A program made the position numbers and the translations under genes. The notes under the pieces were generated by a model that worked only from the letters and a program-made list of their open reading frames with translations, ran no database searches and was not told the origin of the DNA. A stretch of DNA of 64,000 nt, from the NCBI GenBank assembly GCA_026770705.1, contig JANJGN010000008.1, forward strand, positions 137,082,001 to 137,146,000. The letters are read 5' to 3'. The stretch is from Isurus oxyrinchus. Taxonomy: Eukaryota. Position 1 is the first letter of the stretch, and each line of letters opens with the position of its first letter. Below are positions 1-64,000 of this stretch, one piece after another.

Positions 1-649
1 TTGAACAGTGAACTCAGAGGCAACCTGCTAGAAGGCTGATTTCGATGGCGGGTCCACTGCTGCACCAAGCGGGGTTGATGCCTGGAACTGATCCCAGCAC
101 TCAATGTTCCCAGTTCGGCAGATTCCAGCCTCTGCCTGTGGCACCTAATTCTTTACACCTCGAGTCTCCAGAAGTCTGTTTTTAACTCGCTTCTCCTCTG
201 TCATCACCAAGGTGGATGGCCAAAAGATGAAAAGTTTCTTTGCACTAACTGATGATTCCTGCAGCAGCAGGGAAGGGTGGCTTCATTTGAGCGCTTGTCA
301 CTGCTGATCACTGGACTGATGCGACCATGGTTCCTCATGCACTTGGGAAATTGGGCACAATTCAATGAACCCAACCAAGCAAAATGGTTGGAAACTCACC
401 TTTCTGTCCTGGGGGCACCTTTTAGTTTTGTGAGCAGGAACTGGTTCAGGCGAGCATATTTTTAAGGTCATGACTACTGTGTAGACCAATGTAAATATGG
501 GCACATCTCATTTACACCCAAGGTTTCCTGATCCTTATGCATTTGACTTGGTTCCAATTAGACTGTGCTGTTATCTGGTTGGAAATCAAATGGAAAGTGA
601 GTTGGCTATCTTTGACATTCTCCACTGTTGCTGCAGCTTTAACTGGTCA

Positions 650-1350
650 CAACTCCTCCTTCCCACCCCCCAGGATCTGTGTCTGCCTGGGAGTCCCCAC
701 CAACAACCCTCGCCATCCCTTCTACAGCTACCGACACACCCTAACCCTTCCACCCTACCGGCTTCCTCTGCCACCTCTCGTTCTCATCATTCCCTCCTAC
801 CAAGCCCACCCTCAATTCGCTCCCCAAGAGGCAGTCATTGACTCCGCAGGCTCCTCCTTGCATATTCAGCTGGATACACCCCTCTTATTCCCGCCCCACT
901 GTGGACACCTTCCTCTCCTCGGCCACCTTCCTCTCCCCAGACACCTTCCTCCCTCTGGATACCTTTCTCCCCACAGACAGCTTCTCTCTCCGAACTCCCT
1001 CCTCCTCCTCCAAGACACTTTCCCCCCCAAACTCGTTCCTCCCCCCACCCCGCCCCCAAACCCCTTACACCCAGCATACTCCTTCCCTTACACCTTCCAT
1101 CCTCCTCCCTTCTTACACCAACCTCCCCACTTGCCGCAATCTCCCTGATTACACCCTCCTCCCATGTACTCGCTCCTCCCTACTCCCAGCCTCACCACTC
1201 CCTCCAAAACCTTTGTACCCCACTCCCAACCTCATCTGCCCCAGAAATCTTCATCCCCCCCTCCCAACCTCAACCCCCAACACCTTTGTTTCCCCTGCCC
1301 CCGCTGAACACTTTCCTCTCCCACTCACAGATGGGCCTTCCTCTCTTCCC
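650..1350. repeat. C/T-rich low-complexity tract
   Basis: Strong C-rich strand bias with loose 'acacctt(c/t)ct' repeats; explains the Pro/Leu/Ser-rich ORFs 537..1148 and 838..1440. Confidence 0.8.
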
Positions 1351-1879
1351 ACCTCACCAATCATCAGAGCAGCCCATGGCCAAGACCATGATGTTCCAAA
1401 GCAAAGGGAAAGCATCAATGGAGATCTCTACCTTCCATGAGCTGCTTCACAGGAGAGACATATCCATGAGAACCCACCCAGCATGCAATGCACATGTTCC
1501 TCCAGGGACCAGCCGCTGTAGGGCTCCTGCATCTTCTGCTCCTCGGATGTCCGTGATTTGAGCAAGGACCTAATGGTGAGTCCCGACTTCTGCAGGTCAC
1601 GCTTGTCCAGGCTGGTGTGTTTTCCCGCCAGAGTAATGGTAAATCTGGCATTGGGGGAAACGATTCTGGTCGGGCCTTATTTTGTATCCCGTTACCAGGA
1701 TGCAAATCAAGTTCACACCGTCTTCCAATGGGATTCATTTTCCATCAAGGCAGACCCCATTGGATGATCCCGATGTGCTTTCACGCTTGCATGAAACTAA
1801 TTTCTGCCCCTCACATTGAATTGTCCCCAGCCCCGCTCGCCTAGACACCCAACACCAATGGGAGCAGAAAATTCCGGCC
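1350..1879. mobile_element. Right end of a PIF/Harbinger-type non-autonomous element
   Basis: Ends in aaaattccggcc (1868-1879), like the right TIR of the MITEs at 47109 and 49009; CpG-rich subterminal region; left end not identified. Confidence 0.45.
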
Positions 1880-2754
1880 TGAGTTTCCTCTGCAAATCCT
1901 CTAAAGTCGCAACCCAGAAAGAAGAGAATGGGAAAGTTCTTAAAGGATATTGCAAATGAGCTTCTGAATTGATTACAATGCAATGAACCAAGCATTATTG
2001 GGACATATCTGCATGATGAAAGCTTAATTTGTGGGTGGACGAAATGTCAGTTAATAACTTGGAGGCTTTTACTAAATAGCTTTGGAACAGGTGAAAAATC
2101 TGGGAATCTTGTGCTTAACTCAGGAAACATATACTTCAGAAGGTAGTGACTGCCAGTCCCATTATAACTGTGCAACACAATGTGTATCAGATTTTAATGG
2201 GTACAGAATGACAACCACACAGAGTACAGACCCAAGAGAGCTGCAACTAATTGCACAGCTGCTCCAAGAAACCTAAGGCCCTTAATTGCGCACGCTGGCA
2301 CTTTTAACAGCTAACCAATCTTCAGTGTTCCAGGGCAATGATCCCGCAGCACATTGTGGAATTTGAAATTTGTATTGCAGCGCTGATACATTACCTTTCT
2401 CCTTTTCCTGCTACAGAACACAGAGAAGTTCAGTTGCAGTTTAAAGTCTCTAAGGGACAATTCAGATTGGAATATGTATGTTGCATATTGGACTACCTCA
2501 GATCAGTTGGAAAGATTTACTATACTTCAGCCTCCAGTTCTGAGAGATATGTTACTGCTGTTCTGAAGCTATGTTCTAGTTGGTTAAAGGTTTGTGGCAG
2601 AGTACTTGAAAATTGAGAGCTGTTCAATTACTATGATGAACTTTGTGTTATAACTTTAAATATCCAGGAAATGCTGAGAAATTATGACATTTTTCCAGGT
2701 GAGTGCACAATATCACCTGTGCATAATGCACCACAAAAGTATCATGGGAGTCCC

Positions 2755-2975
2755 AATGCTTTCAGCACTAGAATTCCCTCCCTAAACCTCTCTGCCTCTC
2801 TGCTTTCTTTTTTTCCCCCCTCCCCCTTAAAACCTACCTCTTTGACCAAACTTAAGTCTCCTGTTCTAATACCTTATTTTGTGGCTGGGTGTTAAGTTTT
2901 TTTTGATGTTGCTCCTGTGAAACACCTTGGGATGTTTTACCATATCATATAAATGCAACATAAATGCAATTTGTT
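2755..2975 (+). mobile_element. L2-type LINE 3' end fragment
   Basis: ccttaaaacctacctctttgacc...ctgtgaaacaccttgggatgttttac...ataaatgcaa resembles the L2 3' tail. Confidence 0.6.
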
Positions 2976-3541
2976 TGACTGTCTTCATACCACAATGGTT
3001 GCGAATATAGAAGTTTTTGGGGATAATTTGTTTTTCTTAGCTTTCTGTTGGGCGACTCAAGGAATTATCAAAGAAAACTGAGAACTCAGGGAATGGGAGG
3101 GAATTTTCAAGCACCTGAACTTCCAAGATATAAAAACGAGATAGATCCAGAGATGAACAAAGATATGTTAGGTGTGGTAGAGAAGGATTCTGGTGCCAGG
3201 AAATATTTTGGAAAAGGTTTGGATAGCTGCTTTGTTGGGATACTGGAAATTAATGGTGGCATTTTTAGATAAATCAAAAAAAATCTGCTGAAGTTCTTGC
3301 ACATTGAATAAAAGTGATCATGATGGTCCAAAATTTGCTTTCAAAAACACACTTATGCGAATGGCATTTGCTGTTGCCTTTGCATAAATGCCACAGAACT
3401 TCAGGTGTGAACAGATGTGGCCTTAAACTCAGAAATCTCAATATTGCTCTCAGAGATGTGTTACTCTGCTGTTGGTTTCAGAAAAACAGCTTCTCACTGT
3501 CTGCCTCCTCGTTGAAATGTATTGAATGGCATGAAACTGCT

Positions 3542-4713
3542 AGCTGGAATCTCATGTTGTAACCGGCAGTGAGAAACTAGGTGAGTAGGCACACTTAATT
3601 GTGCGGGAGGTGTAATGTCAGCTTCAACGGCAGGATGAAAGTAGAAATTAAGGTTGCGGTGGGTTGAAGGCGGATTGAGCCTCCAGGTGGCAAACAGCGG
3701 GAACCTATTTGTAATGCATTAGCATGTCATGCACACTCATTAAAAAACCATTTTGCAAGATTGAATGGCACCTTTGCAATTAACTCTGCAGCAAATGAGA
3801 GACATGTGCCTTCAGATTCATGACTAGTTAAAGGTGGCATGCAGCAGGTGAGGTAGTCTTCCTTGTGGATTTGGACTGATTGGGAGCTACTTTTCTCTCG
3901 TGGGGAGCTTTGATGAACCATGGGAGAGGAAGAATTGATACATTGAGATTGGGTAGTGGCAGGGCAAGTGTAGATGGAGGAAGGTTAAAGTTGGTGGAGG
4001 CAGGTTGATGACTTCAAGCTCCAGGATCATTGTGGGAGTGTTCAGGGACATAGCTGTGACAACACAAAGAGGTCTCCGGAGTACAGCTTGAGGATTAAGA
4101 TGACCACGGTGGGGTGGATGGAAACCAGGTTACAACCGATGCAAAGTGTAGGGCTCCCCATTTGTCAAAAGCTCTCAGGTCAGGAGGGAGGGTCTACTGC
4201 TGTCACCACTGGGAAACAGGATTTCCCCCTATTCCCGAACAGACTGAAGGAGAACTTGCAGAGCGGTATTGCTAAACCATGGGGCCACTCATGGTCTGCT
4301 CTGAGACATCACTCCAAAATTGCAGGTGTCAGCAGTTGTTGTAGCTTCTAGGGGGTGAAATATGAACATATGAAATCTGGTAGCAACGATTGACATCACC
4401 CGGGCAGGAAAGGATGATCAAAAGGTTCTAGAAGTAGCGCCCGCTCACACAGCCAGATTGATGCTGCTGGATTGCAGGAGTGCCATCCAGGTGCCCTTTA
4501 AATATGGCACCCGGACCTTCGACTCCATGAGGTGATGCCGTCGACTTCCTGTACACCTCCGCCACTTGATTGGCTGGACACATCATCCATGTGTATTTAA
4601 TTGGTCAGCTACCATGTGATTGTGCATGGCTAGCCATGTTGCCTCCAAGCGGAAGTCCTGTGCCCTTCTGGTCCTGCTTTTGGAATACTCGATGTCACAT
4701 CAAGATCCTGGCC
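3542..4713. mobile_element. Old Harbinger-type non-autonomous element
   Basis: Imperfect TIRs agctggaatctcatg / catcaagatcctggcc; internal tttaaatatggcac motif shared with the Harbinger derivative at 24308-25035. Confidence 0.45.
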
Positions 4714-4864
4714 ACTCTTTTTGCATTGGAGATATAAACTAAACTCACCATAGAAATTAAATCACATCCATTTCAGTTTAAATACACTTTTAATGAGGTG
4801 CTAAGTGTTAATTAGGCCAATCAACCTCACTGGAACCGAAAATGAACTAATACAAATATGTAAT

Positions 4865-4962
4865 TAAAAACAGAAAATGCTGCTAAAACTCAGCAGGTCT
4901 GGCAGTATCTGTGGAGAGAGAAACAGAGTTATCATTTCAAGCCCATATGATCCTTCTTCAGA
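4865..4962 (-). mobile_element. Short Penelope-type tail element with degenerate hammerhead motif
   Basis: Reverse complement reads ctgaagaaggatcatatgggcttgaaatgat...ctctccacagatactgccagacctgctgag; same family as 63299-63431. Confidence 0.7.
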
Positions 4963-5699
4963 GATAAAGAGCTACAAATATGTATAGTCTCAGTCCTTCA
5001 GGTTTTAATTGCTTTTGCAGATTTTAAAAATGTCAAATTTAAAATTAAAACTTCTTTTACTTTTCTTTCTGTCTCTCCTTTGCTTTTTTAATATTTATTT
5101 CACTCTTTTTATTTCTCTTTCCCAGTTCGACATTTGACCTTTCATCTCAGCCCTTGCACTGTAAGTCCCACAATCCTTCAATCAGATTGGTTGAGGAGAT
5201 ACTCAGTTGCATGCCCTGATGAGTCAGGTCCCAGAGGGTTTGTTTCCCTCACTGTGACGTCATTAGCTCGAGCCTTGTGCAACTTCCTACACACAAAATA
5301 AAAATTAGGGATCAAAACACGACAGGAAAACTCCTGGCAAATGCCGTTAGAGTCAGTCCACAACAAATTGCAGGCTATTTCCTTTCTGCAAGAGTTCAGC
5401 CACAATGTCTAGAGGTAGGGGCACTGAAATGAGATTGATTGGTCATAATACTAGCACGCTCCTACAATTTCAAGAGTGGAGCAATGTTAATGTTGCTCTG
5501 AAATCCCTACAAAATTTAAACAGCACCTATAAACTGGGATACATGTGGACATAAATATTTATTGTGTTTCAGCCAGCTGATTCCATTATAGCTCCTAGAT
5601 AAAATGAAACACAAAAATGCTTTACTGAATCACAACATCAACTGAAATAAGATATTGCCTATGATTATTGATTAGGTCAAATCTGAGGTTGACAACAAA

Positions 5700-6135
5700 T
5701 AAAAAAAATCAAGCAGAGTACAGAAAAGTATAGAGGAAAAGCAAGAACGATTAGAAAGATTAAGAGAATGGATAAAGCAATGCAAGCATGGAAACAATGA
5801 GGTACAGGATTTTAGAAATACATTTTAAAAAGTATCATTTAAGAGATGGTAGGACTGATTAGAGATGAAAAAGGAAACTTTCTTATAGAGGATCAAAGAA
5901 TTTTGGAGTTATGAAATATAAGTAATTTGCCTCAGTTTTCATAGGATTCTGTTAGTGAAATTGAAAGGTCACAAGAAAAATAAGTGGATAATTGGAAGGC
6001 TAAATTTAGATAAGCAAATAGTACTGAAAGATAATTGGTGAAATTGAAAGTGGAAAAGTCACCAAGCCATGCTAGCTTGCGTGCTAGAGTATTGAGGGAA
6101 ATCTGAAAGGAACGATCAGAGGCCCTGACCGCAGG
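5700..6135 (+). mobile_element. Degenerate CR1 ORF2 fragment (pre-RT region)
   Basis: LKVEKSP...RVLRE-like motif at 6040-6100; probably the same copy that resumes at 8300. Confidence 0.55.
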
Positions 6136-6939
6136 GGGCTTGCCTTTTGGGGAGCATGACTTGCAAAGCTGTGCAGAGTAGCTTATGGGCTCCTGGGGGG
6201 GTCCTTGTTCAAAGCTACTCTGTGCCTGATTGAGGGACCTGGCATTGAGAAGAGGGACCGCACTCAGAGCCAATGACCATCCTTGCTGTGGAACCCCTCC
6301 CCACCCTATCTGCAACCCAGTCCCCAAGGTGATCAAACCAATTACCAACAAAAAATTTAAGGGATTCCTTAAAGGGGGATGGTGGGTGGGGGACAAAGAC
6401 AGGGTACAGGACAACCAGCCCAATTATGGAATGATTAAGAAATTCCAGGACAGTTGGTCACCCTGTCCCCGCCACCCCCCCCCCCCCCACCCCCCCCTTC
6501 CCCAAATCTGCCATCACTCGCATGTGACCTGGGACCCTGATCCTGGGCCATGGGCAGGTGTCATTCTAGCAGCAACCACTGCTTCCTTAGCTATGCTACA
6601 GTGCCACAATTGAGCCACCAGCTAATACCTTAGGGTGAAACAAAGACAGAAGATGTTGAAAGGACTCAGCCAGTGAGGCAACATCTGTGGAGAAAGTAGA
6701 ATAATCGACATTTTGTACCAGATTTAATGGAGGCAATGGGCATCTTGCCTGCTGGCTGGATAGCTGGCGGGAACCCCGTGTCTCTTCTTCTCAGGGAAGC
6801 CCATGATATTAAGTGTCACTCAGGCACTTAACTGGAGAGTAGTAGGCCTTCGCCAGGATAAAGGATCCCAGGAGCAGAAGTCCCACCCATCAGGATCTGT
6901 CAGCCAATCAGAGGCTGACAGCTTCACTAAGATTGTAGG

Positions 6940-7020
6940 TTGGACAGTATTGAAGGGGTGCTACAATCTCAATGTGCTGTCTTTTGGATTAGATGTTAAA
7001 TGAGGCACTGTGTCTCTTGC
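6940..7020 (+). mobile_element. Deu-domain SINE, central fragment
   Basis: cagtattgaaggggtgctac...gtcttttggattagatgttaaatgagg resembles the Deu core also seen at 32790-32850. Confidence 0.5.
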
Positions 7021-8057
7021 CAATGCAATAAGGCTGCTTGCACACATGCACTGGTCCAGTACACACACAGATAGTCAGACAAAGTATTGGTTCCAGAAAA
7101 CCTGGCAAAGTCTGGTATTACCCAGGGAATGTCTATTGGTGAGACAGAAGATACAGTGCCATCTCCCACTGATATTGTATCAGAGATCAAACACAGTATT
7201 AATCTCACACTCAGGAGCAGTGTCATCAAGTGATCAAATGTCCCATATTTAACCTTTCCTTGCCTGTTATAATCTCTGCATATTTCAGATAGAAATGTTT
7301 TTTTCTGCAAATCCAGACCTGCGCTACACATGGTCCCTCCCCCACTCTCTGCAATAAAACAGAGAGATGTCCCTGTCTCTTCAGAACCAGGATGTGTCTG
7401 GGCATAGTCAAAGTTTGTGTTAGTTTCCTTTTTCACAGATTCAGGGTGAGGAATCTGTAAAACAGTGGTGGAGAAATACTCGAACAGTGCATTTGCAGCA
7501 TTGGCAGAAAACACAGCCTAAACAAGGCTCCATTGCCATTTTGACAGATGTAAAATATCCCATGTTGCTGAAGTAGGAATCAGTGGGCTTATACTAGTAG
7601 GCTTAATATTCAAATGCTTTACTAATCTGAAAATAAGAGAGTTCCTTTCCTAGGTATGATGGGTTACTTGACCAAAGGTGGCTTTGGGGATGCTGGCTCT
7701 GCAGCTAGCAATAAATTGCTATACAGAGGAAGGAGATAAGCGGAACCGAAGGCTAGATAAGACAGTTGAGTTACCATGGAAACTAGCAGACCCAAGGCTG
7801 AAGGTTGAGATAATGGGACCACCTGCTGGGCCTGAATGATCCAATTCGTTGGAGGAATAGTATGGTTAAGGATTAATGATTGTTGCAGAACATTGCAGTG
7901 AAAGCAGAAAGATAGGAACTATAAATGCATGTTGTAAACTCAGTATCATTGAGAAGTTCCTTGGGTGACCACGATCTTCTCCTTTGCATATTCTTGAACA
8001 ATAACCTTTGCTTGTTTGAATTCCTCAGGTTCGGGACTGGTCCTTTTACCACAACCA

Positions 8058-8292
8058 CACTATTTCAAAGAAGAGGAAGTTCACCCTGGCCAATATTTAT
8101 CCTTCAAACAATGTGCCCCCCCCCACAAATACAAATCTGTTCATTATCACATTGCTGTTTGTATGCAAATTGACCGCCCTTTTCCCCTCATTACAAAAAT
8201 GACTACACTTCAAAAATACTTCATTGACTGTGAAACATTTTAGGGCATCATGAGGTCATAAAAGGTGCTGCATAAGTGCAACTTCTTCCTTT
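8058..8292 (+). mobile_element. Deu-domain SINE, 3' half (SacSINE1-like)
   Basis: ctggccaatatttatcc...cattatcacattgctgtttg...gactacacttcaaaaatacttcattgactgtgaaac...aaaggtgct with L2-type tail. Confidence 0.65.
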
Positions 8293-10296
8293 CTATATGT
8301 CCCAGGTCAATACGTTTCTAAAGGCCATGATTTGGAATTAAGTTAATATTCACTTGGAAAGACATGGGATTAATAAGGATAGTCAGCAAAGATTTGTAAA
8401 AGGTAAGCCATGTGTGATTAAAGCCACAATGGTTGTTTGAGCAAAGACTGGACAGTATTCATAAAAGCAATTTAGTTACTTTTAAACGTATCAATTTCAA
8501 AACCAGTTTTGGATAAGATTCTGCATATAAAATGAAGGCACACTGTATAGAAGAGAATTTATCAATATGGTTTGGGATTCAGTTAAAGGGCAGAAAAGAA
8601 TGGTAGTTAGTGGATCTCTTTCAAACTCTGAAGAGTGATATCCTCCACGGGTCAGTGTTGGCACTGTACTTCTCCACAGAACTTATAAATAATCTGTGAT
8701 TGTGCTTAAGGGACACAGTATAAAATTCTGCAGTTGATACCAAAGAAGTGAGTGTGATTAATTATGAAGAGATTTTAAGAAGGTCATAGGCAGATTGTTA
8801 GAATGAACGCACAGATATCTGATGAAATTTGATGGGGAGAAATGTGAGGTGAAGCATTCTGCAAAGAAATATATATGAGTTGGTAAAACCTGAAGCAGAG
8901 ACATTATGTTCAGATATTTATATGTTCAAAATTGGGAGGACAAGCAGTTAAGAAAGCATATGGGATACTAGGCCCGCTACAGAGGCATAAAGTATAAAAT
9001 CAAAGTGGTCGTTCTAAATCTATGCAAATCGTTGATTTGCAATTAGAATGCTGTGTTCAGTTTTGGGAACATTCCTTTAAGAAGATCTCAAAACCATGAA
9101 GAGGATGCAGAAGTTGATGCCAGGGATGAGAAGTTTTGTTTATGAAGAGAGGCCAGAGAAATTGAGGCTCATTTCATTAGAACAGAGATTCCTAAGGGTA
9201 GATTTGACAGAGGTGTTCAAAACTATGAAAACTTTTTATAAGGTAAATAGGGACAGGCCATTTTAATTAGTCAATGAGTCAGTGCTATGATCAGATGAGG
9301 AGGGGTGGAAGGTTCCCCTCATTTCCCTCTCCTCATTTAATTGCAACAGGTTTTTTGAAAAGGATATCCTTGCTAATCCAATGAGTGTTTAACTGCTTGC
9401 ATGCTGTGATCATAAAACACAAAATCAAAAAAGTTTACTTTTAAGTAAAAAAGAGGATAGTTTTTATTTTACTTAATCCGGTCTAAGTAACATATTAAAA
9501 TACGCCCTGACTTTTGCACACACAAACAGACTCGAAGTTCTCACACACGCAGATAGATTACAGAGTGGAGGAGAATAAGTTAAGCAAGTTGGAGTCTAGA
9601 AAAATAAAAGAGGTATACAGTCCATGGAGGTTAGTGACTTGGTTGGCTTCAGGCTGAATTTGGTGGCCCTGATGCTTTCAGTGTCACAGTGATTTAAAGA
9701 TATAGATGACAGTAGTGCTGGATTGGGTTCTTTGAAGAAATCTCTGTCTGCAACACCTCTATAATTACAATCAGCAAACAGGGTTCAAAAGTTTGCAAAT
9801 TGAGTGGAGAGAGAGGGGAGGAACCCACTCAGGTCTTGTTCCTTCAGCGTCCTCGATTGTTTGTCCTGTATTGCAGAGAAAACAGGTGTTTAAAACACAC
9901 AAATTGGTTGGGTTGTCACATGACTGTTCCTCTCCAACTGACCAGTAATTCAAACATTGTCATGGCTAGTGTATTCCAATTGATTAGATCATGTCAGGGA
10001 ATCTATCTCTTAGTCAGGGACCCATTGCCCAAGTGATTAGATTTACTGGTTTGTCTCCATCTAGTTGAGTACCCCAAGTTATTGTCCTGATGCTTTGCTA
10101 ATGGGACAGGAGATGTTGCTCACTCATTTTTCCCTGATGTCATTGTCTTTGGTGGGTTTCTGCAGACATGTGGTCTTCATCTCAATGGGATTGGATTGTG
10201 GAAGGTACATCAATGCAAATTGTGTAGCCATCTATGGCTGTGAGATCAGGTCACTGGAATGGGATTTTTAGTTTCTTTTTAAAGCAGATATTAATT

Positions 10297-11065
10297 GCCG
10301 TTTGATAGTACAGTATGTAAGCATTGCTGAAAAAGAAACAGGCTGTTGAAGTTTTTCATCTTGCACTCAACAGGACAGTATTCAAGCGTACTAATAGTAA
10401 AGGGAGCAACAACTTATACTGCATGAGAAGACAGTGCAGATTTGTTGGCAAGTGGACTCTGATTGGTAGATTGGCATTGTCTTGGAGAATTCACCTAGAA
10501 ACGGTTAACTTCCAAGCTTTTGTTCAAATTCAAACCAGGTGAATTGACTATGATTGGTCAAAGCATTGCCATGTAAAATGAACCAGGGAATGGCTGTCCC
10601 CAAAGCTTTTGTTTAGTTGAAAAAGGTGCAATGCATGGAACTGCTCCTTCTGTCTGCAAAGGACAGGGCCATGATTGTGAGTATATGTAGCTTCTAGCAT
10701 GTGTAAGTGACTGATATTGCAAACTAGACTGATAATCTTCAAGTAGTTTTAGTGTAATTCTTAAGACAATCAGGATTGCTTAGCAGATGTTGTCCAATCA
10801 CAGAATCACATCAAATGTTGGACACTATGTTTTGAGTTTTGCAAGCATGGGCTGGTTGGGTATGGGCTATATTTCGCCTGGTACAAACAGCTGAAGGGAT
10901 GTGCTGTTTGATACGATCTGCAAGTTATTGGGATGTATGGCCTACATAGCCGGCATCACACCAGCACCAAAATTCATACACCACATTACTCATGATAGGC
11001 AGAACATCTTTTTTGGTTTGACAGCAGCATACTGTTAGTGGAGAATACCACTTTCATTGCAACTG
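10297..11065 (-). mobile_element. Penelope-like element 3' part (GIY-YIG endonuclease relic + pseudo-LTR)
   Basis: Minus strand encodes SNVVYEFWCWCDAGYVGHTSQ*LADRIKQH and LHMLEATY..HGPVLCRQKE, typical of PLE GIY-YIG domains. Confidence 0.85.
10343..10378 (-). ncRNA. Degenerate minimal type I hammerhead ribozyme in PLE pLTR
   Basis: ctgtc-CTGTTGA-gtgcaagat-GAAA-aact-TC-aacag; core, short stem II and stem I recognisable. Confidence 0.6.
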
Positions 11066-11069
11066 CACA

Positions 11070-11652
11070 GTCCCAACGACTGGCGGATCTTATCAAACAG
11101 CATGTACCTTTGGCTGTTCACAACCAGCCCTTGCTTGCAAAACTCAAAACATATTCAATGTTAGATATGATTCCATGACTGGACAACACTTGTAAACAAT
11201 CCTGTTTGTACTAAAAATTACACTGAAAACGCGTTTAAGATTATCATCCAGGCTTGCAGTGTGGCTCACTTATGTTTGCTAGAAGGTGCATATATTCACA
11301 CACAAGGCCCTGTTCTTTGCAGACTGAAGGAGCATAGCCACACATTGTGCCTTTTTCAACCAAACAAAAGCTTGGTGGACAGCCATTCTCTAGTTTATTC
11401 CTCATGGCAATGCCTTGACCAATCTGAGTTGACCTGTCTGGTTTGAATTTGAACAAAAGCTTGGCAAGTAACTATTCCCAGATGCATTCTCCATGGCAAT
11501 GCCTCTACCAATCAGAGTCCACTTCCCAACCAATCAGCACTCTCTTCTCATGTGGTATAAATTGATGTTCCCTTTACTATTGGTACTCTTGCAAACTGCC
11601 CTGATGAATACAATGCAAAAAGCTTTAACAGCCTGTCTCTTTTTTCAGCAAT
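11070..11652 (+). mobile_element. Penelope-like element 3' part, inverted partner of 10297-11065
   Basis: SQRLADLIKQHVP and AHLCLLEGAYIHTQGPVLCRLKEH (ORF 11261..11446); mirrors the minus copy. Confidence 0.85.
11596..11631 (+). ncRNA. Degenerate minimal type I hammerhead ribozyme in PLE pLTR
   Basis: ctgcc-CTGATGA-atacaatgc-AAAA-agct-TT-aacag; deviations from the core fit CpG decay; palindromic AGCT stem III. Confidence 0.55.
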
Positions 11653-12261
11653 AAATAGATATTCATTTAGGGCTTTCCAGCCAGTGGACGCAAAAAATCA
11701 TTATTTGATATAAAGCATGTTTTTGTGACAGTCAAGAATTAGGCATACATTTAAGATCACAATCAAAGAAACAGGAGAGTTTAGGAGTTTTTTTACGTAG
11801 GGCTTCTTCAGACAAGAAGGTCTATCAGGAACAATATGAAAGCAGAATTTTTGTATTTTCTAATCAGAAAATATTTAAATGTATGAAAGCTAAAGATGTA
11901 AAAATTGTATGGGGAAGGGCAGGATTAATGGGGTTATAGAGATAGTTCTCTGAGAAAGTTAGTACAGGTGGATTGGGCCATGTCCTTCTGTGCGGTAAAA
12001 TTCTATAATTCTACCTTAGAACTCAGAAACGTACCAGGAGCACATTATTTCAAATACTGAAAATTGCATGTATATTAATGCAATATGTCTAATCTCCAAT
12101 ATTTTGAACAATGCACTCCAAGTATGGATGAATTTGTAGAAGTGTTGAAGACATTTGACTCACCACAATTCTCTGATTGTGGTAAACAGCGTGGCAAAAT
12201 CCGCTTTGTCTGCAGAAAAATAATGGGCGGTGAAGGTTCCAATTTTGGTCTATTTTTCTAT

Positions 12262-12897
12262 GGCCAGAATTTTTCGCTCGGCATGCAGGCGTGTGCTCAA
12301 CACACTTGAGCATAAAATGATGCATGATGATGCTGGGCAAACATCCTGATATCATCGTGCGCTTGAGCCATATTTCAGTTATGGGTGTGCGCAGGAGTTG
12401 GCAGAGCGCCCGCCGACAATTAAGCAGCCTATGAAGGCCCTGAATCAACTAATTGATTGAATTTTTCGCTGACCATCCGACTGTTCGGTTAGCGGGATGG
12501 GGGAGTTGGGGGGAGGAGTGAAATGGCAAGTGGCCTTTGCATTTTTGGTGAAACCTGATCCATAAAAAAGCTTTTAACACACATATTTAACATGCATTGC
12601 TCAGGTGACAGAGTCACATGAGGGGACATGTTTTCATTAGGTTAAAAATCTTTGTTTTTATTGATAAAAATCTTTTACTTTTAAAAGCTTTTACTGCACA
12701 CACCCATGCGCATGTGTGAACTTCAGCGCTTGCTCTCCTCCCACCAAGCGCAGCAGCCCGTGTTTCACAGTGGCTGGCCATTAATTGGCCAGCCAGCATT
12801 AAATCGTGGTCAGGGCCTGATCGTGGGCAGCAGTCTGTTTCTCAGCCACTCCCAGGCGCGCCTGTCACATCCTCCCAACGAGACCAAAATTCTGCTC
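12262..12897. mobile_element. Harbinger-type MITE
   Basis: TIRs ggccagaatttt / aaaattctgctc; flanks tat/tgt; colinear with 47109-47788. Confidence 0.8.
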
Positions 12898-13329
12898 TGT
12901 GTTTAGGCTAAGTTCCTTAAAACTAATGACTCAGCGATTTATATCTCAGCTTTGGAAAACAAGGAGAAATACTCTTTTGAAAGATGCTCTGTGCAGCCTG
13001 AAAGAACTAAACTTGGATATATCTCTATGACAAAAAGAACTTTAATAGTCAGTAACCAAAATGGGCACAGAGCAGGGAACTGACCCCAAAGATGTTGTAG
13101 CAGCTGCTGAGCTTTTGCCAAAACAACTTTGTGTCAATTCCAGTCCATCTTCAAAGTTAAGAAGTGACGTGCTTGCATGATTGTGTGAACCTTTGTACAA
13201 AGATTGTGTTCTTGCAGGGGATAAAGGAAACATTTACATAATTCCTTCTCTCTGAAGCATCCCAGATTAGAAGGTGCTCAGATGACTGTTATGTAGGCAA
13301 ACTCAACCAACATTTTACCCAGAGTAAGA

Positions 13330-13540
13330 TTAAACAAACAGATATGAGGTAAATGATTGTCTACCCCATGGTGATTTTAACTGAGAGGGAAATGTTGGCT
13401 AGAAGAACCTTTCCTGCGCTCTTTCCTATTCTTCAATTAGTGCTAGGGAGTCTTTAACTGAATAGGGAGCTTGTGCCTCCATTTAATCCTACATCGAAAG
13501 GCACACCTTTGACATTGCGGCATGATTTCATACTGCATTT
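13330..13540 (-). mobile_element. Old Deu-domain SINE fragment
   Basis: Reverse complement of the Deu core (atcgaaaggcacacctttgacattgcggc...atactgca). Confidence 0.5.
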
Positions 13541-15069
13541 TTAAAAAGTGTTCTGGAAAGAAGTGCCACTCATAATGTAAATTAATTTTGAAAGCTTATT
13601 ATTATTTTAATGTTACAACTGTGTTACAACCTTAGATTGCAATAAATGTCCTGGTGGATGTTCACAAAGCACCTGCATTTTAAGAGTTAACCAATCAAGC
13701 CTCAAACTTTGATAAACTATGGATCTATGCATTTAAGATTGAGAGGCTTCTGGGCCACGCTTGTCTCAGATTTCTGTTCATATGTGCAAATAGATATAAA
13801 AAATATTGCAATGCTTGGTGCTACAGCAACCCAATAACTTACGTTTGCATTATTTATTTTATTAGCTTTACATCTAGATACATATTTTCTGAACACATCA
13901 TACATTGTGTTTGCTAATGTTTGAGGGGCAAGTATGTCAGATTTTTTTGGCAAATTGTACATAACATTGTACATTGTTCCGATTTTCCCTCCCTCTCTTT
14001 GGGAAACTCCTTCAATATTTTACATATGTGGTTCCAAAAATATTTCATAGGCTGCAAAAGTGCTTTTGGACATCCTGAGTTGTGAAATGTGCTTCAGGTA
14101 TGCAAGACTTTCATTTTATATTGGGTACAGTGAAGACAAACTCACATCCTGCCATGTCATGGTGGTTTAAAAAGTCAACATGTTGTCATAAAAATTGAAG
14201 TCAAATGCAAATAAAAGAAAGAAAAAAAGCAAAATTTGCATTTATATAGAAAAAAGCATGATAATTAATATTAAGAGTTTTAACCTTGATACAAATAGCA
14301 AATTGTAAATAGCATTAACCTTGTCTCAGCTTCTCAAATATCTGAGGTGTTCAGCTTGCATTGATTTCATAACTTGTCCACGTATGGATCTAAGCAATGA
14401 CCTGACATACATGTATTATCATCAAGTTTTTTGGTGTATAGTCAATAATAATGTAAGCATTTCTGCAAGAATAGTTATATACGACTTTATTCTTCATCAT
14501 CATCATCCATTGCAAAAAATGGGTTCCATAATATGTGGCCTTGGCCAAAGCAAAATATCAACAAAAGTAATCATACTCAGGAAGCCCTTTTGTACATTCA
14601 GGAAACTTTTCAGAAAGACTTTCATCATCTTCTCGAAATTTCAGAACTCAGAGCTCTAATTAATTAGAACATTCTGTAACTGAAGGAAACAACTAACCAT
14701 TTTACCAGAACAGCTATATTTTCCCAAATGCAGTAAATGGCACATAGTTAATTACAATGTTTGTTGGCACTGAAAGGAGGTTGATTTTTATAAAATATCG
14801 GTGTGGCACTTACAGTAATACAGAAAGTGGAATTGTTCACTTGCCAAAATTCTCAGCAACATATAAATAATTCACTTGCTAAAAGGCATTCCTTTTGTGC
14901 TTTCTGCATTAGGATGGAAAATAATTGATAGTAGACAGTATTCTATTGCATACTAATAGAACAATGCTAAACACACAGCAATAGGTAATGCCTTAACCCA
15001 CTGTATACTTTTTGCTCTAAAGTCAATCCGGTACAGGCTCAAAAACAAAATACCTAGCATTTAAATTAT

Positions 15070-15420
15070 GCTTATGGGTATCATAGGCATAGGCAAAGAG
15101 GCCATTTGGCTTATCATGCCTGCAACAGTGCTAACTCCCCCTGGAGCTACATATTCTAATATAATTCCCTTTCTCTGCTCTTTTGTCATACCTTTTAGCA
15201 TTTTTCCTAATAACTTATCTAATTCCATGTTCAATTCTGTCATTGATTTGATTTCAATAGCCACTCACGGCAAAAGGGTTCAATATCCTTTTAACCATTT
15301 GCCTGAAAGATTCCTCTAAATGCTCCCTCTTCATTTCTCGTGCTAGTCCTAAATGATAAACTCCTGCTTTGTTACTAATTCACTGATTAGCAGGGATAAT
15401 CATCTCCTCTCTCAAACCCT
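15070..15420 (-). mobile_element. Old CR1 3' fragment
   Basis: gaggccatttggc tail motif and MAIEIKSMTELNMELDKLL ORF2 C-terminus relic. Confidence 0.55.
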
Positions 15421-15829
15421 TCTATTAGACCATTGCTCAGGTCACACAGGTCAGCAGCAGTCAAATCAAGCAAGATGATGTGTTCTTGACCCTATCCTAC
15501 TTCGTTTGGAAGTCCACACAGAAGAATCAAGCAATTAGGCCTCAAGGTGAACTCTTGCTTAATTGGACGACCAGGGCAAGTTAGGCACATGATCCTGCAG
15601 TTAAGTCTTCTGCCTTCTTTTTGGAACATTGAGGCAAGGATTGGCAACAGACATTTTTGTTTCTGTTCCTGGACAGCTACAGAGGGCTCTGGCCTTGGCA
15701 ACCATTGCTGCTACTGAAGGCCTCTCAGGCACATGGCAGTGAATGACTTTCTATCCTCACTCACTAGGCCTCATTAGGTTAGACCAAGGATGGGTCTAAC
15801 TTCAGGCTGTCAATGCACTACACAACTAA

Positions 15830-16165
15830 TGAACCACCTTTTATTTTGAAGTGTAATTACTGTTGCTATCAAAGCATTCACAGCAGCCGATTGGCATACA
15901 GCAATGAGCAGGTAATTTTTTTTTGGTGGTGATGGTTGAGGGATGTACATTAGCTAGAATAATTTGCCTGCTCTTTTTGAAATAATACCGTGGGTTTGTT
16001 TACTTCCAACAGGAGGGGACATCTGAGATCTCCCTGATAGCATTGCAGCCTCTCAATGTTGCATTGAAGTGTCAGCCTAGATTACATGTTAAAATCTGGC
16101 AATTGGGATTGTGCCTGTGACCTGCTAACTCAAGAACTCTAACTTCTAACTCAGCCAAACTGATT
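15830..16165 (-). mobile_element. Old Deu-domain SINE
   Basis: ttttgaagtgtaattactgttg...cagcaatg...gcattgaagtgtcagcctagatt, then a decayed tRNA-like head. Confidence 0.55.
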
Positions 16166-17257
16166 CTTAACCCTTGGCTTGTCTATAGCCTCCTGCATTA
16201 TTCTCACAGTGCCTGTGAATCAGCATGGATGTGGTGACGCCTTTGCACAAGGCCCTATAGTTTCATTTAAAGCATTTAACCGTTTTTTTTTCCCACACTA
16301 ATTACTTATTGATAACTGCTATCAGGATAATTGGTAATTATTATCAAGAGATTAAAATACAAATCTTGCTTCTTCATGCCCAGTTTAGTTCAATCTTAGA
16401 GTTGTCCCGCTGCAATTGGAATCAAATCAATTAGTTTCAACTGAGCATAGTAAAACAACAGCTTGCAATGATATTGCATCTTTTACATAATAAAACATTC
16501 AAGGGTGCTTATTACATAAGTAACACCTATGTTTTGAAGACGTTTTAATAGGAGATAGTGCTTCGCCATGGCTAGCTGACTTTGTGGTACACTAGAATAG
16601 ATTCTCGACTTTGCCATTGAGTTTTTAAAAATGTATTTAAGATTCACAAGGAAATATTATGCTGAGTGTGTATTGGAACAGATTTAGTTTTGCATTTAAT
16701 GGATGTGGGCCTTGCTGGCAAGGCCAGTATTTATTGAACATATCTAATTGACCTTGAGAAGCTGCTGGTAAGCTGATTTCTTGAACCACTGCAGTCCATG
16801 TGGTGAAGGTGCTCTCGCAGTGCTGTGAAATGGGAAGTTTCCAGGATTTTAGCCCAATGACGATAAAGGAACATGGATGTATTTTCAAGTCTGTGTGGTC
16901 TGTGACTTGCTATGCTGATGGTGGTGTCCCCATGCTCCTGCTGCCCTTGTCCTTTTAGGTGTTAGAGATCACAGGTTTTGGAAGTGCTGTCAAAGAAGCC
17001 TCAATAGGTTGCTGCAGGGCACCTATATGGTACACCCTTTAGCCACGGTGTGGTGGTGGCAGAGGAACAGATTGTTTAAGATGATAAATGAAATGCCAAT
17101 CAAGATAGCTGCTTTGTGTTGTGGATTGTGTTGAACTTCTTGAACATTGCCGAGCTGCACTCATCCAGGCAAGTGGGGAGTATCTCATCACACTCCTGAT
17201 TGTGCCTTATAGATATTGAAAAGCTTTAAGGAGTGAGGAGGTGAGATACCTGTTAGA

Positions 17258-17675
17258 ATCTACCTTTGGCACCCCATCCACAAATATTCACTCACTCTAC
17301 CACCATACACAGTGGCAGCATTGTGTAACATCTACGAGATGCACTGCAAAAACTCACCAAGCCTCCTTAGGCAGCACCTTCCAAGCCCACGACCACTACC
17401 ATCAAGAAGGGCAAGGGCAGCAGATAGATGAAAATTCACCACCTGAAAATTTCCCTCCAAGCCAAACACCATCCTTACGTGGAAATATGTCACTCACTGT
17501 CACTGGGTCAAGATCCTGGAACTCCCTTCCTAACAGCACTGTGAGGGGACCTACACCACATGGACAGCAACGGTTCAAGAAGGCAGCACTACCACCACAA
17601 GGGCAACTAGGGATGAGCAATAAATGTTGGCCTAACCAGTATCACCCATAACCCATGTATGAATTAAAAAAAAAT
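17258..17675 (+). mobile_element. 3' fragment of the same LINE family inserted in opposite orientation
   Basis: SWNSLPNSTV.GPTPHGQQRFKKAA and tail cccatgtatgaattaaaaaaaaa. Confidence 0.8.
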
Positions 17676-17764
17676 CCAAACTTTGATCTGGTCTCATAGC
17701 CAGAGCATTTATGTGGCTAATCCAGTTAAGTTTCAGGTTAATGGTGACCCCACGATTTTGATGA

Positions 17765-18120
17765 TATTAATATTTTTCAAGATATTAAGGAGAACAAGTA
17801 GGCAGACAAAGATAACCTATTTCTGTACATTGGGAAGTCTAGGAATAGGGGGCATAATCTAAAATTAGAGGCAGACCTTACAGGAGTGAAATTCAAAAAC
17901 ACTTCTACACACATGATCGTACAAGTTTAGAATCCACAAATGTCAATTGGTGAAAGATCAATTTTTAATTTTAAACTCGAGATTGATAGATTTTTGTTAA
18001 CCAATGACAGTAAAGGATATGGGGCAAAAGAAGGTATATCGAGTTAGCTTGCAGATCAACCATGACCTCACTGAATGTCAGAACAGGCTCAAGGGCCTAT
18101 TCCTGTTTCCATGTTCCTAT
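17765..18120 (+). mobile_element. CR1 3' fragment nested in LINE
   Basis: GKSRNRGHNLKIRGRPYRSEIQKHFYT and tail cctattcctgtttccatgttcctat. Confidence 0.75.
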
Positions 18121-20044
18121 TGAAAGTCATGAGGAGATGTTTAGATTCTCATTGGAGATGGCCTTTTCTTGGCAAATGTATTGCATGAATGTTATGTACC
18201 ACTTATGAGCACAGGTCTGGATGTTGACCAGGTCTTTATGCATGTGGTTATGTACTGCTTCATTATCTGAGGTATTATAAATGGTTTGGAACACTATTCA
18301 ATCATCGGCAAACATCTCTACTATTGACTTCGTGATGGAGGGAAGGCCATTGATGAAGTATCTGCAGTTGATTAGATCTAGGGCTTGCCTCAATGAACTC
18401 CAGCAGCGATGTCTCAGGGGTGAGATGGTTGGCCTCCAGCAACAATAACTCTCTTGCTTTGTGCAAAGTATGTCTCTAGCTAATAGAGGGGTGTCCCTCT
18501 GATCTCCATTAACTTCAATTTTACTAAGTGTGGACCACCCTGGGTCAAATGTTGCCTTGATGTCAAGAGCAGTCACTCTCATCCCATCTCTGGAACTTGG
18601 CTGTTTCGTCCCCATTTGGACTGAGGCTATAGTGAGGTCTGCAGTTGTCAGGTCCTGGCAGAATCCAAACCGAGCATTGGTGAGCAGTTCATTAGTGAGT
18701 GAATGCCGCCTGATAGCACTGTCAATGGCACTTTCCATCACTTTGCTGATGATTGAGAGTAGACTGATGGGGCAGTCCTATTTTTTGTGGGCAAGATATA
18801 GTTGAGCAACTTTCCACTTTGTCAGGTAGATACTAACGTATATGCTGTACTGGGAAAGCTTGGCTAGAGGACCGGCCTCTTCTGAAGCACAAAATTTTAG
18901 CTCCATAGGAGGGAAGTTGTCAGGACCCATAAGCCTTTGGTGTTGTCCATTGAATTCAGTTATTTTTTGATATCACATGGATTGGATTGAAATGGCTGCA
19001 GACTGGTATCTGTGATGGTGGGAACCTCAGGAGGAGGCCAAGATGGATCAGTCTGTCAGCAGTTCTGGCTGAAGATATTTTTGCAAGCTTCAGTCTCATC
19101 TTTTACATTTGTGCTGGACTTCACTATCATTAAGGGTGGAGATGTCCATAGAGTCTTCTCTTTTGGTTAGCTGTTTAATTGTCCAATCCCATTCACAACT
19201 GGACATGGTAGGTCTATAGAGCTTTGATCTTATCCATTGGTGTGGGTTCACTTGGCTGTGTTTATGGAATGCAGCTTCTGTGCATATAGCCCAATGTTGT
19301 TGTTTCTCCAGGTTGGCAGCTCATTTTCAAGTACACCTGATGCCACCCAGAGCATTCTCATCTACAGTCCTCATTGAACCAAGTTTGGTCCCTTAGCTTG
19401 ATCCTAGTTGTGTAATGAGGGCTTTGCTGTACCATGAGATTACAGATAGTAGTAGAATACACTTCTGCTGCTGCTGCTGGCTCTCAGTGCCTTGTGGATG
19501 CCCTCCACTTGTGGGACATGACCTACTCAGGAATGGTGATGGAGGAGTCTGGGACTTCGGTTGCTTGATATGATTCTATGAGTGTGACTATCTCAGATGT
19601 TGCATGACTAGTCTATGGGACAGTTCTCCCAATTTTGGAACAAATGTACAGAAGTTAGTGAGGAGGACTGTGCTGAGCTGACTGGACTGGGTGTATCTTT
19701 GTCACATCCAAATCTGGGTTGATGTTAGGTTATCCATCCAGTTTTATTATTCTTATGCCTTTTTGTAGCAGTTTGATACAACTGAGTGACTTACTAACCA
19801 TTTCAGAGAATAGTTAAGAGTCATCAAAATGCTGTGGTTCTGGAGTCACTGATAGTTCAGACAAGGTAAAGATGGTAGAGTTCCTTCCTTCAAGGCCTTA
19901 GTGAACCAGGTAGGTTATTTATGGCAATTTAATAGCTTCATGGTCACCAATATTCATACTAGTTTTTATTCCAGACGTTTTTTTTTAAGAAAGCTAGTAT
20001 CAAAAATAGTAGTATCAAAAATAGTAACTATGAAGTTTTATTTT

Positions 20045-22025
20045 ATTATTTCATGCTAAGTGAGCAATGCTGGCAAGGTCAGCATTTGTTGTCCACCTCT
20101 AATTATGAAGGTGGAAGTGAGCCGCCTTCTTGAACCACTGAACTCTATCTGGTGTAGGTACACCCACAGTGCTGCTATGAAGGGAGTTCCACGTTTTTGA
20201 CCCAGTGACAGTGAAGGAACAGTTCCAAGTCAGGATGATGTGGCTTGGAGGGGAACTTGCAGGTATTGGTGTTCCCAGACATCTGCCAAGCTTGTGGTAG
20301 AGGCCTCAGATTTGGAGGTGCCGCCGAAGGACCCTTAGTAAGTTGCCGAAGTGCATCTTATGGATGGTACACACTGCTGCCACTGTGTATTGGTGGTGGA
20401 GGCAATGAATGTTGAAGGTGGTGGATGGGGTGCCCATCAAGTTGGCTGCTTTGTCCTGGATGGTGTTGAGTGTTGTTGGAACTGCACTCATCCAGGTAAG
20501 TGGAGAGTATTCCTTTACATTTCTGACTTGTGCCTTGTAGATGGTGGACAGGCTTTGGCAAGTCAGGAGATGAGTTGCTCACCACAGAATTTCCAGCCCC
20601 TGATCTGTTCCTGTAGCCAAGGTATTTATATAGCTGGTCCAGTCAATTTTCTGGTCAATGGTAACTCACAGAATGTTGATGGTGGGTGTTCAAAGCTGGT
20701 AATGCTATTAAACATTAAGAGGAGATGCTTATAAGCTGTCCTGTTAGAGATGGTTTTTGCCTGGCACTTAGGTGGCATGAATGTTACTTGTCACTAATCA
20801 GCCCAAGCCTGAATGTTGTCCATGGCTTCTTGCATGCGGGCATGGACTGCTTTAGTATCTGGGGAGTCTTGGATTGTACTGAACATTGTACAATCAGCAG
20901 TGATCATCCCTATCTCTGATCTTATGATGGAGGCAAGGTTATTGGTGAATCTATTGAAGGTGGTTGGGCCTAGACCACTGCCTTGAGGAACTGCTGCAGC
21001 GATGTCCTTAAGCTGAGATGATTGGCCTCCAACAGCCACAAATCATTTTCTTTTGTGCTACATACAACTCCAACCAGTTGAGATTTTTCTCCCGATTCCC
21101 ATTGAATTTGATTTTGCTAGGACTTCTTGATGCCAAACTTGGTCTAATGTTGCCTTGATGTCAAGAGCAGTTACTTTCAATTCACCTCATCTCTGGAATT
21201 AAGCTATTTTTTTACATTGGGGACCAAGCTATGATGAGGTCTGGAGCTGCGTAGCCCAGGGGGAGCCCAAACTGAGCACCAGCGAGCATGTCATTGCTGA
21301 GTAAGTGCTGCTTTCTAGAACTGTCAATAACACCTTCCATTACTTTGTTGATGATTGATAGTAGACTGATGAGACAGTAATTGGCTGGATTGGATTTGTC
21401 CTGCAGGACATACCGGGGGAATTTTCCATTTTGTCAGGTAGATGCTAGTCTTGAAGTTGTGTTGGAAGACCTTGGTTAAAGGCACAGCTAATTCTGGAAC
21501 TCAAGTTTTCACTATTATTTCTGGGCTGTTGTAAGGGCCCATGGTCTTTATTGTATCCCCACTGCGCTCAGCTGATAACACATGGAGTGTATTGAATTGG
21601 CTTAACACTAGCACCTGTGATGGTGGGGCCCACAAGATATGGCCAAGTTGGATCACCTACTTGACACTTCTGGCTGGAGGTGGCTGCAAATGCTTGAGCC
21701 TTATGTTTTGCACTGACTAACCTATTGGCCTCCTCCATCATTGAGGATTGGAATGTTTGTGGAGCCTCCTCCTCTTGTTAGTTATTTAATTGCCCACCAC
21801 CATCAACTGAATATGGCAGGACTACAGAGCTTAGATCTAATCCATTGGTTATGGGGTCGCTTTGCTCTTACTATCACATGCTGTTTCTTCTGTTAGCATA
21901 CATGTAGTCCTGTGTTATAGCTTCACTAGGTTGACACCTTATTTTTAGGTATGCCTGGTGATGCTCCTGGCACACTCTCCTGCACTCTTCATTGAACAAG
22001 CGTTAATCCCCTCCTTAATGGTAAT
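20045..22025 (-). mobile_element. 5'-truncated jockey/CR1-group LINE
   Basis: ORF 20794..21039 VPQGSGLGP...ITADCT; same family as 16690-19985. Confidence 0.8.
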
Positions 22026-22626
22026 CATAAAGTCATGAAAACCTAACTGCTCCAAATGTCCAAAATTGGAATAAGCCATCCAAGTTGGGAGTTAATTCAC
22101 TTTAGGAAACCATGGGATTGTTTCCCAGCCTTCGGAGTTTAGGGTTATGAATAGTTCCTGGAACTGGGTTGGATGAGCTTTTCTCTGTACCTGGTTGTGT
22201 TGTGCCTCAATTAGGAGCACTTTATTTGGACAACAGGTCTCTCAAGTTATATGTTTAGCTTGACTATAATGTTACGCTGTAAAAAGAATCCTTTTTCCTT
22301 ATCATGCTGGTCTGTATGGTAATGTTAAATTTATAAGATGTGTTCGTTTCAGTTTGTGTCTAATTTGTAAAAAAGAAGAATGCAGAATATTCTGGGAATA
22401 TGTAGCAGTCCCATTAGTATATATCAAGTGAAAAGCTAATTTAATACTTTGGGTGTAATTCTTTTTAATTTGCACGACTCCATTCCATTTCTGATACCGT
22501 TCATATCAAAATGACAAGATGCCTCCTTGAGATCCAGTTTTAAATCTTCTGTGTCCTCATAATAATTATCATCTGAAAGCTAAACTTTTACCTGTTATAT
22601 TGCCTTGGCTATCAAAACAAATTTTT

Positions 22627-22980
22627 GGGGTCATAATTATGCACTACACTCATTTTCAATCACAAAACAACTGCAAAATGGACCAATTTTGCAGTGAGAT
22701 AGCCTGACCTCAATCTACACAGGTGTGGTTCCCACTACCAAGTTTGTGCCAGCCATTTTTTAGGCTTCTTGGTTCAGCCACATGCAGTGCCGATTCATGA
22801 CTCAAAAATGGACCAGATCTATATCAGCATCTCGGACTCAAAGAACAGACCAGTTCAGGTAGCTTCCAGCAGTCATGTACAAACAACTGGATATTAATGG
22901 AAATTAAAATCAGGTGAAGTGGATAATGGTCAGCTGAATTGGCATTGCCAGTTTTATCAGCCAAAGTCAACATTAACCCC
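22627..22980. mobile_element. Old MITE-like element
   Basis: Imperfect TIRs ggggtcataatt / acattaacccc. Confidence 0.35.
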
Positions 22981-23300
22981 AGTGTGTCCGTGCCAGTATT
23001 TAGCTCAAAGATTTCAAATTCCACCTTCTCCCCATTACCCCTAAATTGTCATCTGCTTCAAATAACGATCCAACTCTCTCTCTCTCAGATACAAATGTCT
23101 GGTGGCATTCTGCAAAAAGAATGTTTCCACAACCATTCTCCTTACTCTTTCAGTGACAAGTTTAAATTGTTAAACCCTTGTGACTGATTCCCCATGTGTT
23201 GTTCCCTGCTCAATCTGACCAAAATCATTCACAAGTATAAAGTTGAATCTCCTCTTCTCTACTTTCTTTTTTGCTTCATTGTAAATGGTTCCAGTTGCTT

Positions 23301-23536
23301 TGTCTTGCATTTGGGGTCTAGATGGGGTTTCTTTAGGGTTCGCCTGTTATACTAAGAATGCTACCATAAATTAATTCTTGTTCATTTACAGATCTAAGTA
23401 CTTCCCAGTTTTCTAGATGAGGTTGTACTTAGGCTTCCCACCAGATTGCAGTTACTTAATCATGTGACATTACATCATAGTTACATCTACAGTTGCATCA
23501 GTATAAGTGCTCCTGATGACAACCCTTTACACTGCA
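23301..23536 (-). repeat. 3' LTR of Gypsy element 1
   Basis: Direct repeat of 28393-28649 (ggggtctagat..., atgtgacatt.catcatagttacatc, ccctttac). Confidence 0.85.
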
Positions 23537-23649
23537 ACTCCCCCCAGGTTTTTATCCCAATTATATACATCCTTCTACATCTCCCCACCCCTCCCCCTCA
23601 AAGTCTCAGACTTTACAGGGTTAGTGTTTGAAGTGCCTTTAACAATCTC

Positions 23650-26600
23650 CCTGATCTGGTCCTCATTTCTAGGTTGAGGACAAGCTGCACTCTCTTGTTG
23701 TTCGGAGTGTCTTCCACCTGGGTGGTTGTAGAGTTTTTAGTTGTTTCTGGTTCCTCGTCTCCACTTGGTGTGTCCAAGGTTCTATTGTTTCCCTTCCCAA
23801 TGATATCAAGGCTTTTTGGTTCTTTCTAATATTTCCCTGGTCGGTTTCTGATTTTATACTATCTTGGTTGTGGAGCACTTTCTATTATCATGACATCCTT
23901 CTGTTGGTCTCTTTTCTACACTCTCTCCCTGAGCTGTAGCACTTTCAAGTCTCTTTCTCTGGGCCTGAAGTTGAAATGATGAGCTTGACTGCCTTTTTGT
24001 TGCTCCTCACACTGTTAGGCTGTAGTGTTTGTTGCAGAACTGGGAGTTATGTTCACAGCTTTCTTCCCATCAATAGTTCTGATGGTGAGAACCCATTTTT
24101 TAGTGGTAAGGCTCTGTACTAAAGAAGGGCTAAGTTAATACCTTTGTTCCTTTTCATCAATTCCTTGATTGTTCGAACTCCTCCTTCTGCTTTTCCATTT
24201 GGCTGAGGATATCTAGATGAACTAGTCATATACATGAAACCATATTCCTGTGCAAGGTTGTAGAACAGCCCATGAGTAAACTGAGGACCAATGTCTGACA
24301 CCATAATGGGTGGAATCATCCGTGCTCACTGGCGTTGGGCATGCTTGGTGATGCAAGTGGACAATATGGTGAGAAGGCCAAAAATCAGTTTCACAACATC
24401 GTGAAATCAGTTTGTGACTGTCCGCTCAGCTCATCGATGGCGGGCCGCATTTCCTGCCATTGGATATTGGGAACCTCATTGTAATACATCTGCATATCAT
24501 TACATGGATAGCCTGCCAGACTCATCCCTCCATGCTGGATCATCCATCCACATTGGTGTGATTGAATGCCAACATGTTTCACAACTGCACGTAAGTGAAG
24601 TGTACTTGGTGAGCTTCACTTTGCTCGGGGTGGTAACGTTGCTGCCCCTCCTGAGGCCAGAGCAATGGTAGTGGACATCATGGCAAGCCTCCACAGCATC
24701 CAAAAGGCACTCGATGGATGCATCACTAAACCTAGGGGCTGCAGTCTTCTTGCCTTTTGGGATCATGTCTTATTTGCAGCAGTCCTGGGCTGGAAGCACT
24801 GAGAGGTGCGCATGCGGCTGTGCTTTAAATATGGCACTTGGAATGATGAAGCAGTGAGGTGATGGCATGGCTGGTGAATTGGAGCCTGCTGCCTTGGAGA
24901 TGGCGTGTTTCCTGGGAATACATAATTAATGCAGCGGGTTTGTGACAATACAGTGTGAGAAGCCACCATTGCAGCTGGCAGGTAAAATGTTGTTCTACTC
25001 GCCCGCTGCAGTGTAAACCTGGGACAATTCTGCCCAATGTCTGGGGTGCCATATGTCGCAAGTGATGTAATGACTGCCTCTGCCGTGCAGCCAACCCACT
25101 TCAAACCATCTGGAGTAGTGATCACTGACAATGATGAAAACCTTGCCTATAAGCTCAAATAAATCCATTCCCAGGAACGTCCAAGGCTTCAAAAGAAAAG
25201 TAAAGGATGCCAGTGGTTTGCTTTGCTATTGGCTGTTCACGGCACACATAAGGCAATTTGAGATTAATTCTTAAATGGAGTGACTAATGCCTGGCCACCA
25301 GACTGACTGCTGGGCTCTTGCTCAGCATTTTGCTATCCCCAAGCGACTGTGATGGATTTTCTGCAGAATCTCAAGTGAAAGTGTTCTAGGCAAGACTGGC
25401 CTGTCCTTAAAAACTATGAAATCATCAATGATTGTGAGACATTTTCTCTATTTGAAGCATTGGCAAAGTATTGGGTTGTTAAGAGTATAAGCTGACTATA
25501 TGTTCTGGCAATATTCTTTTATTTGGACACATTCGTCATCCTGCTGTTGTTAACCTTAACCTTGCTTAACCTTTTGTAATCACTTTTCCATGACAGGTAA
25601 GTGTTTAGTATTGAGTGAAGTATATGCTTCCACGCCCTCAAAAAAATATAAATCTTTCAGGTTGACCCTTCCACTTGTATTCCTGATAATGCATCTGCTG
25701 TCGCCTGGTACTTTCCTTGCACATACTTAATGGCAGAATCATATCTCAAGTCTTACCCTAAAACATTGAAATCTAGGCAGCATTTTTGCAATATCCTTTA
25801 GGTAAAAAAAGTAACTGAAGGCTTCTAAATATTTTCAATCTTGCACCTTAATCCCATGATACAGTCAGCGAACTTCTGGCAGGTCCATGTAGCAGCTAAT
25901 GCTTCTTTCTCAATGTTGCATTCCTTTTCTCTTTGTCCATAAGAGACCTTGAGATGTAATAAACTGATCTTCTTTGTTCATCTTTTTGAACTTGAAACAA
26001 TGCTATACCCAAGCCTGTAGCTGACGCATTGGCTGCTAAAATTTTTGGCAACTCTGGATCGCAGTACACTAACATTTTTGGTAAATTAGGAGATTTTTGA
26101 TCACGTCGAAAGCATTTTGCTGGTCTGTGTTCCAGCACTACTGCTGACCTTATCTCAACAGTTGTCATAATGGCTTGTTGGTTTCCGCCAGGTTTGGTAG
26201 GCACTTGCTACTTGGATGACCATCCCAAGGAATCTTTGTAATTCTGGGATATTTTTAGGCTGTTGGGACTTTCTAATTGCCTTGGTTTGCTGCAGGTCAG
26301 CAGTACTTCCTGAAGTTTGCATAATGTGGCCTAAGAATTTTATCATAGGCTTTGCAAATTAACATTTGTTTACTGTCAAAGCTGCTTATTATATTACTTT
26401 GAGGACTGCTCTCCCTCGACAGTCATGTTCTTCTCTTGATGAACCATGTATGAGAATGTTGTCCATGACATATTACATTTTCCATGCCTTCCAGGGTCTG
26501 AGACATCATCCTTTGAAATTTGCAGGTGCAAAAACAATTCAAAATGGTAACCTTTATTAGCCAAACAGGGTGATAAAAGTAGCTCGTAATCAGTATTCTT

Positions 26601-28180
26601 TGTTCAGAGGCAATTGCCAAAAGCCGCTGTTATCATCTAATTTTGTGTACAGAGTGCTATTTGCTAATTTGTCAATCCACTGATGCCATCAGGTGGATCT
26701 CACGCTCCACTGACTAGTTTAATTGAATCAGGTCCACACTGATTCCAATTGAATCATTAGGCTTTGGTACTCTGGCCGTTCCAGAACATCATTTTCTCAG
26801 TAAGGTTACTGGAGACCGATGACTCCTTATCATAAGTTGTGTTCAATCTCTCTCTTGACTCTGTTTAAGAGTGGGTGAGGAGCCTTCCTCATTGTGAAGA
26901 GACATATAGGCTTAGCATCCACCCTTGGAGTTACATGATGTTGTCTTCAATTCCTAAGTCTGAAATTAGGGATGGAAATTCCTTTCTGAATATATTATTG
27001 GACTGCTCATTAGCAATTTCATTAATGTGACAAACCAGCCTAAACTCCAAGCATGCTTTTCTGCTCAATAATGATGACCCCTGGTTCTGTAAAATGTACA
27101 ATAATTTATTTTTCCTTGTATCTTAATCTTAAGTTTTGGCCTATTGCTTTCAGTGTAGTCCCTCCTGGACCTTGCAACTGGTTGGAGGATGGTTGTAACA
27201 TAATATTTTTAAGCCACTTTACTTCATCAGATAATACTGAAACTCCTGTGCCAGTATCTAGCTTAAATTCAGTGGGGTAACCATCAACTTCTAATTTAAT
27301 TTTCCAGAAGTTATTTTCTGTTTTGTTAACTTCCCCTAGGAAGGTAATTTTTCTTTCCGGTGGCTCTTCCATTTCTTGAATTTGATTTTGCCTTATTATT
27401 TTCTCTTCCTCCCTATAAGCTACTTGTCTTTCAGATCAGCATATAATTTTAACATGTCCTAACTTTCCACAGCTGTGCCACTCTACTCCCCCTGCTGGGA
27501 GCTCTTCCAGCTTGCAGCCAGCAGTTTTCTTGCCACACCGAAAGCATCTCAAGATGGCGGTTGGCTTATTTTTTGTCAATTTTACTCCACTGTGCTTTCT
27601 CTTTTCTGTCTAACATATTGAATCGTTTCACTTGTTTTTTTTCCAAGGGACATCACTTTCCCCATGAACAACAGCTTCCTTCACTCAGTTTGTTGTGCTA
27701 CTTGTACTGCCTTTGTGAGAGTTAAATCATCTCTCGTAAGACATCTAACAGGGTTTCATCTACGGCCCCAACTGCTATATGATCATGTGTTAATTCATCT
27801 CTGAGGACCCCTTGTCACAATTCTTTATAAGCTAGTACAGATCATTTCTGAATGAATCCATGCTTTCACCCAGATTTGGTTTCCTCTTATTAAATTTCAC
27901 TCACTCAGTGATCAATTTTTTTTGAACACTAATGTATGCATTGAATGCCTGGAGGACTTCATTATATGACCTTGAAGCCTCATCAACTCCGTCTCGCTGT
28001 TATGTCATCTGAAATAGCCCTACTGCATAGAGTAGTGTACTGGCCTGATCCTTATGTTTCTTCAAACCTGGAGCTGTGCTGTACCTGAAGACTCTCTTCC
28101 TCCAATTGTCCCAATGTTGAGCCTATTGTGAGCCCTCAGTGCTTCAGAAAGGTTCTGGAAGTAGCAATGTAGAATCCACG
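23650..28180 (-). pseudogene. Gypsy gag-pol pseudogene
   Basis: Protease FKLDTGTGVSV (27106..27372); RT IKFLGH, LQRFLGM; RNase H ANASATGLG..LFQ; integrase [26 protein letters not shown]; many stops and frameshifts. Confidence 0.9.
24308..25035 (-). mobile_element. Non-autonomous PIF/Harbinger deletion derivative inserted in the integrase
   Basis: TIRs gggtggaatcatcc / ggacaattctgccc; exact 3-bp TSD aat; retains Myb/SANT-like N-terminus APRFSDASIECLLDAVEA. Confidence 0.88.
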
Positions 28181-28392
28181 CTTGTCTTAAGTTCTGGATC
28201 TGTTGCTACATCAGTACCTTGCCCTGTGGATTGTGATCTGTACTCATTGCTGCACCCATGATGCGCCATTGTTGGGTGAGTCTTCAATCTGTTTTCTTAT
28301 CTTTTTCCAAGGATTTGTAGGTCTTTCAGGTCTTCAGCTTTCACTTGGAGTTTTTTCAGATCTTTTACGTTTGGTCCACTGCTGCCGTGTTT

Positions 28393-28649
28393 TGTCTTGA
28401 GTAAGGGGTCTAGATAGGGTTTCTTTAAGGTTCATCAGTTACCCCAAGAATGCTACCATAGACACTATTATTCGTAAAAAAAAACATTCTTGTTTAATTG
28501 CAGATCTATATAGATCTTAGCACACGACACCAGGTTGTACCTCTGCTTCCCTTCAGACCTTGATTACTTAATAATGTGACATTGCATCATAGTTACATCA
28601 ATAGTTACATCAGTGTCAGAGTCTCCTGATGTTAGCCCTTTACTCTACA
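28393..28649 (-). repeat. 5' LTR of Gypsy element 1
   Basis: Direct repeat of 23301-23536. Confidence 0.85.
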
Positions 28650-28719
28650 CTGGTATTTCAAGAACCGTCCTGAGTTATTACAGTTTTCCAGTTCTAGCAT
28701 CACCCTTGTGAATCTATGC

Positions 28720-29622
28720 TATATCCTTGTGAAGAGGACATGAGAAGGTTGCAGATGGATATAGATAGGTTGAATGAATGGCCAAAGATTTGGCAAATGG
28801 AGTTTAATGTGGGAAAATGTGAAGTTGTTCACTTTGGCAGGAAGAATAAAAAAGCAGAGTATTACTTAAATGGAGAATGGCTGCTTAATCCTGAGGTGCA
28901 GAGGGATCTAGGGTGTTCTAGTACATGAGTCACAAAAAGTTAGTATGCAGGTACAGTAAGTAATTAAGAAGGCTAATGGAAAACTATCCTTTATTACAAG
29001 AGGGATTGAACGTAAAAACAAGGTTGTTATGCTTCAGTTATGCAGGACATTGGTGAGACCACACCTTGAATACTGTGAGCAGTTTTGGTCTCCTTATTTA
29101 AGGAAGGGTGTAAATGCATTGAAGGCAGTTCAAAGGAGATTTACTAGTTGATACCTGGAATGAGTGGCTTGTCTTATGAGGAAAGGTTGGACTGGGCTTG
29201 TTTCTAATGGAGTTTAGATGAGTGAGGGGTGATTTGATTGAAGTATGTAAGATCCTGAATGGCCTTGACAAGGTGGATGTTAAAAGGATGTTTTCTCTTG
29301 TGGGTGAGTCCAGAACTAGGGGGCACTGTTTTAAAATTAGAGGTTGCTCTCTTAGGACAGAGAAAAGAAGAATTTTTTTTCTCTCAGAGGGTTGTGCAGT
29401 TTTGGAACTCTCTGCCTCAGTAGGTAGTGGAGGCAGGGTCATTAAATATTTTTAAGGCAGGGGTAGATAGATTCTTGTTAGGCAAGGGAATCAAAGGTTA
29501 TCAGAGTTAAATGGGAATGTGGAAATCGAAACGCAAGAATATCAGCCATGATCTTATTGAATGGCGGAGCAGGCTCGAGGGGCCGATTGGTCTATTCCTG
29601 TTCCTATTTTTTATGCTCTTAT
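28720..29622 (+). mobile_element. 5'-truncated CR1 LINE
   Basis: LQMDIDRLNEW..WQMEFNVGKCEVVHFG, RGDLIEV.KIL, and 3' tail. Confidence 0.9.
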
Positions 29623-29819
29623 CTTGTTTGTTGCCCTTTCTATAGTGGGGGGCTCATAAATGCAAACAGTACTTCAATTATGTTTTGTATAAATTTATCA
29701 TTATTCCTTATAGTTGTACTCTAGAGTCCTTTTATAAAGCTAAAATACTGTTGTACTTTTTTCTATGATGTTATCCACCTCTGATTGTACTTTCTGAGCA
29801 CTATATTATTGATGTAACA

Positions 29820-32678
29820 GTGACCTGGCTCTAGGTAGGGCAGGACTGGGCATTAAATATTCCAGGGCACAAGGTGTTTGGGAGAGACAGGAAAGGAAGG
29901 AACAGAGTGGCAATGTTGATTAAAGATGGTATTACAGTACTGGAGAGAGAGAGAATGTTCCAGAGGGGTCAAGGGCAGTATCTCTCTGGCTAGAGGTAAG
30001 GAATGAAAAAGATGATTGGTGTAGTATAGGTCACCAACTAGTGGAAGGGATGTAGAGAAACAAATTTGCAAAGCAATTACAGAGAGGTGCAAGAATAATA
30101 GAGTAATCATAGTGGGGGACTTCAATTATCCAAATACAGACTGGGATAGGAATGGTACGAAGGGACAAGAGGGGCTAGAGTACCTGGAATATATTCAGGA
30201 TAATTTTTTGCAGCAGTGTGTTTCCAGTCCAATGAGAGCATATGCACTTTTGGACCTGGTTCTGGGGAATGAGTTGGCCCAAGTAGATTAAATATCAGTG
30301 GGAGAGCCTCTAGGGGACAGTGATCATTGTATTGTGACTCTTAGCTTAGTCATGGAAAAGGACAGGGCACAATCCAGAGCAGGGATAATTAATTGGGGGA
30401 AAGCCAACTTCGATGGGATGAGAATACATCTGAGTCAGGTGAGTTGGAATCAAATGTTGTCAGAAAGGACAGTGTCTGAATAATGGGCTACCTTCAAAGG
30501 AAAGGTATTGCAGACAATGTAAAAGTATATTCCCTAGAAGGAGAAAGGTAGGACAAATAAATCCGGAGCACCCTGGATGACAAGATGATAGAGGTAAAGA
30601 TGAAAAAGAAGTACAACAGATGTCAGGTAGAAAATACAATGGAGAATCAGGCTGAATATAGAAGGACCAGAGGGGAAGTGAAGAAACTGATAAGAAAAGC
30701 AAGGACGGAGCATGAAAAGAGGCTGGCAGTTAACATAAAAGGGAATCCCAAGGTCTTCTACAAGCATGTAAATAATAAAAGGGTGGTAAAAAAAAACAAA
30801 AGCAGGGCCAATTAGGGATAAAAAAAAAGGGGACTTGCATGTGAAGGCTGGATAAATAGCGAGAAGGTATTGAATGTGCACTTTGCATCTGTCTTTACAA
30901 AGGACGAAGATGCCGCCCAGGCTGAGATGAGAGAGGAGGTAACTGGTTTATTAGATGAATTTATAATTGAGAGGGAGGAGGTGTTAGAACTTTACTCAAA
31001 ATAAGTAAAGCTTCAGGACTGAATGAGATGCATCCAAGGGTACTGAGGCAAGTGAGATTGGAAATTGCAGAGGCACTAGTGATAATCTTCCATTCTTCCT
31101 TAGACACAGGGGAGGTGCCAGAGGACTGGAGAATTCTGAATGTTACACCCTTGTTCAAAAGGGGTGCAAGGATGTAGCTTGCAACTACAGACCAGTCAGT
31201 TTGACCTCAGTGGCATGGAATCTTCTGGAAACTATAAGAGTCATTCGGACTTGAAATGTTAACTGTATTCCTCTCCACAGTTGCTGTCAGACCTGCTGAG
31301 TTTTTCCAGCTATTTTTATTTTTGTTTTTGTTCTGGAAACTATAGTTCAGGATAAAATCAAAAGTCACTTCAACAAGTGCAGGATAAATAAGGAAAGCCA
31401 GCATGGATTCATTAAAGGAAAATCATGTTTAACAAACTTGCTGGAGTTTTTTTGAGGATGTAACAGAGAAGGTTGATAAGGGAAACATTGTTGATGTGTG
31501 TATGGGTTTTCAAAAGGTATTTGATACAGTGCCACACAACAGACTTGTGAGCAAAGTTTTAGCTCATGGAATAACTGTGAAAGTAGGCGCTTGGATAAAA
31601 AATTTGCTGAGTGACAGGAAACAGAGTTTAGGAATAAATGGGGTTTTTCAGACTTGGGGAAGGCTTGTAGTGCAGTTCCCCAGGGGTCAGTGTTGTGACC
31701 CTTGCTCTTCCTGATATATATCAGTGACCTAGACTGTGGTGTGCAGGACATGATTTCAAAATTTGCAGATGATATAAAGATTGGAAATGTCAACTGTGTT
31801 GATGATAGCCTTGAACTTCAAAAGGACAAAGACATCTTGGCGGGTAGGGCAGACAAGTAGCAGATGAAGTTCAATGCAGAGAAGTGTGAGGATATCCATT
31901 TTGGCAGGAAGAATATGTTGAGACAATAGAAAATAAAGGGAGAGACTCTAAAGGGAGTGCAGGAACAGAGGGACCTCAGTGTATACGAACATAGGTCATT
32001 GAAGATGGCAGGACATGCTGAGAGAGCAGTTAACAAAGCATATAGTATTTATTAATAAGGGCATTGAGTACAAGAGTAAAGAGGTCATATTGAACTTGTA
32101 TCAGACACTAGTTATTCTCATTTGGAGTACTGCATCCAGTTCTGGGTGCCATGCTTGAGGGAGGATATGAAGGCATTGGAGAGAGTACAGAGGAGGTTCA
32201 CAAGAATGATTCCAGGGATAAAGAACTGTAGTTATAAGGATAGATTGGAGAGATTGTGGTTCTTTTCCCTGGAGAAAAGAAGGCTGAGAGGAGACTTGAT
32301 AGAGGTATTCAAGTTCCCGAGAGGTATGGACAGGGTAAATAGTGAGAAACTGTTCCCACCCAAGAGAACATCAAGAACTAGAGGGCACAAATTCAAAATA
32401 ATTGGCAAAGAGAGTAAATATGATGTGAGGAAAAATTTCTTCACCAAGAGGATGGCTGGGATCTGGAACAAACTTCCTGAATGGCTAGTGGTGTTGGTGA
32501 TGGAGGCAGCTTTGATCGAGGTATTCAAAAGAGTATTGGATTGCTGCCTGAAAAAAAATAATGTGCAAAGTTACGGGGCTAAAGCAGGGGAGTGAGACTA
32601 GATGGGGTTGTTTACAGAAAACCGGTGCAGACTTGATGGGCTGAATGGCCTCGTTCTGCACTGAAAGATTCTATGATA
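29820..32678 (+). mobile_element. CR1 (HER1-like) LINE, most of ORF2
   Basis: APE VGDFNYP, GDSDHC; RT FDTVPH, KFADD; tail gatgggctgaatggcctcgttctgcactgaaagattctatga. Confidence 0.9.
31237..31330 (+). mobile_element. Short Penelope-type tail insert, truncated within the hammerhead
   Basis: Exact 14-bp TSD ttctggaaactata (31223-31236 / 31331-31344); begins at stem II agagtcattcggacttgaaatgtt. Confidence 0.85.
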
Positions 32679-32694
32679 TATTTGAACACACGAA

Positions 32695-32900
32695 TGTGGG
32701 TCTGGCTTACTGATAGCAGTCTCACTTCTGAGTCACAAAATTATTGTTCAACCACACTCCTGGGAACTGAATCATCATCCAGGGTCACACCTCAGTGCAG
32801 TACTGAGGAAATTCTGCACTCTTAGAGATGCCATCTCTTGGATGAGATGAAAGCAAGGGAGTTGTCCCGACCAACAACACCATCCAAACAGATTGGCCTG
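32695..32900 (+). mobile_element. Deu-domain SINE 5' part
   Basis: tRNA-like head (ctcacttctgagtcaca...gttcaacc) then cagtgcagtactgagg...gatgccatctcttggatgagatg. Confidence 0.6.
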
Positions 32901-32934
32901 GATTTTGTCGTCAGTGGGGAAACTAGGGCTCTTT

Positions 32935-33135
32935 TGTTTATTCATTCATGGGATGTGTGCGTCGCTGGCTAGGCCATCCTTTATTGCCCATCCTTTGATC
33001 TGAGTGGCTTGCTAGGCCATTTCGGAGGGCAATTAAGAGTCAACCACATTGCTGTGGATCTGGGGTCACATGTAGGCCAGACCAGGTAAGGACGGCAGGT
33101 TTTCTTCCCTAAAGGACATTGGTGAACTAGATGAG
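32935..33135 (-). mobile_element. SINE-like short derivative of the jockey/CR1-group LINE
   Basis: LINE 3' tail (cacatcccatgaatgaataa) joined directly to sequence homologous to 19780-19910. Confidence 0.75.
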
Positions 33136-33149
33136 CTATCACTGCTGAC

Positions 33150-34870
33150 TTTGAAGTAAGTCTCATGCGAGATCTAACAATTTCAAACCCTCCTTCCTTC
33201 AGTATCCTTGGATGCATCTCATTCTCTCCTGGTGATTATCAACTTTAAGCCACAAAGGACTATCTAATACCTCAATTTTATCAATTATTAGTGTCTTAAC
33301 TACCTTATCTTTCATTATGACTTGGCAGCATTTTCTTTCTTGATAAAGACAAATGCAAAATACTCAGTTAGGACTTCAGCCATTCCCCTGCCTCCATGCA
33401 TAAATCCCCTTTTATGTCTCTAATTGCCCACTCCTCCTTTTAACACTCTTTTATTATATAAATGTCTCTAGAAGACTTTTGGATTCCCTTTTATGTTAAC
33501 TGGCAAGCCCTTCTCAAACTCTCTCTTTGTACCTCTTGTTTGATTTTTCACTTCCACTTTGAACGTTCTATATTCAGTTTGGATCACAATTGTAACTTGC
33601 AAGGAACTTAAAAGCGGACTTTAAAAACTTCTGTAAGTATGTAAAAAGAAAAAGATTAATGAAGTCAAATGTAGGTCCCTTACAGTCCGAAATGGGAGTA
33701 TGTGTAATAGAGAACAGAGCAATTAAACAACTGCCTAACATCGTTCATTTGCACTCCTTTTCTGTTTCATCTCACTCTATCTCTTTCTCTATCCAGCGAT
33801 TTCTGGATTTCTTTGTCCAACCTTTCCCCTTCATGGGAGCCCACCCTGACTGTACCTGAATGATCTCCTCTTAAAGGCAGCCTATTGTTTCATTAAAGTT
33901 TTGCCTGCCAATCTTTAATTCCAGTTTTCCTGGGCCAGATCTGTTCTCACCCTCTAGAAGCTGGCTCGCCCCAATTAATTATTTTTACTCTGGATTGCTA
34001 CTCAATATTTTCCATAGCCAATGAAATCTTATGATACTGTGATCACTGTTCCCTAAATATTCCTCTACTGACACTGATTCACTTAACTTACCTCACATCC
34101 CAGAACTAGATCCAGTAATGCCTTCTTCCACATTGGACTGGAAACATATTTGTTTCTCTATCTTATCCCATACAATCCCTATACAATCTTACTCTCCCTC
34201 TCTGGTCTTAGATCTAGTCTTATCCCACTCCGCACCATAGTAGTTTAAAAAATTCCCCACTTCTCAATTTAACTTCATCATAAGGACTTGCATGCCACTT
34301 TTGTTTCAGTGATGGCCATCCCTCCAGTGTCAGCCATGTCCCTGTTCAAAAAAGCATAAAAATGCCCCAAGAATGTGAACCTTTTCCTCCTGCACCAGTT
34401 CTGCAGCAATTCTAAACTTCCTGTCCAGTACCCAGGAGTTAATTGAAAGTTAGAACCCATGAGGTTTTGTTTGTCAACCTTGTGGTTAACTCTTTAACTC
34501 ACTCTACAAGACCTCTAACATGATTTTATCTCTATGTCATTGATTCCATCATGAATCATAACTTCTGGTTGTTTTGTTCCTTTCCCTGAAGTTTTTTTTT
34601 TACATGTTTAATGACAATATTTATCCTGTCACCAGGGAAACAACATAGCATTTGTGACTCTTGGACATAACATAGGAAAGGCTGACTATTCACCTGGCTA
34701 TAGAATCTCTCACTACTACCACACCTTTGTTCTTACAGTCTATTTGTCTCCTATTCTTCTAGGTAGTACCTTGCTCAATAGTGTCATTATACAGTACCAT
34801 GACAGCATCCTCTGAGACCTGTAATTGTCCATCTTAATCCAATGGCCAGGAATTTAGTAGTCCTCTGGTT
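33150..34870 (-). mobile_element. CR1 fragment (esterase ORF1 relic + partial ORF2), 3' part missing
   Basis: MHPRILKE, LDLVLG, GNSDH; ORF1 motifs DSIAR, CCFPG, VMIHDGIND. Confidence 0.75.
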
Positions 34871-34879
34871 ACGGGCTGG

Positions 34880-35432
34880 GTACAGACCATAGTCAACAAG
34901 CCCATGCTTGCAAACTCAAAACATAGTGCCCAGCATTAGATGAGATTCTGTGATTGGATAAAATTTGCTAAATAATCCTCGAATTACACTGACAACCAAG
35001 TTAAGATTGTCAGTCGGGCTCACATTATGCTGCATTTCTCTGTACTGGAAGCTACGTGTATTAATACACAGGACCCTATTCTTTGCAGACAGAAAGAGCA
35101 TGTACACACATTGCACCTGCTTCAGCTAAACAAAATAAGTAACAGCCATTTGCTGACTCATTCCTCAGGGCAAGGCCTTGACCAATCAGGGTTAAGCTGC
35201 CTGGTTTAAATTTCAAACAATGCTTGTTAGTTAACTGTCAGTCACCATCATTGGTGAATTCTCCAGGGCAATGCTTCTCCCAATCAGAGTCCACTTGCCA
35301 ACCAATCAGCACTCTCTTCACATATCATATAAATTGTTGTTTTCCCCTTATATTTGTATTCTTGCAAATCACCGTGAAAAGCTTTGACATGTCTCTTTTT
35401 TCAGCATTACTTAAGTTCTGTGTGACCAAACA
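34880..35432 (+). mobile_element. Penelope-like element 3' part (third copy)
   Basis: KIVSRAH..LHFSVLEATCINTQDPILCRQKEHVHTLHL; pLTR colinear with 11120-11652; the CTGATGA hammerhead core is missing. Confidence 0.85.
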
Positions 35433-35485
35433 ACTATCCCTTTATATTTATAAACTAGTTGCAGTAATTCATGATATCTTGGCAC

Positions 35486-35871
35486 CTGCAGGACATTCTG
35501 AAGGGGGAAGGTGAACAGCCAGATGTCGTGGTCCATATTGGTACCAACGACATAGGTAAAAGAGGGATGAGACCCTGAAAGCAGAGTATAGAGAACTAGG
35601 AAATAAATTAAAAAGCACAACCTCAAAGGCAGTAATCTCAGGATTGCTCTCAGTGCCACATGCTAGTGAGATCAGGAATAGGGGAATAGACCAGATTAAT
35701 GTGTGGCTGGATTAATGGTGTAAGAGGGAGGGATTTAGATTCCTGAGGCATTGAGACTGATTCTGGGGAAGATGGGGCCTGTACAAGCTGGACGGGTTGC
35801 ACCCTAGCTGGACCGGGATGAATATCCTCTCAGGGGTATTCGCTAGCACTGTGGGGGAGAGTTTAAATTAG
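35486..35871 (+). pseudogene. CR1 ORF1 SGNH-esterase domain relic
   Basis: PDVVVHIGTND...VISGLL...YKLDGLHPSW motifs, interrupted by stops. Confidence 0.85.
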
Positions 35872-36146
35872 AGTGGCAGGGGGATGGGAACCTGAGCGGG
35901 GAGACACAAGAGAAGGAAACAAAGAAAGGAACGAAAGACAGAAAAGTAGAAATCAAAAGTGGAAGGCAGAGGAATCAAGGGCTAGCAGCAAATAGGGCCA
36001 TAGCACAAAAAAGATGTGTAAAAGTGTTGAAAAAGACAAGTCTAAAGGCACAGTATCTGAATGCATGGAGCATTCACAATAAGGTAGATGAAGTAACAGC
36101 GCAAATAGATGTAAATGGCTACAATATGATTACAATTATGGAGACA

Positions 36147-36360
36147 AAAACAGAAAATGCTGGAAAAACTCAGCAGGTCTAACAGCATCTGTAGAGAGAA
36201 AGACAGAATTAACGTTTCGAGTCCGTATGACCCTTCTTCAGGCTCTTCTTCAGTCATACAGACTGGAAAGGTTAACTCTGCCTGTTAGACCTGCTGAGTT
36301 TTGCCAGCATTTTCTATATCTGTTTCAGATTTCCAGCATCACCAGTATTTTGCTTTTATC
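36147..36360. mobile_element. Head-to-head inverted dimer of the short hammerhead-bearing element
   Basis: Exact 17-bp TSD ttacaattatggagaca (36130-36146 / 36361-36377); the two arms are reverse complements. Confidence 0.88.
36205..36245 (-). ncRNA. Minimal type I hammerhead ribozyme motif
   Basis: CUGAAGA-A-GGGUC auacg GACUC-GAAAC-GUU; intact core, palindromic AACGUU stem III. Confidence 0.7.
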
Positions 36361-39300
36361 TTACAATTATGGAGACATGGCTGTAGGGTGACGAAGGCTG
36401 GGAACTGAATAACCAAGGGTACTCGATATTTAGGAAGGACAGGCAAAAAGGAAAAGGAGGTGGTGTGCATTGTTACTTAAGGATGAGATCAATGCAATAG
36501 TGAGAGAAGGTATTGGCTCAGAAAATCTAGATGTAGTGTCAGTCTGGGTGGGGCTAAGAGGCAACAAAAGGGGGAAACATTAGTGGGAGTTGTCCATAGG
36601 TCTCCAAACAGTATTGATAAAGTAGGCAATGGCATTAAATAGGAAATTAGAGATGCATGTAACAAGGGTTCTACAGTAATCATGGATGACTTTAATCTAG
36701 ATATAGATTGGACCAACCAAATTAGCAATAATACTCTGGCAGATGTATTCCTGGAGTTTACAGAAGGTGGATTTTTAGCACAGTATGTCAAGGAACCAAC
36801 TAGGGATCAGGCTATCCTAGATTTGGTACTGTGCAATGAGAAGGGATCAATTAATAATCTTGTTGGGCAGGGTCCTTTAGGGAACAGTGACCATAACATG
36901 ATAGAATTCTTCATTAGGATGGAAAGTGAAGTAGTCCGATCTAAAACTAGGGTCCTAACTCTGAACAAAGGAAACTACAAAGGTATGAGGGGTGAGTTGG
37001 CTCAGATACTTTGGGGAACTTCATTAAAAGGAATGATGGTGGATAGGGAATAGCTAGTATTTAAGGAATGAATGTATGCATGGCAACTGTTATACATTCC
37101 TTTCTGGCTCAAAAACACAACAGGAAAAGCAGCCCAGCCATGGCTAACAACAGTAATTAAGGATAGTATTAGATCCAAAGAGGAGTCATATAAAGTTGCT
37201 AGAAAAAGTAGCAAGCCTGAGGATTCAGAGCAGTTTAGAATTCAGCAAAGGAGATCCATGAAATTGATTAGGAGAGGAAAAATAGAGTACAAGAGTAAAC
37301 TTACAAGGAGCATTAAAACAAACTGTAAAAGCTTCTACAAGTATGCAAAAAGAAAAATATTAGAGAAGAAATATGTAGGCCTCTTACAGTCCAAAATGGG
37401 AGAATTTATAAGCGAGAACAAGGAAATGGCAGAGTAATTAAACAACTATTTTTAGTTCTGCCTTCACAGAGGAAGACACACATAACTTACAAGAAATGAT
37501 AGGGAACCAAGTGTCTAGTGAGAAGGAGAAATTGAAGGAAATTCGTATTACTAAAACAATAGTGCTGAAGAAATTAATGGGACTGAAAGCTGATAAATTC
37601 CCTGGGCCTGATTATTCTACATCCCAAGGCACTAAAGGAAGGGGCCATGGAAATAGTGAATGCGTTGGCTCTCATCATCCAACATCCTGTAGATTCTGCA
37701 ACAGTTCTGGCAGATTGGAGGGTGGAAAATGTAACCCCACTATTTAAAAAAGGAGGGAGAAAACAACGGATTATAGACCATTTAGCCTAAAATCAGTCGT
37801 AGGGAAAATGCTGAACCTATTATAAAGAATGTGATAACAAGACAATTAGAAAATATCAACAGGATTAGACAAAGTCAGCATGGATTTATGAAAGGGAAAT
37901 CATGTTTGACAAACCGACTGGAGTTCTTTGAGGACGTAACTAGCAGTAAAGATAAGAGAGAACCAGTAGATGTGGTGCGTTTGGATTTTCAGAAACTTTT
38001 GATAAAGTTCCACTTAAGAGGTTAGTGTGTAAAATTAAAGCACATGGGATTAGGATTAATATATTGACATGGACGAGAATTGGTAAACAGACAGGAAACA
38101 GACTATAGGAATAAATGGGACTTTTTCAGAATGGCAGGTGGTGACTAGTTGGGCACCGCAGGAATCAGTGCTTAGGTCCCAGCTATTCACAATATATATC
38201 AATGATTTAGATGAGGGAACCAAATGTAATATTTCCAAGTTTGCTGATGACATGAAACTTGGTGGGAATATGAGTGGTGTTAAGAGGCTCCAAGGCAATT
38301 TAAGCAGGTTGAGTGAGTGGGCAAATACATAGCAGATGCAGTGTAATGTGGAGAAGTGTGAAGTTATCCACCTTGTTAGGAAAAACAGAATGGCAGAGTA
38401 TTATTTATTGGTGACAGATTGGGAAATGTTGATGTACAAAGGGACGTGGGTGTCCTTGTATACCAATCACTGAAAGCAAGCATACAGGTGCAGTAAGCAG
38501 TTAAGAAGGCAAATGGTATGTTGGTCTTCATTGTGAGACAACTTGAGTAGAGGAGCAAGGATGTCTAACTGCAACTGCAGAGGACCTTGGTGAGACCACA
38601 CCTAGAGTATTATGTGCAGTTTTGGTCTCCTTACCTAAGAAAGGATACACTTTCCTTAGAGGGAGTGCAGCAAATGTTCAGCAGACTGATTCCTGTGATG
38701 GCAGGATTATTGCATGAGGTGCGATTGGGTCGACTAGGTCTGTATTTACTGGAGTTTAGAAGAATGAGGGGGAATCTCATTGAAATGTATAAAATTCTGA
38801 CAGGGATGGACAGACTGGATGCAGGGATAATATTTCCTCTGGCTGGGGAGTCTAGAACAAGGGGTCACAGTCTCAGGATACTGGGTAGGCCATTTAGGAC
38901 TGAGATGAGGAGAAACTCCTTCACTCAGAGGGTGGTGACCCTGTGGAATTCTCTACCACAGAAGGCTGTGGAGGCCAAGTCACTGAATGTATTTAAGAAG
39001 TAAATAGATAGATTTCTGGACTATAAAGGTGTAAAAGGGTATCAAGAGAGTGCAGGAGTAGAGCATTGAGATAGAGGAGCAGCCATGATCTTACTGAATG
39101 GCGGAGCAGGCTCAAAGGGCCGAATGATTTGCTCCTGCTCCTATTTTCTATGTTTCTATGTTTCTACTTTTTCTCTGCTGGTCCTGCTGATGGTCAACTG
39201 CTTTTTGGTCTCACTATACCACTGTTCTGAATATTTAGCACTACTGTTCAGATGGCCACATTCTGGAGAGCACAATACAGAAACATCTTTTTTCCTCTGC

Positions 39301-40042
39301 TCCAGACACTTTGCTTTTCAACAGTTCATACCAATCCCCCTTCATGTGCTAAGGATCATTGATGGCCCACACGTTCCACTCCAAGGATACAACAGGGGTT
39401 CCCTGCACTTCCACCTCTCTGTGTCTAACTGCAATTTGTTGCTAACGTTAACCGGAACTCCCACTCATACCAAACACTACTTACTCACCACACAATTATT
39501 AATTATTGACGGAAAGCTCACGTTTACTTACATTACCGTGTCAACTTCCTCTAGTGCTGAACTCCTGCTGAGGCTAAACTCCACACTGTTCTGGCCTCCA
39601 TACATCAGCAGCCTCAGACAGCGCAAGCCTACTGTCGGAAAAAATTCAACCAGCAACCAATATCGCCTGACTCCTAAACTTGAATTTACAGTTTACTTGC
39701 AGTACATAGTCAGTGCTACTGAATTGGATTGCTATTGTAGAGCTTTGTCAGCACTGTGTTTTGCATTGCTACATCTGTTGTAATAAAGCAAGTTCCACTC
39801 TCCATCATCTCAGGACTTTTTTTATTGTCGATGAATGTTCGGCACTATTAGGAACTGAGCTTCCTGAATAAACTAATTAGCATTATGTTCAGCACATGAG
39901 GATAGTTCACATAAGATTTACATCAAATGTTTTTATTCTAATAATGCCTGTAAGGGGTTTAGGATGCTCCAGCCATCATGAGTGTAAGGTAGGCTTGATG
40001 GACCAGCTGTTTTCCACCTGTCCGTCACTTTGTTATGCTTAA

Positions 40043-40630
40043 TTGGAGTTTAGAAGAATGAGAGGTGATCTCATTACATTATACAAAATTCTTACAGGGC
40101 TCGACAGGGTAGATGGAAGAAGGGTGTTTCCCCTGACTGCAGCATCTAGAACCAGGGAATACACTTTTGGAATAAAGCTAATACTCAGCCTTCGAGAGCA
40201 TCCCAAAATGGAGGCATCCTCTCTTTCCCCTTGCAGCCTCAGCAGTGGCCGCCTCTATTTGCACTGCCAAGGCTGCAAAACTGCCAGCCCTTGGATTGGG
40301 CTGGCATCTCGGAGACGCAGTCTGTGCTTCCTAATAGCACAACAGTCCCTGTGGTAGCTTCCTAATTGGATACCGCTGGTTAACCTCTTCAGACATGAGG
40401 AGGAACTTCTTCACCCAGAGGGTGGTGAATCTTTGGAATTCTCTGCCCCAAAGGGTTGTGAAAACTCAGTTGTTGAGTATGTTCATTTTAAAAACATTAA
40501 GGGCTATGTGGATAGTGCAGGAAGATGGTGTTGAAGTAGAAGATCAGCCATGATCTCAATGAATAGTGGAGTGGGATCGAAGAGCTGAATGGCCTTCTCC
40601 TGCTCCTATTTCTTATGTTCTTATGTTTCT
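40043..40630 (+). mobile_element. CR1 3' fragment interrupted by a MITE piece (about 40175-40380)
   Basis: EFRRMRGDLI..YKILTGLDRVD; resumes RRNFFTQRVVNLWNSLP; tail ttcttatgttcttatg. Confidence 0.8.
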
Positions 40631-40644
40631 AATGTATTTTTAAA

Positions 40645-40820
40645 AATTCATTCACCGGATGTGGGCTTCGCTAGCTGGGCCGGCATTTATTTCCCATCCC
40701 CAGTTGCCCTTGAGAAGATGGTAGTGAGCTGCCTTCTTGAACCGCTTCAGTCCATGCGGTGTAGGAACACCCACAGTGCTGTTAGGAAGGGATTTCCAGG
40801 ATTTTGAGCCTATCACATTG
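40645..40820 (-). mobile_element. 3' end of jockey/CR1-group LINE
   Basis: SWKSLPNSTVGVPTPHGLKRFKKAAH + tail. Confidence 0.8.
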
Positions 40821-41159
40821 ATTTCCTTGTGGTAGTGTGAATTATCAAAATATAACTCCAAGAGAGAATGCAAAATTCCATTTTGCCTTCTCTGGGAATC
40901 ATAACTTTGATCTGCTTTTTTAATTTCACAATGTCCACCAAACTGTCAACCAGATATTCATTCTCTAAGAGCTGCAGGTATGAAGTTGGCTGCTGTCATA
41001 AAGTGGACATTGTGATTTGCAGAACGACGATTGCTTTTGTCATCTTTATTTTAGCTTAGCATTAGGAAGCCGTTTACCACATCACAGCTCGTTTTCTCTT
41101 CTGGAAAAAAGCATGGATAACAAAACTAAAGTTAACAAAAAAAACACTGCACGGCAGTT

Positions 41160-41275
41160 TTCAGAAATCTGAAATAATACCAGAAAATTCTGGAAACACT
41201 TAGCACTCAGTTAGCATCTGTGGAGAGAACAGACAAGCTAATATTTCAGGTGTGTGACATTCATTAGAAAGGGAC
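41160..41275 (-). mobile_element. Old short Penelope-type tail element
   Basis: aaatctgaaataat..cagaaaattctggaaacacttagc...gcatctgtggagagaa. Confidence 0.6.
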
Positions 41276-41561
41276 CAGATTATAGATGACGAGTTGATTA
41301 AAAAAAAAGGGTGTAGAGAATTAAGAAGGAAAAACCCTCTTACCCCCAACCAGCCCCCAGCCCCCATCCACCATCTCGTACACATACACAAAAGTGAGAA
41401 TATGTGGAATGAAGTGTGAACTGCTTAAACGGAAGATAGGAGATGTTTAAATGGCTGAAATAACATGAACATGTGATAACAGGAGGCATACTGAGATAAA
41501 TTAAAAACATTTATGTTCTTTGTATCTCATTGATAACATAACATTTTCTCTGCCAAGTTGA

Positions 41562-43600
41562 TAAGAACATAAGAAATAGGAGCAGGAGTAGGCCATTCAG
41601 CCCCTCAAGCCTGCCCTGCCATTCAATGAGATTATGGCTGATCTGTCCCAGGCTTCAACTCCTCTTTCATGCCAGCTCAGCCCTCAACTCCCCGATATTT
41701 CAAAAATATATCTACCTCCTCTTTAAATACTTTCAGTGATCTAGCCTCCACAACTCTCTGAGGTAAAAAATTCCAGACATTCACTACCCTCTGAGAGAAG
41801 AAATTTCTTTGAATCTCAGTTTTAAATGAGTGTCCCCTTATTCTGTAACTATGTCTCCTGGTTTGAGATTCCCCCACTAGTGGAAACATCTTCCCAACAT
41901 TTACCCTGTCAAGCCCCCTCAGAACCTTGTACATTTCAAAAAACTCTTCACCCCTCATTCTTCTAAGCTCTAATGAATAAAGGCCTAACCTGTTTAGCTG
42001 TTCTTGATAAGTCAACTCCTTCATCTGAGGAATCAGTCCAGTGAATCTCTGCCTCCAATGGTGGTATATCCTTTCTTAAATATCGGGACCAAAACTGTAC
42101 ACAGTACTCGAGGTGCGGCCTCACCAATACTCTGTACATTTGTAACAAGGCTTCCCTATTTTTAAATACTAATGCCCTACTAATACAAGCCAAAATTCCA
42201 TTTGCCATCTTAATTACTTGCTGCACTTGTATACTAACTTTTTAAGTTTCATGCACAAGAACACCCAGATCCCTCTGTGCTGCACTTTTTTGGAATCTCT
42301 CTCCATTTGAATTATAGTCTGCCTTTTGATTCTTCCTACCAAATTGCTTGACCTCACACATTCCCACATTAAACTTCATCTGCCAAGTTTTTGCCCACTC
42401 ACTCAACCTATCTATATCCCCATACAGATTCCTTATGCCCTCATCACAACATGCCCTCCCACCTATTTTTGTATCATTAGCAAATTGGGATACATTACAC
42501 TCTGCCCCCTCCTCCAAGTCATCAATATAGACAGTAAATAATTGAGGCCCTAGGACTGATTCTTGTGGCACTATTACTAGTTACGTCTTTCCAACCTGAA
42601 AAAGACCCATTAATCCTAGTCTTGGTCACCCTGCAACTACGTCTCTGTAGTAGCTATCAAGCCATATTCATTTATTTCTGTTTGTGCCATCAACTCCTTT
42701 ATTTTATTACAAATGCTGCGTGCATTCAGATAAAGAGCCTTAAGCTTTGACTTTTTACCATTATTACTCATTCTAATTCTGATTTCTTCTACACTCTTCT
42801 TTTTTTTCTGCCCTTTCCTGTCACACTTTGATTATCGTTCGCCTCTTCACTACACTGCACCTCTACTCTCTCGTTTTATTCCCCTAACTATGCTATCTCC
42901 TATTACTACTACATTTCTCTTTTCTCCCCCCACTTGAATGGCACGGTGTTGTGGTCAATTTGCTTATCCTCCCTGCAGTCTCTACCCTTGTCTATACCGG
43001 GAGCAAGAACCTCGTACCTATTGGACAAGGGCAATGGCTGAGGCTCCTCCAAAGCTAAATTCTGGAACCCCATATCTGCCTCACTCACAGTAACACCCTC
43101 CTGCCCTTGACCACGGTCCAAGTTTGAAGTAATTAATCTAAGGGGAGTGACTGTCTCCTGAAACACAACATCCAGGTAACTCTCCCCATCCCTGGTGTGT
43201 CGCAGTGTCCACAGCTCGGACTGCCCATCAACTCTGAGCTGAATTGCCTTGAGCAATCAAACTTGTTGCAGATGTGGTCACAGTGGATCACAATTGCGTC
43301 CACCTACCCCACATACTACAGCTGCAACGCATCACCTGCCCAGCCATCTCTATTCTGTTTAATTAATTAATTTGGATGTTAAATATTTTAAAAGTGAATT
43401 TCTTAACTGTACTCTTCATTTGTAATAATGTCTCCTGATTTAAACCACTTGGCCAATCAAAAGAGACACGGAAGAGATACTCACCAATCACCTACCTGTT
43501 TTCCTTTGACGTCCCACTTTGACTCTGACAGGTAGAAACAGGTTGAAGGGGCTCTCCGCCGCTGGTTTTTATCTCTCGCTGCCACTGCCCTTCTCACTCA
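41562..43600 (-). mobile_element. CR1 LINE with two large internal deletions
   Basis: ORF1 N-terminus (LSNRYEVL, 42909..43256); APE start LYLNARS at about 42700-42745; jumps to RT PQESVLGP at about 42600; 3' tail at 41562. Confidence 0.85.
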
Positions 43601-43604
43601 GGTC

Positions 43605-43830
43605 AGCTCTCCTTATGGGCTCTCTCTCATCAAACTCTCACTGCTTTATAGGCTCTCTCTCTTCAAACTTTGTGCTGCTTTATGGGCTCTCTCTCTGAAC
43701 TCCATGCTGCTTTACAGGCTCTCTCTGTCCAAACTCTGTGCAGCTTTATGGGCTCTCTCTCTCCGAACTCAACGCTGCTTTACGGGCTCTCTCTCTCTGA
43801 ACTCTGCGCTGCTTTATGGGCTCTCTTTCA
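43605..43830. repeat. Minisatellite, about 7 copies of a ~33-bp unit
   Basis: gctgctttatgggctctctctct(c)cgaactc.. repeated head-to-tail. Confidence 0.9.
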
Positions 43831-44842
43831 TGCTTTAGAATATAAAAATGCAAGCTGAAGGAGTCGGGTGAGGAGGGGCTAGTTGTCCTGATCATCACAG
43901 TACCTTCAAGAAAGGATTCACAGAAACCCTGGGAAAGAAAAAACAGCATTTTTGTCCTGTCTCCAAGGTGTCCATGAATCTCCTGACAGAGCTACTGTAG
44001 ACGATTGGGAGAACCCCTGTAGAAACTCAACACCATATTGCTTTGTTTCAGCCATCAATACTAGGTAACACCCTCATGTGATATCAGAGAACTGATCATG
44101 ATATGTTGAATCTTTTATCAAGAACAGGCCAAGCTTTAAGATCAGGTTGTCTGTATTGAGCAAAACCTGAGCAATATTGAATTGCATTGAAATATTTCAA
44201 TTCGTATCACTGAATTGTTTCAGCATAAAAAGAGGCCATTCAGCCCATCATATCTATGATTAGGTGCTCAAACAAATTTGTTCATTCTTCACAACATTTG
44301 ATCCATGTACTACATCTAAGAATATCCGATTCTGTACACCACGTGCAAGTAAAGATCTATCATCTTCCACCTTAATTAGCATGAGTGCACAAAATATTTA
44401 TCTTAGTGTATTTGTAGGTATGGTATAGTCACCAGTAAATAATTTAATAGATCTTTATATACTTGATATTTAATATACCTTATCGATTTTTACAGATTGC
44501 CTGTGGTGTTGATCACAGGTGGTGTGAAGTCTGGAGCACAGCGAAGATATTTAGTGGTTAAGTAAAGTTGTGTTTTATCTTTCCCTGTCTGTTTGAGGTC
44601 AATTACTAATGCGGAGAAATGGCCTATGTAGGAAAATCCAGGTAATTTTAATTGCTTGTAAACTGCTGAGGTTAATTAGTGATTAACTATAGTAGCTTGT
44701 AAATGTCTGGCTTCTAATCATCTGGAGTGACGAGCTTGCCAAAGTTAGAAAAATGAGATATAATTGGTTGCCTTCGATTCTCTTTTCCCTTTAAGCTTTT
44801 GACTCAAAATATGTCAGATGCAATTAAGCTCTATATAAATAA

Positions 44843-44900
44843 GGGTGGTGGGTGGGGGTGCCAGTGGGGGTGGGGAGTGGGGGTCGGGGGTGGGGGGGGG
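44843..44900 (+). other. G-run cluster (G-quadruplex-competent)
   Basis: About eight runs of three or more G within 60 nt. Confidence 0.6.
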
Positions 44901-45689
44901 TTGCGGAGGCTGCTCAAATGTCTGGCAAACAAGCATAAGATGCCATTTTTAGTGGTTAGTTATTGCAGTGGGCAGTAATTGGATAAAGGGACGAAGAATA
45001 GGTTAGTGTTCCTGCTCCTGATCGCAACTCCACTAGAAGTGTACAACAGACATCAGTTGAGACACGATCATTCTTGGCCAGGATGCTCCAGGGATTGAGC
45101 AGTTTAACAGCGCTCAATGCCTAGAATCACACGTGAATAATGATTGCTTGGATATGTATCAGTGCACAAGTAGTACTCAAGAAACCATATTCAAGCAAGA
45201 ACTCTCTGTCTTTGAGAAGAGAACAAGGAATAAAGGTACAGAGGATGGAAGAGAGAAATTAATGATCTAAATATTAACAATTTGAAGGAAAAAGCAAATA
45301 TTATCTATATCAACGTGTGTTTCACCAGAAATATATTTATTTGTAATGTGACATCTTCTCAGTCAAACATTTTCATTATTATTTTTCAAACCGCAGTGTA
45401 TTTATATATTTTGTTTGCATTCTTATTGAGACATTCTTGCTGGTCTTAATTGTAAATAATTTTCTGACTAATTTGGATTGTGAAAATAAAGGGAGAAAGT
45501 TATTTACATACCATCTTTCACAATCTCTTGATACTGCAAAACCTTCACACTGGACAAAAATAATGACATTTTACATTAATCTGTTCTTTTCTAATATGAC
45601 TCCTATTTGTGATATTTGAATTTTAAATATTTGAATTGAACGAGTTTTATCAATTATTAGCTGATACGAACCATCTTCTGAAAAGTTTT

Positions 45690-45970
45690 TTTTTTATTCA
45701 TTTACAGGGTGTGGACATTGCTGGCTAGGCCAGCATTTATTGTCCATCCCTAGTTGCCCTTGAGAAGATGGTGGTGAACTGCCTTCCTGAACCCCTGCAG
45801 TCTATGTGGTGTAAGTACATCCACAGTGCCATTAGGGAGGGAGTTCCAGGATTTTGACCCAGCGACAGTGAAGGATCGGTGATATATTTCCAAGTCAGGA
45901 TGGTAAGTGGCTTGAAGGGGAACTTACAGGTGGTGGTGTTCCCATCTATCTGCTGCCCTTGTCCTTCTCA
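45690..45970 (-). mobile_element. 3' end of jockey/CR1-group LINE
   Basis: Same tail as 40645, 20045 and 16690. Confidence 0.8.
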
Positions 45971-45974
45971 TTAA

Positions 45975-47050
45975 AGGTGTCTGGTTAAACCTTAAAAAGA
46001 AACTTTAAAAATAAGTTTCCAAAGATGAAATCCAGAGAACCTGGGAAAGTGATATTAAACAAAGCCACAAGATGGAGGGACTCAGGCATTGGAAAAATAT
46101 AGGGAAGTTTTACAGAAACCTACATAGCATGTTGGTGCATCCCCTTAAATGACTGGAATAGAAGCTATTGTCCCTTTACTAAAGAATAGGCGTGTTGTTG
46201 CAAATGTCCACAATAAAGTCTTTTTTTGGAAAAATATAAAATGTTATTAAACCATTTCTAAAGAGACAAAGAAATAGACAGAATTCCTTGTCAAGGAGCT
46301 CCACTGACCACATTCTCATTCCATATTAATTGACTAAGAAAGCAACCAATCGACATCTCCCTTTATGTATCACCTTTCTCTTTTCAAATAGGTTTCTGAT
46401 TTTATTCATGGAGCCAAATTGTTTTTTAACTGAAAACAATCCTCATGATCTCCAGAAACTATTTCATGCAATCAGAACTCTGCACTGGTTCAAGCAGGTT
46501 TATCCTTAAGGACAGCCATCTTATTGAAAAGTTCAGAGTTACAGCTTTCTTCAATGAGACATTTTTGTTCCATTCCTCCATCAGCTGTATCTTGTGGAAG
46601 GTTATTTGACAAAGCTATGATAAACTTCAGAGCCAAAAAAAAGTCGGGGAGGCATCTTGCAAACACTTTTAATGGCCTCATCTTTGATGATGTTGCTTCC
46701 CTTAAAAATAGTCCAGATGGAGTACAAGAACAACTCATAAAGTTCGCTGACACCACCATTGACATTGGGCTGGCATTAAACCTAGAGAAAGTTAAACATA
46801 TGCCTCATGCATCAAAGACTTGACACTTAGTAATGAAATAGTAAAGAAAGCTGATGACTTCATGTACTGCAGTTGACAGATGTCAGAAACTCAACTGCAG
46901 CATAAATATGTGCAAGTTCCTTGCTTACACTTTATCCTGAAAGTTTGGAAACATTTGAAAAGCAAAAGCTGAATTTTCATTGCAGCCCTAGGTTTACAAA
47001 TAGTCTGCAATTCTGAGAATTGGATTGCTAAGCATAACTCAGATTTCAAC
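45975..47050 (+). mobile_element. Ancient RTE-like reverse transcriptase relic
   Basis: LIFDDVASL...QEQL......IGLALNLEKVKHM followed by NEIVKKADDFMY, resembling RTE FADD...GL.IN..KT.M / FKYLG. Confidence 0.6.
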
Positions 47051-47108
47051 TGAATCACACAAATTCCTCCTGTTAAAACAGAAAATGCAAGTTCCAAATC
47101 ACTCTATT

Positions 47109-47788
47109 TGGCTGAATTTTACATCCCTTGGGCAGGCGCGTGCCCAACCTGAGCGGGCGTAAAATTGCGTGAGATTATGTTGGGCGAGCGTTCTGACGTC
47201 ATTGTGCACTCACGCGATACTTCACTCAGTGGACATGCGCAAAAGTCGGAAGAGCGCCTGCCGACAATTAAGCGGGCAATTTAACTCATTGATGGCCCAA
47301 TTGTCAACGATTTTTTAGTGGCTCGTCCAACCTGACAGTTGGCGGACGGGCCAATCGGCCAGGCAGGCTTTACATTTTTAATGAAACCTCATCCAAGGGC
47401 CGGATGAAATCTCCGTTAGGTTTTAAACTAAAAAGAAATGTCTGGGGACTTTTTTTTAATGAGTTATGCTTTCAGGTGCTTGATTGTGCTGCATGGATAT
47501 TTTTTTACAGCATTTTTGTGCTTTCTTTTCTTATTTGCAGGTCTGCAGTTCGCTGAGGCATCTGCTTGTCTTCAGGGAGCTCAGTGGAAGTGCTCACCAG
47601 CATCCGCAGTGACCTCGGCGCCTGCCCTCTTCCCACCCCCACCGGCAGTGCTGAGCCTTTCTCAGCACGTGTTTCACACTGGCTGGCCATTAATTGGCCA
47701 GCCAGCATGAAATCACGGTTTGGGGATGGTTTCCCCTCCACTCCGGGCCTGCTGATCGAGCATGCCCGACGAATGCAAAATTCAGGCC
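47109..47788. mobile_element. Harbinger-type MITE
   Basis: TIRs ggctgaatttt / aaaattcaggcc; CpG-rich; same family as 12262-12897. Confidence 0.85.
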
Positions 47789-47924
47789 TATATGTAGTAT
47801 TTTATTTTACTTATCAGCATTCAGTAACTGGCCTTTTGTTTCCTTTAATCATACTGAAATTATCTTCCCTCTTAGTCAAAATTCATATACTTTATTGTAA
47901 GGGCATCAGCCCATTGACGTATTT

Positions 47925-48790
47925 TTTTATTATTCATTCATGGGATATCAGCATCCTGGCAAGGTCAGCATTTATTGTCCACCCCTAATTGCCCTCAAGA
48001 AAGAGATGCTGATCCACCTTCTTGAACCGCTACAGTCTATCTACTGAAGGTACACTCACAGTGCTGTTATCGAGGGATTTCCAGGTTTTTGACCCATCGA
48101 TGATGAAGAAGTGGCAATATATTTCCAAGTAAGGACGTTGTGTGACTTGGAGGGGAACTTGGAGGCAATGGAACTCCCATGTGTTTGCGGTTCTTATCCT
48201 TCTGGGTGGCAGAGGTCTTGTGCTTAGGAGGGGCTGTCAAAGAAACCTGAGTGAGTTGGTGCAGTAAATCTTGTAGACAATGCACACTGCAGTCTGTGCT
48301 GGAGTAAGTGAATATTTAATCTGGTGCTGATCAAGTGGGTTACTTTGTCCTAGATGTTGTTGAACTTTTTGAGTGTTGTTAGAGCTGCACTCACCAGGCA
48401 AGTGGAGAGTATTCCATCACACACCTTTATTATAGATGATTGACAGCCAAGGGGGAATCAGGAGGTGATTCAATCACCAGAGACTACCTCAGACATACTC
48501 TTGTAGCCATGGTATTTATGTGGCCAGTCCAGTAACATTTCTGGTCAATGATGACCTTCCAGGATGTTGATGATAGAGGAGTCGGTGATGGTAATATCTT
48601 TGAATGTCAAAGGGAGCTGATTAACTTTCCTCTTGCTGGAGATGGGCATTGCTTGGCACTTGTGTGCTGCAAATTTTACTTACCACTTTATCATTACCAA
48701 GCCTGAATGATGTTGAGATTTTATTGCATGGAAGCGCAGACCACTTCATTATCTGAGCAGTTGCGAACATAACTGAACATCGGGTAATTT
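47925..48790 (-). mobile_element. 5'-truncated jockey/CR1-group LINE
   Basis: Tail ttattcattcatgggat... and RT C-terminal region colinear with 20045-20900. Confidence 0.8.
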
Positions 48791-48939
48791 GATGGAGAGC
48801 AGTTTGGACATAACTTGATCTTGGTATAAGTGGATGGGTATGAAGCAAGGAGAAGAATAGCATCCCTTTTAAGCTGAGTTCAGTAAACAAAGATAAACTG
48901 AAACATATAAGTTTCTGAGGGGGTTTGACAGGGTAGATG

Positions 48940-49814
48940 CTGAAATAAAAACAGAATGTAATGGAAATTCTCAGCAGTTCTGGCAGCATCCATGGGGAGA
49001 GAAACAGAGGCCTGAATTTTCCCGTCGGCGATTTGGGGGCGGGGCCCACTCACCGATGGGAAAATAGCGTGGGCTGACGTCAGGAGGAACCCCCGACGTC
49101 ATCCCGGTCCCTTTAAACTTTTAGTAAGGTGGGCGGACAGGCTAATTAAGATAATTAAAGACCTGCCCGTCCAACCTTAAGGTTAGCGGGCAGGCCAGGA
49201 GCCCCAGCGGGCTTCTGATAAAGCATGAAACCTCATTCACTGGCGGGATGAGGTTTCATGTTGTCCATTTTTAAAAAGTCTAATAAAGTTTATGTCATTT
49301 TTATTAACATGTCCCATCTGGTGTGACATTGTCACATGAGGGGGACATGTTAATAATTTTTCTATCTTTTGACTTTTCTTACCTGTCACTAATCTCCCTG
49401 AGACAGGACTTTGCCTCAGGGAGCAATGCGCTCTTTCGCATACGTGCGTGAAAGAGCGCACTTTGACAGACGCGGAATCCCCCCTCCCCCCCCCCACCCC
49501 CTGCACAGGAATTGCTTAGTGCTTCCTATCGGGCAGGCTGCTGGGCGGGCCTTAATTGGTCCGCCCACTCAAAATGACGACGGGCCCCGTTTCGGAGGTG
49601 AGGGTCGGCTGTCCGCCCACCGCCGAGCCAGCGGGGCCCGCCTGCCCATTGAGGGCAAAATTCTGCCCAGAGTTTCAAGTTGAATATGACTCTTCTTCAG
49701 AGAAGAATTCCTTTGAAGAAGAGTCAAATGTGATCTGAAATGTTATGTCTTTCTTTCTCCACAGATGCTGCTGGACCTGCTGATTATTTCCAGCACTTTG
49801 TGTTTTTATTTCAG
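48940..49814. mobile_element. Inverted dimer of the short hammerhead-bearing element, split by a MITE
   Basis: Ends ctgaaataaaaaca / tgtttttatttcag; centre gactcttcttcaga...tttgaagaagagtc. Confidence 0.8.
49009..49668. mobile_element. Young Harbinger-type MITE
   Basis: TIRs ggcctgaatttt / aaaattctgccc; exact TSD aga; CpG-rich; internal hairpins. Confidence 0.9.
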
Positions 49815-50696
49815 TGAAACTGACAGTGATATTCTCTAAGATTTGCTAGCTCATTTGAGATTAGAAAATTTGTTTAGTGATGTGGTCAGTACAGTTAATT
49901 AGAATCATAATCAATTGTAAAGAATTTTTAAACTACTTTAGTTTGAAACATGAGATAACTGAGTTTGCTACTCACTCAGTTTACAGTTCAGCTTGAACAG
50001 TAATGAATTTTGGATCATATTTCAGCATGCATCTTTGGAGGTCCATCTTGATATCCTGGCCAAGTGGATCGCTTTGTCCTAGATGTTGTTGAGCTTTTTT
50101 GAGTGTTGTTGGAGCTGGAATCAATCTTGTATTCCTCAAAATCTCATCAACCAGACATTATGAGACATTATCATAATTCTTACTTCTTCAATGACAATGC
50201 TGTGTGTCATTGGCAGGTTTGGTGGTTTGCGCTTAGGAAGTTAGAAAATATGAGATAATATGGGGGCAAGATGCATGTAGTTTGCCTCTTACCATCCTGG
50301 TAGTCATATGATGCTATTATGATGGAGCTGTTGACTAATCATAGCAATCAATAGGTATCTGTTAGTCTGCAATAGACCTAAACATGCTATACTTAATCAC
50401 ATTTCATGTCTCAAATTACTCAAAATATTATTTTCTCTGAGATCTGAACATTGATGTCAAAGATATTGAATTAGACACTCAGTGGAGAATGTTAATCTCC
50501 AAGCAAGAATGGGTTGGGGTCAGTTGGAGAGGAAAAATAGCACAAATGGCAAGCATGACCTCAACCCTCCTCCAGCTTACCCATTCCTTGCATGTGGAGG
50601 TGGTTTTGGCTATGTGTAAGTAATTTGCTCATTGTAGGTGGCGTGATCATTAGGACAAGTGCAATAATCATTACAGAAGTAAAATATGGGCACTCA

Positions 50697-50890
50697 AAAT
50701 CTGAAATAAAAACAGAAAATACTGGAAATACCCAGCAGGCCAAGCAACATCTGTGGAGATAGGTAAACAGATATTACATTTCAGTTCTATGATTGATGGA
50801 AGGTCATCATTCTGTTGTCTGATGCAAGGGGATCAACCTAAAACATTAACTCTGGTTCTGTCTCCACAGATGCTGCCTGACCTACTGATT
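50697..50890. mobile_element. Older inverted dimer of the short Penelope-type element
   Basis: catctgtggaga (about 50748) mirrored by tctccacagatg (about 50861). Confidence 0.7.
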
Positions 50891-51177
50891 GATAATTATG
50901 AAAGGTATTGTGATCACTGGAACATGACAATGAAGTAATTTTCAAATGATTTGAACAGGGTTTTGAATGTAACAACTCCAGCATGGGACTCCTTGGGCTT
51001 GGGAAACTCACCAGTAAAATGGAGGTACAATTAATTGACATTCCATGGAGGTGTTTAAAGCTCAGATGTCATTAAACGCTCAGTGCTTACAACGGATTTG
51101 CTAGTTCCCTCTGGCAAACGTTTTGCAGTGAATTCTTGTGAATAAAGAAGTTTGGAGGCTTTTAAATGGACATCAAG

Positions 51178-52460
51178 ATGGGGATGCCTTGAAAGTTTTT
51201 TTTAGGATATCAGATGAGGCATTTAAACAACATCTGCGGCAGTGACATTGTGCTGTGGCTGGATCTGCGGGTTCACAAGGGAGAGGTGCACAATGCAGAT
51301 CTGGAGAACAGGATAGAGGGGAAAAGCAGAGAACAGAACAAAGTGAAGAGCACAAGGAAGCACAACAGAAGGGACTATAACAGGGGGGTGAGCTACATGG
51401 AAAAAGAAACAGTGGCGAACAGCAGAAAGGGGAACAACAGAGGGGCTGAAATGACAGGAAGCATAATTTATGTTAGAGGATCTACAGAGGAAGACACAAA
51501 TACCTTGACCAATCTGAAGAGCAGTGCTTCCGCAGCTAAGATTGACAATTGGTTGCAGACATCAGCTGCAACCTTCAAGAAGAGCTGCTCCCTACTGGGC
51601 CTGGTGGTTACATATTGTTCATGGTCCTGAAAGTCACTACGGCCCTTAATTATTTGCTTCTGGCTCCTTCCAGTGCATCTCCAGGGACACCCAAAGCTTA
51701 GTTGAGTGCACATAAATGTATAAGGCAGGTTACAATTGGGTTCTTTGTCAGGGAAATGACTTATACTACTTTTGCAATGAATGACAATAGCTAAATTAAG
51801 TGTGCACTCAAATTTGCTTCCCAGCTGGCTTTCCACAGGGTGCCATTGATCACACTCTTATGGTAATAGGAGGTCCACCAGATCAACCTGGAGCTTTTAT
51901 CAGCCGCAAAGGATTTTAGTCTATCAATGTACAGGTGTCATGTAATCACAAAAAGAGGATCACAATGTGTGTGCCAGATTTGCTGGGATCTGTCATGATG
52001 CTTTGATACTGTGGCTGTCCAATGTTTTAAACCTCATCCAATAAAAAAGGATTAAGGGCTGGCACATAAGAAACAAGGGATAACTCCTTCATATTTGACT
52101 CATGACACTTGTGCGGAATCCCACCAGTGAGACACAAGGAGGCACATGACCATCAAATATGGCATCGAGCAAGCCATTAGAAAGTTGAGTTTTGGGTACC
52201 TATACGAGTCCGGAGGTGCCCTTCAGTAGTGATCAACAGGGATGTCCAGAATAATAATGATTTGCTGAGTCTTGCACAGCATTGCACAACAGAGACAGTT
52301 CCAGGCAATGAATGACCAAGGTGCTCACTAAGCATCTGCGAATGAGAATGTCGCAGAAGACAAACAGGAGGATGAAGATGAATAGCATTATGAAGATCCA
52401 TCACCAGACCAGTGGTGTACATTGCTGCCTGGGATGCCAGCTGTAGTCCTAATAGCTGAA
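51178..52460 (+). pseudogene. PIF/Harbinger DDE transposase relic (HARBI1-like family), copy 1
   Basis: LKVTTALNY.ASGSFQ, GAIDHT, RKGF*SINVQV, HDA, IEQAI, GGALQ, LHSIA. Confidence 0.88.
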
Positions 52461-52789
52461 AGGTTCAGCTAGTGGGGATTCACAGTGGAAAATATATAAA
52501 ATGAAATCCTCTACCCCACTCCTACTGCCAGCACCACAGCTCTTCTCCAACCACCACCATCACCCTGACTGCTCCCTTTGCACAAAGCAGTCCTACAGCC
52601 ATATATCTACTCACTAGGTCTTGTTATATATTGACATTCATCATGAAACAAGTGAAAGGGAGAGTTGGCACTCAGGATGCAACAGTGGGCCAGACATGGG
52701 AGTGGAGCTAATCAATAAATTTTATGTGCTGTTATAAATAAAATAAACTTAACATATCACTTTGTCAAACACTACTTTTAGTGAATTAC

Positions 52790-54460
52790 AATTGCTTTAA
52801 TTGAATGCTCCTAACTACCACGATGTGGTGCAACCCATGCGGCTTCAGTAGGGCAGACTGTTCAGACCCCTGCTCTGACTGCTGAGAAACTTTTGAACTA
52901 TGACCTCTGTGCTTCAGAGCCCCTGAGGCCTCCCTCCAAAGCCTGTTCCAGCTGCACCTGCACAGAGGTAGGCCCGGCCATTGGGAGGTGAGGCAACATG
53001 TGGTGTACTGGCTGGGGAGAAGGTGAGCAACATTGAGAAGTTGGAGTGGTTTCAGTGTAATTTCCTTCATGGCCCCTTTTGCCATTGCCCCTCCCCTGGG
53101 TCAGTGCCACATTACTCCTCCCACTCTGCAGTAGAACAGATTTTGAGGGTTAGTGATGTGTTGAAAGGCCACAGATAAAGTATTTGTCATCTTGTTTCAA
53201 GTCACAGCTGTGGTCATGGTCTGCAAGGACACATTTGAGAACTATACATAAGGCTGTACATGGTAGTGGCTAGTGGCCACTCTCTCCATGGCAGGTACTC
53301 TCACAACTACCTACACCACCAACTCACTGCCATTGGAGTTGGACTCCTCCAGCCTCTCCTCCATTGTCAAAAGCATGTGTAGCACATCTGTCAGTACTTT
53401 ACAATGTCACTGCTGTATCTCTATCATTCTTCTTCTCAATGATGGCCCCCAGGGGTGGAGCATCTGTCTCAAGCTGAGCAGAGCTTGGAGAGAATTATGC
53501 CCCCAGTGCAGACTCTCCACAGCTCTCCTTGCCCCCAGTGTCTGTGTGTGTTTGCTTGTGAATTGTGGATCACCAGAGGAAATCCTAACTAATTCTCCAA
53601 CTGGACCCACTGAAGTGTGAGTATTTGTGCTGACAAATGGCTATATGTCCTGTGATGGTACACCTGCAGAAGGAATGATATCTTCTGAGCAATTATCCTC
53701 CTGCATATCCTAGACTCTTGCTCTATGTGTTAAGGCCCTGGAAGAGAAAAAAAAGTCGATATGAATTAGTCCTGGCAAAGTAACAGTCTTGACAATCACA
53801 GGCTTCTCATCATTCAGTCATTGATGAAAGAAAGTCAGCATAGGTGTCAGAAGTATTTTTAATTCTGTCACCAGGCAACTGCATGTTCCCAGTCTCCCCA
53901 TCTCTGAGCAGGATGCAGATGTGCCACTTATCTCCATGGCCTCCTCCTCTGTATTTGCAAGCTGCATAATTTGTGGCAAGCTACCTCCAAATCTTTTCCA
54001 CTCCTTTGTATTTTGTGCTCTCTTCTCCTGCTGAGGGTGACAGAACAGACCTGTGAGTGCAAAAGCAAAGAAGTGGTGTGGATGCTAGAAAACATGAATG
54101 AAAATAGAAATTGCTGGAAATAGCTGCTGGGTCCAGCAGTATCTGTGGAGAGAGAAACAGAGTCAATGGTTCAGCTCAATGGCCCTTCGTCACAACAATG
54201 AGTGACTGAAGTTCATGTATTCACCCAATGGATGCAGTGCATTTGGTGATGGTGACTTCCAGGCAGATGCACCACCTTACATAAGGAATGGATTGAGTCA
54301 CAGCAGTTGATAGATACATAGGGACGTGAGGAAGTACATAGAAGGAGAATGATGGGTATATGGTTTTATGTGGTGGAGCAGATGATGGCAAAGCGAGAGG
54401 ATGGGCTGGTGCACACAGTAGGATGTGGGTGAATGACTGTACTCACCTTTCCTAAAGCAT
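52790..54460 (-). pseudogene. Harbinger Myb/SANT-like accessory gene relic (spliced), copy 1
   Basis: Convergent to the transposase; donor at about 54446; exon EKRAQNTKEWKRFGG...EEEAMEISG; acceptor at about 53738. Confidence 0.65.
54095..54195 (-). mobile_element. Short Penelope-type tail element
   Basis: gaaattgctggaaat...cagcagtatctgtggagagagaaacagagtcaatggttcag...cccttcgtca. Confidence 0.65.
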
Positions 54461-54498
54461 ATAAAGTGAAGGATGTGTGCTGCTGAAACATAAGTGGG

Positions 54499-57400
54499 TA
54501 TTGTAGGGCAGCCGAGTTGTACAATTAATGATAATTGATCTTCAGACATTTCTTGGGCATAAATTTTAAATTTATTTACAACATACTCAAAGGCAACTAC
54601 ACGTGTGCTTTCAAATCCAACTCCAAGTCTACACTGACTGCTGAGGTTGCCCCTGCTACTCTCATATTGGTTACTACAGATCATGTGATCTCACTTAACA
54701 TGTATTATTCTTAAAGGTACATTACAACACTAAATAAAACCATAATTATTACATTCCTCCCCCTTTGTGTTTATTGTCCCTCCTGCCAGCTTGGCATACA
54801 GGTGTTCGATTTTTAGAATGAGGTGCCTATCTAGCTTAGCTACTTTATGAACTGTCAGTTGGTAGTCTCCACAAATTCAGAAGCTTTGGTCGGGTTTAAG
54901 GACAGGGCTATGGCCATTCAGAGAACTGAACAGGTTGCATAGCATCCAGTTTCTCTAATCTGTTCAGTTTAATATTGATTTTTTCTTGCAGGGCATATGG
55001 CACCAGTCTCACCTTCATGAAGTGAGGAATTGCTTTCAGATCCACATGAATCTTGGCCTGCAGGCCCTGGTTTTCTCCAGTTTGTCCTTAAAGATGGTGG
55101 CATACTTTCTATAGCTCTGGTAGCCCACTTGCTCTCAACCGGAAAGTTTCAGCCCATTGGAACTGAGTCTCCTTTAAACAATTTCATCCCAGGAGGCTTG
55201 GCCCTTCACCTGCTAATGCCATCAAGGGTAGCTTTGCCGACTGGCTTCCATAGAGTCATAGAGTCATAGAGACATAGAGGTCTACAGCACAGAAAAAGGC
55301 CCTTCAGCCCATCGAGTTTGTGCCAGTCAAACAAGTACCTAACTATTCTAATCCCATTTTCCAGCACTAGGCCCATAGCCTTGTATGCCATGGCATTGCA
55401 AGTGCATGTCCAAATACTTCTTAAGTGTTATGAGGGTTTCTGCCTCTACCACCCTTTCAAGCAGTAGGTTCCAGATTCCCACCACCCTCTGGGTGAAAAA
55501 ATTCTTCCTCACATCCCCTCTAAACGTCCTGCCCCTGATCTCATATCTATGTCCCCTGGTTATTGATCCCTCCACCAAGGGGAAAAGTTCCTTCCTGTCT
55601 ACCCTATCTATGCCCCTCATAATTTTATACACCTCAATCATGTCCCCCCTCAATCTCCTCTGCTCCAGGGAAAATAACCCCAATCTATCCAATCTCTCCT
55701 CATAACTAAAATTCTCCAGCCCAGGCAACTTCCTGGTAAATCTCCTCTGCACTCTCTTGTGCAATCCTTCCTACAATGCAGATTCCAGAACCAAACACAA
55801 TACTCTAGCTGTGGCCTAACCAGCATTTTATACAGTTCCAGCATATCCTCCCTGCTCTTATATTCTATGCCTCAGCTAATAAAGGCAAATATCCCATATG
55901 CCTTCTTAACCATCTTATCTACCTGTCCCACTACCTTAAGGGACCAGTGGACATGCACGCCAAGGTCTCTGATCCTTAGTACTTCCTAGGGTCCTATCAT
56001 TCATCATGCCTTGTTAGTCCTGTTCAAGTGCATCACCTCACACTTGTCCGGATTAAATTCCATTTGCCACTGATCAGTCCATCTGACCAGCCCATCTATA
56101 TCTTCCTGTAATCTAAGGCTATCCTCCTCACTATTTACCACCCCACCAATTTTCGTGTCATCCCTGAACTTACTGACCAGCCCTGCTACATTCAAGATTA
56201 AATCGTTTATATATACCACAAACAGCAAGGGACCCAACACCGATCCCTGTGGAATCCCACTGGTCATAGGCATCCAGTCACAAAAACATCCCTTGACCAT
56301 CACCCTCTGCTTCCTGCCACTCAGCCAAGTCTAGATCCAATTTGCCAAATTGCCTTGGGTCCCATGGGCTCTTACCTTCATTATCAGTCTCCCATGTGGG
56401 GACTTATCAAAAGCCTTGCTGAAGTCCAAGTAGACTACGTCAAATGCATTGCCCTCATTTACACACCTGGTCACCTCTTCGGAAAAATCAGTCCAATTGG
56501 TCAGATATGACCTACCCTTAACAAAACCATGCTGACTGTCCTTGATTAATCCCTGCCTCTCCAAGTGTAGATTAATTCTGTCCCACAGAATTGTTTCCAA
56601 TAGTTTCCCCACCACTGAGGTTAGACTGAGTGGCCTGTAATTCCCTGGTTTATCCCTTCCTCCCTTCTTGAATAATGGTACCTGTCTGTAGCGGACAGTT
56701 ACTCTGCTTATGCCTTTTATTTGAATGTCTTCACCCATATATGGTTTTAGCTTAGCATCTGTTTCTTCTAAACTTAATTGATGTTCACCATTTTCCAAAT
56801 ACCTGAAGGTCTGTTCCCAATTACTGTAGTGAAAGTTCTCATGTTCACTGCCATTTTAACATGTTTGCCATTTTACTTTCACTCTGACAAATATTGGTTC
56901 TGTCTTTCCAATTTTCAGATTAAACAATGAGTAAATGTCTGAATTTGGTGTTTCAGGTTTTTGTACATTGTAAATTTCATTGGGCTTCTTCCTTTGTTGA
57001 TAAGCCTGCTTGAATCTTTTCTTGCATTGCATCATCAAATGTCCATTTCCATGACAATAATAGCATCAGATTTGTTTAAACTGCCAGTTGCTAAAAGACT
57101 GATTGTTTCCACCTCTATTTAAATTATTCTTTGATATCGCTACTCAGTTATTTTTCATTATTCCTCGTCTAGCGGAGGCTTTTCCCACTTCTTGGCTCTT
57201 TTGTGCCTCTTTCAGTTGAGGTTTCCCATCCAATGTGGAGGACAGCGCCATTTTGAGCACCCTGTATTGCTTTCGAAACTCTCATTGCACTTTCCATGGC
57301 CAATGCTATCTCTCGTGCCTTCTTGAAATCTAATCACTTCGAAAAATAATCTTTCCTGAACAGTGTCCTCTTTCATACCACACACTAAACGATCTCTGAG

Positions 57401-58152
57401 CATGTCATTCAGAATCATACCAAACTCACAATGTTCCGTTAACTGCTTCAAATTTGCCACATAGCATGCAATTGTCTCCCCTGGGGCTCTATTTCATGAA
57501 TTAAACCTGAACCTTTGCATTGTGACAGAGGGCTTGGGTTGAAAGTGACTCTTCATGAGGTCAACCATTTCATCTAAATTCTTCAAATCTGGGCATTGGG
57601 TGTTGTCAAACTTCAAATCAGACTGTAGGTTTTGCTCCCACAAGTGATCAAGAGGATCGCCCGCCTCTTCTCTTGCCCTGTAATCTCATTCACTTGAAAA
57701 AAGAACGAGGCATTCTATGTATTGAGACCAATCGCCTGTGGCTAGCTGAAAAGAATCAATTCTCCCAAATTGTGGCATTTTGAGAGGGGATAACTTCTTC
57801 AATTCTAATGGAGCTTGCTATTTACAATCACTGGATGAGGGACTGTGCTAACTCCCTTTGAACTTGATTTCTTCTGTTGAATCCTGTCTTATCCTCATTG
57901 CCAGTTTGTTGTAAGGTGGCTGAGTAGTATAGGGTTGATCTGCTGATACTTCTTGGGTGGAAAATTTAAGTTTATTTATAACGTACTCAACAGCAACTAC
58001 ATGTGTGCTTTCAACTCCAACTCCATCCCTACACTGACTGCTGAGGTAGCTCCTACTACTCTCCTATTGGTTTCTACAAATCGTGCGATCTTGCCTAACA
58101 AGTATTATTCTTGAAGATACATTACACACTAAATAAAACTATAATGACTACA
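54499..58152 (-). mobile_element. Ty3/Gypsy LTR element, internally deleted (gag, PR, start of RT)
   Basis: LTRs 54499-54753 and 57907-58152; exact TSD gtggg; PBS-like tggcaatgag; PPT aaagggggaggaa; gag LRDRLVCG; PR GPSLLG; RT start VPYAL...PVQFSEW. Confidence 0.9.
55249..56683 (-). mobile_element. 5'-truncated, well-preserved CR1 nested in the Gypsy protease region
   Basis: NYRPLSLTSVVGK, SQHGF, LDFSKAFD, PQGSVLGP; tail (ctctatga)n. Confidence 0.92.
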
Positions 58153-58494
58153 GTGGGTGTGAGGAAAGATGTGATAGTGTATGTTTGGCAAGATAGTCTG
58201 ATAGGGCAAGGAAAAGAAAATGTGATGATTTATCAAGACAAAATTTCTGAATCCAACCTGCTAACTTTACTTCTGGTTCTAGGCACACGATTCCACCAAC
58301 CACCCCACCCACACCCCCCACCCCAACCCACCACCACATACACACAGCTCGGAACTCACCTTTGCATTAATATTGATGCCTTAGACTTAGTTCTTGCGGA
58401 GTGATCAAAAATTCTGCTTATCAATCCTTGAATACCATCACTAGGTCTCAATTCAGCAAAGAAAGAACTTAAGTTATTATAGCACCATGCATAG

Positions 58495-59030
58495 GAATGT
58501 AAGAACATAGGAAATAGGAGCTTGAGTAGGCCATTTGGCCCCTCGAGCGTGCTGAACCATTCAATAATCTGATCATGACCTTAACTTCACTTTCTTGCCT
58601 GTTCCCCCTTGACTCCCCTGAAGTTCAAGAATCTTTCTACTTTAGTCTTGAATACATTTAGTGAGTCAGCCTCCACAGTTCTCTGTACACAAAATTCCAA
58701 AGAATCATAAATTTCCAATAGACGAAATTCCTCCTCATATCCATTTTAAATGGGTGACCTCCTATTCTGTAATTATGGTATAAAGTTTTGTTGTCCTTAT
58801 TTAAGGGAGAAAACATTGGCTTTGGATGCATTTCAGAGGAGGTTCACTAGTTTGATCCTGGGATGAAGAATTGTCTTATGAGGAAAGTTAAGCCTTTGCT
58901 CATTGGAAAATGAAAGGTAATCTTACTCAAACATTTCTGAGGGGGTTTGACAGGGTAGATGCTGAGGGGATGATTCCCCTCCAGGGGAAATCTAGAACAA
59001 GCAGGCATAATTTCAGAATAAGGAGTCAGC
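58495..59030. mobile_element. Two opposed CR1 3'-region fragments
   Basis: Minus-strand tail 58495-58775, then plus-strand fragment FLRGFDRVD...SRTSRH. Confidence 0.7.
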
Positions 59031-59740
59031 TAACAGGGTGTACAGGCAGAGGCTCAATCTCCTTGACCTCATGGAGAAGCAGTAATTCCAGAGAATCACA
59101 GTTTGGCAGACATCTGAAGAAGACCTGCTCCCTGCTTGGCATCACCAGTTAATGTGAAAGTAAACACCACCCTTAACTTTTTTGCCTCTGGATAATTGCA
59201 GGGTGCTACTGGAGTCGTACCAGGATCTCCCGAGTAGCTGCTCGTAACTGCATAATGCAGGTCACTGATGGGCTGTTTGTCAATTTTGTTAACTTTGCCT
59301 GTGATGATGCCAGTTAGAATGAATAGCTGCTCAGGATTGTCTCTCTGCTGGATTCCCCCAGGTGCAGGGCATATTGACTGCACACATGGCAATCCACGCA
59401 GCCCCCATATCAACCATGAGTATTGATAATCCCCAAGGGATTCTATTCCATCAACGTTCAACTGATGTCTGTACACTCAGCAGTCCAAGCTCCCAATATC
59501 TTTAGACCTGAAGACTGATTTAAGTTGTGACTGGTAGGAGACAAATGATACCACCTTCAAACTTTGCTGAGGAGCACCATAAGAAACAGCATCAATAAAG
59601 GTCAAGGGCAGGACAACAGCCGTTTGACAACCATATGTCTCATTGAGCAAGTGATCAATACATTCAGGATAAGCTTCAGGTGCCTGGGCAGATCTGGAAA
59701 TGTATTCGCCATTCAGCCATCCAGTCTGCACAGCCATGTT
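59030..59740 (+). pseudogene. PIF/Harbinger transposase relic, copy 2
   Basis: VKVNTTLNFFASG, AGFPQVQG.DCTH, KGFYSINVQL, VGDK*Y, IEQVI...FRCLGRSG. Confidence 0.88.
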
Positions 59741-59749
59741 AAGACTTGC

Positions 59750-61030
59750 CAGGATCCATTTGCTTGCTGTGATTAATGCCCCATGGAATTGGTCTATCAA
59801 TCCTTGGATGCAGACATCTTTTCAATGCCCTGCTACATCAGCCCACTCATGCTTGTGCCAGAATTCTCCATTTTCTCTACAATCATGCAGAGTGTATGCA
59901 GAAGGTTTGCCTATGCATTGCAGATGTTTGCTGACCCTCAATGATTATCCCTTTCCTCTAGGTTCCCCAGGATTCATTATTTGTGTACAGATAATCAGAG
60001 CTTGGAGATGGCTGTGGCCTCCGACATAGGCTCCCCACAGCTGCCCCTACCACTGCTGTTTGCTTGTGCTTACTTGTGAGCTGTGGCCCACCAGGTGAAT
60101 CCCAATTAATTGCCTAGCTGGACCCACTAAAGTGAGTGCCTGCGCTAACACAAGTGGCGGTACATCCGGAGAAGGAATCAGCTCCTTTGAGGACTCATCA
60201 TCTGGGAGCTCCATTGATCGCTGCTGCATGCCTGAAGACCCTGGCAGAGAGGAAAGGTATGATTAGTCCACAAAACATCAGAGTGTTGCAATTTAGTATG
60301 TCTAAGATGATCATCTTTCACTCACTGCTGAAATGATTGTGACTTAGTATTGTCTAACGTGTAGGCAGCTGATATTTTATTGCGTCACCAAGTTCCCATC
60401 TCTCCATCCCCAATGGTCAAGGATGTGAAATCAGGGATTGCTCTCTAGCAATTTCTTCTTTGCAGCTGTCGAATGGGGTGTCTATGAAGAACCATTTGTG
60501 GATTTCTCCTACCTAGTGTTTTACACTGTCTTCCCCTGCAATTGGGGGAAGGTCAGACCTATCAGTGACTAGTGATATGTACTCACCTGGTGGCTGCAGT
60601 GCATTTGGGGAGGGTGACTATCAGGGAGACTGGCAGTGGTAAATGGATAGATGGAAGCTCATGGAAAGAGACAGGTGCAAGCTAAATGAGTATAAGGAGT
60701 TATGTGATGGAATTGTCTTGACAAGACGGAATGAGAGGGAGCGATATGCATAGCACAATGTAGGTCAATGTGCAACTGTACTCACCTTTCCTGACCTGGT
60801 GAGACCACTAAAGCATTTGCTACATGAATCCAGGAATGTGGGACAACGCACATGCTGCTGACCTCATTTCCCATCTTCAGCCACTCCTCCTTTGTTGCAG
60901 CAGTAGGTTTATTCCTCCAGTTGCTGGGGAAGAGTATTGCTCTCCAACTCCTCACTACATCCAGGAATATGTCAAGCAATTAAATCGGTGTGGAGCCCTT
61001 GACCATCCTGAATCCATTCTAAATGTTCTC
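59750..61030 (-). pseudogene. Harbinger Myb/SANT-like gene relic, copy 2
   Basis: ORF 60782..60979 FLDVVRSWRAILFP...TKEEW...EVSS...SW ending at a gtgagt donor; acceptors at about 60537 and 60241. Confidence 0.75.
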
Positions 61031-61263
61031 CCTTTCTTTGAAGGAACTCCGAATTCTTCCAAGTTCTATCTTTTGATCATGCCAGCCTGTAGAGCAATCC
61101 AGACAGTCCCATTCTTCTACTCTATTCCCATCGGCCTGTAGGCTTCAAGTTCCTGTCCATTGTAAAATCGCAGCCAAAAATAAATATGTGCAATGTGAAA
61201 ATATCCTTGAAAACTGTTATAAATTAGTTCAATTGGAAAGTATCACATACCGTTCAGACACAA

Positions 61264-61545
61264 GGGTCAATTTTCACCTTCGTTATTATTTGACCAGTGG
61301 ATAGTTGCACAGTTGGAATGTCCACCCAGTGTTGCCAGTGAGAGGCCTGGACAATTTAGATGGCCAGATTTCATTTACATTATATCGATGAGGCTGCTAA
61401 TGCATGCCTAATGCTGGTAGGGAGCTGAATGTTTTGTGATGGTGGAAAATCTAGAGGAGCAGTCACAGAGTATGAAACCTGCAGCAATTGCCTAAAGGAT
61501 TGTTTGTTGAGTTATGCGGGAGGCCAGGGTGGGGGAAAATTTGAT
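61264..61545. mobile_element. Small old MITE
   Basis: Imperfect TIRs gggtcaattttc / gaaaatttgatc. Confidence 0.4.
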
Positions 61546-61992
61546 CATGAACAAAGAGATAGTGGATTATGAGCAGTGAAGACACCCAATACATAGATCT
61601 TCCATGATCTACCACCTGATGATATTCCCATTCGGGACAAAAGTAGGATCAGGTAATGCCAAACATGAGTGAATTCCTGAGAAGCTAAATATTGAATGAA
61701 AATCTGTGCAATAAATATTATGGCTATTGGCTGTGCTAGACTTTGATTAGGATATGCCTTAAGCAATAAAACTATGATTTGGATGGGAAGAAACCCAACC
61801 TTCCTTGGAGGGGTTTTTGAGAAGATGCCACAGTTAATTGTAAGGTGACAGGAACTATTTTGCCTCATTAGGTTGCATAAACAATATAACTAAAGTAATA
61901 TAAGTTGGAACTGCTAAAAGAGTTGCTCCTGCTCCTGTACTTTCCTTTCATGCTATTCTTTTTGTTTGTTTGCATACCCGATACCAGACTCC

Positions 61993-63074
61993 TGTTACGG
62001 GGTTAGACAGCACTAATTTCTCCTCTTACCATTCATCCATGAACAGAAAAGTGTTTTTCATTTGCTTCCCCCTTTCATTAGTGGTGGCGCATTTCCCAAC
62101 TCCTCATATTTGGTGTGATCTAATTCCTATTGATAACCCAACAGCAAACTCAAGATAGGATGAATCCAAAGGATACTTTATTTGCACCTACTCAAAACAT
62201 GGGAGTAAGCTCGCAACATTGCCTCCTTTACATTCATACAGTAAAAGAGGGATAGAAAAAGGAAAGATTTACAGTGCAGAGACCACAGAGAAAAGAAACA
62301 TTGTTTCACATGGGTTCCAGAGCCCAGAATCAAAACCGAAAGAGATATTTCTTCACGGACGTTGGTAAGCTGAAAATTGATCCTGGATAATTCACTTTTC
62401 TGATGGTGTTAACTTCACATGACGAGATAGGCATGCAGAGGTGAATCAGCCTTGTAGGGGATGGTACAAAATTTCCAGTAGAAGCAGTTTAGATGAGGCC
62501 AGGTGGCCATCCTGTGGCAGAGTTCCTTGTCTGTGATGCTGCTAGTTAGATGGTAAAATGGCAGACTGAGACTTTGCAGCACCACAAGGCAATATTACTG
62601 GTCCACAAGCTAGAGCTCCATGTCACGTGGTTCCCGCCACTCCACTTTGGCTTTGACAAGGAATGTGTAACCCTCATCTGAGTTCCTGAGATTATTGAAT
62701 GTCTCAACCATTAAGAATTGAAAATATGTTTGTGGGGTCTTTTGTCTTAGCAGACAAGCAGGCTCCTGTTGGCCAGCCTGGGTTCTGAAATGCTGATGGC
62801 CTTTATATAGCTCACTTTGTATGAGGTCTTTGCAGCTCACAATGTGTCGTTAGTGGCTCTTCAGAGATAATGATATGCAAGTTTCCCTGATACTGCCAGG
62901 TAGCTTCTTTTGTTTGAGGAGTGGAAGCAAGTCATCCTTCAACCTGAGGGACTGCTTAAAAAGGAGATTCTTTTTGTATTTAATGTGGTGAGTTTTTAAA
63001 GTAAACGAGGAAAGAGATAAGGCAGTGTGGAATAGAACCTAAAAGTTTTTAGAATCTGGCTAAAGGCATTGACA
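61993..63074. mobile_element. Possible solo LTR
   Basis: Begins tgttacgg; layout resembles the 9283 LTR; right end and TSD not established. Confidence 0.3.
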
Positions 63075-63297
63075 TTCTCACTAAATAAGATTCCAAGGAG
63101 GGATTTTTCTTAACAAAGCTTCAAAGTATTTCACACATTATGGTCTTTATTTATAGTGTTTATTTACTACTGCAGTGGTGCCTAACTGTGAGGCACTTTT
63201 GGCTGTGGGGCACTGTGTCTTTGTAATGGATTATCCCATCTGCTATTGTGTTTATGCGGAGTGGATTGGATTTTGTAAAGCCAACATCTTATCTCCT

Positions 63298-63336
63298 GTT
63301 CTGTCGAAGAGTCATGAGGACTCGAAACGTCAACTC
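63298..63336 (+). ncRNA. Minimal type I hammerhead ribozyme motif (A6U variant)
   Basis: guu-CUGUCGA-A-GAGUC augag GACUC-GAAAC-GUC/aac; perfect 5-bp stem II; ACGU palindrome. Confidence 0.7.
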
Positions 63337-63431
63337 TTTTCTTCTCTGCCGATGCTGCCAGACCTGCTGAGTTTTTCCAGGTAATTCTGTTTTTGTTTTG
63401 GATTTCCAGCATCCGCAGTTTTTTTGTTTTT
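63299..63431 (+). mobile_element. Young short Penelope-type insert beginning at a hammerhead motif
   Basis: Exact 13-bp TSD atcttatctcctg (63286-63298 / 63432-63444); CpGs retained. Confidence 0.88.
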
Positions 63432-63812
63432 ATCTTATCTCCTGCTAGTTATTCAAAACGTTATTTTTTGTATTGGGGAGTGAGGTTTCTGCACATTATT
63501 ATTAAAGAAAACACGGGGGATGCCAACTATATCAGTTAACTTTTTAAAAAACATGAAGATGCAATTATGACCATATGGTGTTTAAAAGAAGTTACATGAT
63601 ATTGTATTGTGTTACTTTGTTTGCTTTCCCACTAAATGTTGAGATACCAGTATATGAATGAGTGATATTTGATGTACGGTTCCATTATTTTCATCATTTT
63701 TTTCTCTCTTGGAAAGGGAATCCTAATAATCCTTTAAATCATTTTGTTAAATTTCTCTCACAGGTTTACAGGTACATTTGATGGCTGAGTTTATCACAGA
63801 TTTTTAATTTTA

Positions 63813-64000
63813 GAACATAGGAATGTAGTAACACAGGACTAAGGAGCAGAAGTAGGCCATTCAGCCCTTTGAGCTTGCTCCACCATTCGTTAAGATCATG
63901 GCTAATCTAGTTGTAGTTTCACTCCACTTTCTTGTCTGGCCCCCATAACCCTGACTCCCTTGGCTATCGAAAATCAGCCTTGAATAAATTCAATGACCCA
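63813..64000 (-). mobile_element. CR1 3' end running off the window
   Basis: ggagcagaagtaggccattcagccctttgagc...aagatcatggct tail. Confidence 0.8.

Follow-up and report, generated by a model that had tools for sequence, protein, structure and literature searches.

Short hammerhead-bearing inserts in a shark genome as probable 3'-terminal stubs of an abundant Penelope-like element with a preferred 5' stop

The 64-kb window (the whole stretch of shark DNA analysed here) contains a set of short, related inserts, some of them with a hammerhead ribozyme motif and flanked by exact TSDs. A first-pass annotation of this DNA left two options for their origin, namely a distinct non-autonomous ribozyme-bearing retro-element or extreme 5' truncations of a Penelope-like element (PLE) family. 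The questions raised by the locus are which of the two applies, and what sets the size of the inserts, as many copies appear fixed in size because their 5' ends pile up at the 5' edge of the hammerhead. With a probability of about 0.9, the inserts are truncated copies that retain the 3'-terminal 100-140 bp of an EN+ PLE, abundant and recently amplified, and of its older sister subfamilies. Positions in the element are numbered from q1, set at window base 63298 where the focal insert begins, and negative values lie upstream in the parent element. The following parts were recognised in the window.

63286..63298, plus strand: left TSD of the focal insert, 13 bp, exact repeat, its last base common with the element
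63298..63435, plus strand: focal stub, q1-q138, the last 138 bp of a 3.3-kb PLE (98.6% identity to the terminus of locus L026; best matches in the genome at 95-99%)
63298..63334, plus strand: minimal type I hammerhead motif of the focal copy (sequence, descriptor scan and pair counts; activity only predicted)
63298-63300, plus strand: 5' arm of stem I of the focal hammerhead
63301-63307, plus strand: core of the focal hammerhead, CUGUCGA, with U at core position 6
63309-63323, plus strand: stem II of the focal hammerhead, then GAAAC-GUC, with the predicted cut after 63331
63400..63435, plus strand: PLE "tail" between the short (about q99-104) and the long (about q135-138) 3' ends (bimodal 3' ends in 101 copies; ORF-start continuity in L026)
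63432..63444, plus strand: right TSD of the focal insert, exact repeat, its first 4 bases common with the element end
36147..36360, both strands: head-to-head two-armed insertion of a sister subfamily, with a 17-bp TSD at 36130 and 36361
31237..31330, plus strand: sister-subfamily stub beginning inside the core, short 3' end, 14-bp TSD (31223/31331)
4863..4972, minus strand: older stub with a decayed hammerhead, 12-bp TSD (4851/4973)
49680..49812, plus strand: older stub with a short inverted arm, absent from the earlier list
50683..50890, both strands: decayed old head-to-head pair
54072..54197, minus strand: decayed old stub, TSD not found
48940..49026, minus strand: decayed old stub without a hammerhead core
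41145..41251, minus strand: decayed old stub without a hammerhead core
6638..6715, minus strand: decayed old stub without a hammerhead core, the weakest match (E 0.0071)

Ten related inserts had been listed, and nine of them are homologous to the focal insert by nhmmer (E 5e-42 to 0.0071). The tenth site, 22378, was not found in the window with the focal insert even at E ≤ 10 and, without a profile match at that threshold, was rejected as a family member. The same search also recovered unlisted copies, at 49713-49812 and as the second arms at 36252-36363 and 50836-50890. The TSDs reported for three inserts, of 13 bp (63286/63432), 14 bp (31223/31331) and 17 bp (36130/36361), are all exact, and a fourth of 12 bp (4851/4973) flanks the copy at 4865; among random window pairs, a repeat of at least 12 bp occurred in 6 of 1500. 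The 4 bases that the right TSD of the focal insert has in common with the element end may reflect priming microhomology. The common motif CUGANGA..GAAAC-GUH had been overstated, as the descriptor finds a paired hammerhead in two of the ten listed copies (36147 and 63299) and the canonical CUGANGA is present only in 36147, the focal copy reading CUGUCGA. Within the insertion at 36147, the minus arm comprises the canonical hammerhead and a short end, and the plus arm a long end. As previously stated, no ORF of the insert family lies within the window, nor does an ORF remnant. The window also includes decayed LINE reverse-transcriptase fragments on the minus strand at 56334-56855 (RVT_1, E 1.5e-12) and 18301-18777 (RVT_1, E 0.046), two further decayed LINE RT fragments at 38569-39003 and 32080-32595, which we take to resemble CR1-type ends, and a tandem repeat at 43613-43826 (period 34/68, about six short units) that is unrelated to the inserts.

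The parent element was reached by a genome search with the focal insert, which gave 40 scored candidates at 95-100% identity. Nine of the 11 other loci extend upstream in common sequence, one of them reaching RT and endonuclease codons, and among 23 longer stretches an open frame of 926 codons was present in three and one of 924 codons in a fourth. The parent unit measures 3321 bp, and the three ORFs are 98.3-98.9% identical. The encoded protein matches RVT_1 (E 2.8e-7) and has the motifs DKG, YIDD, VYC..C...YIG and a CPRKRCNTC linker at 792; the latter corresponds to the CX2-5CxxC linker between RT and EN that the available part of PMC8557442 gives as a Neptune/Nematis feature. Inspection of the sequence showed a C-terminal GIY-YIG-type endonuclease with CCHH, from VYCIRCSQCGLLYIG at 830 and two downstream His. 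The Pfam GIY-YIG model gave no match on the parent protein itself and does match a homologue that is 49% identical to it over 807 aa; the NCBIfam search gave no match, and the best-scoring named protein was an uncharacterized bamboo-shark protein (68%), which suits a cartilaginous fish as the likely host. Other features of EN+ PLEs found here are a single ORF with PLE-type RT, a pLTR or partial tandem, an inverted 5' copy, a 30-40 bp tail, and a hammerhead motif in the pLTR, with a canonical core in the sister subfamilies and a variant core in the young family. By the features listed in what is accessible of PMC8557442, rather than by a tree, the parent would be an EN+ PLE of Neptune or Nematis type. 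The option of 5' truncations of a PLE family, together with the general link between PLEs and hammerheads, was thus borne out by a parent with ORFs, the breakpoints coming from 101 sampled copies. This kind of stub is already known, and the shark PLE family is a fresh example of it.

The likely ATG of the parent lies about 35 nt past the tail, the stretch between the two 3' ends continuing into the ORF in full elements such as L026. In that locus, on the reverse strand, an AATAAA occurs about 55 nt past the ORF stop and about 340 bp before the 3' hammerhead, and an mRNA ending there would contain only the 5' tail site. Three loci (L141-L143, C1:12158296-12167969) form a head-to-tail array of at least three units at intervals of 3325 bp, from which long read-through RNA might arise. 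A sequencing run labelled as coral metagenome has 58% of the element-terminus words, which could represent carried-along fish DNA.

The most abundant family has U at core position 6, and the canonical core C3 U4 G5 A6 N7 G8 A9 is absent from the focal copy. Genome-wide and with the same stem II pattern, the U6 core (CUGUCGA) had 114,791 exact matches, about eight times the 14,729 of the canonical core. A hammerhead descriptor run over 902,549 bases gave 171 matches versus 4 in a Markov control. In Rfam, nothing in the window passed the gathering score, and searches of three loci recovered no hammerhead model at E ≤ 10. The proposal that stem II is kept while its loop varies stood in part. The loops AUACG, AUGAG and AUUCG are present, and across 28 natural copies (26 by homology, the focal copy and L026) 85.7% of the stem II cells are paired. 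One pair is altered on both sides, the closing pair changing from G-C to A-U in 9 of the 28, which probably goes back to a single event in a sister subfamily. Of 500 shuffles, 13 attained the covariation score and 275 the number of doubly changed pairs (3, against 2.7 in shuffled sets), so that the covariation support for stem II appears weak. Single-strand folds of the monomer were not more stable than shuffles, and the minimum-energy fold of the focal copy is other than the hammerhead. An A6C variant has been described with low hammerhead activity in the available portion of PMC3088659. According to the excerpt available of PMC4209133, no cleavage was found for a monomeric minimal hammerhead, and solo motifs had already been ascribed to truncated PLEs. 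Just upstream of q1 in L026, 11 nt of the young family nearly repeat the 3' arm of stem II, at the place where the sister subfamilies have a pyrimidine tract; the spacing to a TATA-like word further upstream is almost unchanged.

At the other end of the copies, the 3' ends are bimodal (n = 101), 45 lying at about q97-111 and 54 at q125-149, with 2 continuing into the ORF. The two sites, about 35 bp apart, define the PLE tail, which has been tied to two internal RT start sites (PMC11167929). An inverted neighbour was found beside 60 of the 101 copies. In 19 of 20 head-to-head pairs, one long and one short 3' end are joined (p 2e-5), the arm lengths of the 20 pairs being correlated (rho 0.90) and 18 having a TSD of 10-15 bp; the insertion at 36147 in the window is built alike. 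Mismatch between arms was 2.7% within pairs and 8.2% on average between pairs, though 2.7% is also the lower quartile of the between-pair values, and the identity of the arms does not prove that they were copied from one template. As far as the accessible parts of PMC3846280 and PMC8557442 go, the inverted-arm layout is known from rotifer and fly PLEs.

Exact genome counts reached 98,951 for a 39-mer after the ribozyme, 43,019 for a 20-mer about 40 bp upstream and 3,594 for a 24-mer at the ORF start, with no matches for the reversed k-mer controls. The copies studied individually were the first 100 matches on one contig (3.9 Mb at the contig end), which gave 115 raw copies and 101 once 14 duplicates from overlapping loci had been taken out; the arms of one insertion were counted separately and are not independent. 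After correction of the 5' ends with five sister references, 31 of the 101 lie beyond q-300 (the longest at q-3020, and three of the 31 cut by the locus edge), 11 in q-300..-61, 15 in q-60..-11, 34 in q-10..14 and 10 in q15..55. The distribution is continuous and peaked, with a stop rate of 25 per 1000 per base in q-5..4, compared with 5.3 upstream and 2.4 downstream. Two hot-spot assignments (L076) reflected the differing upstream sequence of a sister subfamily and were removed, the count falling from 36 to 34; of the 33 copies without an element neighbour, 12 were in the peak before this correction, two of them being those later removed. The sister subfamilies repeat the peak, as 19 of 30 canonical-core loci have no pLTR-like sequence beyond about 10 bp upstream, a count read by eye in which two loci are arms of one insertion. 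No 5' end was observed at the predicted cut site (after q34; 0 of 101 in q33-37), and ribozyme cleavage was rejected on this count as the origin of the stub ends.

The pile-up of 5' ends is real and is what remains of the impression of a discrete element. The stubs are likely laid down by the PLE's own reverse transcriptase and endonuclease. By analogy with work on an Anolis PLE (PMC11167929), the enzyme would nick both target strands about 12-15 bp apart, and the cDNA would be primed inside the RNA at one of the two tail sites. For many stubs, priming would take place on the hammerhead-tail unit's 5' copy within an RNA beginning at about q0, and the enzyme would run off the RNA end after 100 or 140 nt; for longer copies the source would be template jumps or, in read-through RNA, the 3' copy. 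That the stop is run-off at an RNA 5' end at about q0, which would likely be the transcription start, has in our judgement about an even chance of being correct, and the ribozyme cleavage likely has no role in the making of stubs.

Several observations are consistent with an RNA end at q0. In all 11 sister copies that extend upstream, and also in the young family, a loose TATA-like word precedes the core by 32-36 nt, the sequence between the two having diverged, and an initiator-like pyrimidine-A word is found at q0. Composite inserts were searched with a variable-gap pattern, which gave 5 forward and 0 reverse matches; the count is a lower bound. In all five (selected by this pattern), a tail-primed piece is joined to ORF sequence at q278-301, and the second piece stops at q1, q2, q11, q85 and q141, that is, never upstream of q0, the first stop being selected by the pattern. 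One composite has a private variant common to all three of its pieces. Two further composites join at about q1000, with stops at q-1 and q-12, and the locus L019 is a full unit starting at q3. Against a simple run-off, 17 of the 22 ORF-start copies that reach q0 extend at least 140 bp upstream and 4 stop in q-12..9 (three of the 22 belong to one tandem array); therefore, read-through templates or jumps must be added to it.

Three other explanations of the stubs have to be weighed against this one. Two of them keep the same parent and differ in what stops the 5' ends. In one, the hot spot would arise where the RT stalls, or the second strand is captured, as the 5' edge of the hammerhead fold is met; each crossing would carry the same fixed probability of a stop, and no RNA end would be involved. 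In all subfamilies seen, the peak does coincide with the 5' arm of stem I, most ORF-start copies go past q0, and the stop rates at the two crossings, 36 of 91 for the 3' copy and 4 of 22 for the 5' copy, are not significantly different (p 0.08), which also fits a stall at each crossing. However, a polymerase moving 3' to 5' on the RNA should halt on entering the stem (about q38-45) and not on leaving it, the local folds of four hammerhead-only stretches are no stabler than shuffles (z +0.3 to +1.0), and the repeated stops near q0 within one composite insert suit a physical end better, leaving the stall rather unlikely. In the other, a pLTR intron like that of D. virilis Penelope would have its 3' splice site at q0-q1, with the stub boundary set by RNA processing. 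The upstream words can just as well be taken for a branch point, a pyrimidine tract and a splice AG; 10 of the 11 sister copies extending upstream, as well as the young family, have at q0-q1 an AG after a pyrimidine tract with a branch-point-like word. In the portions available of the sources, the D. virilis Penelope promoter is TATA-less with its start 46 bp before an intron (PMC2377424), and the end of the Penelope intron meets helix I of the hammerhead (PMC4209133). Nevertheless, no common upstream exon occurs on any stub, the five direct joins go to ORF sequence, the AG itself is retained in many stubs, and the tract of the young family holds a purine-rich stretch with the hot spot kept. 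Presumed-RNA contigs of public runs, compared with two pLTR stretches, yielded no GT-AG joint and no accumulation of starts, though such contigs can show neither starts nor absence. An intron boundary appears improbable, even more so than the stall. A possible splice donor past the hammerhead, GTAATT in the young family, was weighed separately and rejected, many sister copies being without the GT and no joint having been seen.

The remaining explanation is the other option of the first-pass annotation, a distinct non-autonomous ribozyme element, retrozyme- or SINE-like, with a unit of 100-140 bp copied by the PLE enzyme. Near-identical limits in a third of the sampled copies speak for it, and pLTR-derived retrozymes have been described, also in a cartilaginous fish, in the part of bioRxiv 10.64898/2026.07.22.740005 that is available. 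However, the continuum of copy lengths that had been named beforehand as evidence against such an element is what the 101 copies display, with 5' ends running up to near full length and the ends of the peak scattered over about 25 bp. Stubs (n = 29) and long copies (n = 45) have the same common alleles and similar divergence, and the stubs have no private alleles. No tandem-repeat build occurs among the copies in the window, the sampled ones being solo, head-to-head or within long elements, and none of the 101 ends at the ribozyme cut site. In addition, the stubs lack the putative promoter upstream of q0 as well as the ORF-start region required by the Anolis enzyme (PMC11167929), and the dominant core is non-canonical. 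The distinct-element reading is largely refuted and is the least probable of the three.

Returning to the run-off reading of the truncated PLE ends, the joins to ORF sequence raise a further possibility. The landing site at q278-q301, about 140 nt past the tail and inside the ORF start, recurs in several loci (L144/L186, L154, L139, L075 and L187-L190), and 3 of 30 ORF-start copies break at q278-279, joined to a hammerhead-tail end. This site may mark where the protein holds the RNA. Tentatively, and with the odds somewhat against it, the PLE could make a retrovirus-like strong-stop cDNA, tail-primed near the RNA 5' end and running off it, followed either by insertion of the 100-140 nt piece or by a jump back to about q280 or to the terminal repeat, with decay of the hammerhead core to follow in the most successful family. 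If true, the strong-stop piece would have been inserted tens of thousands of times in this genome, and strong-stop jumps would explain pseudo-LTRs and partial tandems without the ribozyme. Should transcription start at the q0 stop, internal priming on the RNA 5' end would have left its genomic trace in the stubs.

Truncated PLEs with solo minimal hammerheads have featured in publications since 2014, and the element itself is ordinary. Its interest lies in the PLE copying cycle, for which about 10^5 near-identical ends of a young family record where copying started, stopped and jumped between templates in vivo. Moreover, the amplification of a family with an altered catalytic core bears on whether cutting by PLE hammerheads is needed at all. 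Earlier work describes PLE stubs bearing hammerheads, tails, inverted arms and TSDs. In the literature searched, which did not extend to Repbase, Dfam, subscription journals or supplements, no account was found of the shark family, the fixed 5' stop, or a strong-stop product or A6U core in any PLE.

Comparison with known systems places the shark family closest to familiar PLEs, with differences in detail. As with the Neptune/Nematis-type EN+ PLEs in the available text of PMC8557442, it shows a single ORF with RT, a CX2-5CxxC linker and, at the C-terminus, a GIY-YIG-type domain, heavy 5' truncation, partial tandems and an inverted 5' copy, and the optional 30-40 bp tail and pLTR hammerhead; it differs from what is given there in reaching about 10^5 copies for one family and in a dominant family with U at core position 6. 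The TSDs of the shark copies are mostly 10-17 bp, compared with 8-10 bp in the Adineta examples in the accessible part of PMC3846280. The metazoan PLE minimal hammerheads of PMC4209133 likewise have an extra base before stem II, a G-C closing pair, no real stem III, a palindromic ACGU and mostly solo copies, whereas the A6U core was not found, and sharks are not named, in the part of that source available. With Poseidon PAc of Anolis (PMC11167929), the shark element shares two internal start sites that define the tail, priming of both strands, RNA ends absent at the cut site and a hammerhead cleavage that is unnecessary. The PAc ORF, however, starts inside the hammerhead and its tail is coding, unlike the shark ATG about 35 nt past the tail, and the fixed 5' stop and the jumps to about q280 seen in the shark element were not found reported for PAc in the sections available. 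Non-LTR retrozymes, as described in the available parts of PMC7229834 and bioRxiv 10.64898/2026.07.22.740005, are also non-coding and PLE-related, with a type I hammerhead and long TSDs. In contrast to their tandem repeats, with a hammerhead per unit and circular RNA, the shark inserts represent the ends of a coding element, present singly or head-to-head.
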